The notes: a model not told the origin generated them from the letters alone. Shown: positions 1 through 64,000, numbered from the stretch's first letter. The stretch is 64,000 nucleotides of DNA from Dimorphilus gyrociliatus (GCA_904063045.1 CAJFCJ010000002.1:1-64000); one strand, 5' to 3'. Numbers and translations: made by a program.

Positions 1-1233
1 ATTAATGTTAAACTTTAGTGGAAATTCATCTAAACAGTGCTATCTTATCAAAATAAATAAGAATAATAGGCAGTTGTTATTCATACTATTCAGGAAAAAT
101 ATCAATATTTGCCGATTCTTCAGTCTTTTAACTGATAATAAAAACTTGACTTGTTAAACTATAATTAGTATTGGTAATGATATCATTAAAAACTATAACA
201 ACAATATATTACTCTTGTTAAGAAAACAATACCGTCTTCAACAGTAATACATCCCGTAAAATGAGATGCTTATAGAGCCATCTTCTACATATATGCACTA
301 TCTATAGATTTGTTCCAATATACATGTAATATTTCTGTTAACATAGGCACATTATCTCTATATGTATACATTATATACATATTAATATATGGATATATAC
401 ATTATACATATGCTTTTAAACGCATCATATTTTTCTAAAGTAAATAAATAATAGTAAAATTTTCTCTCACAGTTCTTCTAAAATAAACATATATTATGAA
501 TGAAAGGGTAAAAAGTGTTTTTAATTAAAAGGGAAACTTTTTGTATAGATTATATATAGATACTTAATTTCTCTTTAGCGCTATTATTCATTTAAGGTTC
601 CAGCCTTGTTTACATTTCCGTTTCCTAAGACTTATTAAAAAAGGGAGTTGATTATTCTGTCCTTTCCTTTTTAAAGGAATATAAGAAAAATTTAATTAAT
701 TAATATTTCAGTAAGCCTATATTTTTTTGGTGTAAGAAGATTACAACAGTCTTGAAAAGTGGGAGTTTTTTAAAAAGGAGAAATAAATAAAGAGCAAAAA
801 GAAAAATATAAAACTCTCTTTAGTCATTCTTTAGTTTATATCTACTGTATGTGTATGTTTATATATGTGTCTTTGACTTATTAAGTTTACTATACCAGTT
901 TTTATTCCTTCATTAAAATATAACATATGTGATGTAAAACATACCTTTGTTTTTTTTTGTGAAATTTTTTTTATGTAACTATGTGAAGATGTTCTATGCT
1001 GTTTTTGCTTTAAAGTGCAAAATTAGTCATGTTTTTAAAATGCAAACAAACAACAAAAACTAATGAAAACATTTTAAATCTAATAGAATAAGAGTTTAAT
1101 CATTTCTTAGAGTGTTTCTTTGTATATTATTACTGTTGTGGAGAAATGAAATATTTTTCTGGTAGAAAGATTTGACAAACACTTGTATATCTCCTTCATC
1201 TTTCTACATCTCCTTCTTTTTCCCCTTTAAATT

Positions 1234-2561
1234 CTAATTAGTTTTCTCAAAAGCTGCTTTCTTTAAGCGAACTTCTTTGATGTGTTTGTCCTGTTTGTTT
1301 GTTTGTTGTAGTATTAAGTCTTTTTATTTTAACATTTAACGTTAAAAATAGTTTAGTTTTTCTTTACTTTTCAGTAATTGATTATAGTCGTCTACCTCTC
1401 TTTATTATTGAGAAATTGATGATAGTCAATACGTCTGACCTATCAATAAATCAGCTTTTTATTTCTTTCACTCCGACAATACCTCAATGAAAATCTATTA
1501 TTAAGCTTCTCCAGACAGCATTTAAAAAGAAAATAGAACAAATAAGAATAGGGAGAGGTAGAAAAGAAGAAGAAGAAGAAGAAGAAGAAGAAGACGAAGA
1601 AGAAAATAACAAGGGAGAAAACGCATAAAAAAATCATTGAAATAGTTTCAAAAGATTTTTTTTTTACCTGATCTACATGTTCTTACTAGGCGTTGGGTTA
1701 TGCACAAAAAGGAGAATATCCATCAAGTGCAATATATTAGTGTAGAAAAAAAAAGCTAACGAATGAGAAGAGGGCAAAAGAGAAATTTACTAATGATGTA
1801 TATACAGTATTTTTGAATCTTCTATAAGCTCCTTATTCAAAAATAATAATAAAAAAACTATTCTAACTAATTTATTACAGATCAATTGATTATTTAGATT
1901 TAACCCAATTGGTAGACGTCTTCTTTTATTGAACTGTTTGAAACTTACATGCTCTTTAAGTTTTTCTTGTTTAGCCTTTAGCTGAGCTTGTTTACTTTGC
2001 TCTGTTATTTCCAGTTTGGTCTCTAAATTATTTTGTGTTTCAACCTAAGAAATATATATATTAGTATATATGTTTATATATTATATATACTGCAAAAGAG
2101 ATTGATCAATTCGATAAAAGGAAGAGATGAAAAAAGAGATTATAAAACCTGAAATGAGGAATTCATTCCTTGAGCTTTTTCTCTCACTTTTTCTTCCCTT
2201 TCCTTATTTTTAGCTAATTTTTCCTTCTTTTCCAATTCAACAATCTAAATAAAATTAGTTAAGTTTGAGTTTCATTTTATAATTACTATCAATTGTATTT
2301 TTCTATAAATAAATTGAATACTTTTCTCCTTTCTTCGGCATTTTGTAACTTTGATTGAATTTGCTCTTGTAAGGTATCATTATTCGATCTTGGTGACGTT
2401 TGAATAGGCTTTTGCTTCTGCTTTGCAGACTCTAAGATAATGTCGAAAGCAACGCTGGATTCTTGAGCCATTTCTAAGCAAATAGTATAACACGAATTGA
2501 ATAACTTTGACAAACTACCGATCGACTCGCCATCTAGGGAAATGAACCTTATGCTGTACAT
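1234..2561 (-). CDS. STMN: Stathmin-family microtubule destabiliser, 4 coding exons
   Basis: Hand-spliced exons 2561(or 2471)-2322, 2244-2149, 2044-1949 and 1290-1234, all GT-AG and phase 0. Protein reads MAQESSVAFDIIL...LQEQIQSKLQNAEERRK|IVELEKKEKLAKNKEREEKV...|VETQNNLETKLE...EKLKEH|DKHIKEVRLKKAAFEKTN*, matching the stathmin AFELIL / EAAEERRK / DKHIEEVR pattern. The start codon is uncertain. Confidence 0.9.
1566..1604 (+). repeat. (GAA)n microsatellite in the last stathmin intron
   Basis: About 13 GAA units with one GAC interruption; this produces the poly-Phe ORF 1443-1637. Confidence 0.95.
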
Positions 2562-5237
2562 TTTTAAAACGGTACTATTAGTCTCATTCTGATTTTTCCA
2601 ATGCTTTTCCTAGACTGCAATAAGAAAGGAACGATTATAGCAATTCGTTTTCTAACTGATGGTGTTTTCATTGCACTAAACTTCCTTGAATGATTTCCTT
2701 ATGCAAATGAAAACTACTTTTCTTGGCTTCAAAATTCAAGATTTAATTAAACGTAGAAACATTTTCTTTGTTAAAGATGCTAAACTAAATTATAGTAGCT
2801 TTTATTTAGCTTTCCTTAGGGCTAATACTAATAAAAGTACTTGGTAAGAATACGATCCTGCCTAAAACTAATGGAAAAGATGCCGATCAAAGAGACTTAT
2901 TTGTATATTTATAGGCTTTCATAGCAAGTTGGAAGATGTTATGATATGATATTTTTGTCAAAAATAGCTATATTATACACGATCAATAAAAAAATTATGA
3001 AGGAAGAAAGCGTCAATTAGTAAAAGAAAAGTAGGTACCCAAACTCCCCTCTCTAGATTGTAAATAAATACTGTAACCAGATACTAAATCAACGAATAAA
3101 GATTGCATTTTCGTAAATGATCATAGTTGGCAGTTGTTTTTTTTTGTATACAACATTTTCACCATAAACCAAGACATCCAAAGGAGGAGAGTTTTCGTCA
3201 TTTTTCTACTATAATCATTATATTTAACAAGATCAGAAACTACAGAGATGACAGACTTTATCTTCCCAAATGAAATAATACATGTGTGCATGTTTTTAAT
3301 CAAACGAGCATAAAAAACGATATAAAAAATAATTAATATCTTTTGCGTGGATGTAACTTTTCTCTCTCTATCTCTCTCTCTCTCTTCCTCCAAGCTTTAG
3401 TTATTTTATCCACAACAAATTACCAATATAATCCTAATTTTCGACATAATCTCTATCTACCCTCTTTTCTATTGTATATTTGATACAAAACTATCGTAAT
3501 TATAGCGATGGTTCTAATTAAGCACTTTTTTAAATATTTTAAATTAGATTGTACCTTCATAGGGGTCGATAATGTCGAATAGATAAATCTTCTTATTCAA
3601 TATGCTATTAGAACGGATAAAAGAGTGCATAAACGAGAGTATCCTTCAGGCGATAAGGATTACGTATATTGAAGTAGACCGCACTAATTAAGCTATAGGA
3701 AGTGAAAACGAATGAGAGGAATCTCAATTTCTTTTGTTTATAGCCTCAAGTTCTGTTGATATTTAAGCCTTGTAACGGTCCCAATCCCTTACAAACAGTA
3801 CATATGTTTATAAATAGTATATATAGTAGTAGTGGACCGTTGGGGAAACGTGAACATACCTGTTTTATTGATAATACTACAGCTAAAATATTGGCAAATT
3901 GAAATCAGATTTATAGAATTTTTTACGCATAATACAAAATAGAAAATATCGTCAGAGTTTTCGTGCGAACGGATTATCGATAATAGATTAAAGAGCCTAC
4001 TACAAACTACACTTACAGAGAGGAATTTTCCTTCACAAGATAGTTAAAGCTAGACAAAGTTCAACTTAAAATGAAGCAACTTATAAACATTTAAAAAACA
4101 CAAAAGCAAGTAGACGTCATTAAAAATATTCCACTTCCTATGACCTAATAGTTTCCGTTCTACCATTATTATGAAAAGAATCTAAGACTATCTAGTTTAT
4201 TTCTGATCATTGTAAAAGAGTTTACGAAGTTTCTATTTATCAAAGATCCATACGGACTGTCTTTTAAAAGATATCTGTCACAATGTGTAAAGAGATCTAA
4301 TTATTAGACCAGAAAAGTATAGTATTGTGTTCGTATTTATAAGTACTGTGCATTAGTCTTTATTTATATAAAAACTAAAGATAAAGCACAAAAGCTATGA
4401 ATATATTTACATACAGTATAACAACGCTGAATATTCATAACTATAACTTGGTTATCATCAGATTAAAATTCAGTACAAGTGCCAGTTCAAGTCGGTTTAA
4501 ATACACCGAATTTTGTATTCACTCTCTATTGTAAATAGTTGGCTGAGTAAGTGCTGTCTGAAGATAAGAAGAATCTCTGTTTTACTACAATAGGAAATAG
4601 TAGTCATTCATAAATATTACAAAATGTGAATGTGCATATAGTATACCGGAAAAAAACGGTAATACTGCAGTTCAAACTTGAATGTAGGAAAATTCCAAGA
4701 TCAAATGAGTCTTAACAAGTCACAAGCACGTTTTGAGAAACTAAGGGAAAATTAACCGCAAATCGTTTCCGGTTGAACTAAATAGGAAAATACTAGTCAT
4801 ACGATGTTTCACTTCTTTCTTATAATAATCCTGTTTCGGTACATAAAAAAGATAAACTATACTGCATATTGAAGAGAAGTTCAAAGATTCTTGAGTCAAT
4901 AAGATTTCCTTATATGATATGTCGTTGGAATATTGCACTAAATTTAGGCGATTTATTCCTTGTGTATATAGAAAGTTGTTGTCAAATTGAAAATGACAAG
5001 CTTCAGCTTAGGAAATGAATCCTGTCAATTTTCATCTTTTGAAATAGAATTTCTTTTTAGATAGAGTATATACATTATATAGAGTATATAGTATATATAC
5101 ATACATATATATACAGTATATATATATATAGTATATATATATATAGTATATAGACCTATATAAATAAATTGTATTTTACAAAAATAAAATCTGAAAAATT
5201 TAAAGTTAAACAAAAAAATATAATTTCTAAGTGTAGT

Positions 5238-7343
5238 TTATGCGAAAGAGTCAGTCTGTTTTAATTCTATTTTCTCTTCATCAATATCCTTTTCCCTTTC
5301 CTTTTGGCTTGATGACAATTCTTGACGATTTTCATTAAGTGATATTTTAATAACACCCCTTGTACCGTCTTTAAAAATGCTATCTTGTCTACTAAATTTT
5401 ACACTCTTAATCTTTGGAGCATAACGTCCAGTTCTATCGGCGGTTTTGGCAGGACCCCAATCAGCTGCTGGTTTCATTAGAGCCTGAACAAGCTGATGGC
5501 CTCCTTCAGTACAATACCGATACAAAAAGAATATAGGAATCATACTAATGGGAAACAAAGCAACCAGCCATCCTAAAACGATAGCCCATTGCGGGTACTT
5601 GTAATCGCCTAATGTCATATTCTTATATGATATACTATTGAATAAAATAGTAAGGAATATAATTAGAGGTGTAACAAATTTCCAAGTTACTTTCCAATAT
5701 AATCCAGGTGGTTTACCAAGCATAAGTTCAATGTCTTTTGAAAAAAAGTTATACCCGTAAACCCAATTTATTGCTATAACTTCGCAAAAACCTATCACTA
5801 AAAGTGGAAATCCTCCAGCATTCGAATCTACAAGATTAATTATATACATCCCACCGTAAGTTACCATGGGCAATCCTAATAGAAAGAACTTCGCCATTAC
5901 AATAACTCTGAATAAAATTGAAGTAGCAGTGGATTTTCTGATAATATGAGCCCATTCATCAGTAAAAGCACAAATAAAGCACTCCACTTGCGAGAATTGC
6001 GATCCAAAACCTAGAGTAGCCATCATCAGAAAAAAAAGTATAGCCCATAAGGCAGGTACAGGCATTCTTGCTATTGCCTCTGGATAAACTTCGAAAGCTA
6101 ATCCTGGTCCACCAACAGCGACTTTGCTGACATCAACATTCTTTTCATAGGCCATAAATCCTAAAACACTAAAAATTACAAACCCCGCATAAAAGGAGGT
6201 TAAACAATTAATAAAAGCCACAATTAATGCATCTTTAAGGCAATTCTGTTTAAATTTGTTGAACGAAGACATCGCAATCAGCCCTCCTGTACAACAACTT
6301 AATGAATAAAATATTTGTGCTGCAGCCTCACACCAAACTCGAGCATTTAGCAACTCACTAAACTTTGGCTTTAAATAGAAAATGATTCCTTGCGAAGCTC
6401 CCTTTAGAGTAACGCCTCTAATTAGTAATATAGTCAGCATAACATAGGGGAATAAAGCTGTAAAATAGACAACTCTGCCCAACGATTGTACACCTCTGAT
6501 TAGACATATCAAAACAATTGACCAAGCAAGTAGTAATAGAAGACACAATCTCCAATTTATAGAACCAATATCGTCAATACCAGAAGATTTCTGTAGAACA
6601 TAAATGTTATAATATTCCTGGGCTGCAGTTCGGTAGGTCACATTATTTAAAGTTGAATTGCTAGCTGGAAGAACTACCGAAAAAACTGTCGCGTTCGTCC
6701 CACTCGAATTATAGGTCATTCCCGATGTATTATGGTTAGAATCTATACAAAATTCAGTGTTCCATTCATGATTACAATTATCCCATGGTATTCCAGAAAA
6801 AATGGATTTAAAAGATGCACAGAGAAAGAATAGAATATGGCTTACTATTACATTGTAATAGATATCAAATAGCCATACAGTGGCCACAGTGGCATAGCCA
6901 ATGCCCTTAAACAATGGATTTATTTTCCAAATTGTCAACGGTCCCAGACTTGCAAATTGGCCAAAGGATAACTCAAGGAAGAAAATTGGTAAACCAATTA
7001 ATAGCAGCATCACAAAGTATGGTATTATAAACGCTCCACCTCCATTTTTATAACAGAGATATGGAAATCTCCATATATTGCCCAAGCCTACAGCATAGCC
7101 TATACAGGTAAACAGAAATTCCAATTTATTGGTCCATTGTCCTCTTTCATTTGGTTCTTCTGGATCCTGAAATAAGTCCAAAGGTGTAGAGTCCGTCTCT
7201 AGAATATTATCAGCCTCGTATTGGTCCTCTTCAATTGTGTCATTGGTATTTTTAAGAACTTCTGATGGATCTTCATCAACTTCTGTAACTTCATTAAGAA
7301 CTGTCCTTCTCTCAATCGTGAAAAGGGATGGGGCAGTGTCCAT
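5238..7343 (-). CDS. Na+/Cl- dependent SLC6 amino-acid transporter (GlyT/PROT-like clade), single exon, 701 aa
   Basis: Motifs RGQW, GYAVGLGNIWRFPYLCYKNGGGAF, IYYN, VVYFTALFPY and QIFYSL, with 12 hydrophobic segments. Gly rather than Asp in TM1 indicates an amino-acid rather than monoamine substrate. Confidence 0.95.
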   Translation of the reverse strand: MDTAPSLFTIERRTVLNEVTEVDEDPSEVLKNTNDTIEEDQYEADNILETDSTPLDLFQDPEEPNERGQWTNKLEFLFTCIGYAVGLGNIWRFPYLCYKNGGGAFIIPYFVMLLLIGLPIFFLELSFGQFASLGPLTIWKINPLFKGIGYATVATVWLFDIYYNVIVSHILFFLCASFKSIFSGIPWDNCNHEWNTEFCIDSNHNTSGMTYNSSGTNATVFSVVLPASNSTLNNVTYRTAAQEYYNIYVLQKSSGIDDIGSINWRLCLLLLLAWSIVLICLIRGVQSLGRVVYFTALFPYVMLTILLIRGVTLKGASQGIIFYLKPKFSELLNARVWCEAAAQIFYSLSCCTGGLIAMSSFNKFKQNCLKDALIVAFINCLTSFYAGFVIFSVLGFMAYEKNVDVSKVAVGGPGLAFEVYPEAIARMPVPALWAILFFLMMATLGFGSQFSQVECFICAFTDEWAHIIRKSTATSILFRVIVMAKFFLLGLPMVTYGGMYIINLVDSNAGGFPLLVIGFCEVIAINWVYGYNFFSKDIELMLGKPPGLYWKVTWKFVTPLIIFLTILFNSISYKNMTLGDYKYPQWAIVLGWLVALFPISMIPIFFLYRYCTEGGHQLVQALMKPAADWGPAKTADRTGRYAPKIKSVKFSRQDSIFKDGTRGVIKISLNENRQELSSSQKEREKDIDEEKIELKQTDSFA

Positions 7344-8780
7344 TTCTTATTATACTTTGAACACTTTTTTGTTGTATAGCTGATTAGAATAAAAAAATTG
7401 TTCTTTAAAAAAATTGCCCTTTCCAACTTATAATTGATATATAATCTATATATATTTTATTATAATAGTTGATTGTAGATCAGTATATAAAACGTCTATA
7501 TACAGTATATATATATGTATATATATATATGTTTATATATATATATATATACATTTATATATAAATTTTAACTGTGAATAGGTTGTTCCGTTAAAAGAAC
7601 TAAAGGCAATGATATGGGCTTTTTGGACGAGTTTTCACTTTAAACTAGCACTTACTCATTCTGAGTTCTTTAAAACAAGAACTTATTATATAATTCGGAA
7701 AAAATTACTAGGTCAAATAGGAATACCCAATTCGAGAAAGAAATTAGTTCTAGAGTAAATCCGGTTATTTTCGTTTATTTTCGTTCAAAATTTAAAAATC
7801 TTGATAGTTTTTTCTTTACAAAAATATATGAAATGATTTTATGCATTTTAAGAACAAATTTAGGTTTTTTTTTACTACCTGCCAAAATGAGATCATTTAT
7901 TCTAGCCATTTTTTTCCGAAAATATCTACAAACCTGTTTTTTCCCTACAAGTCCATTAAAACACAAATTTCACGTATCATCTATCGATTTCATTTAAAAC
8001 AATTGATCAATCCTTTATCTTTTGATAGCCTAAATCATGATTTAATGTATTTTAGTCCTGTCGTAAATTGCACTAGGAACCAGTCTAAACTCTTATAAGA
8101 TTGAACACGCGGAATCAAAATATTGGACATAGCACAAAATACAAGGTGAAAAAAGCCTCTAAAAGGACAATTGTGAATTGTTGTAATACCTTAATTTTTT
8201 AAGAATAAAACCCTGAGATAATTTGTAGGTGATTATAACGTGACGTCGTTTTGAGAATAAATAAATACATAGAGATATCTATATATATCTATATATATAT
8301 ATAAATTGGTCCTTATAAATTATTGTAAATATTAGGCAATTTGAATATTTAATATTCATTTTACTGTGAATTGAATGAATAACATACATATTAATAATAA
8401 TAGAGTTTTAGCTTAATCTTGAACTGTATGTACAATATATTATTAAACATAAGCCTATTTTATTGAATATTTACAAGTGACATCTGAAGCATTCGTCGCA
8501 TATTTTCCTAAAAGAAGATCCTTTATTGATGAGTTATCAAAATAGCTTACCGTTTAGTAGTTTACTCTATAAAGCTTTATGCCAGTACTTATGTCTTGTA
8601 TATTTCCTATTTCTCTCTCCTTAATACAATGGAGTCTAAGGCACAATAGTATATTGTTTTTCTGTATAGACTTCTTGTTTTCTTTTTCGCCAACTGGATG
8701 ATATCTCTGGCGACCTCTGCTTCTTATTTTAAAGAATTGAAACAATAGATTTCCATTTTGTTTTTTAAGTATTACACATT

Positions 8781-8783
<3 letters not shown>

Positions 8784-8824
<41 letters not shown>

Positions 8825-8844
8825 ACTCACTCACTCACTCACTC
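8784..8844 (+). repeat. Compound microsatellite (CT)n followed by (ACTC)6
   Basis: Read directly from the sequence. Confidence 0.95.
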
Positions 8845-11800
8845 AAGATCTCCCTCTCTCTCTCTTCCTATCAACAAATAGGATGTTCTGACTCACATAT
8901 AGAATTGATCTACTGAAAACTGTGCACAACATTTGAACATTTTATTATGTAATATCAGTTTCAAATTCAATAAATTTCCCCTATGCTCTGCAACATACAT
9001 AAAATACGGTTAACATCAGTTGTATTTTTCCACGTAATCAGCAAAATAAAACAATACTTCCGGATGTGAACTATAAAAAACAATATTTTGAATCTCTTTA
9101 TTTCCTCTCAGTTGAATAGTAATAATTTCCCATAATTTTAAATAGGCCTAAATACTAAATCTTGCATTCATGTTTTTAACGGCCTTTATATATATATATA
9201 TATATCGCATTGTATCTATATATAAAATTCAGAAGAATCACTAAAATTATCTTCCTATTCCCCTTTCCTATTCTATTTTAAAATTATTTGTTTGTTTATT
9301 ATACCCCTAAATAGTTAAAACTTTCAGAATTTGTCCGATTTTTAGGTAAGTAGAAGCTTAGAAAAAAAAAACAAATTTGATTAATTAGGTTAAAACGCAG
9401 AATAAGAACCAAAAAAAAATGTTCTTAAGAGTCTTACTTAACCGACAGGTGAGGAATTATTTCTAAAATTATACATTATTGAGTAATTTTCCAAAGTTCA
9501 TTTACCTATACGGACTTAAAGATCTCTTTAAAAAATTCAATTTGTTATCAAGTCATTACCAACACTTGTCCATAAACTCAACCAATCCCTCTTAACTAGT
9601 TGAAATAGTTGAAATACTTTATTGAACTAAATATGCCTAATATTAAATGGGATATACATGAACCAAGAAAGTGTCTACACTAAATAGAATAAAATACAGC
9701 AAACACGTTTAATTCGTTGAAATAGTATTATATTCATTTGTATAATTTTGTTATTTCTTTATATTTTGATAAGAACATATGACCCTCTGTTATAAAGCTT
9801 TTTTTGCATCTTTTTTCTTTACAACATAGAAAAAATATCCCCTTTTTCTCCCATACAAACGAGATAAAAAGATTCGATACATTAACAAAAAAAACCTCTA
9901 TTATTAGGAGATGAAAAAAAAATGTTACCACAAATCTTACTAAGTAAAGCCAATAGGCCAGGGAGATGGAAGGGAGGGGAGGGGAGGGGGTAAGGGGGAG
10001 AGAATTGTTTAGGCAAAAGGATAAGTCTTTTATCCTAGAAGATAATCGACAAAATTGTCAAGTTAATTTTTTCCTTATTACTTAAGAGTTTTATCGCACC
10101 TATTGATAGAACTGACAAGAATAATTTAAACTCAACCTCTCTGTATTTGAAGGTGCATCATCATAGAATGGAGTACGCTGCACCTAATAATAAAAATTTA
10201 AATAGTGTTGAACGAGTCGATAAAAATTTGAATCATTTATAGGTTGATTATAAGAGAAAGGAAGTGTTGATTGATCTTTTATAGAAGGTAAAAAGAGAGA
10301 GCAAGAAAGGAAAAGGAAAGGTTGGGGATAAAAGTGTAATAAGAGGCTTTCAAGATGGTATGTATTTTCATTCCCATTTAGAAGGGTTCTATAGCTACAA
10401 GTTTGAATCGATAATCAATTAAGGGATAAACTTCTTTTAGTACAAAAAAAGCTCAGCTCATATGTAAATATGCCATATCTAAGTTATATCAAGTATTTAT
10501 ATATAAATATATATATATATATATATACTAATATACATATATATACTGTATATACTGTATATTCACTTGAAAAAATACTGCAATCCAACAATATTATAAA
10601 TACTATACAGTATTGTTGTTTGACAATAAAAGTTTGTAATATACAGCTTCCTAGTCGGTATACAAGACTAATCTAAAATAATTTTGAAAGAAAGAATCAT
10701 ACCGTTTGTTATCCTTTGAATGGCTTGTTCTGTTTGCAAATGAAAGTGTATTTTAGCAAGAATTCTTCACTAAAAGTTTTATTTTTAGACGAAAACCTGA
10801 CGAACAGATGCTGGGCATATTGTGTCCGCCTTAAAAATTGAGATGTCTTCTTCCTTCTGTCTTAAATCCGAACAAAATAGTATCCGTTATCTTCCTATAT
10901 CCGTTTAAATGTAAATATTATCTCTCTTTCTTTTCACAAAAATTTAGTATATAAGAAGATGGTTTAAAGGAGGTTTTGGAGAAGAGAATTCTATAATGCT
11001 TAATATTTCAACTTCAACATCCAAGCTACAGAAAGTCTTCTGTAATGAAAGGGCAAAGAGAGCAATCTTTATTAGTAATTATATAAATAATTAACGTGTC
11101 AGTTAATAGATAATATTTAAAATTATTTGTCACTTGCAGAGATATATTGAGATGAGCACAGTACTATTACCATATTCCTTTACAAACATATTACCTCTTT
11201 TCCTTTTGTAAATTTTCCTATTCCTTTTTAAATCATCTCTTCCATTGTAAAAAAGAAAAGCAGAGGTCTATGGCAGCTCAACTAAGCATCAGCTACTGAA
11301 AGATAGTAAAGCGAAATATTGTTATGTGGCTCCCTCTTGCAATTCTAAGATTTGTAAATACGTTTTTTTTAATGCCATGGTCTTTAGATAATCAAATTTT
11401 AAGTCTTAGCTACTCTTTTATCTAACTCCTTTTGTGATATTTGAGGAACAAGAGCTAAAATTTTCTTCAGGGATCATTAGATTTGCATTTTCATTCCTTC
11501 ATAACAATTGTGAAGAAAAGATGAATGGCTTTCCATTAAGGTTATAAAAGATAATATGCGATACAAACTAATAAAGTATAAAATAATAACAGAACTATCA
11601 CTCCTACGTATAGGCTTGTTTGTTGTTTTTCTATAATTGTATCTATTCACTCTAAGCATAATTAAGTCGTACAGTGAAGTTTACATATTATATTAACGTT
11701 TCTTTTTTATCTGAAAAGGCTTGAAAAGTAGTAATCGACCTAAACTACATTAGAATAAAGGTATCTATATCACTTTTCTTTATATTTAATGTTCCAAATA

Positions 11801-14800
11801 TAAAAATTTTTACTATCTCTTTCCAGATTATTTGATCTATTAATTGATTATTTCTTTATTATTCCACTATTTATATTCGTCATTTGTATTGTTGACTACA
11901 TAAATTATCTTACATCCCTTTAACGTTGTGTCAATTAACCAATAATAAAAAATGATACACTCATCTGTCTAAATACATAATTTGATAATGACTTACGCCC
12001 AAATCGTCAAGTAATGTAAATATTTTCCAATCTCTCTCTCTCTCTCTCTCTCTTTCTCTTTCTCTTCGTCTCTATCTTAGTAGGGATTATTTTAGTATTA
12101 ACTTTAGTTGACAGTCTTAATGGGGTTATAAGCAAATAAACTTTAGACTAGCATCTGCTCAACAAATAAAAAACGAGGAAAGAATATTAGAAATAAAAGT
12201 ACGTTTCAATCATTTCTTCTTCCAACAGAAAAGCTAAGAGAATATCCCGGAAAAATCGACAGATCTATAGTTTGCCTCTATCTATATGCTAATAATATTT
12301 AAATCTCGAACATATTTTTAAATCCACCTTTTCTTTTTTGTCTCTTCTAATCCTTTTTTACGAAATTACATAGAGATCTTTGCAAATAGGTATAACCTTC
12401 CGATATTCATATGGGATATTGCTTATAATGAGTATGAATAATTATTTAATCGATTATTGTCATAATATTGATATGAGTTGAATATACGACCTGCTTTATT
12501 GATTTTATATTGTTAGAATAGATCAATCTTTCATTAGTTGAAAGAATATCTTCAAAGGTAAAGAGAATATAAAAAAAAAACTTTCAATTTTGTCTGCAAG
12601 AAGTTGATATACATATTCCTTTTTCTATAATGTAATGAGAGAGAAAGAGAGAGAGATCATCATAAAAGATATACATTTTTAGGAATATTACACTAAAGGA
12701 ACATTTGAAACTTTGCAGGATTACTATATGATTTAACAAAACAAATAACAGATATTCTTTTGTATAATTGCGGTAAGAATTTTTAAGATAATTTACATAA
12801 TAACATACTGCAAAATACTGTAAAAATGAAATATTTTAGCATAAATACTAAAACATTTAAGAATATTTAAATATAATGAATTGTATTAATAATTAATAAG
12901 CTCTTTTTATTTTCTTATATATCACGATATTCTTAGATTAGAAAGAGGATATCTTTAACTTTTATTTATTTTTCTTCTATTCACCAAGGGTTTTGAAATA
13001 AAAAAGGATTATTATTATTATTTATTAAAAGAGATATTTCTTTCTCTTTTCTCCCCACACCCCCACTCCTTACCCTTCATTATCATTCTTAAATAAAGAA
13101 TTAATACATAAGAATATCTTTCACCATAAATTTTATATTCATTTTTTGCTTTTATTGTTTGCTTACGTTCTTCTTTTTTTTAAAAAAAAAAACATAGTAC
13201 TGCATTTTTATAACAGAAAAAACAGACATTTAAATCTTTTGTGGAGTTGAATAATTTAAATTTATTTCGCAGTTCGATAGTATGGAATTTAAACAATTTT
13301 TAACAAAACATAATATATGTATTGACACTGACACCCCCACGTTGTAGAAGAAATAAAATATAAAATATCTAAAAAATGCTTTTCTTTATAATATCTAACA
13401 AATTTTCGAATTATCGGTTATCGAACTTGAAAACAGAATGAATATTGTTAAGCCCCACAATTCTCAATATACAGTATATATATATATATATATATATGTA
13501 TTTTCATATACAAATATAGATTTTATTTTAAGGGAGGCGTTACTTTATACCTTTTGTTCACTGTCATAAACAAATGATTCATATTTTTTTTATTAAAAAA
13601 CCACATTTAAAATGTCAAAATTGTAAGCTAATATTAGCTAAATTATGCTGTATTTCTAAGAATTGAAATTTAATATTTGAATGGAAAATATGTAATTAAA
13701 AAATATTTTAAGAAATATTCCAAAATATTCTTTTTAATTTATCAATTTTGTAAAAATTCCTATAAGCAAATAAGAAAGATGTTTAAATTTAAGTCGAGTT
13801 TGGATTAGTATATAAAAAGAATTCAAATATGTATTCAATACTTTAAATATTGAAACTTTTCAACTTGACTGACTTGGCTATCTAGTATTCTAAAATTCTT
13901 TTAGAATGACCTTAACCATATCTTATTCCCTCACATTTATGACATTGACTTTTTTAAGAAGACTATGAAATGAAACAGGTTAGTTATTAATACGAATCCA
14001 AGTTTCGTTTTTTTGAAACGTATTTTTACTATTTTCGATTTGTTGTTGTTGTTATTGCCCTCGTCCTAATTTCTATCATTACTAGGCCTATTTTGGCAAG
14101 TAAATAGGTGTAAATATTTCAGGATCAAAACGATATACTATAATATAGTTTTAATAGAATATTATAATCATTGTGTTAGCTGTTGAAACGAACTTGGCAT
14201 TCGCAAAAAAAAGATAAAAATAATAGAATTCCCTTAAAACGAAATGAAATGCACAAGATATTTTGGATTTCTTTTTTATTTGAGCAGGCTATTTTCTCAC
14301 TCCCCTTTTCCCTTTCTCTTCTTACAGCTTTCTTTGTATTACACTTTCTCTCTTAAGTACACAAATACGCGAAAGACACCCACACACTCACACATACACA
14401 CACATTCTATACTTATATATATTTAACACAGCCTATCTTTGCCTAGATATTATTCCCCCTATTCTATTTTTTTCTATCTATCTTTTTACGCCTTCAATCG
14501 TTCTAAATTCGGTTATAAATTACGTCACACCAACGCTCATAAAAAAAAGAGCATATGAAATTGGATAGATATTTTTAGAGTAAAAATTGTAGTATTCTTT
14601 TTTGAGATGGCAATCGATAAAATATGAAATCTATAAAAAAAAAATGCCTTATATACTGTTTCCGCTAGATTTGTCGAAAATATACATAGATTATGGATAA
14701 AAGTTCGTGGTTCTCTAGCTTGAAAGAGCACGCTTAAGTATTTATACGTTATTCCATATTGACGATATATTAATTCGAGTAATATCCTAAATGGACGATT

Positions 14801-15538
14801 TAGTATAGAAAGAAAGATGTAAAAAAGGAAAATGAAATGAGCAAAAGAGATTCCAAGTTAGCTTTCCCTCTTTTTTTTTGTATGTGTTCGAAATCTAATC
14901 AACAATCCATCTAGTTTATCAGAATAAGTTAATGAGTTAGATGAGTGCGAATCGAGAATAGATTTCGTAGAATTTGATAAATCTATGACAAAAGGGTAAA
15001 TACCCTGAAATATAAATGATAAATTCATTACAGGTGTCACATGGTGTCTATTAGAAACAGTCCCACGTGACAGCGTTCAATAAAACTGAACTTTTTTTGT
15101 TCGCAGCTCAGAAAGAGCTAAAAATTCGTAGATGGACGATCCTATATGTAAAACTTGATTATCCTTTTTATAATTTATATTAACGTACTCTCAGCAACTT
15201 TCGTTGTCAAGGTAATAATATTTTTATTAACATTATTAGATACGTTTGTTTACTCTGTCATATTTTTATAAAAGAAATTAATTGTACGTTTATCCAGGTT
15301 CCCCTTCTCAATAAATTCGATAATATATAATATAATCTCAATAGGTTATATTCCTTTCAATAGATATATTATGTCATGTTTTATTTTCTCTCTCGTCAAA
15401 TGTTTACCCATGCAAACATTTTCAGAGTGCAAAAGTTTTAATATTACCTCTCTTTTGTTTTTATAATTTTTAATTAATAAAAACAACCTAGATTTTATAG
15501 AATTTCATTATTTCATTAAGAAAGTTTTACTTTCCTTA

Positions 15539-15577
<39 letters not shown>

Positions 15578-16181
15578 ATCTCTTTCTTTCTAACTACTTA
15601 TCCTGCTCTATTTATTTCTCAGTTTGTAACTTTGCCTTTCAAATGATATTAAATTATTGAAAAGTATTTAAATAAGAAAGGAATTTAGAAAGATGAATGA
15701 AAATATCAATAAACTAAATAAAAGAGAAAAAATTAGTATTTTTTTTAATCTAAAATTTTAATACGAAATATATTAATTCGTGAAAAAATAAAGCGTCAAA
15801 TACTTTGATGGATTAATTTAAGATCATAAGCCTATTTCTGCAATACAAGGTCAACGCTCACTTAGTCGTTGACCAGAAATTTTTACTTTAGTATGGATAT
15901 TGTGAAATAAGTAGTTATTTTATTCTTTTCAATCTCAAATCGTTTTTGTAGTAGTGAAAAAGAATAAAGAAATAATAATAATCAAATTTAATCATTCATA
16001 AATATTTAAGTATTGCGCAATATTATGTTACTAATAGAGTTATAGAAACATACAATTCCGTAGAATAGTATCAAGTAGTCATTATACAATAAGTATATGG
16101 TTTACATGGCAACTGGGCAATGATCAATATTGTATTTACAGGGTGACTCTGGGACAAACTCTGCAAACTTCTGCGAGGGCC

Positions 16182-19100
16182 ATGTTTATTCAATACTTAC
16201 GTCTATTTGTTTTGACTGCTATCTTGCAATACGTCAGCTGCAATGATGAATGTCCAGTTACAGAGGAGAATTGTCGATGTATTCCAAAATTTTCTGGAAC
16301 TAACTACACATTTTGGATTGAATGCGAAAGGTTAGGCGTAATTAACAGCGTTCCTGAATTTAAGCAATACTCAAGGCCTGTTCAAGTTTTACAAATTAGA
16401 AATTCGAATATAAATCGTATAAACAGCGATGCATTTAAAGGTTTAAATATTGAAATATTAAAATTGTTCTCATTGGGTATACAGCAACTTGATGAAAATT
16501 CATTTAGAGGATTAGAAAGTTCATTAAAGGAGCTTTACCTTGATAACAATAAAATATCCGATATTCCAGTAGGATGTCTTCAAAAGCTCACCAATTTGGA
16601 ATATATCGGTCTTGATGGAAATAGTTTACTGTATTTCATGGAAGATATTTTCCATAATTTAAAAAAGATCGTTCAAATAAATCTCTTTAATAATCGGCTG
16701 ATTATGTTACCTGATGGCGCTTTTACAGACTTACAAAATCTACAACTTCTATTAATATACAATAACGATTTGATTGAATTGCAATCGGATTTATTCAAAA
16801 ATCAAAAAAATTTAATCAATTTAGACGTCCATAGTAATAAAATAACGGAACTATATGAAACGACTTTCAGTAGTTTAGTTCGATTGGAACGATTGGACGT
16901 CTCTAATAATAAAATAAAATCAATAAAAACTGGTACATTAAAGAATTTACGTAGTTTAAAATTCTTGAATGCTGCTAGTAATCGAATTACAACTCTACCA
17001 TCGGAAGGTTTCTATTTTAATCCAAACTTAGAAGATATAGATTTAAATAACAATTTTATTCAATCAATTCCTGACGACTGTTTTATTGAACAAACGGATT
17101 TAAAACGATTAAAACTTGGAAATAATAATATTGGTTCTATGAAAAAGAATATTTTCACTGGTCTAATCAATTTAGAAATATTAACTCTATATAACAATTC
17201 TATAAAAACAATACATCCTGAGACTTTTCGCGATAATAGAAACTTACAAATACTGAGAATACAGGATAATAAAATTACTGAATTGGATAAAAGGATATTT
17301 GAAAAGAATTCCAAATTAATATCATTGGATCTATCGAATAATAACGTTCAATTAAATCATATGGAAACCTTCCATTCAATGAAAACTTTACTAACTCTTA
17401 AACTTGGAAATAATCGAATTGAACGTATTCCATCAGGAGTATTTCGTCCACTTACGTACTTATCTTATATGTATCTAAATGATAACAATATAAAGAATGT
17501 GAAAAGTGAAGATTTTTCAACATTGCAGAATTTAACCTCTTTGGATTTAAGTTCAAATTCTATTAATTCTATTGCTGATAATTCTTTTAGGAATTTAAAA
17601 AAGCTTTCCAGTCTGAATTTATCTTTTAACAAAATTCAAAAAATTTCCAGAAAATGGTTTGTCGATATTCATAGACTTATAAATCTATATTTACATAACA
17701 ACGAGATACAAATATTGGGGAACAGCGACTTTCAAGACTTGAATGATCTGGAGGAGTTGACTTTACATAATAACCAACTTATCTCTCTTACATCCCTATC
17801 TTTATCGCCTCTACCATCCGTTAAGATATTAAGTTTATCTGGAAATTATATCAAATCTATCAGGAAAGGAACTTTTGATAGTTTAAAAAGACTAAGAAAG
17901 TTAGATCTTTCACTCAATAAAATTAAAACTATTGATGAAGAAGTTTTCTCCAGAAAGATTAGAAATCTTCAAGAAATTAATTTAAGAGATAACGATTTAC
18001 AAACAATTCCAAAAAGTATTGGAGAATTATCATTAATTCAACCCGGTTTATTAAAATTGGAAGGTAATCCTTTGAATTGCTCTTGCGATATTATTTTCCT
18101 CAGGGGTTCAACTATGCCGAGTCGTAATAGTACTTGTATGGATAGACAAGGCAAAAGGGGCTATTACGTTATTTGTATGCCTGATTTTGGCTGCCAGAGT
18201 GGATATAGTATTCCAAAGTCTCAAGAAGAATATTGCAACAAATATGTACCTTATATTCCGTTATTTACAACTTTACAACCACTAACTACAGAAGCGACAT
18301 CTATTGCTACAACTGAAATTATAACAACTACGGAGAGTACAGCTGCCGACGTAGCATCGACCGTCACCTCTAGGCAGAGTTCAACAACTTTGGCAGAAAT
18401 ATCAACTGCCACGTCTGTGCAAACAAAGCAGAAGACTACAAAAATGCCTACCATGATGAAAGCGACATCTACAGCAACGAGTAAGCTTACTTCCACTGAC
18501 CCAACTACTGCGCCACCTACCTCCTTCAAAACGACTCAAGCAGTGGAGACATCTACAGCCATTCCAACAACCACCACTACCCGCCTAACGACGAAGACAA
18601 CTCGAAAAGTGGAGACATCTACAGCCATTCCAATAACCACCACTGTCCGTATCACGACTCAGACAAACCGAGAAGTGGAGACATCTACAGCTATTCCAAC
18701 AACCACCGTCCATCCTACTCAAGCACGGGAGACGTCTACCACCGTTCCAACGACTGTCCATCCAACAACTAAACCAGTTGTTGAGACAACCACTGCCAGT
18801 TGGACAACTCTCCCGCCTACAACTTTTTCAGGCACTAAACTGAATAAGCATAGCACAACCATGCAAAATGACGTCTCATCAATGAATATATTAACAAAGG
18901 CGGAGACCTCAGTCAAGACTAAATTTTCAGCAATAACTTCAAAAAGTACAAAAACCCCTTCAACTATTATCACGCATAGCGTAACTAAAAATAACTTGGA
19001 CGAGACGGATACCACAATGATGACGTCTAAAAGAATCACGAAAAGTGCTAATGTTGATACAACAAAATTTAATAGAATTAGTCAAGAAACCTACGCTGAT

Positions 19101-19586
19101 TTATCAACAGTAGATTATACTACACAAACGTTTACCCCCAAAATAAAAGTTACAACTGAAGATCCCACAAACAAAAACGAAGAAATCAAAACAACACGAT
19201 CACCTACTAAAAACAATCACTTACAAACAGAACAAACCGCTATAAATGAGATGACCACACTAGCAACAGAACCACCCGCAGGAGAGAGAATTTCAAAGAG
19301 TTCACTCTCAAAAACAGTTATTATAACTATAATTGTATGTTCAGTTGTTGCCGTAATACTTATCTTCCTCGCTCTCCTTATATGTGTTGTCCTAAAGGCA
19401 AGAAGGAAAATTACAACTGAAAAAGAAACATCCGATAAGTCAACTGTAAATCTAACGGAATCTCCACCATTTCTAGACACGATTGAAGATGGAAATTTAA
19501 AGAATTTCGACGATTTTACAAATAGTTTATCTGTTCAATCGGAAGTTGTTACCAACGATGTTATATACGTTGAACCATTTGGGTAG
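16182..19586 (+). CDS. Type I membrane LRR protein: signal peptide, LRRNT, 20+ LRRs, LRRCT, Thr-rich mucin stalk, TM, short tail
   Basis: Uninterrupted ORF. The real ATG is probably 16182 (MFIQYLRLFV signal peptide), downstream of a splice acceptor tttacag at 16141. Repeated LxxLxLxxNxI units, the LRRCT motif NPLNCSCD, and TM segment VIITIIVCSVVAVILIFLALLICVVL. No TIR domain. Confidence 0.92.
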   Translation: MFIQYLRLFVLTAILQYVSCNDECPVTEENCRCIPKFSGTNYTFWIECERLGVINSVPEFKQYSRPVQVLQIRNSNINRINSDAFKGLNIEILKLFSLGIQQLDENSFRGLESSLKELYLDNNKISDIPVGCLQKLTNLEYIGLDGNSLLYFMEDIFHNLKKIVQINLFNNRLIMLPDGAFTDLQNLQLLLIYNNDLIELQSDLFKNQKNLINLDVHSNKITELYETTFSSLVRLERLDVSNNKIKSIKTGTLKNLRSLKFLNAASNRITTLPSEGFYFNPNLEDIDLNNNFIQSIPDDCFIEQTDLKRLKLGNNNIGSMKKNIFTGLINLEILTLYNNSIKTIHPETFRDNRNLQILRIQDNKITELDKRIFEKNSKLISLDLSNNNVQLNHMETFHSMKTLLTLKLGNNRIERIPSGVFRPLTYLSYMYLNDNNIKNVKSEDFSTLQNLTSLDLSSNSINSIADNSFRNLKKLSSLNLSFNKIQKISRKWFVDIHRLINLYLHNNEIQILGNSDFQDLNDLEELTLHNNQLISLTSLSLSPLPSVKILSLSGNYIKSIRKGTFDSLKRLRKLDLSLNKIKTIDEEVFSRKIRNLQEINLRDNDLQTIPKSIGELSLIQPGLLKLEGNPLNCSCDIIFLRGSTMPSRNSTCMDRQGKRGYYVICMPDFGCQSGYSIPKSQEEYCNKYVPYIPLFTTLQPLTTEATSIATTEIITTTESTAADVASTVTSRQSSTTLAEISTATSVQTKQKTTKMPTMMKATSTATSKLTSTDPTTAPPTSFKTTQAVETSTAIPTTTTTRLTTKTTRKVETSTAIPITTTVRITTQTNREVETSTAIPTTTVHPTQARETSTTVPTTVHPTTKPVVETTTASWTTLPPTTFSGTKLNKHSTTMQNDVSSMNILTKAETSVKTKFSAITSKSTKTPSTIITHSVTKNNLDETDTTMMTSKRITKSANVDTTKFNRISQETYADLSTVDYTTQTFTPKIKVTTEDPTNKNEEIKTTRSPTKNNHLQTEQTAINEMTTLATEPPAGERISKSSLSKTVIITIIVCSVVAVILIFLALLICVVLKARRKITTEKETSDKSTVNLTESPPFLDTIEDGNLKNFDDFTNSLSVQSEVVTNDVIYVEPFG
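18543..18760 (+). repeat. Coding minisatellite (66-bp, 22-aa period) in the mucin stalk
   Basis: GTGGAGACATCTACAGC(C/T)ATTCCAA starts at 18543, 18609 and 18675 (VETSTAIP), with a degenerate fourth copy near 18729. Confidence 0.9.
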
Positions 19587-20158
19587 ACGCAAACTACATC
19601 TACCCGTTTTCTTATTAATCGATTAAAATGCATTTTCTTTTTGTTTTCAACTTATTAATATAGTATTTGTTAACTAGTTTTTTTTTTTTGACGATTTATA
19701 AATACATTTTATAAGAAAAGAGTAACGAGAATTTATTTTCCAAAGTTTTACGAGTTCAATGTCATTTGGGAGGGAAGAGAAAAAAGAACAAAAACAAATT
19801 TACGAATATTTAAATCCTTATCTCCTTATTTGGTAATGGTTTCATTGATGTTATATATATATATATATAAACATATTAATATCTTATTGTTAAATCGTTT
19901 CTACTATAAAATATTCCCCTTAACCCTTTTTAATATATAATGTATGTCCATTAACAAGACCATAATCTCATAGGCAAGTAATTATGAGACCTAATTTCAA
20001 TTACAACTTTGGTTTTCTTTTGGAATTTTTTAAAATTCCACTGTAAGCGTAATAAAAAGTAAGTTGAAATATTATTTATAAAAATAGATAGAATAAATTT
20101 CTATGACAGATAAGGAAAAAAAAGGCTCAACTTAGCCTAACGGATGTGGCCTAAACTG

Positions 20159-20166
20159 TATAAAAG
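20159..20166 (+). promoter_or_regulatory. TATA box of the IL-17-like gene
   Basis: TATAAAAG about 60 nt upstream of the ATG at 20220. Confidence 0.5.
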
Positions 20167-20219
20167 TGTCAATCTCTTTTATTCAAACTTAAAATTTAAC
20201 TTACTGCGACCGAGTCAAA

Positions 20220-20885
20220 ATGAAAATTTCTTTAATTTTGTCCCTACAACTTTATTCTCTTTTCTCTAATTTATCTATAGAGGATGGTCAACATGTCTCA
20301 ACTTCAATAAATAAAACTATGGAAGAAAATGACAAAAGTTCCAAATCTTTATTCAGGAAAAGGAGATCTAGCTATAATTGCTTAGCGATAAATCCCCCGG
20401 ATTTAAGTGAAAGATTAAATTCAATTCGAAAAAATACCAAAGACCAAATAATTGGGATTGACGACGAAGCTGAGAGTTTTGGGTTCGATTACGCAAGACT
20501 TGTTAAAGGTAAAGAGCAAACGCAGTGCCCAGAAAGTCTTGAAGCCTTACGAAAGGAGGTGGGAAATAGAACGGAGGACGTCGTCTCGTGCCCATCTTAT
20601 ACTGTTCTTAACTTTGACAATGATAGGTTTCCAAGAACAATTACAGAAAAAAAATGCAGATGCAGTAGCAACTGCGAATCAATGCATCCTAAAAAATTAT
20701 GCTCCTGCCTTACTGATTTAGCGATTGCACCTACTAACAGTTCACCATTGTCAACGTGCAAACCATATCTAATCAAGAGAATATTCTTGGTAAAAAACGG
20801 GGAATGCCAAAACGGATACGCCAAATATGTACCACAATTTAGAAAAGTTCAAGTTTCTTGTTCTTGCCAGTCTCTAATTAATTAA
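20220..20885 (+). CDS. IL17: Interleukin-17 family cystine-knot cytokine, single exon, 221 aa
   Basis: Signal peptide, then CP..., CPSY..NFDNDRFPRTITEKKCRC..NC, CKPY...FLV...C and terminal VQVSCSC. This is the invertebrate IL-17 cysteine and D.NR.P pattern. Confidence 0.85.
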   Translation: MKISLILSLQLYSLFSNLSIEDGQHVSTSINKTMEENDKSSKSLFRKRRSSYNCLAINPPDLSERLNSIRKNTKDQIIGIDDEAESFGFDYARLVKGKEQTQCPESLEALRKEVGNRTEDVVSCPSYTVLNFDNDRFPRTITEKKCRCSSNCESMHPKKLCSCLTDLAIAPTNSSPLSTCKPYLIKRIFLVKNGECQNGYAKYVPQFRKVQVSCSCQSLIN

Positions 20886-22057
20886 TTAATTAATTATATT
20901 TATTTTTGATTGAAAGCTATGTCCAATTTAATAAATATACTTGTATGATTAATGGTGTAAATACAGATTTTTTGATAAAAAAGAGAAGTTTTAAAAGTTA
21001 AAGTAAAAAAAAGAAAATGACTAAATTGTAAACGAAAAGTTAAATTGTTAATATAACTTTTAAATAACCAGTATTTCCAATATTTTATAACAAAAAGCAT
21101 ATTTTTCACTTATAATATTTAAATATATTAGTAAAATGTATATTTATGGTTTGTTAATTTGAATTGAAAAACCATATACATTCCCTTTGTAAAATACCAC
21201 AAATTTTCCATTTAATCTATTTATATAGATTACCTATGGGAGATGGTTCTTGTAATGTCATAATTCGGTATATTAAGCAATCTGTTCTATACTAAATACA
21301 TACAATAATATTTTTTGTATGAATAAAAGCAATAAAAGAGAGCTATAAACATTCTATTAGAAAAAGTTTTTTTTTTAAAATAAAACATCATTATTGTTGG
21401 ATTTTACACACTTTTTATAAGCTCTTGAGATATTCTTGTTTTCGTTATTATTTTGGTATTTCTGATAGTCAAAAATAAAAAATACCTTATTTTTCATATA
21501 ACCTACTTTTAGAAATATTTTTTTGCATTTTTCTTTTGTTTATAAGAATATAAATTATTAGTTATAAATGAGCGCAACGATAATCCATATAATAACAATG
21601 CGAATACAGGGAAAAAAACATAAAAATGAATATTTCAATGGGAAAAAGAGCGTCTTAAAGTTGTAGTACTGGTTGGATAATCCTTTCGTTTCCTTAAGCA
21701 AATGATATTTATTGAATATCGTGCTTAATTAAGCCTATAAAATAAAAATGAGCTTTCAATCTCCGTAAGTAAACTGATTGAATATAATAAAGCTTTAGCG
21801 TTTAATTATAAAACTGAGAGAGCTAAGTATCTCTGTTTAATAAATATCTACTGTATATAAGTGGCCTATCGAATGAGCATTGCAGCCGAACAATCAATCG
21901 GGAACATTGACGACAAGAACAATGGCATAAGATATCAACTGAATATAATATACCATATGGATCATTCTGTTTGCTGTACATGTTTTTTCTTTTCAGTCTT
22001 TAGTCTTCAAAAGTTGAAGAAAGACTAGTATGAAAGTTGGATAGTTGACGATAACAA

Positions 22058-22762
22058 ATGGATCTCTTTCTACCCTCAATCGGTTCGAAATTTCAGACTT
22101 TACAATCGCATAATTTGGATAAAAACGACAATGATATAAAGAAAGATGAAATTTCCCTTCCGTATAGTAATTTGTTAGAAGATTGGCTAAAAGCTTTACC
22201 TCCTACACCTTGTCAATCACTACCACCGGTGTTTCGTGATTTAATAAAAAATGAAAAAAAAAATACACAACGTTATCTAAGACGGAAGGAGAAAAATGAC
22301 GAGAACAAAGCCGGAACAAAATCCAGCTTATTTGCAAAAAAGAGAAAAAATTTACCAACAATTCGTGAGCAAAGCAGACAAACAAGACTATCTCATATAA
22401 ATGATTCACTTATAACAACCTGTATGAGCCCTAAGAAATCCGTTAGAGACGACAAGTGTACATCTTCCAAAATTGAGGATGCTAGTCGTTTTCGTGATAC
22501 ATACTTTCCCGACGATGCGTCAACTTCCGGGTCATCGTTGCCCGAATATTTATTTAGTGAGCAAATATTTAAAACAAAACCTTCGTTAGCCGATGGAAGA
22601 AGAACGGACCTATTAAAAATACGTCAACAAAGTACATTAAAAACAACCCTTTGTTCTTCGGTTGACTTTGAAAGTCTTAAAGACAATACCCTATACGTTA
22701 GTTCAGAAGAAGTGAATGTATTCGCTAAATGTCAAAATTGGTTAGACAATTATACTTCTTAA
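22058..22762 (+). CDS. Uncharacterised 234-aa basic, low-complexity protein, single coding exon
   Basis: 705-bp ORF in AT-rich DNA with a good ATG, preceded by a polypyrimidine/CAG acceptor near 21995. No domain recognised. Confidence 0.65.
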   Translation: MDLFLPSIGSKFQTLQSHNLDKNDNDIKKDEISLPYSNLLEDWLKALPPTPCQSLPPVFRDLIKNEKKNTQRYLRRKEKNDENKAGTKSSLFAKKRKNLPTIREQSRQTRLSHINDSLITTCMSPKKSVRDDKCTSSKIEDASRFRDTYFPDDASTSGSSLPEYLFSEQIFKTKPSLADGRRTDLLKIRQQSTLKTTLCSSVDFESLKDNTLYVSSEEVNVFAKCQNWLDNYTS

Positions 22763-24390
22763 AAAGTTAATTTATTTTCTTCCTTATAAACTCATTTTTC
22801 AGTGTATTTTTACGATTCTTATTTTTAGTTAGCATTAGTAAAATATCCAAATCTAACATTGAATGGGAAAATAAAAATTTTGACGGTAACAATGTACCTA
22901 TAGACTAATAACTCCTCCCATTTACGTATTTACGGTTTAAAAATATCTTTTTAACCAGTGGCGCCATCTATCTTTTAAAAAAAAAATAAAAAAAAGTCTG
23001 CCGTTACCAATTGAAAGTACTTACGCGTAATTAGATTTGTTAAATCTGATAAACGATAATCTAAAATTAGCTAAAAATAGTAATCCTAGTAGAAGGATGG
23101 ACTAAGTAAATAGGAAAATTGATAACTAATAGGAAGAAGAGACATGAACATTTTTTAAGTATTGACGAAATACCTCAAACATTTCTCTAACTATCAGCAA
23201 ACAAACAGTATAAAAATCGTTCGATATTTATACAAACCCTCCCTACTCTGTACATTTCATAGATTTATTATAAGATATTAAGAATTCCTCATTATACCAA
23301 CATAAATTTCATAAATAGAATCATTTGAAGAATGACAATTATTTCTTATATAAAACATATAAAAACTGTACAAAAAAAACAGAAATAAAAACCCAAATCT
23401 TTATAAAACTCTTCTAAAACTTTATTGAATCGTAAAAGATATTATATAACTTTTTGGAGAGGGAAAAAAATGGAAAAATAAAAAGTGATTAAATTAATTC
23501 TTCTTTAGACTGGTACGCTGGTAATACGCAACAAAAGACAAAAAATTCAAATACTAAAATTTGCTATGAAAGGTAAGGTTATTTCAATTTTTTTTTATTA
23601 TAAAGTATCCATAATTTTAAGCTTAAAAAAGTTAAGTGTCAATGCTACTTAATGCATTTATAATACTGTATATACATTGTATTATTCTCCTTATCAACAA
23701 CCCGTTCAACAAGTTTCATAAAAAGGAATATTTAAAAAGTCTTCCACACTTTAAATTATTAACAACGACGAACAGAGAATAGTAGAGGAAAAAACGTTCG
23801 ATATTAAATAAGCCTAGTTTTACGGTCATAAATATATCTCGCTTCCATAATGATATAGATTTTCGAGCTTGCAACAACGCGTGACAAAAATCCGGATAAG
23901 ACAGCCCGTATATCAATTTAATTTATTTCTTAACAACTGTTGTTTATTATAAATACTTACTTATTTACTATTAGTAAGTGCATTTTTAACACTTAAAATT
24001 CAATTATTTCATTCATAACAATGTTGATTAAATTAATATAATATAAATATTGTTTATAAAGAGAAAGAAGATATAAAATTGTTGATATGTTTTGTAGAAA
24101 GATTTAATCGTAGGCTTCAATATATCTTTATAGTAAAAAAAAAAAGGCGAAGGGAACCTATACTACACCAATCAATATATTGACCATGAACGACCGTCAA
24201 TCGGTAAAAACCGTTTTTTTTTATTATGTATAAACATAGACTGTGAAAAATCAAATAATTCAAGCAGTTACGAATAATTCGTTAGCCGGGTTAACCGATT
24301 ATTCATTTACTTAGATAGGTTCTCTTTTTTCTGTTAAAAAAAAAACAATCTGAACCTCATTAAGTTACCAACCAACAGGTAGACAGAGCT

Positions 24391-25344
24391 ATGTCGAAAG
24401 CCGAACGGGTTGCGTTGAAACCTTCTAGAGTATCGGATTTATACGCCTCCCTCTCACCTCCGAGATCTCCACGTCATCCGAAATTTGTTGATGTTCAAAA
24501 TTGGAAGGAAAGTAGGCGAAATGTCGACGAAAAACCGGGAGAAAGAAAAGTTGAAACGTACGAGAGACATTTTGTGGATAGAACTAGGCCTGTTTCAGTG
24601 AATTTTTCACCGAATAGTAGTATGTCAACAACTGCAAGTTATAAAGTACCAGTTCATTTAGACGCTCTATCGGAATGTTCAAATTCTAAATCGTTTACTA
24701 TCCGCTCGGATGGCTTAGGAGAAGAGGAATTAGACGCTATTCGTAACGTTGACGATACTTTCAACAGGACCTTAATAACAACTGATGAGAATACTGGTGA
24801 GCGAATAATGAAAGTAACCTTTGATGTTAGTGGATTTTCATCGAAAGACATCAAGGTTAAAGCAAATGCTCAAAACGTTCAGGTCATTGCAAAAAAAGAA
24901 GATTCGGGCTATAACGAAAGGTCGACAAAAGAATATACCAGAAACGTACAACTTCCTCCCGAAGCTGATCATAGTAGGATAAAATGTTCTAAAAGTGGAC
25001 GGAGTTTGACAGTTGAGATCCCGATTATTGACAAATCTAATATTAAACCACCAGAACTTAATTCACCGACAATAGTGAAAGATAAAGAGGGTAGTAAATG
25101 GGAATTATTAGCAGATGTCGGTCATTTTTTCGATGCGGATGAAATAGTCGTCAAGTACAAAAGTGGTAACATTCTACAAATACAAGCGGAACACATTGAA
25201 AATGGCTCGACGGATAAAATGAAAGCCAGTTTGCTTAGAGAATTTCATATTAATCGACGTATTATACCAAGATCGATTAAAGCAGGTTTAACAGGAAGTG
25301 GACAGTTAAAAGTGAGTGCTAAAGTGAGAGATGATAGTTTCTAA
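24391..25344 (+). CDS. Small heat-shock protein with two alpha-crystallin domains (p40 / major egg antigen-like), 317 aa
   Basis: ACD1: KVTFDVSGFSSKDIKVKA...EYTRNVQLPPEADHSRIKCS...LTVEIP. ACD2: LADVGHFFDADEIVVK...LQIQAEH...REFHINRRIIPRSIKAGLTGSGQLKVSA. Confidence 0.85.
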   Translation: MSKAERVALKPSRVSDLYASLSPPRSPRHPKFVDVQNWKESRRNVDEKPGERKVETYERHFVDRTRPVSVNFSPNSSMSTTASYKVPVHLDALSECSNSKSFTIRSDGLGEEELDAIRNVDDTFNRTLITTDENTGERIMKVTFDVSGFSSKDIKVKANAQNVQVIAKKEDSGYNERSTKEYTRNVQLPPEADHSRIKCSKSGRSLTVEIPIIDKSNIKPPELNSPTIVKDKEGSKWELLADVGHFFDADEIVVKYKSGNILQIQAEHIENGSTDKMKASLLREFHINRRIIPRSIKAGLTGSGQLKVSAKVRDDSF

Positions 25345-28300
25345 AAATTGAAGAACTTGCCAATTGCAATTATTTGTAATATATCTTGTGCTAACAATAA
25401 CATTTTTTAAATATGGTTTACAGAGTATTATTACATATAGATATAAAATTGAAAAAACACAGAGCGATAAAGGCAATTGTTCCATTACAAATGAGTAAAA
25501 CACTACCCTTTTGACAGTTTTCATTTGGCGCTTTTCACCTTTTACATTCTTCTTTGCTTTAAAGTAAATGAATGAAATATTTTCACTATGTGCTTAAACG
25601 TTTACAGATTTACCGCAGTCTTATTTGACAATTGCACAAGCTGATAATTATTCTGAGCTTAGCCTTCAAATAAATTTACATAGCTACTCATAATCAGCTT
25701 TAAAATGTATTGAACAAAAAATTATAGGCATAATTTCTAATGTAACATTCCATATGTTATTGTGTTATATTGACACATATCTCATTAAATGATTAAATTC
25801 ATTTACAAATACTAAATAAATATATAAATAGAACTAATGATAAAAAGTTAAATGCATTCATATTTAATGAATGAAATAACACCTTACCAATCAGTTCAAT
25901 ATCTAGGTAATTCTTCCTCCAAAAACATTCCCAAACCCCTTATCCAAGTTGTCTATCATACATAAAAAAAACTTTGAAAAATAGCTTCTATTGTGTATTA
26001 TGAAAGGGATGTTAGCCGTTCCAATTTGGCCATTGATGTGACAATGGATTCTATTTCTTTATTCATACCTCCTTATTATCTAGACTTTCTTATATTTTAT
26101 ACGAACAGGCAATTAGGTATATATATATATATATCATATAGACTCTATTTTATCTAGTCATTCAAGTAAATGTGTCTGTTTGAAGAGATTATAACAAATG
26201 AAGAAATGATACTCTCTTATATAATCCTATTATTTCTTTTTCCTGTCTATTTCTTTTATCAATAATCTCTTTCCTCTTAAAGATCATTTTGATTTTATCA
26301 TTAGGAAAAAAGCTCATATTCCATTGTCAAATCAGCAAGATATAGAGATGGCTAATGTTGAAGAATGCGTTAATAATTGTTTGTTATAGACAAAATACAT
26401 CAACTTTTTACTGTCAGAGCTTTGGGACTAAATCTGTTTCAACGGAACTAGTAGAGTGTTGGTTTTCAGAAAATAATTCAACTACAGCTGATATTGTCAA
26501 CAACGACTTTTATGATTAATAGGCATCATGTACAACAAGATAAAAAGAAGAAGATAAATCTTAGTAAATTTTTTACTATTGTAACAAATATTCGAATGAT
26601 CCTATTTAGGTTGTTCAAATCTTGTTAGATAATCTCAAATTGATTAGCTACAATAAGTAATTTAAACTATTTGTTTGATTGTTACCTTTAGTTTATAAAG
26701 TGCAGTATTTAAAGACAATTTTACAGGTGTTAACTCATTAATATGAGATTTTGCGTCTAGTTGTGTACCACAACCGCTAAGCCCAAGTATTAGTACGTTA
26801 AAGCTTTTTCTACATGTTTTCTTATTAATACTCTTTCTCCTTCTCTTCAATTGCTCTTGTCATCGTTTAACTTTAATTAAAGTGGATCTCAAAACAAGGA
26901 CGTCGTTAACATGATATTTTGTTTATTTACAAAAATGACCCGTTAACAATCTCTTACTATACTTTAGGATTAATTCTTAGGAAACGTAGGGTAATATTTA
27001 GCTTGCCTAAAAGCTCACCTTCTGTAAGAGTTTATCCTCATTATTTTCCTTCTTTCTCTTTTGGGGATTTTGTTTATTATTGCAAAATAATAGCTATTAT
27101 TTGAATAAACCTATTTAGAATAAGAAAATTAAGTTGGGTCTATTGTTAAGATTTATTCTTATTTGTCCCTTTAATATTGTATAGGCTTAAATATGTTAAT
27201 AAAACTGAACAGTTGTGTATTATATCAACGTACAGCAAAGATTGAATTTCTTACATACTTTTCATATAAAATAACATTAAAAAACAAAAAAATGTAATCT
27301 TATTTCGTATTAATTAACGATCTCTTTTTATTTAATCAGGTGTATACATTAAAAAGTGAATATTTACACTTTTTCCTATTTGTACAAACAATAATACATA
27401 ATAGACTTTTATAGGCTGAAGAAGCCTATTTTCCATTTAACTGCGAACCCATACTAATGGCTTTGAGATGTTATTATCCGTTTGCTACAGCTAGAAGTAA
27501 AATAAACGTATGAATAAGATAACAATCCAAGAGGTAGAGGAAGAGAACAAGGGAAAAAAAAGCTTGTGATATATACTACATAATCTGAATAACAAATATT
27601 ATAGAGTTAACAACTTTTTCTTGTCAAGATTTATTTATATTATAATATTTATCTGATTCTTCACAGCATATTTTACATACCGAACATATTTGTTTAGTAA
27701 TAATACAAAAAGTCTAAAAAGTGGATCTTAATACCCTAAACAAACGTCCTTAATTAAGGGAATATGATAAAATGATAGATATTTAGACAGAAATTATCCT
27801 GTATCTTTAAAATATGACAATAATTCAAGTGATTTTACTGATTATTATATATTCTAAAAGAGTTTCACAACGTATTTCTAACAAAGAGAATATCAACAAG
27901 TTTAATTTAGGGAAAAAGGAAAAAATACTCATTAAATGATTAAAACCATCTGAATACTATCAATAAAGATACTATAACACAGTATAAAGTATAGAAAATA
28001 TATTTTATTTCATATTTTTAATCAATTAAACTGAAATATTCCAACAATTGAATATAAATATATTAATAATTAATATTTATGTGTATATTTTACCACTTTT
28101 TCCATCTTCCTTATAAATAAACAAGTATATATATACTTTAAAATTTATTAATGTTCACTTTTAGTCTTTATTATTCTCCATAAAGTTTCTTTTTTATGTT
28201 GTAAATTTAACTTAGTTGTCTTCCATACTTTTATCCATCGTTTTACCTTTAGGGTACCTCTTTTTAGTGTTAATTTTGCTAGTTTCTATAATATATAAAT

Positions 28301-28753
28301 AATGATATATTAAAAATATATTATATAGAAAAACAATAAAATATTATTTTTACTTGGAGTCGGTTCATTAATATTACAAAAAAAGAGATTTTGGTTTTTA
28401 CCACAGCTTTAACACTTCCGGGGAAATAAAATACAGTTCTAGCAAAAATATGTTTTCTCAAATAAATAATTCATTATGCTTAGTGTCGCCATCTTGAGTA
28501 ATTTTTTTTATGTTATAATAAGATATATTTATATATATATATAGTATAACAATGCCATTTAGAAGCTAATAGATCTCTTTATTGGGAATATAGAAACGAA
28601 AGAAAACAAGACTTGGCGTCTAAACATTATAAAAGTAATTCGAGAGGGATGAGTACATTATAACAATATGAATATACTTATATCGATGTATTATTATCTG
28701 ATCTTTATCCATATTCGGGTTCAATCGTTGATCTAACAAAAAATTTGCTTTTT

Positions 28754-29747
28754 TCATTCGATTTTCTTACAGATTAGTAAATTTTGTGTCATTTCTCTAA
28801 GATATCGATTAGGTAAAACGTAAATGAAAGGATTAATAATACTATTCAAAGTGATAGATAGAGTAAGAACTATTCCGACACTATCATTTTCATTATTTTC
28901 AAATCCGATAAATCTTCCAATTGTTGATCCTGGTATCCAACAAACCATAAACATTGCTGTTATTAACATTAATTGAAAAAGTAGAGCGTTTTCCCGATAT
29001 TTTTTCTTATTATCGTTAGCAGAACTACCAGATTCCTTATTTGATGAACTAGTTTCAGTAGCATTTACTCTCTTCCTGCTTCTGAGAACGGTTGAATATA
29101 CCCCATAATAGAAAATTAAGACCAATACTACGGGTATTATTGTAAATAATGTTATGCAAAGAAAAGTAAATGACAATGAAGAAGGATATTCAAATATGCA
29201 AATATTCTTTCCGGTTGAAAAGATCACTGGACACCATCCAGTAATAAGAGCTATAGAAGTTGGTAGGAAACCAAATATCCAATTGCTTAGTATCATGAAT
29301 AAGCAATTTCTCTTTCTAAACAATACTTTACAAAGAGCTGGACGTAATGTAGACGTAAATCTATTATGTTAAATGTTTATTTACAGAAAAACGCCGTGAT
29401 AAAGTTTTAAAAACTAAACAAAGTCAACCCTACCTATGAAAGGCAACCAAACAAAGTCCAATTGATGAACAATGAACTGATGATGTAATCAAAAAAGCAT
29501 TTAATCGACAGAGCTCAAAGAGTAGTGGTTTCGTTAGAGGATTGCCGTATTGTGTAAAAATAATATAAACAAATGATGAAGAAAGTCCTAACAGATCAGC
29601 TGAGTTCGTATTGATAACGAATCCTCTTTGATCGAATGTAAATCTTTTAGCTTTTGCAAATACTACTATTACAATTATATTGGCACATATTCCCAAAAAG
29701 ATAATTATTTCCAGAATGATTATCAATGGTAGTGAAAGTTTTACCAT
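28754..29747 (-). CDS. Orphan rhodopsin-class (class A) GPCR, 2 exons
   Basis: Exons 29747-29434 and 29360-28754, joined in phase 2 to give AFHR|FTS. Seven TM segments with GICAN (TM1), ADLL (TM2), an ECL2 Cys, CWIP (TM6) and NSIINPFIY (TM7). Confidence 0.9.
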
Positions 29748-31304
29748 CTCCTTTCAACTGACAACGTGCAGAACTTAAAACAAAGTATAATTATATTCCA
29801 CGTATATCCTTAGTCTTGACTAGACAATCTAATGTTTCCTTAAGCTTGTTGTATTTATGCAGGTGATAATTATGAAAATAAGAATATATTAAGTATTAAT
29901 AATCTATTGTAACCTATTGTTAAGGATTAAAAAATCTAGCTATTAGAATAATTAACAAAGCCATTTATTCAAGAAATATATATATATATCTTAATACATT
30001 GCTAGAAAGATAATTAATTAATGTATAAACTACAATAAATAAGAAACATTTATATTAGTTAATACTAGTCTTTTTATTTATTTATATTTCATCTATTGTC
30101 TCCTATTACTATTTTAAAAAACCTAAATAAATAAATAAATAGAAATACGAAATATAGAGAAAAGCTTCTTCTTTTTTACCTTAAAAAATATATGGCTAGA
30201 GAAAAAAGTCTTCTATTAACTAAATTATATGTAAATGCCATATTTTTGTCGATTCAATAAAATTGCCTTCCATCATGTGTTATTTATCATCTCAACTTTA
30301 GGAGAACACACACGGCATATCGATATAAAAATTCATTATGATTTATTATTTCTACTCTATAAAGAGTTAGTGTGTATGGTAATTAGTTTGACAGAAAATT
30401 CCCTATATTAAATTGAAAAACTAAGCGTAAGTTACAAGTTAATTTTCCAAGAAAACTATCAAGGCAAAAGTGTAACATAAAAAAATTATCGCCTCTTTCC
30501 AACTACAAGGCAGGAGGAATTGGTTGAGTCATTACAAGCAAAGATTTACAAGTGCTAATGGGATTTTCCTAACTAGGAAAATAACCAGAATCTTTATATG
30601 TGTAATAAACTGTCTTATTGAAAGGTTTATAGATAAAATAAATAGACTATGTACTAAGGGAGAAATAATAAATATTTAAAAATAATAGGGAAGAAGAACA
30701 TTGAATTTTGCTTGTTCAAACGTAGAATTAATAAGCTTTATTCTTTTATATCAACTCATCACTAAGCTTTCCGCTTCAAGTTTCATTTCATCCTTAATGT
30801 TATTTGCCCTTTAACAGTCATGATAGGAGTTTAAATAATTAATGAAAGACAGTATTAGTTGGCTTTATTAACTTGTATTACAGATTAATATTTTGGAAAA
30901 ACGTTATCTATTTAGTCTACAGACGGTTAGATTCGTGCTCAGCGGATCTTATGTTTATTTGACAATCTGTCAGTACCAGTCTGTTAATAATAAAATGAAG
31001 GGCGTATTTTTAAATTCGGCTTACAGGCGTAATACCCCGGATAAACAGCTTTCATACAATTATTTATTACAATTTATACGAAATAGTGAATAAAACGATT
31101 AATTATCTTTGTTTAACTTTAAAAAATGATGTTAATGTAGAAAATTTTTAGTTATCTTTGCATTTTAATAAAATGCGTTCCGCGGTATTTAGTTATGTCG
31201 ATTAATGTTCGACGTCGAAATACTGTTCCAAAAGTGTGGTGTCCATGAAGAATCGTCATCTCAATTTCCCCACGATTCCATACTTCCATTTACGACAGGG
31301 AGAC

Positions 31305-32474
31305 ATGTATAATATCATCCAAGATGTTAAGCAAGGCAAAAGGAAGCAAATAGAATTAATCAGAAATGAACGTGCAAAACGTCTTTTATGTTTGAAATTT
31401 GATAGATTCATCAATTTTCGTCCAGTGCATAATTGCGGTATAAATAGTTTGGATTTAGATTCAAAAGAAAACAGATTGTAAGTTCTATACGTTTTAAAAT
31501 GTAAAATATGACAATATTATGCGAATGAAAATATTTTTTCTTCATTTTTCAGCATGTTATCAGGTGGGCACGATGGCATAATAGCCCTCCATGATACAGG
31601 GAAAAAGCAAGCAAAAGAGTCAAGAATTGCCTACAATTGTTTATTCACCATTAATGAATTTAACAACAAAGACAAGCACAGTTGCGGTGTCTACGATGTG
31701 AAATGGCTTCCTCAAGAAACAAACGCTTTTTTATCATGGAGTTGTGACAGGTACATAAAAATCTGGGATACAAGATGTGTTCAAGTCAATAGCGAGTTCC
31801 ATTTCTCAAGACCTGTGTATAAAATAGCATTACCTAAACTTGCCATACGGAGTTCATTGCTAGCTGTTGGACGTGGAGCTCCTAATTATTCCGTTGAGCT
31901 CATTGACTTGCGATGTGGTGAAATAAACTGTAAATTTAATGGTCATAGTCAATTAGTTTCCTCTCTCTCCTGGTCAAAAACCAATGAAAATATCATTGCT
32001 AGTGGTTCAGATGATTGTAAAATTAGTATATGGGATATTAGAAACGGAAAAGACTGCCTCCTCTCTGCCAAGTCTGACGAGACAGAAGAGGATTATAATT
32101 CCAGGGCTCACAGTGGCCCTATAACAGCTTTAGAATTTACGGATGACGGTTTGTATTTGATCAGCCTCGGCGAAGATAACAAACTTAGATTGTGGTGCGC
32201 ATTAACGGGAAATCTTGTGTACGAGAAAGAAATATTCAAAGTTTCATTAGGAATGTCAATCACAGAAGAATGTAATCCCGATTTGATTTTCATTCCTTCG
32301 GGGAATACCGTCGACATCATTAATTTAAGGGATGGAAAATACCTTAACACCCTTCAAAACGGTCAATCTGGCCGCATTAATTGCACCTGCCTAAATAACT
32401 CAACTCTGGAATTATACAGCGGTGGAGTTGATGGTAATATCCATTGCTGGAATGATGAAAAAAACTGCCACTAA
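31305..32474 (+). CDS. ERCC8: DNA excision repair protein ERCC-8 / Cockayne syndrome A (WD40), 2 exons
   Basis: Exons 31305-31477 and 31553-32474. N-terminus LIRNERAKRLLCLKF...HNCGINSLDLDSKENR|FMLSGGHDG parallels the CSA pattern H.GGINTLDI...RYMLSGGSDG; also IASGSDD..I.IWDIR and RAHSGPI. Confidence 0.9.
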
Positions 32475-32974
32475 AATACTCTTTAATATTCGTCAAAATT
32501 TGTCATTTGGAAAAATTTTAACCTTTTGGTTCCACTATTTTAACGTTTTCAAGAAGACTTTTGTATTATAAAAAAAAAGAAAAAAATATCAATTTACACT
32601 GAAACTGTAAATGTCTGTAAAATAAAAATCAATAAAAACCGCTTCTCATTTTAAGGAAACACATGGTTTATTTGACCGTTAAATTACCTCTCTCTTAACG
32701 ATTTTCAGTCAGCATGAAACGGGAAAATGCCATTATGAACATATGGCGAATAAAATTATTTAATAGGTAACAAAACGATCAAGTATGTATATTTATTATC
32801 CCACATTGTTCACTCTTTGAAAAACAGCTAATAAAATCGAATTTTTTGATAAATTACTGATTAATTATCTGGTTTACACGCGGGTATATTTTTGTTTTGT
32901 AATATAAAATAACTAAGAATTTATGATAATAAAAAAAACACAACAAAACATGATAGATGGCATTGCAAGCAACA

Positions 32975-33437
32975 TTTGGGGCCACACTGAAGAATAGAAA
33001 AGTATAGTAAAACCGGTTACCAGTGAGACATACTAAAACTGGGTTTATAATTTTTCCAGTGATACTTCATAAACTGTTTCATTTTAATTTTTCACATTTT
33101 AAAATATGATGTAATTTATGATTCTTCTTGTCGTTCTTTTGCACTTTTCGCAGTTAATGAAAGTTTTTTATTAAATGTTTTGTACAACGACAAGTTTCAT
33201 CTCTTCTAAGAAGTCTTTTGCAAGTTGTAATGCTACGTAGTGAATTACTTCTAGTTAAAGAAGGATTTTTTATAGGATTGTCAAAGATTTCCCCAATATT
33301 AACCCTTTTAATTAACTGTAATCCTAGCTTAAGCGTTTCAATTAGTATGCTAGCAGAATGACAAACCCAGTTTTAGTAAGCCCCATATGTGACTGGTAAC
33401 CGGTTTGACTGTGCTTCTGTTCTCCAGTGCAGCCAAA
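32975..33437. repeat. Inverted repeat, arms of about 72-75 bp at 32975-33046 and 33363-33437
   Basis: The arms share perfect blocks TACTAAAACTGGGTTT (16 nt) and AAACCGGTTACCAGT (15 nt) in opposite orientation. Confidence 0.85.
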
Positions 33438-33460
33438 CTTGACTCCGATAGCACCGCCAC

Positions 33461-34626
33461 CTATAACCCAAAGGTGTTTTCAATAGCAATCAGAGCGTAA
33501 AAAATAGTAAATAAAGTCAATTCTTGATGCAATGAAACTGCATTGTCGATCACATGTAAGTCCCTGAGATCTGTCCTGTTTGTCGACGGGACAAAACCTT
33601 TTTCGATTTTTAATCGAACAGCGTCTCTTTGCGCATACATTGATATTAGGCTCGTATTAAAATCACCAAACTGTAGCGTATCAAACATACAGCTATCAAA
33701 ATAATTGTCCGTTGTGATTGTTTCACAAACTCCTTTAGCTTCGGGAATCTTTTTCTTTTCAGTTTTGATAACTAATCTATCGCAATTCGTATCACAAAGC
33801 TGATAATATCGTTGGTTAACGGCGAATAACTCCGGCACCGATATGGAGAAGGAAAGGGCAATTGAAGAACGTCTTATAATTATTGTGGAATTCATGTAGC
33901 GAATAAATATTTCTACTTCGTCATTGTTACGAAATAGTCGAATACTCCTAGAGTCCCCACCTTCGGTAAGACCATTACTTAGAACGAACGGAAGGGGATT
34001 GCTTCCAGATATGTCAGCAGTATACGATAAATAGTGCTCCTCGGGTGTGCAACTGTCAGTTGGGTGGCTTTTGAATATAACTGTCACCTGTTCAAATGAA
34101 GAGAAGTTAGATATTATGCAATAAATGATTGCTTGTGATATAAGCTACCCCTTTCCCACGAGAATTATCTTTGATTAATCTTTAAATAGAAAATATATTT
34201 TATTGGACAGAAAATTATCATTGATAAGGCACGCGGATCCGATTCTGATATGATAAGTTAGGTACAAGTATAGGCCTACTTCAGATTCTATAAGTACTTA
34301 AAAAGTGACATAAATAAACAAAATTGGCAACCTGATAAAACCATTTAACCCAATAGCATCTCAATTATATGGAGAGAAATTCGCATTGAGGAATAAAATT
34401 AAACTAGTATAGTAATTTAGAGTAGCAAAAGGAATTTTACCAGATAGTTATCAAATGATAATGATTCTATAACAAATTTGTTTATCGCAATCTTCCAGAT
34501 AAAGAATTGAATACACAGATTTTTTCAAATTAAACGGACAAAAAAAAATTTAATCAAATATTTAGCCAGGTAGATATAATGCAAGTTTATTCTCTGTTAG
34601 CAGCCCTTTCAATAATCACATATTGA

Positions 34627-34660
<34 letters not shown>

Positions 34661-37600
34661 TATATATATATATAGAGAGAGAGAAGAACAATTATACCGT
34701 TATAGATATAAAAGAAACAATAAAAAGTCGTATAAAAAACTCCCTTGCAGAATATATCGAATTAAAATTACCTAATAAATTATAAGCTGTCAACAAAGAA
34801 AATGAAATAAATGAAAGGGAAAAAAAATCGAAATATCGATAATTATCTCTGTCAATTGTTACGTTGACAATTCTTGCAATCCCCACCCATATCCCTAAGG
34901 GGAAAGGCTGACGCTTTTTTCTTCCAATTAACACAAAAGAGAGCTCTTTTTTTATCTTATCAGACCACTAATATAAGCTTTATGAGTTTAAATTTTAACA
35001 TCACAGTCTCATACATCTGCGCTTTTCCTAATCTATGAATAACTTAAATTACTTTTATGCCGATAAACAAAATTGAAAAGTAACGCTGGTAGTAAAGTAT
35101 TTCTATTATCAATTTAAAAAAAAAACAGCCTGTATAATCATAAAAATTTTAACTCTATTTACTTGTTACAAATACCTATTAGATAATTTTTAAAGGCATT
35201 TTCTAATACAAATTAACTAAAAGGATATGAGTAAGTATACTCGATGGAGGAGGTTACATAATTAAACCTCATTACTTCTGAATCACTTGACTGGTTAGTT
35301 AATTTCACCTTTAGTGTTATCTAACAAAAGAACAGTAGGAAGAAAAACATTATTCCACCCTTTTACAATCTGCTTTCTCAGATACTTGCGTAGAATTACG
35401 TGAATACTCTTTATTCGGTGACAGAATCAAATCTCTTTTCTAGCGTTCTACTAAATTCTAACCTCTCCTATTGACAGATTTAAGAGAAAACGAGAAAACT
35501 TTCACTTTATATTGTTGAAAATTATAGAAATACTATATAGAGTATCATTGAATGTACTTTCAAAATATTAAATTAGGAGCCTAAAGCGAAATATATTGAC
35601 TTAAATAATCCGATCTGTCAAAGCACCACAAAGAAGAGATTTATCAAATCCTCCTACCACCCCCACCCCCTACTACTTCGGCTTTACCCTCGTCTTACAA
35701 AGAATTGAACATTTAAAAGGTCGCTATTAAAAAATATCCCTGGTAAGCCTATATTCACTAAATTCAAGAATAGCTTCAATAAATGAATAAAAACATTTTC
35801 ACACCGCTTTCTGTCACGTTCTATTCAACTTGCTATTGTCATAAAAATTTGAGAAATTTGTACCCATAACAAAAAACCTCTAGATAAGCATGATCTCCGC
35901 CAATCCGCATAAAACCTTTGAAATGGATTGTCGCAATATATATATATAGATATATTATATAGTCGGATTACTTCTTTAAAAACTTGACAGAGGCAATGTT
36001 ATTTACAGAATTTACCATATAATTAACCCAGTTAACTTGTAATTTTTTCACTCCTTAAAAAATACGATCAATTATAAAATTATACACACCTTACGAAGAA
36101 CAGGAATCTTGTTTATTTCTGAAAGAGTTCCAACAACGTTCAAGAATTCGTTTTCGACTAGAATAATCGATCCTGTTGATTTACAGATACTGGAAGAGCC
36201 TCGAAAGTTTTTCAGGTGGGATGAGGAATAAAATGAGCAAAAAACTTTAAGAGAACGATCTCTATCATATTGGCAATTTTCTTCTAGACTAGCTTGAGTA
36301 GGTATCTGCTTAGGATCGAATGTCACACCTTTTCCTGAACAGCTAAAGTTTTTCATTTGTTTCTTAGTTAATGCACTATTTGACACTAAATACATGTTGT
36401 ATGCACAACTCCGATTTTCCTTAATATTTTGCAAACAATTCGAGACAGTTCGAAGAATGATACAGGCTTTTCTTTTATAGTCAGATGTCATATTCTTGTG
36501 ACGTTCGAAAATATCATTTATTTGATAAAAGTCATGTGCTTTGTTATATAAATCCGTCGAACAAATTCTTACTTGTTCATTGCATTTTGAATTCTTTGAT
36601 ACTGAAACAAAGGAAAAAGAAGAAAAGGTTAATTAAACTGTTTGCTCATAAATATATGATATTAGTGCCTGGATATTGCGTAACAAGTTTGATTAATTCT
36701 TTTTTGTTTAAGTAAACTTGTCCTTTCATATTTTAAATATTTTACTTTTGATTAAAGATTATTTATTTATATCCAAAAGTATGTAAATCATTATCTTGGA
36801 TTGGATACAAAATGTGTGTAGGTTTTAAATATTTATTCTATCTCTATTTAGTTTTTCATAAGATAACCAAATAGTTTAAATCCCCTATTCACGAAATGAT
36901 ATTGGTAAGAAGAAAAAAACCTAATAAAGCCTTCGCGATAAGGCTTTAGATGGTGTAAAGATAAAATCTAGTCTTTTCATTGTAATTATGAAAAAAAAAG
37001 TAAATTGTATACTATTCTTTTTTTTTTTAATCAATCATTCTCACTCTCAGTTAACATAAGAAAATAAAAATAAAAAACCAATTACAGGCACTTGAGGAGT
37101 ATTGGTTACACCTGTTCTTATTTTTATAAAAAGCTATTCTACAAACAATAAGATAAACTTGAAAATGATTGACAATTAAAACGAAAAGTAGAGTAAAAAG
37201 GAATTGTTTTTTTTATCGTAATCAGTAATTCATATAAAAATTAGGTATTTTATTGCGAAAAATCGTGTTCAATCTCAACAATTTTGAACGAATTTATTAG
37301 CTCTAAAACAAAAAAAACTTGAATTATACACATGTCGAACAGATGCGATTGTAACTAAACCAGTATAATATGTGTTTTTATTTAATTTCAATTGATTAAA
37401 TGTCTAGAATTTACTGTGTAATTTTAAAGAAAGAATGCTAAATAAATTATCGATCGGTGTTTCTCTTCAACTGTTCACTTTTCATTATGGAATTTTGGCT
37501 AAATTAACTTTGATCTTGAGAAAAATCAGGCCAAACAAATAATATAAGTTAAATATTGTTAAACCGACTGCTCTATTTAGAGTTATATTGACCGAACGTG

Positions 37601-38172
37601 CATTTACATATATTATTTACTTGAAAAATTTTAAGAGGACAAATTATGAAGTGTAAGATTATTCGTACAATACTTTCCTTTGTTAAATATGTGGAAATGC
37701 TATACCTCTACGTAAATGCTATGAATATTATAGTAATTTCGGATTATATATTATGTCTAAATGTACGTTGGAAAATATATTTGTATATAGGAACAAATAC
37801 AAAATAAAAAAGTTAAAAGTTTTGAATAGACGCGGAAAATTGATTTCTTTTCATTAGTACACAAAATCACGTAAAGTATATAGACTTAGGCAATATATAA
37901 ATAAATATATAATCTAATTTTTTAGCAATAAACAAAGCACAGTAAACGATCCTGGCGCCTGTTTGTCATCGATAGTCTAAGCGATAGTCGTATATTGACC
38001 GCATGTAAATAAAGTGGGCGATAAAATAGTAAAATTGTTAAAATAGTGAAAATCTCGGCTTTAAGCAACTAAATTTTACATAAAACCAAATGAACTTACC
38101 TAATGAATTTGAAGTAGAATTAAATAAAGTTAACAGTAGGAGAGAGCAAAGCGAATAGGTTTTTATACCCAT
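33461..38172 (-). CDS. RGM: Repulsive guidance molecule (RGM) family GPI-anchored protein, 3 exons
   Basis: Exon 38172-38100 encodes a signal peptide (MGIKTYSLCSLLLLTLF; phase 1). Exon 36601-36090 encodes the Cys-rich N-RGM and the start of the vWD domain. Exon 34087-33461 encodes VTVIFK, GGD, VEIFIRYMNSTIIIR, YQLC, YFDSCMFD..GD and a hydrophobic GPI signal. Splice phases are consistent. Confidence 0.9.
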
Positions 38173-40080
38173 ATCCTAAATCCATTCTTTAGAAAGAATG
38201 AAACTTTTTAGAGGCAAATTTTCTTATTTTGACGATTGTATTCTTGGCTGTCGTCGAAGTTTTCAATTGTCATTAATTGCTGATTTTTTACATCATACAC
38301 GTGTGGACTTGAATTGCACTACTTCGAGTCTGTTTCTAATTTAACCTACATGTCAATACAAATATAGGTGGGAAATACTTCGAGGTGAACTAATTTTCAC
38401 TCTACATATTCTCAAAATGTCGTCCATTTAAATGTCAGTTGCATGGCGCCATTTTAAAGTTCTATTTTAATGCGCTGTCAAACGTGGTGGGTGGAGTTCT
38501 AATTGTAATAGAACCAATCAGTGGCGGGCGTCAAAATATGATAGACAACCTAGCCAGTGGGTCGCTCTTGGGTTCCAAAAAGGAAATAAGGTGGTATTGT
38601 AAAAGAGAAAAGCAGACGCAATTTGAATCCGTTGAAATTTACATTAATAGTACCAACATAGCTTTTTCTAACGAGTTTTTAATGCTTATCACTCAGGCTT
38701 TGTGAATCGTTCGCTTGCGTGTTTCCAATAAAATATTTATGTAACCGTTGGAAAAGCCGTTAAAAATACATCGTTAGAAGGGTTTGTGAGAATTCAGTTA
38801 GGCGTTAATTGCTTTAATATAAACAACAATATATATAGCGAAGGTTTTTCGACCTATATATAGGACTGTTTCGAGTGTTCAATCAACATTGTTTAATATT
38901 GTTCAAATAAGCTAGGGTATATATTGTGTACAAAGGTGTCGCTGTAGTGAAAAGGAAATTTGTACGTTAAATTTAAAAAACAAAATGAAAGTAATACTAT
39001 AGCCTCTTTTATATATATAAGCAGTTGTTTAACATAGTAAATTAATAAAAACCCACATCTTTAAAAGAGTGGTTTATTGATAGCTTAAACAGAAAAAAGT
39101 TGACATGTCATACGGGGTAATTAAGTGTACGATTCATGCAAGAAGCTCATTAATAACTTAATAGTTTCGCTTTATCTTGTAAACCTGGTACGTTCGTTTA
39201 CCGTTCAATTAGTTAGATGCGATGTACAGTCTAACAAACCACTTAAATATGACATTTTAATTAGATGTTGCTATTTGAAATTGAACAGATAAAAAAGGCG
39301 GGAAAATGAATTAAACTCATCTCTTATTTACTAAAGTTTTATAGCCATATAAAAAAATACAGATTGTTGTTTAGCATAGAAATTAGCCTGTTAGAATAAC
39401 AACAATAAAAGGAAAGTACGATCTTTTCAGTATGAAAGTTACGAGCCAATTGTGAATAAAGATAAGACATGAATTGTCATCAAATTTTAGCCCTATAATC
39501 CGTTTGAGAAAACGTGATGCATGCATTTCTGTCTATTATACAATTAATTATGTATTATAGACTATTTACGCCTCGTAACTTCGTGATGAACATCAAATCT
39601 GACGTTAAACCTCTTATCGAATACAATAGAATACAATGAATTTATTTGAACGAAAGGGTATTAAAAAATTGACGCTTTTTTCCTAGTGTGTTTGCCGAAA
39701 TGACGTCCGGTTAATCCTTTATTGTTAACAAACATCTGTTCAAACTTGACACAGGCAAACTTTCCAGATGAGAACAAAACGATTTATTTAAAAAAAAAAG
39801 AAAAAAGAAAAAAGAAACTGCAATAAACATTATTCATAAATAAGTTATCTGCATAACTGTGAATATTTACGTCAAGTTTACAGTATTTTCCAATAGAAGA
39901 GTACTATGTTTTCTTTAGTTTCCGGAATGTTTTTTAAGTAGATTTTATAGTAATACAATATTGTTTATTAAGTCATATTTGAAAACTAAAATAGAATTTT
40001 TTCAACAGGTGTTCCAACACCATAAAATGACGAAAAAAGGAAATGAAATGTTACTCTTTTCCTTCTATTTTAAGATTGTC

Positions 40081-40098
40081 TCTCTATCTCTATCTATT

Positions 40099-40156
<58 letters not shown>

Positions 40157-40157
40157 T
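40081..40157 (+). repeat. (TTTC)n microsatellite with a (TCTA)-like lead-in
   Basis: Read directly from the sequence. Confidence 0.95.
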
Positions 40158-42871
40158 TGTCTACTTGAAATACATTCAACAAATATTTAGAAGGAAATTC
40201 AATGAGTAGTAGAATACATAATTGATAACTTAAGAATACTATAGGCTTTCCTAGATTTACACTAGGAATTGTATTATCTAAAATTATCTTCTGGTGAATT
40301 TTGACTCCAAGTCCTCCACTATCGTTTATCAGCTGTTATCTAGCAATTTATTAGCATTTTTCAAGCGAGTTCCGTCTTTTGCCAAGTGTTATTACAACTA
40401 CATTTGAAGGGAGGAAGAAATTATCTAAGCCTTCTACTAGAGAATAAATAAGCTCCATAAGTATCAAGTTGAAAGATTCACCGACAATACAGTCATAAAT
40501 TTACTTCAGAAAGTCTTTTTCAAGTTTTAATCGATCGTATATCCTTCTTGCTAAACTCTCCCTATTTCTTTCATTTTTTCCTATCTTCCTTTTCTCCCTT
40601 TTGACCTCACTTATGCGATTAGATTTACCCAATGTGGTTACATAACCTAAGCTAGCAGGTGCCAACAATTCATTATGCAATTTGTGTTTAACAACTACTC
40701 GCATTACACCTGACTGTGATCGATTTGGCAAATAGGTGTTGCGTTTAGGAGTGGTAGAAGGAGGCGGTGGGAGGAACAAAAGTCAATGTATTATATGCTA
40801 TAGGGGTGGTAAAGGTTCGAACTAAAGAAGGGGAGGAAGTTGGTATGTTAAAATTAGAGGTGTTAGGCGAAATAACTTTGAAAAGAGATCTGAATATAAA
40901 ACAGCGTTAAAATTACCTTTTTCAGTTGAATATTTGTAAAAAGGTGCCATACAACTGGCACTAAAGGTGTCGCAAAACCTATACATTACACTGTCACTCT
41001 AACAATTCATCTACGGGGTGCATCGATTTCGAATTGAATAAATTTTTAATGCTTCGGCATCTGCTTTAGAATATTGTCGAGTAGTTTTTGTTGTTCAAAC
41101 TTGGGGGTTTTTGTATACCGCATTCTAGATTGAACTGTAATCTAAAGGATAAAAAGAGGGTCTTCTTTTATAAATAATATCTATATATATACTAATATAT
41201 TGGTTTTTTATTAGTTTAATTAAACTGGGTTTTATTATGTGGAAGTTTTAATCACACGGTTGAGTTAGTAATATGAAAATTTAAGAAAAAAAAGTTCCTT
41301 CAAAGGTTGAAATTGTTTAAAAAGAACATACACTTGGTTTGTTCACAGCCAACTGAGCAATGTTAATATTTTAATAAAAATTAATATTTGAAACTTTCAA
41401 TACCTTTTCAATAAAGAAATCTTTATCTAGCTTTAACTTCATTCCCAACTAATTTGCTATTTTAGCAATACTTGAACAATACCGACACCTTATTAATAAC
41501 TTGTTAATACGTATAAATAATTTTTTATGCGCCTAACCGCCCATTCGAAACTCTTTTAAGCTTTGTTCAAACGCTTCATATCGTATGCAAAAATCTAATA
41601 TTTTATGTTGATTTATATACTGTTACTTTCCAGTTTGTCAAAGCTTTTGTGCTTTTTTCGCTAAACTACAATAACATGCCATAAATAAATTATGTAAATT
41701 ATTAAGAATTTCAATTATTCCCTAGGACGCGTTATTTGCCATATCGTCATTTATATAGAATTGTTAAAAATTTATCAGGTTTTTTTTTTCATCAAGCAAC
41801 TGATTGCTAATAAACTTGCGGGTTCTGCACAAAATTGTTCTTACAACACACACTAGATGGCGAACGTGCAAATATTTGCATATTTCACCCAGTTTTTACG
41901 AAATACAATTGCAACGACACCTGGAAGTTTCAGGTGTTTTAAATCTATTCAGAAAATCGTTACAGAGCTATTGATTCTCTATTTGAAGAATTCTTCTTTG
42001 CAAGTGGTAATCAATTATATACATTATTAAATATGATATATGCAAAGCTGTTATACTTAATGCCTAAGCCAATGCAGTGGATCTTTCTGTTCAATACATG
42101 TGATTTAAATATATATTATACTATATTCTATATAAATGTATCACAATAATGAAATGATGTAAGTTACTTTGGTCTCTATCGTATATTACTTGCTTCTCTT
42201 TCATTATTAATAAGAAAGAAAATAGAGAAGAAATGATACAAGTTTAAAATTTGAATTTTTTCTAATGAGTAATATCAAATCGATATAGCGAGCTCACACC
42301 ATTCTTATCTTCAATATTTTAAGACTAAATTACTATATTTTCACAGTATTGAACACGTTCTATTTGTTTAGAAAATCCTTTTAAGGGAATAATTGTCTTA
42401 ATTTATTTATCAGCTATTTTTTTTAATTACAACTGCATAGTAATTAATTTATTAATTATATTGGGTAGATTTTATAATTTATACTTAATCAAGCTAGTAA
42501 TTCTATTTTTTAAACTTTCATTCGAATCATCAAGGTCAATGACCACTCTGTTACACAAAAATTTCCTAGTAGAGTGGGTGAGTTTTAGCCTATGTTCTTT
42601 TATAATCAATAAAATATAGGCATTTTAGTTCTAGTGCCAGAAGTTGACTAGTTGAAAATTGTCGCAATCTACGGTTTAACAGCTTTGTGCTATTTCAGCT
42701 TAAAATATTAGAGGTTATATTTTGTTGATGATTTTATGTTACTGATGTTCTTAATATTTAAAATTTTGCAGAATGAACTGTTCATAAAGTATCGGACGAG
42801 GATATTTATGATAGGAAGACATAAATTCTCTCTAAAATATCATATCTAGTATTAATTCTTAATTCTTTAGA

Positions 42872-44392
42872 ATGACCTTCAGACTAGCCACAATTTTCTC
42901 TAGAATATGTCTGATACTTCTACTTTCAATAGCAATCCTTTCGTTTATTTATGAGTATAGAAGTAATATTGAGAATGTTGGCGAAGTATCAATTGATGAG
43001 AAGGGTCTATCATTGAGCCCTAAAGTAGTTTATCATACTAAACCTACATTTAATAAAGTTACGGAGAAGTTAAAAGTAAAAATAACTCAGGACAATTCTT
43101 CAACCTACGAATTACAAGACGATATAGATCTGGATAGTTATACTTCTTTATATAGAAATGTATATAGATATGAAAGAACACATGCACCTGGACTATTTGC
43201 GAACTTATCGCTACAAGCTGGCTCAGCTTTTTCTGACCAACTTCGAGAGTCAAGAAAATCATATATAAGTGGTATTTTACCTGAAAAGGATAGACCAAAA
43301 TCTGATGTTATAACAATACTCTTATATCATCCATTCTATAAAGGGGGACCAGCTGATTGGAAATTTGGACTTGGAATGAAAGGATTTAAAGATGCAAACT
43401 GCAGAATTGACGCTTGCAATCTTGTTTCTGACAAGTCATATTTGGAAACAGCTGAAGCACTTATATTCTTCACCCCATCTTTCTATCCTCAAGTCTCAAT
43501 TCCAAATCGTTTTCCTAAACATAAAAGGCCACCGTATCAAAAATGGATAGTTCATCTCATGGAATCGAATGTTTATGGGTGGTTGGATACAGCAAAATAT
43601 GCTGGTTATTATAATTGGACGATGAGCTATCAACGTCATTCAGATGTTTATACTCCGTTTGGACACTACGAAAAACTAAATAGTGGAGAGACAAACTTTG
43701 ATGAATCGTTCAACCATGCTACAGGTAAGCATGGAAATCTTGAATTATTGAATAAAACAATATTGCAATAGACAAATTTACCTATAGGTAAAACAAAGTT
43801 CTCAGCTTGGTTTGTTAGTCATTGCGACACACAAAGTAAAAGATCGACATATGTGTCACAGCTCAAAGAGCACATTCCAGTAGATATATATGGTCCCTGC
43901 GGGAATCTCCGATGCTTCGGTCACGAAAAATGCCATGAGCTTCTACAACGCAATTATAAATTCTACTTGGCTTTCGAAAATTCTTTTTGCATTGATTACG
44001 CTACGGAGAAGGTTTGGAAAATTCTCCCCTTGAATGTTATCCCAGTTGTATTGGGAAATGTTGCCTATCAGGAATTGTTACCACCAAACTCATATATAGA
44101 TGTGAGAAACTTTTCATCGCCTCGAAAACTTGCTGAATATCTCATTCACTTAGATAAGAATGATGCTGCCTATAACAAATATTTCCAGTGGAAAAAACAC
44201 TATAAAGCTTATGTTGATTTTGGAATTTGGGACAATAATAGATTTGTCATGTGCAACTTATGTGAAAGTCTTCATACTCAAAGGAACAGAACAAAAATAT
44301 ATACTAGACCAGAATTTCATTGGAATGTCGACGCTCAATGTATGTCAGCCAAACAATTCTATAAGAATATAACAGAAGTGAATATCGTATAG
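42872..44392 (+). CDS. Alpha-1,3-fucosyltransferase (GT10), type II membrane protein, 2 exons
   Basis: Exons 42872-43724 and 43788-44392. N-terminal TM, YNWTMSYQRHSDV, AWFVSHC, VDIYGPCG and YKFYLAFENSFCIDYATEKVW (the alpha-1,3-FucT motif). Confidence 0.95.
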
Positions 44393-44833
44393 TTTAAATA
44401 TGTTTTTTCTAAATTATTGTTTTATGACTTCCAATACAAATTTAAGCCTCAAAACCTAACGGATGCTTGGCGTTAAATTAATAAATTCATTCACATTTTA
44501 CCCTTATCCTTATATTGTATAAAAATTAACAAACTAACAAATATACTGTATATAGACTATTCAGTTTTATACAATATATATATATATATAAATACATATA
44601 TATATACTAATATATTTGATATTTTCACTTTGAAATATAGCGTATACATACATATCAACTTTATAATATACAGTATATATTATATCAAGTTAGACACAAA
44701 TTGACATTTATACAAAAAATTGGAACATTTTTGTACATTTAATACTTAAAAAAACTATTTCGACGCTCAAATAATTGTCAAAGTAATTCTTTAGCGTTAA
44801 TTGCAGTTGAAGTTGTATGATAGCTTTAGTAAA

Positions 44834-47800
44834 TTAGCTTAGTTCAAATCCTGAATTGCTTTCTATAGCTATTAAAAGTTTCTTTAACAAATCTTCTTTA
44901 TTTTGGCATTCTGGTAATTTTAATAAATTCATGCAAGTTGATGCTGTTGGTAATCTATCAATTGGACTTTTATGAATACAGAATTTAGGATGAAGTTCTT
45001 TGAAGCCAAGTAATGGTGGTCGGGAAACGCTCGTAACAAATTTCAACAACAGTCGACGCTGTTTGTCGGTTAAATCACAGCTAACAATATGCCAGAAATT
45101 TTTTATCACGTCATCTGTATCTTTGTAACCTCCTCCATAGACAGTATTAGATTTTAAGTCGTGAACGTCAACGGGAACCTGAGCTCCAGATATAAGAACA
45201 TTTAGTTCGTGTTCATCAAACATTCTCAACCAGGCTAATGGTATTATATCATCCAAACCCTGGCGAAAAGCTGTACACTGCTCTTTTATTTGTCTATTGA
45301 GCCTATAATCAGCCACAAGATGCATGTATTTAATTCGATTTGCATTCGTCACAGGTTCATCTTTTCCACCTTTCTCAAGTTCAACTACTTCCATCTGACC
45401 TGGTAAACTTGTATTTGAAATAGTCATATCTAGTCCGAGTTCTGAAACATCTCCGTCATATTGTTTGAAAGCCATAAGGTTTCTAAAACATAAAAGAAAT
45501 ATTAAAAGCATAAGTTAAAAAATATTGATTAGTCAAACTAACTTGTATAACTCTGGATCAAGGGAGGCAAGATGGTTAATATCTAAATCTGTTGTCCTGC
45601 CAAGAATTTTTGCCAAAAAAAAGTGAGCAATAGGTAAATCAACAAGCATATCTTCATACAGAGCTTTACCAAGGGCTCTGCCCACGAAGAAAAAATGAGC
45701 TGTAAAATCATCGAACAACGATTTACTGACGGGATTAGGGCATATAAGTCCGTCGGGAGTTGAAGTAAATAATCCCCGATTCGGATCAAAAGCAGATTTT
45801 AAAAGTTCTGCCAAAAATTCTCGGAATAATCCACCACCGTCTATTCCAGCCTCGTCCAAACCTGCTGCGTTTATTAATTGTACAGCGACTCTTGGCTTCA
45901 AACTTGGACAATTTTTTGCATTTAAGTTCTCAAAAGCATCCTCATATAAATAATTTCGTCTTATTCTCAATCGAAGAGCATTTGCTGAAGCATGAAGAGG
46001 TAAATCAAATGCTTTTTGACGTTTCTCTGTTCCAATAAGTCGCCTGAATATTCGTACTCGTTCCTCAAATGGTATAACAAAAGGTAACTGAGTTAGAATT
46101 GTAATAGATCGTATTTGGTTGGATGACATATATAATTGTTCATCTTCTTGTCTTCTTTCCAAAATACTTAATGCGCCAAATGGTCGAGCTGCAAACACAT
46201 GTTCATGGTCATCATAAACGGATTGTTGAATATAATCGGCTGTGACTCTAGCTCTGTGCGGTGCCAGCCAGTGATCCTCAGGGCAAAAACGCTTCCTAGA
46301 GTCTCTTGCGTGCAAGTGCTGCGAGAGAGCGGACACTGAATGAAATAGCCTGGACCAGAAGAATTTTCGCCTCTCCAGTTCTTGTTCTGTTATATAATTT
46401 TCTTGGTTACACAAAGTTTTCTTTTGTTTTCCAGTAATTATTCTCGGTTTAACATCTGGATACGCCAGATCAACAACTCCAATACTAACATCACGTAAGG
46501 AGGCCACCATTGATACTAGTTCTTGAGTTGAAAATGGCATTATTTTCTCTATAAAAGTGTTTTATAAAAAAAGAATGAATCAGATTGTTTTACAATAAAT
46601 ATAATATATTACCATCTCCTTTGAAAAATTCTGAATCATGTAAAGAGATCAAGTAATGAGAGAATAATGAACAGAAGAGACTAAAGAGAGGTACTATTTT
46701 TCCAATATGTTCATCTGTAAGATTATTACTAGCTGTGCTTAACAATTTAATAAGAGAATTATTTGTCCTGCAAAATAAAAATGTTGTTAAATAGACTCTT
46801 TCTAAACAATAACTAGTCAATAGTACAAACCCGAAAGCTCCTTTTATCGAAAATGTCTGACATACGTTCCATAGCTTTCTCAAAAAACCAACGTTGAAAG
46901 CTAACGTATATAATAGCTTTGATTTATGAACAGAGTCTGGCCTGATTATTTAAAATAATATTGCTTGTAGTACATACAAACTCTAAATAAACGATAGCGA
47001 ATTATACCTTCTATTTGAGTTTAGTAGAGCATCACAAATACAAGAAATGGCAAGTATAACTTCATCATCGTTTGAATGAGAAACAGTGCATATTACTTGA
47101 ACATTCTCATCACTGTTCAAAATACTAGCGCATTCACTTGTTTTTGCTGATTCTTCTGTCTGAATTATTAATAAACAAATTGAGAATATTATTTAAGGAT
47201 TAAACATTAAAAACTTCAAAATACAGACTTCCATATCAGTATCAGAATCTGAATCGTCATTAAAACCAGTCATTTGCGTTGTAGTATAATCTATATTAAG
47301 CATTGATTTTACCAGATAATGTAAAATCTTTACATAACTTCGCTTCTCTTCCAGAGAGAGTTGACCTAAAAATATCACATCATTATATACATATTTCCTG
47401 TTGAAAGATTGTCTACATTACCTAATGTTGCTGATGTTAACGTCAAAAAATTATGAAGGATAGAAGATGATGTAAAGTTAAATAAATGATGATTATCATA
47501 TAACAAGTCATTAAATGAGTAAATGAAAGATGAATAGTTCATGTTTTGATCAGTTGCTAAAGCTAGTAGAATGAAATTTTCAACTTGAGGAGAGGAGTCA
47601 CAGTTTAAGAAGGTTAATGAAAAGTTTCGACAAACAGAACTCCTAAAAAAAACATTCAAATAGTACAATTCAGTATAACGATGAAAATATTTGCCAACCT
47701 TATTTGAACTTTCTCTGAATTCAAGAGTGCTAAACCTTTTTTTATCATATCTAGAATAGCAGACGCTATTTCTGTAGGAGGTTTTTTTGTTTTCTCGATA

Positions 47801-48767
47801 AAATCCGGTATTTTATTTACCGCGATTTTAAGAACAGATTGAAAATATTCTGAAAAAAAAAATTAATAGAAAATTTATTATTTACTGATCAAATAATTAC
47901 AGTAAAGTATTAATTTAATACCTTTGTTTATTAAATATTCCATAATTTCATAAAAATATTCTATTTTTGTGATTTTGTCATTGGAACTTTGATATAAACG
48001 ATAATCGCAAAAAATTTCAAGCATTCTCATTGGTATCGATATTGGTTCAGTTGTGCCAGAAATCTCAGATACGCATCTAATTGTAAAGAAATTCCAAATT
48101 ATGTTACAATAACATTATAACTGAATTTTACCTACCTCACACACAAAACTAAACATTTTTTCATAACAAAACAAATTTTGTCATCATTTTGCATTAGTTT
48201 TGCAACTTCACCTCTGTGCTGTTGCAGATATTGGCATAGACCAGTTCTTGAATTTAGGCGGTCTCGATCTTTGTTCTTATCATAAAAAAATACAAGCCTT
48301 CGCAACAGGTTCAATGGGTGTTGAATTTCAGGATCATTCTTTGTTGTGATCAACAGATTAATATCCTTATCAAATTCAGTGCGCATTTCATTTTTCTATA
48401 AATAAAAAATTATTAAATGGTCATTCAATATTGCACTGTAATAACAATAACTTACGAGTCGACTCCTTACGCACCATGAGCGGTAACTTGCCTGAATGAT
48501 CGTCGCAGCGAGATTTTTCTTTCTTAATTGCTATATATCATTTTATTAATTAAAACTGTTATGTACAAATAAGAAGCTACCTCTCTTTTCTGCCTTTCTT
48601 CCTGTGTTTTTCGTAATAAACTATCTCTATCCAGCTGAATGAAAGTGAATTTTCATAAGCATGAAATGACTAAGCATAAACATTATTATTTAACAAGAAA
48701 CCTTTAAACTAGCTCCTCCTAAAGATTGTTCAGGTTTTCTAACGAAATCTCCTTCAAAGCCGAACAT
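44834..48767 (-). CDS. UBE3C: HECT E3 ubiquitin ligase UBE3C, multi-exon
   Basis: Begins MFGFEGDFVRKPEQSLGGAS|LDRDSLLRKTQEERQKRE|...IIQASYRSW (IQ motif). HECT domain contains EAGIDGGGLFREF and RLPTASTCMNLLKLP (catalytic Cys), and ends GFELS. Confidence 0.97.
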
Positions 48768-49019
48768 TATTTGTCTCTTTGTTACAAAATTAAAGGATTC
48801 AGAGCGCGATATTATCCATTTCGTTTTGGACGATGTAAATAAATAAATGCAGGACTATTTTCGTTTTGAAGATTTAACGACAGTAGTGACATCTATTGAT
48901 AGAATTAAAACAAGTCTTCCACCTTGTATTTTTCACGTTGTAAACGGTTTATACGAACTAATAGTTCATGATAATGAAAAAAAAAATAACTAAACACAAA
49001 AATGACATATGGCTATCAG

Positions 49020-50318
49020 TTACTGTGGCTCAAGAGGAAAACTAAGCCGACTAATAACATCTCTAACAGTGGCAATTAAACTCTCATTTTCTTCAGGAGC
49101 ATCCAAAATTAAAGAATGCAGTTTAGCCATAAACATGTCAACGTTATCCATTGTTAACGTTTCATTAAATCCTGGTAATACAACAGATGATAAATTAGTT
49201 GCAAGAGTCAGCTTTAAGGCATTTAAGTGTTGTTGTAAAGCGTTATTCGATGCTCTGGCTTGATCAGTTTCAGTTTTAAGACGTTCAACGTCAGATTGAA
49301 GGTTTTCGGAATGAGTTTGAAGAACTGATACTTGCTCTTCCATTTCCGTGTTAAGTCTGTTAAAAAGATAAAAATAACAAAATTAATATAATGTATACGT
49401 ACAATTATTAAAAGAAAAATATGTAATTAAACTTCTATGGCTAGAAACTTATTTAAATATTTACTAGAATAACTAATACTACTATTTTAATAAGAAAAAG
49501 GAAATTTATTTACTTTCTCAATTGTCGAACTTCCCCTTCTCGAGTTTTGTTTAAATCTAAAAATTCTTCTGTAAAAATAGGAACATCTAAAACAGCCCTG
49601 TTGTCAGGTTCTTTTGAATTTTTTGAATCCCCTTGAGAGTTATTTGATTTATCTGTTATTAAAATTAAATACATTAGGATAGGTAGTGTAATAGGATGAT
49701 TATATTAGGTATAATTAAGTATAGATATTTATTTTCAGTTATTTTTACCTGATTTCTGCATTTCCAAAAATTTTTTGTAAGCATCCGTTTTTTGATATTC
49801 TGTCCACTCTTTTTGAAAACGTTCTTTATCTTTTATAGCTTCGTCTAAATACATTTGCTTTTGATCCTTATCCAACTTGGTCCATTCGGCTCCCAATAAC
49901 TTTGTAACTTCTGTGAAACTCAAATTTGGATTTTCTTGCCTGACTTGTTCCCTGCGTTCGTTTAGAAACCGTACATAGCCATTTAAGGGTTGTTTTGGCG
50001 CGTTTGTATCCCGCATTGCCTTCCTTCTCTTTTTTCCTTTAGGCCAACCACCCTTTCGCTTGTCTGAGATCAAAGGATTGTCATCATTGTTTTGTTGAGT
50101 AGAATCAGCATTCATTTCGACGCTACTGTTTGACTGTTGAAGGGAGCTTTAAGGAGCGAAATAAAAGAACATTAACGAAAATGAGAATTTAACGGATTTT
50201 TATCAAATGTTACTTAATCTGAAGATTCAATTGCCAACAGACATATGCATCGTATAGATAGACATTTAAATAAGATATTATTATTACTCTAAAACATTAA
50301 AATGCCTTACTTGCTCAT
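49020..50318 (-). CDS. HMG20A: High mobility group protein 20A/B (iBRAF/BRAF35), 4 exons
   Basis: An 8-nt first exon (ATG 50318, phase 2 into 50146). HMG box [30 protein letters not shown], then [10 protein letters not shown], a coiled coil and [16 protein letters not shown]. Confidence 0.93.
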
Positions 50319-50343
50319 ATTTATAATTCTATATCAACAAACA

Positions 50344-50377
50344 CAATGGCGGAAATATTACTTCCGATAGATGGCGC
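50344..50377. promoter_or_regulatory. HMG20 promoter: two YY1-like (A/CA)ATGGCG sites flanking an ETS-like ACTTCCG
   Basis: CAATGGCGG at 50344, ACTTCCG at 50360 and AGATGGCG at 50370, immediately upstream of the HMG20 ATG. Confidence 0.5.
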
Positions 50378-51201
50378 TGATGATACATGTAGTAAATTTT
50401 TGTTATACCCTGGAACGTCTCCTTATTGGTGAATTACCTTTCTCTCATCAATATTCATTTAGTTACTATTAATTTACTATACATCGTAAACTTCTTATTA
50501 ATTACAACTGATAATTTACCCTTTTACTAATTTTCTATTTTGTTAAGTACTCTAATGAAGTGCCCTATTGAACTTTGACACATTTAACATGCCTATTATG
50601 CAACATATACTCTAGTTGTTGAGTTAATTTTGGTTCAAAGAACTTACTATTCTCGGATCCAACAGAAAAATCGTAAAAAAAACTCAGCCTTTATGAAATA
50701 GAAGTAATCAACAATGAAAAAGATCAATTAAGCAACTTTGTTGTAAATAAAATTGTTATGGAAAATGAAACCTTCAATAAGTCACTTACTTTTTCTCATA
50801 GAAAATCGAATTTCTCCGTCTCTCTTAAACTTTACAGTGAAGAAGCATAAACTATATCAAAATCTTATTATTAAATCTGTTATTTAGGCTTTTACCGCTG
50901 TCGACTGCTCTTAGTGTTATATCGAAAAAAATAACCAACTATCGATAATGAATGATTAATAAAATATTATATCCTGACAGATTATAAATAAGTTTTCATT
51001 GGACGTTTGAAAATATTTCATTGATCCGATATTAAGTCATATTTATGTATGATAATAGCCAAATAAACTGTTTGTTTAACAGTTTCGCATATATTTTGAA
51101 GAGTACTTGCATTTTTTTAGAATTTCTTTTAAAGATTTCATAGATTATTACTTTTCAAAGAAGTGTTTAATATAAAATAAATGTTTTATTAAATACTTAA
51201 T

Positions 51202-52149
51202 TTAATTTGATGACAATATAAATTCTCTAAAATATATAGAAAGGTAAAGGCACAATATAATCGAAACAAATATATCGTCCAACATGCCAAAGATGCCAAA
51301 GATAGCTTCAGGAAATAGATCTAATGGACTTAAAAAATAAAACACTGCAATGCAGCATATCATTACCACTCTTATTCGAAATGCCCAATTTAAGCCTTCT
51401 AAAGACACAAATGTGAAAAATAAATGTCTCAAAAGAGCAGGGGTGTCTCTTATATATTCCATTATCTAATGAGAAAAATGTTCATATCTCATAAAAAATT
51501 TAATAAATTTAACATTAATACATACAGATCGTGGTTGACCTGAAAATCTCCTATTGTAGTCTCTTATAGATGCTAACAATCGTTCTTTCTCTACTTCCGT
51601 TAAATTATTGGCTGTTCGGTGATTGCGAAACCCTAATAATATAGTCACCTAAAAGCAGTAAACTTTACAATTCGCAATTGTAGTGTATAAATAAGAATGC
51701 TTACCCTTTGTCTACAAACTGGACATAAAATACAGCTTGTTGTCCATCTTCCTAATCGCCAATAAGACACAATACAAGATGAGCAAAAAATATGACCGCA
51801 ATTGGTTTCAATAGGTATATTAAGAGGGCTTAAACATATTGGGCAATCAGAGTTTTCATTTAATCTTTCTGGATTTGCTGCAGTTTCCAAATGATTATCA
51901 CCGAGATTTTCTCGAACTCTTTGTACATCTTCTTCGTTCTCTGGGTTTATCATAAATCGCCTTCGCGAACTGTACATATTTTATAGGTATTTAATAAAAC
52001 TTATTTTAGTGTTTCAGTCATACCCACAGGTAGTATTTTTTAATTATCAAGAGAGAGGTTATTATAATTGTAGCACTTGCTATAAAAACTGTTACAAGGT
52101 CATCACCAAATCCATCAACAATGGAACTGTTACTTTCTATTCCAGTCAT
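51202..52149 (-). CDS. RNF170: ER-membrane RING E3 ligase RNF170, 4 exons
   Basis: N-terminal TM exon (ATG 52149), RING CPICLSPLNIPIETNCGHIFCSSCIVSYWR...CPVCRQ, DYNRRFSGQPRS, and C-terminal YFLSPLDLFPEAIFGIFGMLDD. Confidence 0.95.
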
Positions 52150-52502
52150 CTCTAAATTAATTTAGAAATTGCTTCAATGGCCATATCAAATTTTATTTCA
52201 ACAGAACTTATGGTTTCCTGATCCAACCCTCTACCGTGAACGATAAAACGGAGAGGAGTGTCAAGCTCATAATTATTTTCGTATTCGAAAAAAAATAATT
52301 TCTGTAATTTACTTGCATTGAGATTCTAGCCAAATTATAATATTTATATTGATAATATTTTAAAATATTACGTATTAGTTCTCCGAGATTAATCTGCAGA
52401 GTAAAGTTGCTCAGTTACAAAATCATCAAAAAATCACTACCTGTTAGCCGAAAGCTTGTAGTAGACATCTATTTCAATTTCTAAGTTTTGAAAAGCAATT
52501 AA

Positions 52503-54460
52503 ATGTATTCAAGTGGAATTAGAAACTTCATTTTCAGGAGATTTTTTGCATCAACGTCAGCTCGTCTAAACCAGACAGATTTGATACCGGTGAAACAAGG
52601 GGAATTTTCCCCCAAAAAGGTTGTTGTATTAAGGAAATTAACTCGCTATGAGTATGAGCAAACCTACTGGAATACCAAGAATGATGATAAACTAAAACCA
52701 ATCGTAAGTAGAGTTTTTTTAATTTTCCTTGATATCAATCTTATCTTTCATATTTTGAAATTAATAATAAAATGATTATGAAACAGCTTAAAGCCTTGGG
52801 ATCGAATTTTGATGGTCTAGTTCAACGTCACGATGAGTATTGTACAGCTCTCGATAAAATTCTGCAAACTTTCAAGTAATAATGAAACTTCATTGTTTTT
52901 AATTAATTTTCCATGAATTGTATTAAAATATATATTTGTATGCTTTTGATGACTTGCGCTATTACAGGATTCCTTGATGTGGCACGAAATTAGGTCACTT
53001 TTGCATTTGTTTGTATATTTAGTGATTTTACTATTAAGCCAAAATTTGTAATAAAGACCTAAAGTAACTGAACAAAGTATATATTAGCAAAACTGGCATC
53101 CTCACTCCTTTCATTTATTTTTTTCAGAGACTATCGTATAGATGCTCAAGTTGTAGATCGTTCCGAGTACGACGAAAATCTTCTTAAAGGGGTTGATGCA
53201 GTCTTTTCTGCAGGAGGAGACGGAACTTTCCTTCTAGCCGCTTCCAAGATATTTAATCAAAATATACCCTTGATTGGAATAACGACGGACCCATTAAGGT
53301 TGTATCACTATTGTGTATTATCTAAAATAACCAATCTATTGTTGTAGATCGGAAGGATATTTATGCATACCAAAGTCATTATCCAGACAATTTGACAAGG
53401 CCCTTGGCTTTCTATTGTCTTCTAAGTTTAAGTAAGTTTGACAAAATTTGATCATTTAATATATTTATGTAAATTATACTGTATAAATTTATATACTATA
53501 TATTCTGTATATATATATGGCACTTTTTATATCTTTTAGATGGATGTTTAGAAATAGAATCCGTTTGACAATGTCTGGGCGATATGGTTCAATCAGACAA
53601 CAAAATTTGCATGATCAACATCTGCAATCCCCTGAAAACCGGTTCTTGTATGTAAATTAACTGTTTAAATAGTTGGCAATCATTTCAAAATTTATGCATG
53701 CTGCAGAGAACATGTACAAGAAAATGAACTACATTCTTGGCCAAACGAAAATTTGCAGCAACTGCCCCCCACTTGCTTACCTATAAGAGCGCTAAATGAA
53801 GTCTTTATAGGAGAGACTCTATCTTCAAGGTAACAATTAACTATTCATGTTCTAAATGATAAAATAATATTATTTTAGGGTTTCTTTTTACGAAATGTCT
53901 GTGAATGATGAAACTCCTCAAAAGCAAAAGAGTTCCGGAATAACCATCTGCACTGGAACAGGGTCTAGCTCTTGGTACTTTAATATCAATCATTTAAGTC
54001 GAAACTCGGTTGAAAACTTGTTAAAAATTGGTAAGTTAGCTGGTAAGTTGTTGTCGCTTTATTAAATAAATTATCTTTGTGTTTTAGTAAAAGAAGAAAA
54101 TCCAAAGTGTTCAATAAATACGAATGATGAATTATTGATAAGGAAGATAGCAAGAAAATTCAACCAGTCACTAATATTTAGTGCTTGGGAAAATAAAATG
54201 GCTTATACTGTTAGAGATCCGGTTCTAAATGGCATCTTTCAAGTGTCAAACCCTAAAGGATTCTGTCAAAAGTATTAAAAAAATTTTTAAAGAATATTGG
54301 CCTAACGCATTCTTTTCATTTCAGAATGAGAGTTAAGTCTAGGATGTGGGATGCTTGTGTAGTAATCGACGGTGGCGTTTCATACTCTTTTAACGAGGGA
54401 GCCATTGTCGAGATGTCTATGCTAAAAGAAGACGCTCTCAAGACTGTTTCATTCCTATGA
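52503..54460 (+). CDS. NADK2: Mitochondrial NAD kinase 2, multi-exon
   Basis: Basic transit-peptide-like N-terminus, then FSPKKVVVLRKLTRYEYE, SAGGDGTFLLAASK, TDP.RSEGYLC, RALNEVFIGE, QKSSG.TICTGTGSSSW and VIDGG. Confidence 0.95.
52947..53071 (+). ncRNA. Candidate intronic box C/D snoRNA in a NADK2 intron
   Basis: Box C TGATGA at 52947-52952, box D CTGA at 53068-53071, a short flanking CTTT/AAAG stem and an internal stem TTAGGTC/GACCTAA. Box D lies 56 nt from the 3' splice site in an unusually long intron. No rRNA target was identified. Confidence 0.3.
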
Positions 54461-54617
54461 TTCTTCCAAAGATTTATACAAGTCTATTAATGCTAATGAT
54501 AAGGGATATTTAAATAAGAAATTCAACTTTACTGTTTTTATCCTGTTAGAATCGATTTGCAGAAATTAAAATTTTATTCAAGTGAACATCCCAAACCTTA
54601 GAATAAAAATTTTTACC

Positions 54618-55522
54618 CTAAAAAATTTGATGATTTACACTGTCAAATGAATCTGTTTTATGATCCGCTGGATTTGCTCTTGCTTCATAAGTTGTGATTG
54701 TCACGCCGTGTCGTTTCATCTGAAACATTGATGAAAAGTTATAGTAAACAATATATTTAATTGCATTAAACCTCTGTAAAATCTCCTCGTAAGCCTATGT
54801 AATAGATTTTGGTCGTATCAGCTCCAAAGTTTGAAGGGAAGTGTATTGAAAGAGATTCAATAGATCCGAATCGTGCTACCCTTTAAAAAGAGAAAAGTTA
54901 ATGAAAATTAGCAATATTAAAGTGAAAACTAGTAAAATATTTACTTTGTTGAATATTCCAAAATTCCAGAATGATCTGGTTGCATATCAAACTCTTCATC
55001 AGCTTGTCCTCTAACATCATCGAATGTCATTTGAGGTCGATTTTTAAACCTATAATTGCACTATTGTACTATCAGTAAAAAACATAATATAAGATCTTAC
55101 AATCTCATCTTATTTGGATGATAATCATCTTCGCCTCCAACAACTATTATTCCTTTCAGTTTGACTATACCTGCAAAGCTATAGGACAAAGAGCGTGAAA
55201 ACCGGTAGCAAAATAATATAATACTAACGGTATATTAAACAAAAGCTCTTCGTCCAAGTCACTTTCAACAAGCTATTCATAACGTAGACCATTAGAGAAG
55301 TAATTTTATTATTTAGTATAAAAATATAAAATTTACCAAGTCAGTGTTCAGCCTCTCTTCCCAGGGTTTGAAAACATTTTTACCAGACCCGGCAACTGAC
55401 TCGTTCAAACAAGTTACTCTCTCCTTATCGATTTTTAAATATAAACTAAATTGCGCACCTTTATCTGAATCAGATATATCGTGGTGAGCGTGAGAGTGAC
55501 CACAAGAATCACCGCCAGACAT
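54618..55522 (-). CDS. PITHD1: PITH domain-containing protein 1, multi-exon
   Basis: MSGGDSCGHSHAHH...FSLYLKIDKERVTCLNES..GSGKNVFKPWEER, ESDLDEELL.N.PF.G.VKLKG, and final exon RHGVTITTYEARANPADHK. Confidence 0.95.
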
Positions 55523-55797
55523 TATTGCGGATGAGTGTTTTTTACCAATAAGAAATGATACCAGTTTTTCCTAAATTTAATAACAAAGTAGTCCTACATA
55601 AAAAAGTTGCAAGCTTATCAGGATATTGTGTACTTTTGGTAAAGTGTATTGCAAATTTCATATCATTAAAAAAAAAAGTAACAGATATAACGTTTAAAAT
55701 TTCATCTAAATCGGTTAAATTAAAAAAAAACAAGAGACTCGTTAACAACGCCTAGGTTTTCCAAATTGTTGATCTCATATAACATATTATAAAGAAG

Positions 55798-57653
<1,856 letters not shown>

Positions 57654-59041
57654 GTTGTAAAATTTGTTAAAAATGGAATTTAAAACCAATGGTGTGAGTT
57701 GAATCTACCAAGAGAATGCATGCAATGGGTGAGAATACGTAGTATTCTATCGACCTTAACCTTCAAGATGGTAAATCGTATTCTGATTGGACAATATTTG
57801 TCTTTTTTAAACTATGAATATTCATTAAACGTGACCGGACGTTCAGTGACGTTTCTGAAAAAAAATTATGTATCAAAAGTAATTTATCCTAGATGAGTAA
57901 ATTAAAGATTTTTGTTTTTCCCAATCGATTAATTCGGATGAAAATTGCAAAATGGCATTGCAGACAAAATAAGCCTAAGCGGTTAAAACAAATAATTGGT
58001 AGTTCAATGACCTATCGCAGGATTTGAGAGCATGTTCGACCTTTGAAATTTGAAAATTATCCTAATTTAACATTAGCTAGGTGGTGCATGTTTATGACAT
58101 CATATTAATCACTTTACGCCTGATAAAGCATAAAAGCAGACGTTCTGATGAAAGTAGTTAGCTAATGGTCACTATTTTTAAGATGCTAGCGGTCAAGCAG
58201 ATCAAGCATATTATATTTTGATAAAACTTCAATATTTTGCAAATGTTTAATAATAAATCTAAACTCTTTTTTAAAACAGCACCCAGTTAGTAAGCATCAG
58301 TTCATTAAAAAAAGCTTGAATACATATATTATAAACATAGCTTAACATTCATTCTTTATTGAATACAATAAGTTAATGTAGCATTAAATCACTTAAGGGA
58401 TAATGAAAAGATAATATCTTAGTGACTAATAATTGACACACATGATTATTTGTTAAGCATATAGAACATTAAATAAAATACTTGCCATAAATTTATAATA
58501 ATTGCCACAAACAGCATCTTACTTTCATTTTAAGTTGTCTAGAAAACTACTTATAACAAGAGGACTACTACCAAGTGTAATTCACTAGTTTGTAAATGTT
58601 GATAAACATTATGAAAGACGTTTACTGCGAACTCGTCTATATGATTTCTTTTTGATTTTGGTTTTACTTTGAAGTTAAAAAAAATCCAGTGTTTTGCTAA
58701 ATGTAAACAATACCGTAATAAGCACTACTAATAGGATGTGCACTATTTGATATACTAACTAAATAATTACTTATTACAATACTATTAACAAATGAAATGT
58801 TGAAAATTAAAAAGTTTATTATTTAATAATCGATAATTTAAGCAGTATAATACAATATTTAAACCGATCTACGCAATATATTATAATACATACAATACAT
58901 TTAAAAAATCTGCCGACAGACGGCGGGAAGGCCTTTGAACTAGATGAGTTCATTGCACTTAAAAAACAGAAAATAAAGCCGTATTGCGCTACTTTCATCA
59001 CCAATTATAGGCAATACTGAACGGCCTATGTATTTAAATTA

Positions 59042-59520
59042 ATGGAAATCGAAACAGCCCCAATAGTATTTGTGAGCAAAAGCTCAGTGGGTAAGTTTTC
59101 TTTGGATTACTTTCTAGAGTTTCTTTATCAGTATACTATACGCCATTTAATAATCGATGTCTTTATTTATTTCTTTTATTTGTTAACTTTCAAGGTCAAC
59201 AGTCTACTAAAAATAATAATTCGGTAATAACTGAAGAAGATTTCTTAGATGAGACAAGATTTGAAAAGAGAGATATTCGAATAGCTAGTGATCCTGTTGG
59301 ATATGGATTTGTTATTCGTGGTGACGGACCATGCTATGTCAAGGTCGTTGATCCCACTGGGCCGGCTGCTTCTGCCGGTTTAAAGGAGGGACACTACATA
59401 TACGCCGTAAATTATAAACCAGTGGTAAAAATGCATCATAAAAAGTTGGCTCACGTTATTTTAGCCAGCAACGGTTATGTGAGGCTGACGGTCTATGCTA
59501 AACGAGAAGCTGATAGCTGA
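59042..59520 (+). CDS. 124-aa PDZ-only protein with a DEPTOR/PREX-type PDZ domain (absent from the ORF track)
   Basis: Exons 59042-59090 and 59195-59520, joined in phase 1. Protein reads ...DIRIASDPVGYGFVIRGDGPCYVKVVDPTGPAASAGLKEGHYIYAVN...LAHVILASNGYVRLTV. An in-frame TGA lies 21 nt upstream of the ATG. Confidence 0.85.
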
Positions 59521-59956
59521 ATATCTTTGATATCGCTAATTCTTTGACTGTTTTGTTTATTATGCAAAAAGGTGGATATTTTCTAACGATGATTGCTTTA
59601 ATATATCAGTTTTTTATTGAGTTTTTTTTTTATTTCATAAATGATTTTCAGTCTTTTATAAGATACTTGAAATTTATCTTGTTATTTAATAAATTTTAAA
59701 TATATTCACTTGTTATAACCTATTGTCTCTATAGTAATATTACACATTTCGAACAATATGTGTAACTCTAAGCTATTGTTTCGATTTTTCAATCTGGCGC
59801 GCCAAATCAACCAATGTTTGTTTATTTGTAAAACAAAACTACCAAAAACCGGTAGGCTTTGAGAGTGTTTTACTTGAAAATATTTAGAAGTCAAGGTTAA
59901 ATTAATTGCACATTTTCGCCAGAATATCTGTTGTTGCTTAAGCTGTGATCAAAAGT

Positions 59957-60584
59957 ATGTCAAGGCCCGGTCTATTTAGGCAAACTGTTAATAGCATTCT
60001 GAGAAGCTTTAAGATTGCCAATCGGAAAGAAATTTTGATTGGCTCTGATGAGTTTGGCAATAAATATTTCGAAAAACCCACCAGTGGTGATGCTCAATTT
60101 AAGAGGGTTCGAAGGGTCGAAACATTCGATAAGGATCAATGGAGCGTTCCAAAAGTTCCAACAGAATGGATGGCCTGGTTGCAAAATAAAAGAGAAAGTG
60201 CCCCATCAGATGAGGTACCTTACATAATCATCTCTTAGTTCTATACTATAATAATGAAAGTTGTTGCCTAGGAAATATTAAAAAATCAAATAGAATTAGC
60301 TAAGAGACTTAAGAGATCAGAAAATCTTCAAACAATGCGTGGAGAGGTGCATATATCTCAAAATAAAAATGTATTACATTATTAATATTAAATTTGTATT
60401 TATAGTCAATCCATCCAGATAGTCTTACAATGACAGGTAAAAACAAAAGTATTCACACGTTCAACATATGAAATTTAAGTTTCTAACACCTGTTTCAACT
60501 ATTAAAACAGAAAACCAAGGAGGTTTCCCTCATAGAGAAGAATATGAGATTAATCCTGGTTCATCAAGGACTGAAAAAACATGA
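59957..60584 (+). CDS. NDUFAF2: Complex I assembly factor NDUFAF2 (mimitin, NDUFA12 family), 4 exons
   Basis: IGSDEFGNKYFE...VPTEWMAWLQNKRESAPSDE|EILKN..., with C-terminus GFPHREEYEINPG. Confidence 0.88.
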
Positions 60585-62525
60585 AGGGATAATAAATAAT
60601 ATCTAAGCTTTAATAAACATAACTATTATATTTTTTATTATACAATATTATATTTAATAATTTGTTTTTAAGTATAATTACTCAAATTAAACTAATCTAA
60701 ATCTCTTTGGTACGGACTGCTAAACCTATTTCTGTCAATTAACGGAGATTTTCCTTAAATCTCCCCTGTCAGCGTCAATTGATAAAATCTTTAGATGATA
60801 GATCAGATTATAAGCCTGAATTAGGATATTTTATTAAAAGACGATGTCAAGAGTGATTCGGAGCTATTCTGAAGCTTAAAGAAAACAGATTTTAACTAAG
60901 AAACAGCTTAAGATTCTTTATGCATTGATAGGCAGAGATTTACTTTGTTAAATAAATGGTACTTATATTCGTTATAATAATTAACGCAAATTTATATTAA
61001 ACTTTAACCGTTTATATTTGGGAAGAGGCTGGTTAACTGCTTGGTGGTTTATCATAAAAGGACGAATATAAAGTATTAACAATAATCATTGTTTCCATTA
61101 TCAGAGTGCAAATTGGTATCATAAACTACTAAACCGGAATTTTAAATCACTTCTATTAAAGGAATTCTTACAATAAATTGCTATAATTGTCATATTCGAT
61201 TAAGGGTCATAATGAAATCTAGATATCAGTGGATTGTGGAGAAGAAGAGCAAAAAGAGGGAACGCACTTTCTCTATTCTGGCGATTAATAATTATCTATT
61301 GTGATATATTAAATGCTTGTTGATTGTTAATGGTAGTAATAACTAATTTTTAAAATTATTTTTTATATGAAATATTAAAATAGATAAGGTGGAATTGACT
61401 TCCAAACACGCTTATTCTGTCCTTTTTTCACCTATTACATTGTACTCTCTTCTTTAAACATAGGTTAAAATAATATGTAACACATTTTAATGTGATTTCT
61501 ACTACGTGGGTACTGTCTTACTTTTTTTTCAATAGTATTAAAACTACAATACAAACTACTACAAGTGTTTTCAATATTTATTATTTAAAGAGTTTGAGAA
61601 CTACCTAAACTGTATCATGTTATTTTTAAATTGTAATTGAATATAAGTAGTTTTATACGATTGGTTTTTGAATAAGTGCAATTGGTCTTATTATAACTGA
61701 TGTTGTGTGATAGTTTATCTTAAATCTGTCTTAATTGATTGCAAGTGTTTGTCAAAATAAATTTCAAGAATAAAATATTAATTAACAGGATTTCCGTCAC
61801 TTTTCATTATTTAATTCAATTAAAGGAACATTGAAAACTTAATTATTTCCACAATTAAAGTAAAAAGAAATATGGTTCAATTTGTTTAGCTAAATTAAAT
61901 ACAATAAATAAGTGAATTGTCGTTTTTCATTAATAATTTACAAACAATCATTTACTTTATTTTTCATTAAAGATAAGCAAAGTGTTATTAATTAGCTAAG
62001 AAATTTATCTTGTTCTATGTTGTTCATTAGCATAAATTTTATAACAAAAAAATGTCAAAAATTGATATTCGTTGTTCACATATGGCTATGTTGGCAAAAA
62101 CGAGATAAGCGTATCCCACAGAGTTCCAATATTACAAACAGTTAAAAGAATAAAACAAATACTGTTTGTAAAATGGTCTGTGTTATCTTTGATGTAAGCA
62201 GATTAGCAGTCCCTCGCTGATTTTAGATTGACTATATCATTGAAATTATGATGCTTGAACATATCCTCTTTGCTTAAATTTCACTTAAACATGTACCTAT
62301 CTTTGGTTTAAAATGAATGTTTATGAAGATTTTCTCAAGTTTCGCTTATCTTCACTTTCTTGTATTAAGAGATGGTTTTAATCGGATAGTGTTAGTGTAG
62401 AGTCTAGGCATTTAATTTAGACCTTTGGTACAAGAACAATGGTCAGGTTGGCTTACTTAAAGAAATAATTCGGGACGTATTGCATCTCTGAGACACAGTT
62501 TACGATATATTCTCTAGGAGAAAGA

Positions 62526-64000
62526 ATGATTATTGACGACGCTCTCAAGATAGTTGGTGGATATCGAATTTATCATATCTCATTATTAATTATACTGACT
62601 CTTTTGGCCTTTGATTTTTATTCAAGACAAATTTTACTATTTGTCTTCGTAGGTAATATTAAATATTCCATATTAACAAATAGCTTTCTTTCAATTTTAC
62701 ATATAAATTACCGTTGTTTCAGGTTGGACGCCAGAATTTAAATGTAATTACAATACTAGCCAATATAACAGTTCAGAAGATTTGGATAGCTGTTTAAGAC
62801 CTTCGATAAACAACACTGGAAATGGTGTTGAATGTGACAATGGATTTCAATATTTTTCGGAAGGATATACTTCTACTACAATCGAGGTACATAATATTTT
62901 AGGAAAACAGAGTCAATCTTAACTATTAACATACTTTATCTCAGTGGAATTTAGTTTGTTCAAGAAAGATGCTCAAAGTAATTAGTCAAATGGCCTATTC
63001 ACTTGGTATACTTTTTTCGTCTTTAGTTGGAAACACTTTGACTGACAAATTTGGAAGACGGTTTATGTGTTGGATAAGTCATGTATTTGGAGTTTCTTTA
63101 GGAATTGCTATAAGCTTTTCTCCTAATTACGAAACTTTCGTCGTCTTAAGATTCTTTATAGCAGTGGCTGCTTCCGTAAGATTAACTTTGATAAGTTCCT
63201 TAGAAAATTTTTTATTAAAAATTAATCATATCCCCTAGAATATCATAAACTCCTCCACCACGTTATTAATAGAACTATTCGATTCCGAAAGAAGAGGGCT
63301 AGTTGGTACAATATATCAGTTTGGTTGGATAATAGGGATGGGCTTTCTTGGTATCACGGCTTACTTAATAAAGGATTGGAGAGAGTTAGCATTAGTAACA
63401 TCAATTAGCCCAGTCATCTGGATTATAGTTTTATGGAAACTACCTGAATCTCCAATATGGCTAGTAGCTAATAATAGAATTAAAGAGGCTCAAGAGTTTT
63501 TAAAGAAAGCGGCAAAGCTAAATAGAGTTAAAATTTTGGATGAAAACGTCTTTAAAATTGAAAGTAAAAGAATCTCTAAAATACCCGATTCGTCTTCAAT
63601 CAAATTAGAATTTGAAAATTTTAAAATAGAACTTGAAAATAATGGAATTGAAAATTCAGCAACTACAAAATATTCCATGATAGATCTCTTCAGAGATAAA
63701 TATTTACTCCGACACTTGGCCATTATGGCACTGCTATGGTTTACGAACAATACTGTATACTATAGTCTAATGTACAGTACACCCAGTTTGGATGGGAATA
63801 GATTTGTTAACTATACTTTCAGCACCTTTGTTGAAATTCCAGCATATTCTGTTGCTACTCTTGCTGTCGTAAAGTAAGAAAAATACTATCAATTCTCTAG
63901 CCTAATTATTTTATTTTATCTATTAAACATTACAGAATAGGGCGACGTATTCCAACCTTTATTATTGTCATGTTGACATCTGTTAGCCTATTATTCGTAT
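62526..64000 (+). CDS. SLC22 organic cation/anion transporter (MFS), 5' part; runs off the window
   Basis: MIIDDALKIVGGY, C...D motifs, EWNLVC, LTDKFGRR, LPESPIWL, DLFRDKYL and VEIPAY, with multiple short introns. Confidence 0.93.

What the first reader, a model, noticed from the sequence alone, without database searches (positions are those of the whole stretch)
36216..36227. RGM that has lost the autocatalytic GDPH cleavage site (reads SSSH)
The vWD start reads C-S-F-Y-S-S-S-H-L-K-N-F, aligning without gaps to the RGM consensus C-G-L-F-G-D-P-H-L-R-T-F (seen). RGMs self-cleave at the Asp-Pro bond of GDPH, and this processing shapes the neogenin-binding domain; cleavage-site mutants such as hemojuvelin D172E are functionally impaired (established). 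The gene is otherwise intact, with signal peptide, Cys framework, GPI signal and consistent splice phases. It would therefore encode a naturally single-chain RGM, perhaps a decoy or a neofunctionalised BMP/neogenin modulator (inference).
Basis: partly seen in the sequence, partly recalled or inferred. Interest (0 to 1): 0.7.

Follow-up and report, generated by a model that had tools for sequence, protein, structure and literature searches.

The report
Annelid RGM without its self-cleavage site
The tiny marine worm Dimorphilus gyrociliatus has an expressed, selectively maintained but unannotated gene for a repulsive-guidance-molecule (RGM) protein whose hallmark self-cutting motif GDPH reads SSSH, so this normally self-cleaving signalling protein should stay in one piece.

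Summary
The codons TCC TCA TCC CAC (S-S-S-H) lie at 36216-36227 on the minus strand. They sit in exon 2 of a three-exon RGM gene (38172-33461) on contig CAJFCJ010000002.1 of Dimorphilus gyrociliatus.

- **Transcription:** spliced RNA contigs join the three exons at the GT..AG sites I predicted. They show no difference from the window across exon 2.
- **Relatives:** two related worms (about 80% protein identity) also read SSSH. All four of their motif codons differ synonymously. Gene-wide dN/dS is 0.11.
- **Paralog:** a second RGM in the same genome (DgyrCDS5040) reads SASH. The scan had already noted this on another piece of the genome (s1-083417). The three proteins form a 100/100 clade on a long branch, so the loss predates the duplication.
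- **Family survey:** Capitella, Owenia and 32 other RGM representatives keep GDPH. Clade III nematodes read GSRH, which is an independent loss.
- **New here:** the BMP-binding loop (R-G-D/N-L-x-x-H) is also replaced, and the deposited annotation calls no gene at this locus.

Single-chain status is inferred from chemistry, not shown. The 'decoy' idea has no support, because I found no GDPH-bearing RGM in this species. I rate it a new variant of a known family, of moderate interest.

The parts
38100..38172 (-). Exon 1. ATG at 38172, 24 codons plus 1 base (phase 1). Signal-peptide-like N-terminus with the hydrophobic core L-C-S-L-L-L-L-T-L-F.
   Evidence: Sequence. An RNA contig joins 38100 to 36601 across a GT..AG intron on the minus strand. 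A relative's spliced transcript, P0152/L007, shows the same junction. Hydropathy.
36090..36601 (-). Exon 2 (2 bases plus 170 codons, ends in phase 0). Encodes the RGM N-terminal helical domain and the first strands of the vWD-like domain. Holds 9 of the 14 family cysteines.
   Evidence: Pfam RGM_N 17.9 bits (below the cut-off) and RGM_C positions 3-47. Matches human RGMB chain 6z3m_C at E 1.7e-6. The RNA contig covers it with 0 differences.
36216..36227 (-). S-S-S-H in place of the G-D-P-H Asp-Pro autocleavage motif.
   Evidence: Aligned column by column. Conserved in L001 and L007, with a synonymous change in each of the four codons in L001.
36381..36407 (-). C-A-Y-N-M-Y-L-V-S in place of the BMP/GDF-binding loop C-R-G-[DN]-L-x-[FY]-H-S. 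The equivalents of RGMB Arg100, Gly101 and His106 are replaced by Ala, Tyr and Val.
   Evidence: The gap-free alignment is fixed by two cysteines 21 residues apart. The roles of these residues come from PMC7354924.
34088..36089 (-). Intron 2 (2002 nt, GT..AG). Holds three islands that are at least 95% identical to the relative's intron.
   Evidence: RNA joint 34087|36090 ('cut +3'). Islands found. No Rfam match.
33461..34087 (-). Exon 3 (208 codons plus TAG at 33461-33463). Encodes the rest of the RGM C-terminal vWD-like domain, 5 cysteines, and a hydrophobic GPI-signal-like tail.
   Evidence: Pfam RGM_C at 72 bits, E 5e-20. PDB RGMB chains at E 5e-10. RNA contig at depth 135. Hydropathy.
36602..38099 (-). 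Intron 1 (1498 nt, GT..AG).
   Evidence: RNA joint 36601|38100.

Best explanation
The window carries a real, transcribed, three-exon gene of the annelid Dimorphilus gyrociliatus. It encodes a 403-residue secreted, probably GPI-anchored protein of the RGM family, with an N-terminal helical domain and a C-terminal vWD-like beta-sandwich. It is one of two lineage-specific paralogs. In both, the G-D-P-H motif has become S-x-S-H (SSSH here, SASH in DgyrCDS5040). Canonical cleavage needs the Asp side chain to attack its own peptide bond to Pro. With neither Asp nor Pro present, that chemistry cannot run, so the protein should mature as one uncut chain held by the usual disulfides. That last step is inferred. 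The loss happened once, before the duplication, on a fast-evolving stem branch. On the same branch the BMP-binding R-G-D/N-L-x-x-H loop of the N-terminal domain was also replaced. Since then the gene has been under strong purifying selection. It is therefore a functional, derived RGM and not a decaying copy. It probably no longer binds BMPs in the canonical way. Whether it still binds neogenin/DCC is unknown. Both functional points are inferred.
For: - **Gene model and expression:**. Exon depth is about 126-135 against 0-5 in the introns, both splice joints are exact, and there are no base differences.
- **Family membership:** Pfam RGM_C at 72 bits; PDB RGMB hits; all 14 cysteines and the His are nearly invariant columns.
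- **Fold:** the AF2 model of the paralog has pLDDT 85.6, with SASH (157-160) lying just after strand 150-156 and running into strand 160-162, in blocks with pLDDT above 90. Its best structural matches are RGMB chains, TM 0.82-0.88 by target.
- **Selection:** dN/dS is 0.11 with dS about 1 against L001. 51% of four-fold sites differ, and all four SSSH codons carry synonymous changes.
- **Orthology:** a 306-residue WD40 neighbour is syntenic in both loci.
- **Shared loss:** SSSH in L001 and L007, SASH in P0119. The clade (window, L001) has support 99/93, and adding P0119 gives 100/100, on a stem of 1.9 changes per site.
- **Other annelids keep GDPH:** Capitella and Owenia.
- **Chemistry:** mutating Asp or His of GDPH blocks cleavage in FCGBP (PMC10880436). 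HJV mutants at positions 168, 170 and 172 do not autoprocess (PMC4395201).
- **BMP loop:**
Against: - No protein-level data exist, so single-chain status and loss of BMP binding are both inferences.
- In vertebrate RGMs and FCGBP, blocking cleavage destabilises the protein or impairs trafficking and function. A stable uncut form here would need compensating changes that I did not identify.
The structural support comes from the paralog.
- The GPI signal and signal peptide were judged by eye and hydropathy only.
- The RNA run may come from the same culture as the assembly.
- An unannotated third RGM with GDPH cannot be excluded, because I could not search the whole genome.
Confidence: 0.8

Rival explanations
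1. The protein still cuts itself at the same peptide bond, but by different chemistry. The Ser that replaces Pro (position 3, conserved in both SSSH and SASH) would attack the preceding carbonyl in an N-to-O acyl shift, helped by the retained His. This is how SEA domains, GPS/GAIN domains and Nup98 self-cleave.
For: Position 3 is Ser in all four dinophilid sequences, while position 2 varies between Ser and Ala. The His is nearly invariant family-wide, and in FCGBP it is thought to polarise the scissile carbonyl (PMC10880436). The motif sits at a strand-turn-strand point, as GDPH does.
Against: There is no direct evidence. Serines are common, and the pattern may simply be tolerated filler. The nematode variants (GSRH) have Arg at position 3 and cannot work this way, so loss without replacement is clearly viable in this family. 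The vWD fold is not known to support Ser-based autoproteolysis.
Confidence: 0.07
2. The gene is a decaying or neutrally drifting duplicate. The motif loss would then be just one symptom of relaxed constraint.
For: The stem branch is long. The Pfam RGM_N score is weak. The gene is missing from the deposited annotation.
Against: The reading frame is open across three exons with intact splice sites. Spliced transcripts are abundant. dN/dS is 0.11 at dS about 1. All 14 cysteines are kept. Orthologs are intact in two other sources.
Confidence: 0.02
3. SSSH is an assembly or sequencing artefact, and the true gene reads GDPH.
For: None found.
Against: The RNA contig is identical over the site. Three further independent sequences read SSSH or SASH with different codons. 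Going from G-D-P to S-S-S needs at least five base changes.
Confidence: 0.01
4. It is a decoy or antagonist of a canonical, cleaved RGM encoded elsewhere in the same genome.
For: The BMP loop is lost while the overall fold is kept, which could suit a competitor for one partner only.
Against: The profile search returned only one other D. gyrociliatus RGM, and it also lacks GDPH. The exhaustive phmmer search returned no further close relative, though that library carries no organism names. The loss is ancestral to both copies.
Confidence: 0.08

Closest known systems
Vertebrate RGMA / RGMB (DRAGON) / RGMC (hemojuvelin)
   Same: Same two Pfam domains and the same 14-cysteine framework. Signal peptide and hydrophobic C-terminal tail are present. 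The vWD-like fold of the paralog's model matches RGMB crystal and cryo-EM chains at TM 0.82-0.88.
   Different: G-D-P-H is replaced by S-S-S-H, so there is no Asp-Pro bond. The BMP/GDF-contact residues Arg100, Gly101 and His106 (RGMB numbering) are replaced by Ala, Tyr and Val. G-A-W-P-L, which by my own numbering holds RGMB Ala186 (A186R weakens NEO1 binding), reads G-S-I-I-L. Identity to RGMB is only about 25%.
DgyrCDS5040 (P0119), the second RGM of Dimorphilus gyrociliatus
   Same: It lies on the same stem branch, is 45-52% identical to the window exons, has the same S-x-S-H replacement (SASH), and has also lost the BMP loop.
   Different: It is on a different contig with different neighbours. 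It is annotated, whereas the window gene is not. Its deposited model reads through the exon 2 donor and adds a segment with pLDDT below 50.
RGMs of clade III nematodes (Toxocara canis KHN88663.1, Enterobius vermicularis VDD92263.1, Loa loa XP_020301214.1)
   Same: These are natural RGMs without the Asp-Pro bond, reading G-S-R-H. They show that the family tolerates loss of the motif.
   Different: The loss is independent, in a separate starred clade whose sister Pristionchus keeps GDPH. They retain the Gly of the motif. Toxocara and Loa keep the R-G-N-L-K-[FY]-H BMP loop, and Enterobius keeps its Gly and His. I found no paper describing this.
Cleavage-deficient disease or engineered mutants (HJV positions 168/170/172; FCGBP D4080A/N, H4082N)
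   Same: The same motif is disabled.
   Different: Those mutants are unstable, poorly trafficked or inactive. The Dimorphilus genes have been kept by selection for a long time, which implies a background that tolerates the uncut state.
C. elegans DRAG-1
   Same: It is an invertebrate GPI-anchored RGM that acts with UNC-40/neogenin and BMP signalling (PMC8595726, PMC10084454).
   Different: I did not retrieve its sequence, so I did not examine its motif. The related clade V nematode Pristionchus keeps GDPH.

Membership tests
RGM family (homology: Pfam RGM_N + RGM_C) | RGM C-terminal (vWD-like) domain | tested here: met
   Exon 3 scores 72 bits (cut-off 27, E 5e-20). Exon 2 contributes profile positions 3-47. 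PDB RGMB chains match at E 5e-10.
RGM family (homology: Pfam RGM_N + RGM_C) | RGM N-terminal helical domain | tested here: inconclusive
   Pfam RGM_N scores 17.9 bits, below the 24.2 cut-off. However, phmmer aligns the domain to RGMB, its cysteines are in register, and the paralog's model has the helical bundle.
RGM family (homology: Pfam RGM_N + RGM_C) | Conserved 14-cysteine framework | tested here: met
   All 14 nearly invariant Cys columns are filled: 9 in exon 2 and 5 in exon 3.
RGM family (homology: Pfam RGM_N + RGM_C) | Placement inside the RGM tree | tested here: met
   It lies within the starred lophotrochozoan clade (96/92), next to Capitella and unnamed GDPH-bearing proteins (exon 3 region only).
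RGM family (homology: Pfam RGM_N + RGM_C) | Signal peptide and C-terminal GPI-attachment signal | tested here: inconclusive
   There is a hydrophobic N-terminal core and a hydrophobic C-terminal stretch preceded by small residues. No dedicated predictor was available.
RGM family (homology: Pfam RGM_N + RGM_C) | vWD-like beta-sandwich fold as in RGMB | tested here: met
   Tested on the paralog P0119 only. Its top 7 Foldseek hits are RGMB chains. The window protein was not folded because its exons were not joined.
Autocleaving RGMs / GDPH-type vWD domains (function) | G-D-P-H motif with a scissile Asp-Pro bond | tested here: not met
   It reads S-S-S-H, confirmed in RNA.
Autocleaving RGMs / GDPH-type vWD domains (function) | Two disulfide-linked chains after maturation | not testable with these tools
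   This needs reducing versus non-reducing electrophoresis of the protein.
RGM as BMP co-receptor (function) | R-G-[DN]-L-x-[FY]-H loop that contacts BMP2/GDF5 (RGMB Gly101, Leu103, His106) | tested here: not met
   It reads A-Y-N-M-Y-L-V. G101R and H106R each abolish binding in RGMB (PMC7354924).
RGM as neogenin/DCC ligand (function) | Binding to FN5-FN6 of neogenin through the C-terminal domain | not testable with these tools
   Only one interface residue could be mapped, and by my own numbering: RGMB Ala186 corresponds to Ser here.
Ser/Thr cis-autoproteolytic modules (SEA, GPS/GAIN, Nup98), considered for the novel reading | Nucleophilic Ser/Thr/Cys immediately after the scissile bond in a strained turn | tested here: inconclusive
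   Ser occupies the position of Pro in all four dinophilid sequences. I tested neither fold similarity nor cleavage.

The most novel reading that the evidence does not exclude
Dinophilid RGMs did not lose self-cleavage but changed its chemistry. The conserved Ser that replaced Pro would cut the same peptide bond by an N-to-O acyl shift assisted by the retained His. That would make a vWD-type domain a Ser-dependent cis-autoprotease.
Probability: 0.07. Interest if true: 0.8.

Novelty: new variant of a known kind. Interest (0 to 1): 0.45.

Why it matters
GDPH autocleavage is treated as a hallmark of RGMs. In hemojuvelin, mutations at the site cause disease, and in FCGBP blocking cleavage destabilises the vWD domain.

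Here a whole annelid lineage has kept two expressed RGMs under selection without the Asp-Pro bond. Clade III nematodes have done the same independently. These are natural experiments showing that cleavage is dispensable in some sequence backgrounds.

Comparing them with canonical RGMs could show which residues compensate for the uncut strand. It could also show whether cleavage is tied to BMP co-receptor function, because the BMP loop is lost in the annelids but kept in the nematodes.

The result also adds a missing gene to the D. gyrociliatus annotation.

Tried and rejected
- **Word search with exon 3 alone:** it found only one relative, because the length window shuts out full-length RGMs. 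I then used the exhaustive phmmer search. I also ran a profile search whose first row was a 433-residue RGM, with the window exons as separate rows.
- **Joined exons:** I never joined the window exons into one protein for any search, fold or script. That step was left out. The deposited paralog protein was folded instead.
- **RNA runs:** only one run held the stretch. It was not on record as RNA, but its contigs are spliced.
- **Apparent conflict in divergence:** dS is about 1, yet intron 2 is 72% identical. I resolved this: the intron is 40-50% identical in the background, with three islands of at least 95% identity.
- **Rfam:** no match on the gene region.
- **Literature:** no paper holds both 'gyrociliatus' and 'RGM'. 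I found none describing RGMs that naturally lack GDPH. Bell 2013, Tian 2013 and the Severyn 2009 review are not held. Two broad searches were badly aimed and gave nothing.
- **Unnamed nearest proteins:** the species of the closest canonical proteins (P0002, P0109, P0110, P0020; Logan only) could not be identified.
- **Rejected readings:** assembly error, pseudogene, and haplotig. The paralog has different neighbours and is only 45-52% identical.

Full report
**1. What is at the site**

Pfam places RGM_C profile positions 3-47 on this stretch (E 4e-6). It places positions 58-235 on the next ORF downstream, 33461-34087 (72 bits, E 5e-20). There is also a weak RGM_N hit further up the same exon.

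**2. Gene model**

Reading the sequence gives three exons with GT..AG introns:

| Exon | Coordinates | Content |
|---|---|---|
| 1 | 38172-38100 | ATG, 24 codons plus 1 base |
| 2 | 36601-36090 | 2 bases plus 170 codons |
| 3 | 34087-33461 | 208 codons plus TAG |

The product is 403 residues.

- The N-terminus has a hydrophobic core typical of a signal peptide.
- The C-terminus ends in a hydrophobic stretch preceded by small residues, as in GPI signals. I judged this by hydropathy only.
- All 14 cysteine columns that are nearly invariant in a 43-row family alignment are filled.

**3. Is it transcribed and correctly assembled?**

Only one public run holds the stretch. Its contigs are spliced, so it is RNA.

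- One 759-nt contig (depth 126) joins 34087|36090 and 36601|38100, exactly at the predicted sites.
- It covers exon 2 with no base differences.
- Exon 3 lies on a contig of depth 135.
- Intron pieces have depth 0-5.

The run may come from the same culture as the assembly, so it is independent in data type but perhaps not in strain.

**4. Organism and annotation**

The neighbouring fucosyltransferase ORF is 100% identical to DgyrCDS894 of Dimorphilus gyrociliatus. The fetched contig stretch is base-for-base the window, which shows that the window is CAJFCJ010000002.1:1-64000 of GCA_904063045.1.

In that record no gene is called between window positions 32872 and 42871. Neither protein library returned a full-length protein for this locus. 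The gene therefore appears to be missing from the deposited annotation.

**5. Relatives**

- **L001:** a Logan contig from another sample carries the orthologous locus. It has the same exon structure and the same 306-residue WD40 gene downstream. Its exon 2 reads C-S-F-Y-S-S-S-H-L-R-N-F.
- **L007:** a spliced transcript contig from a third sample also reads SSSH. It shows the same exon 1-2 and 2-3 junctions.

Window against L001 gives the following:

| Measure | Value |
|---|---|
| Protein identity | 80% |
| dN | 0.11 |
| dS | about 1.0 |
| dN/dS | 0.11 |
| Four-fold sites that differ | 51% |
| SSSH codons with a synonymous difference | 4 of 4 |

The gene, and the motif itself, are under purifying selection. 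This rules out neutral decay.

**6. A second RGM in the same genome**

I ran a profile search whose rows included canonical RGMs and the window exons as separate rows. It returned DgyrCDS5040 (P0119, 445 residues, contig CAJFCJ010000006.1).

- It reads C-S-L-T-S-A-S-H-L-K-T-Y.
- An earlier first-stage note of this scan (s1-083417) had flagged this SASH site on another piece of the genome. I confirmed it here.
- It is 45-52% identical to the window exons.
- It has different neighbours, so it is a paralog and not a haplotig.

No GDPH-bearing RGM of this species turned up. An unannotated one cannot be excluded, because the window gene itself is unannotated and I could not search the whole genome.

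**7. Family survey and tree**

Among the 41 rows of alignment A2 that cover the motif:

| Motif | Rows | Where |
|---|---|---|
| GDPH | 34 | includes the annelids Capitella and Owenia, molluscs, arthropods, cnidarians, fishes, and the nematode Pristionchus |
| GSRH | 3 | Toxocara, Enterobius, Loa: clade III nematodes |
| GDGH | 1 | an unnamed Logan protein |
| SSSH | 2 | window and L001 |
| SASH | 1 | P0119 |

The His is nearly invariant. The nematodes Trichinella and Trichuris, which are not in A2, also read GDPH.

I built a maximum-likelihood tree on the exon 3 region, leaving out the motif's own columns. It groups the window with L001 (99/93) and adds P0119 (100/100). This clade sits on a stem of 1.9 changes per column, about three times the median terminal branch, inside a starred lophotrochozoan clade.

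The GSRH nematodes form their own starred clade, with Pristionchus (GDPH) as sister. The motif was therefore lost at least three separate times. In the dinophilid line it was lost once, before the duplication.

**8. Structure**

I folded the deposited paralog protein with the 43-row alignment. Mean pLDDT is 85.6.

- It has a helical N-terminal domain and a beta-sandwich.
- SASH (157-160) lies just after strand 150-156 and runs into strand 160-162, in blocks with pLDDT above 90.
- The only long low-confidence stretch (197-219) coincides with residues that the deposited model adds by reading through the exon 2 donor.
- The seven best PDB matches are RGMB C-terminal chains, with TM 0.82-0.88 by target. 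Mucin and VWF D assemblies follow.

**9. A second lost hallmark**

In RGMB, the loop C-R100-G101-N102-L103-V-Y-H106-S contacts BMP2 and GDF5. G101R, L103E and H106R abolish binding, and the matching hemojuvelin mutations cause juvenile hemochromatosis (PMC7354924).

The two flanking cysteines are 21 residues apart in all these proteins, so the alignment has no gaps.

| Protein | Loop |
|---|---|
| Window | C-A-Y-N-M-Y-L-V-S |
| L001 | C-S-Y-D-M-Y-L-V-S |
| P0119 | C-R-S-T-T-S-Y-V-W |

Most other RGMs keep G-[DN]-[LI]-x-[FY]-H, and the GSRH nematodes keep at least its Gly and His. Canonical BMP binding is therefore probably lost in the dinophilid proteins. This is an inference.

On the neogenin side I could map only one residue, using my own numbering of the PDB chain. 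RGMB Ala186 in G-A-W-P-L corresponds to Ser in G-S-I-I-L (A186R weakens NEO1 binding).

**10. Mechanism**

Asp-Pro cleavage in vWD domains depends on the Asp side chain and is helped by the His. D-to-A/N and H-to-N mutants of FCGBP stay uncut and are less stable (PMC10880436).

Hemojuvelin mutants at positions 168, 170 and 172 do not autoprocess and signal poorly. [quoted passage not shown]

With S-S-S in place of G-D-P, that chemistry cannot run. The most likely product is a single chain, stabilised by changes elsewhere in a fast-evolved domain.

A low-probability alternative is that the conserved position-3 Ser cuts the same bond by an N-to-O acyl shift. Nothing here tests that.

**11. Comparison, novelty and score**

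By descent this is an RGM. It fails two functional hallmarks of the family, the GDPH site and the BMP loop.

I found no paper on D. gyrociliatus RGMs, and none on RGMs that naturally lack GDPH. Several key subscription papers are not held. The nematode sequences are public, so the phenomenon is not unique to this worm.

I rate it a new variant of a known kind, with interest 0.45.

Noticed in passing
window 33461-38172 (minus): The deposited annotation of GCA_904063045.1, as held in this collection, calls no gene between window positions 32872 and 42871. No full-length protein for this locus is in either protein library, although spliced RNA covers all three exons.
   Followed up: partly
window 35787-35880, 35600-35660, 34763-34884 (intron 2): Three islands are at least 95% identical to the relative's intron, with perfect runs of up to 67 nt. 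The background is 40-50% identical (unalignable). There is no Rfam match. They are candidate conserved regulatory elements or small RNAs.
   Followed up: partly
L004:6407-7069 and P0119 residues 197-219: The deposited model of the paralog DgyrCDS5040 seems to read through the exon 2 donor after V-L-K-K. This adds about 22 residues that AlphaFold gives pLDDT below 50. It is probably a mis-called splice site.
   Followed up: partly
P0086, P0075, P0083 (Toxocara canis, Enterobius vermicularis, Loa loa): RGMs of clade III nematodes read G-S-R-H instead of G-D-P-H. Toxocara and Loa keep the BMP-binding loop, and Enterobius keeps its Gly and His. This is an independent natural loss of the autocleavage site, and I found no paper describing it.
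   Followed up: partly
P0110 (Logan only, 477 residues): A canonical-looking lophotrochozoan RGM reads G-D-G-H, with Pro replaced. The cluster has nine member sequences. The organism is unknown.
   Followed up: no
L007:497-504: The transcript contig of the third relative changes frame by one base inside exon 2, after C-S-K-K. This is either an assembly slip in an A-rich run or a real frameshift in that sample.
   Followed up: no
window 31554-32474 (+), 42872-44392 (+), 44834-48767 (-): The neighbours are a 306-residue WD40 protein (syntenic with the relative), the alpha-1,3-fucosyltransferase DgyrCDS894, and a 1063-residue HECT E3 ligase. The window is the first 64 kb of contig CAJFCJ010000002.1.
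   Followed up: partly
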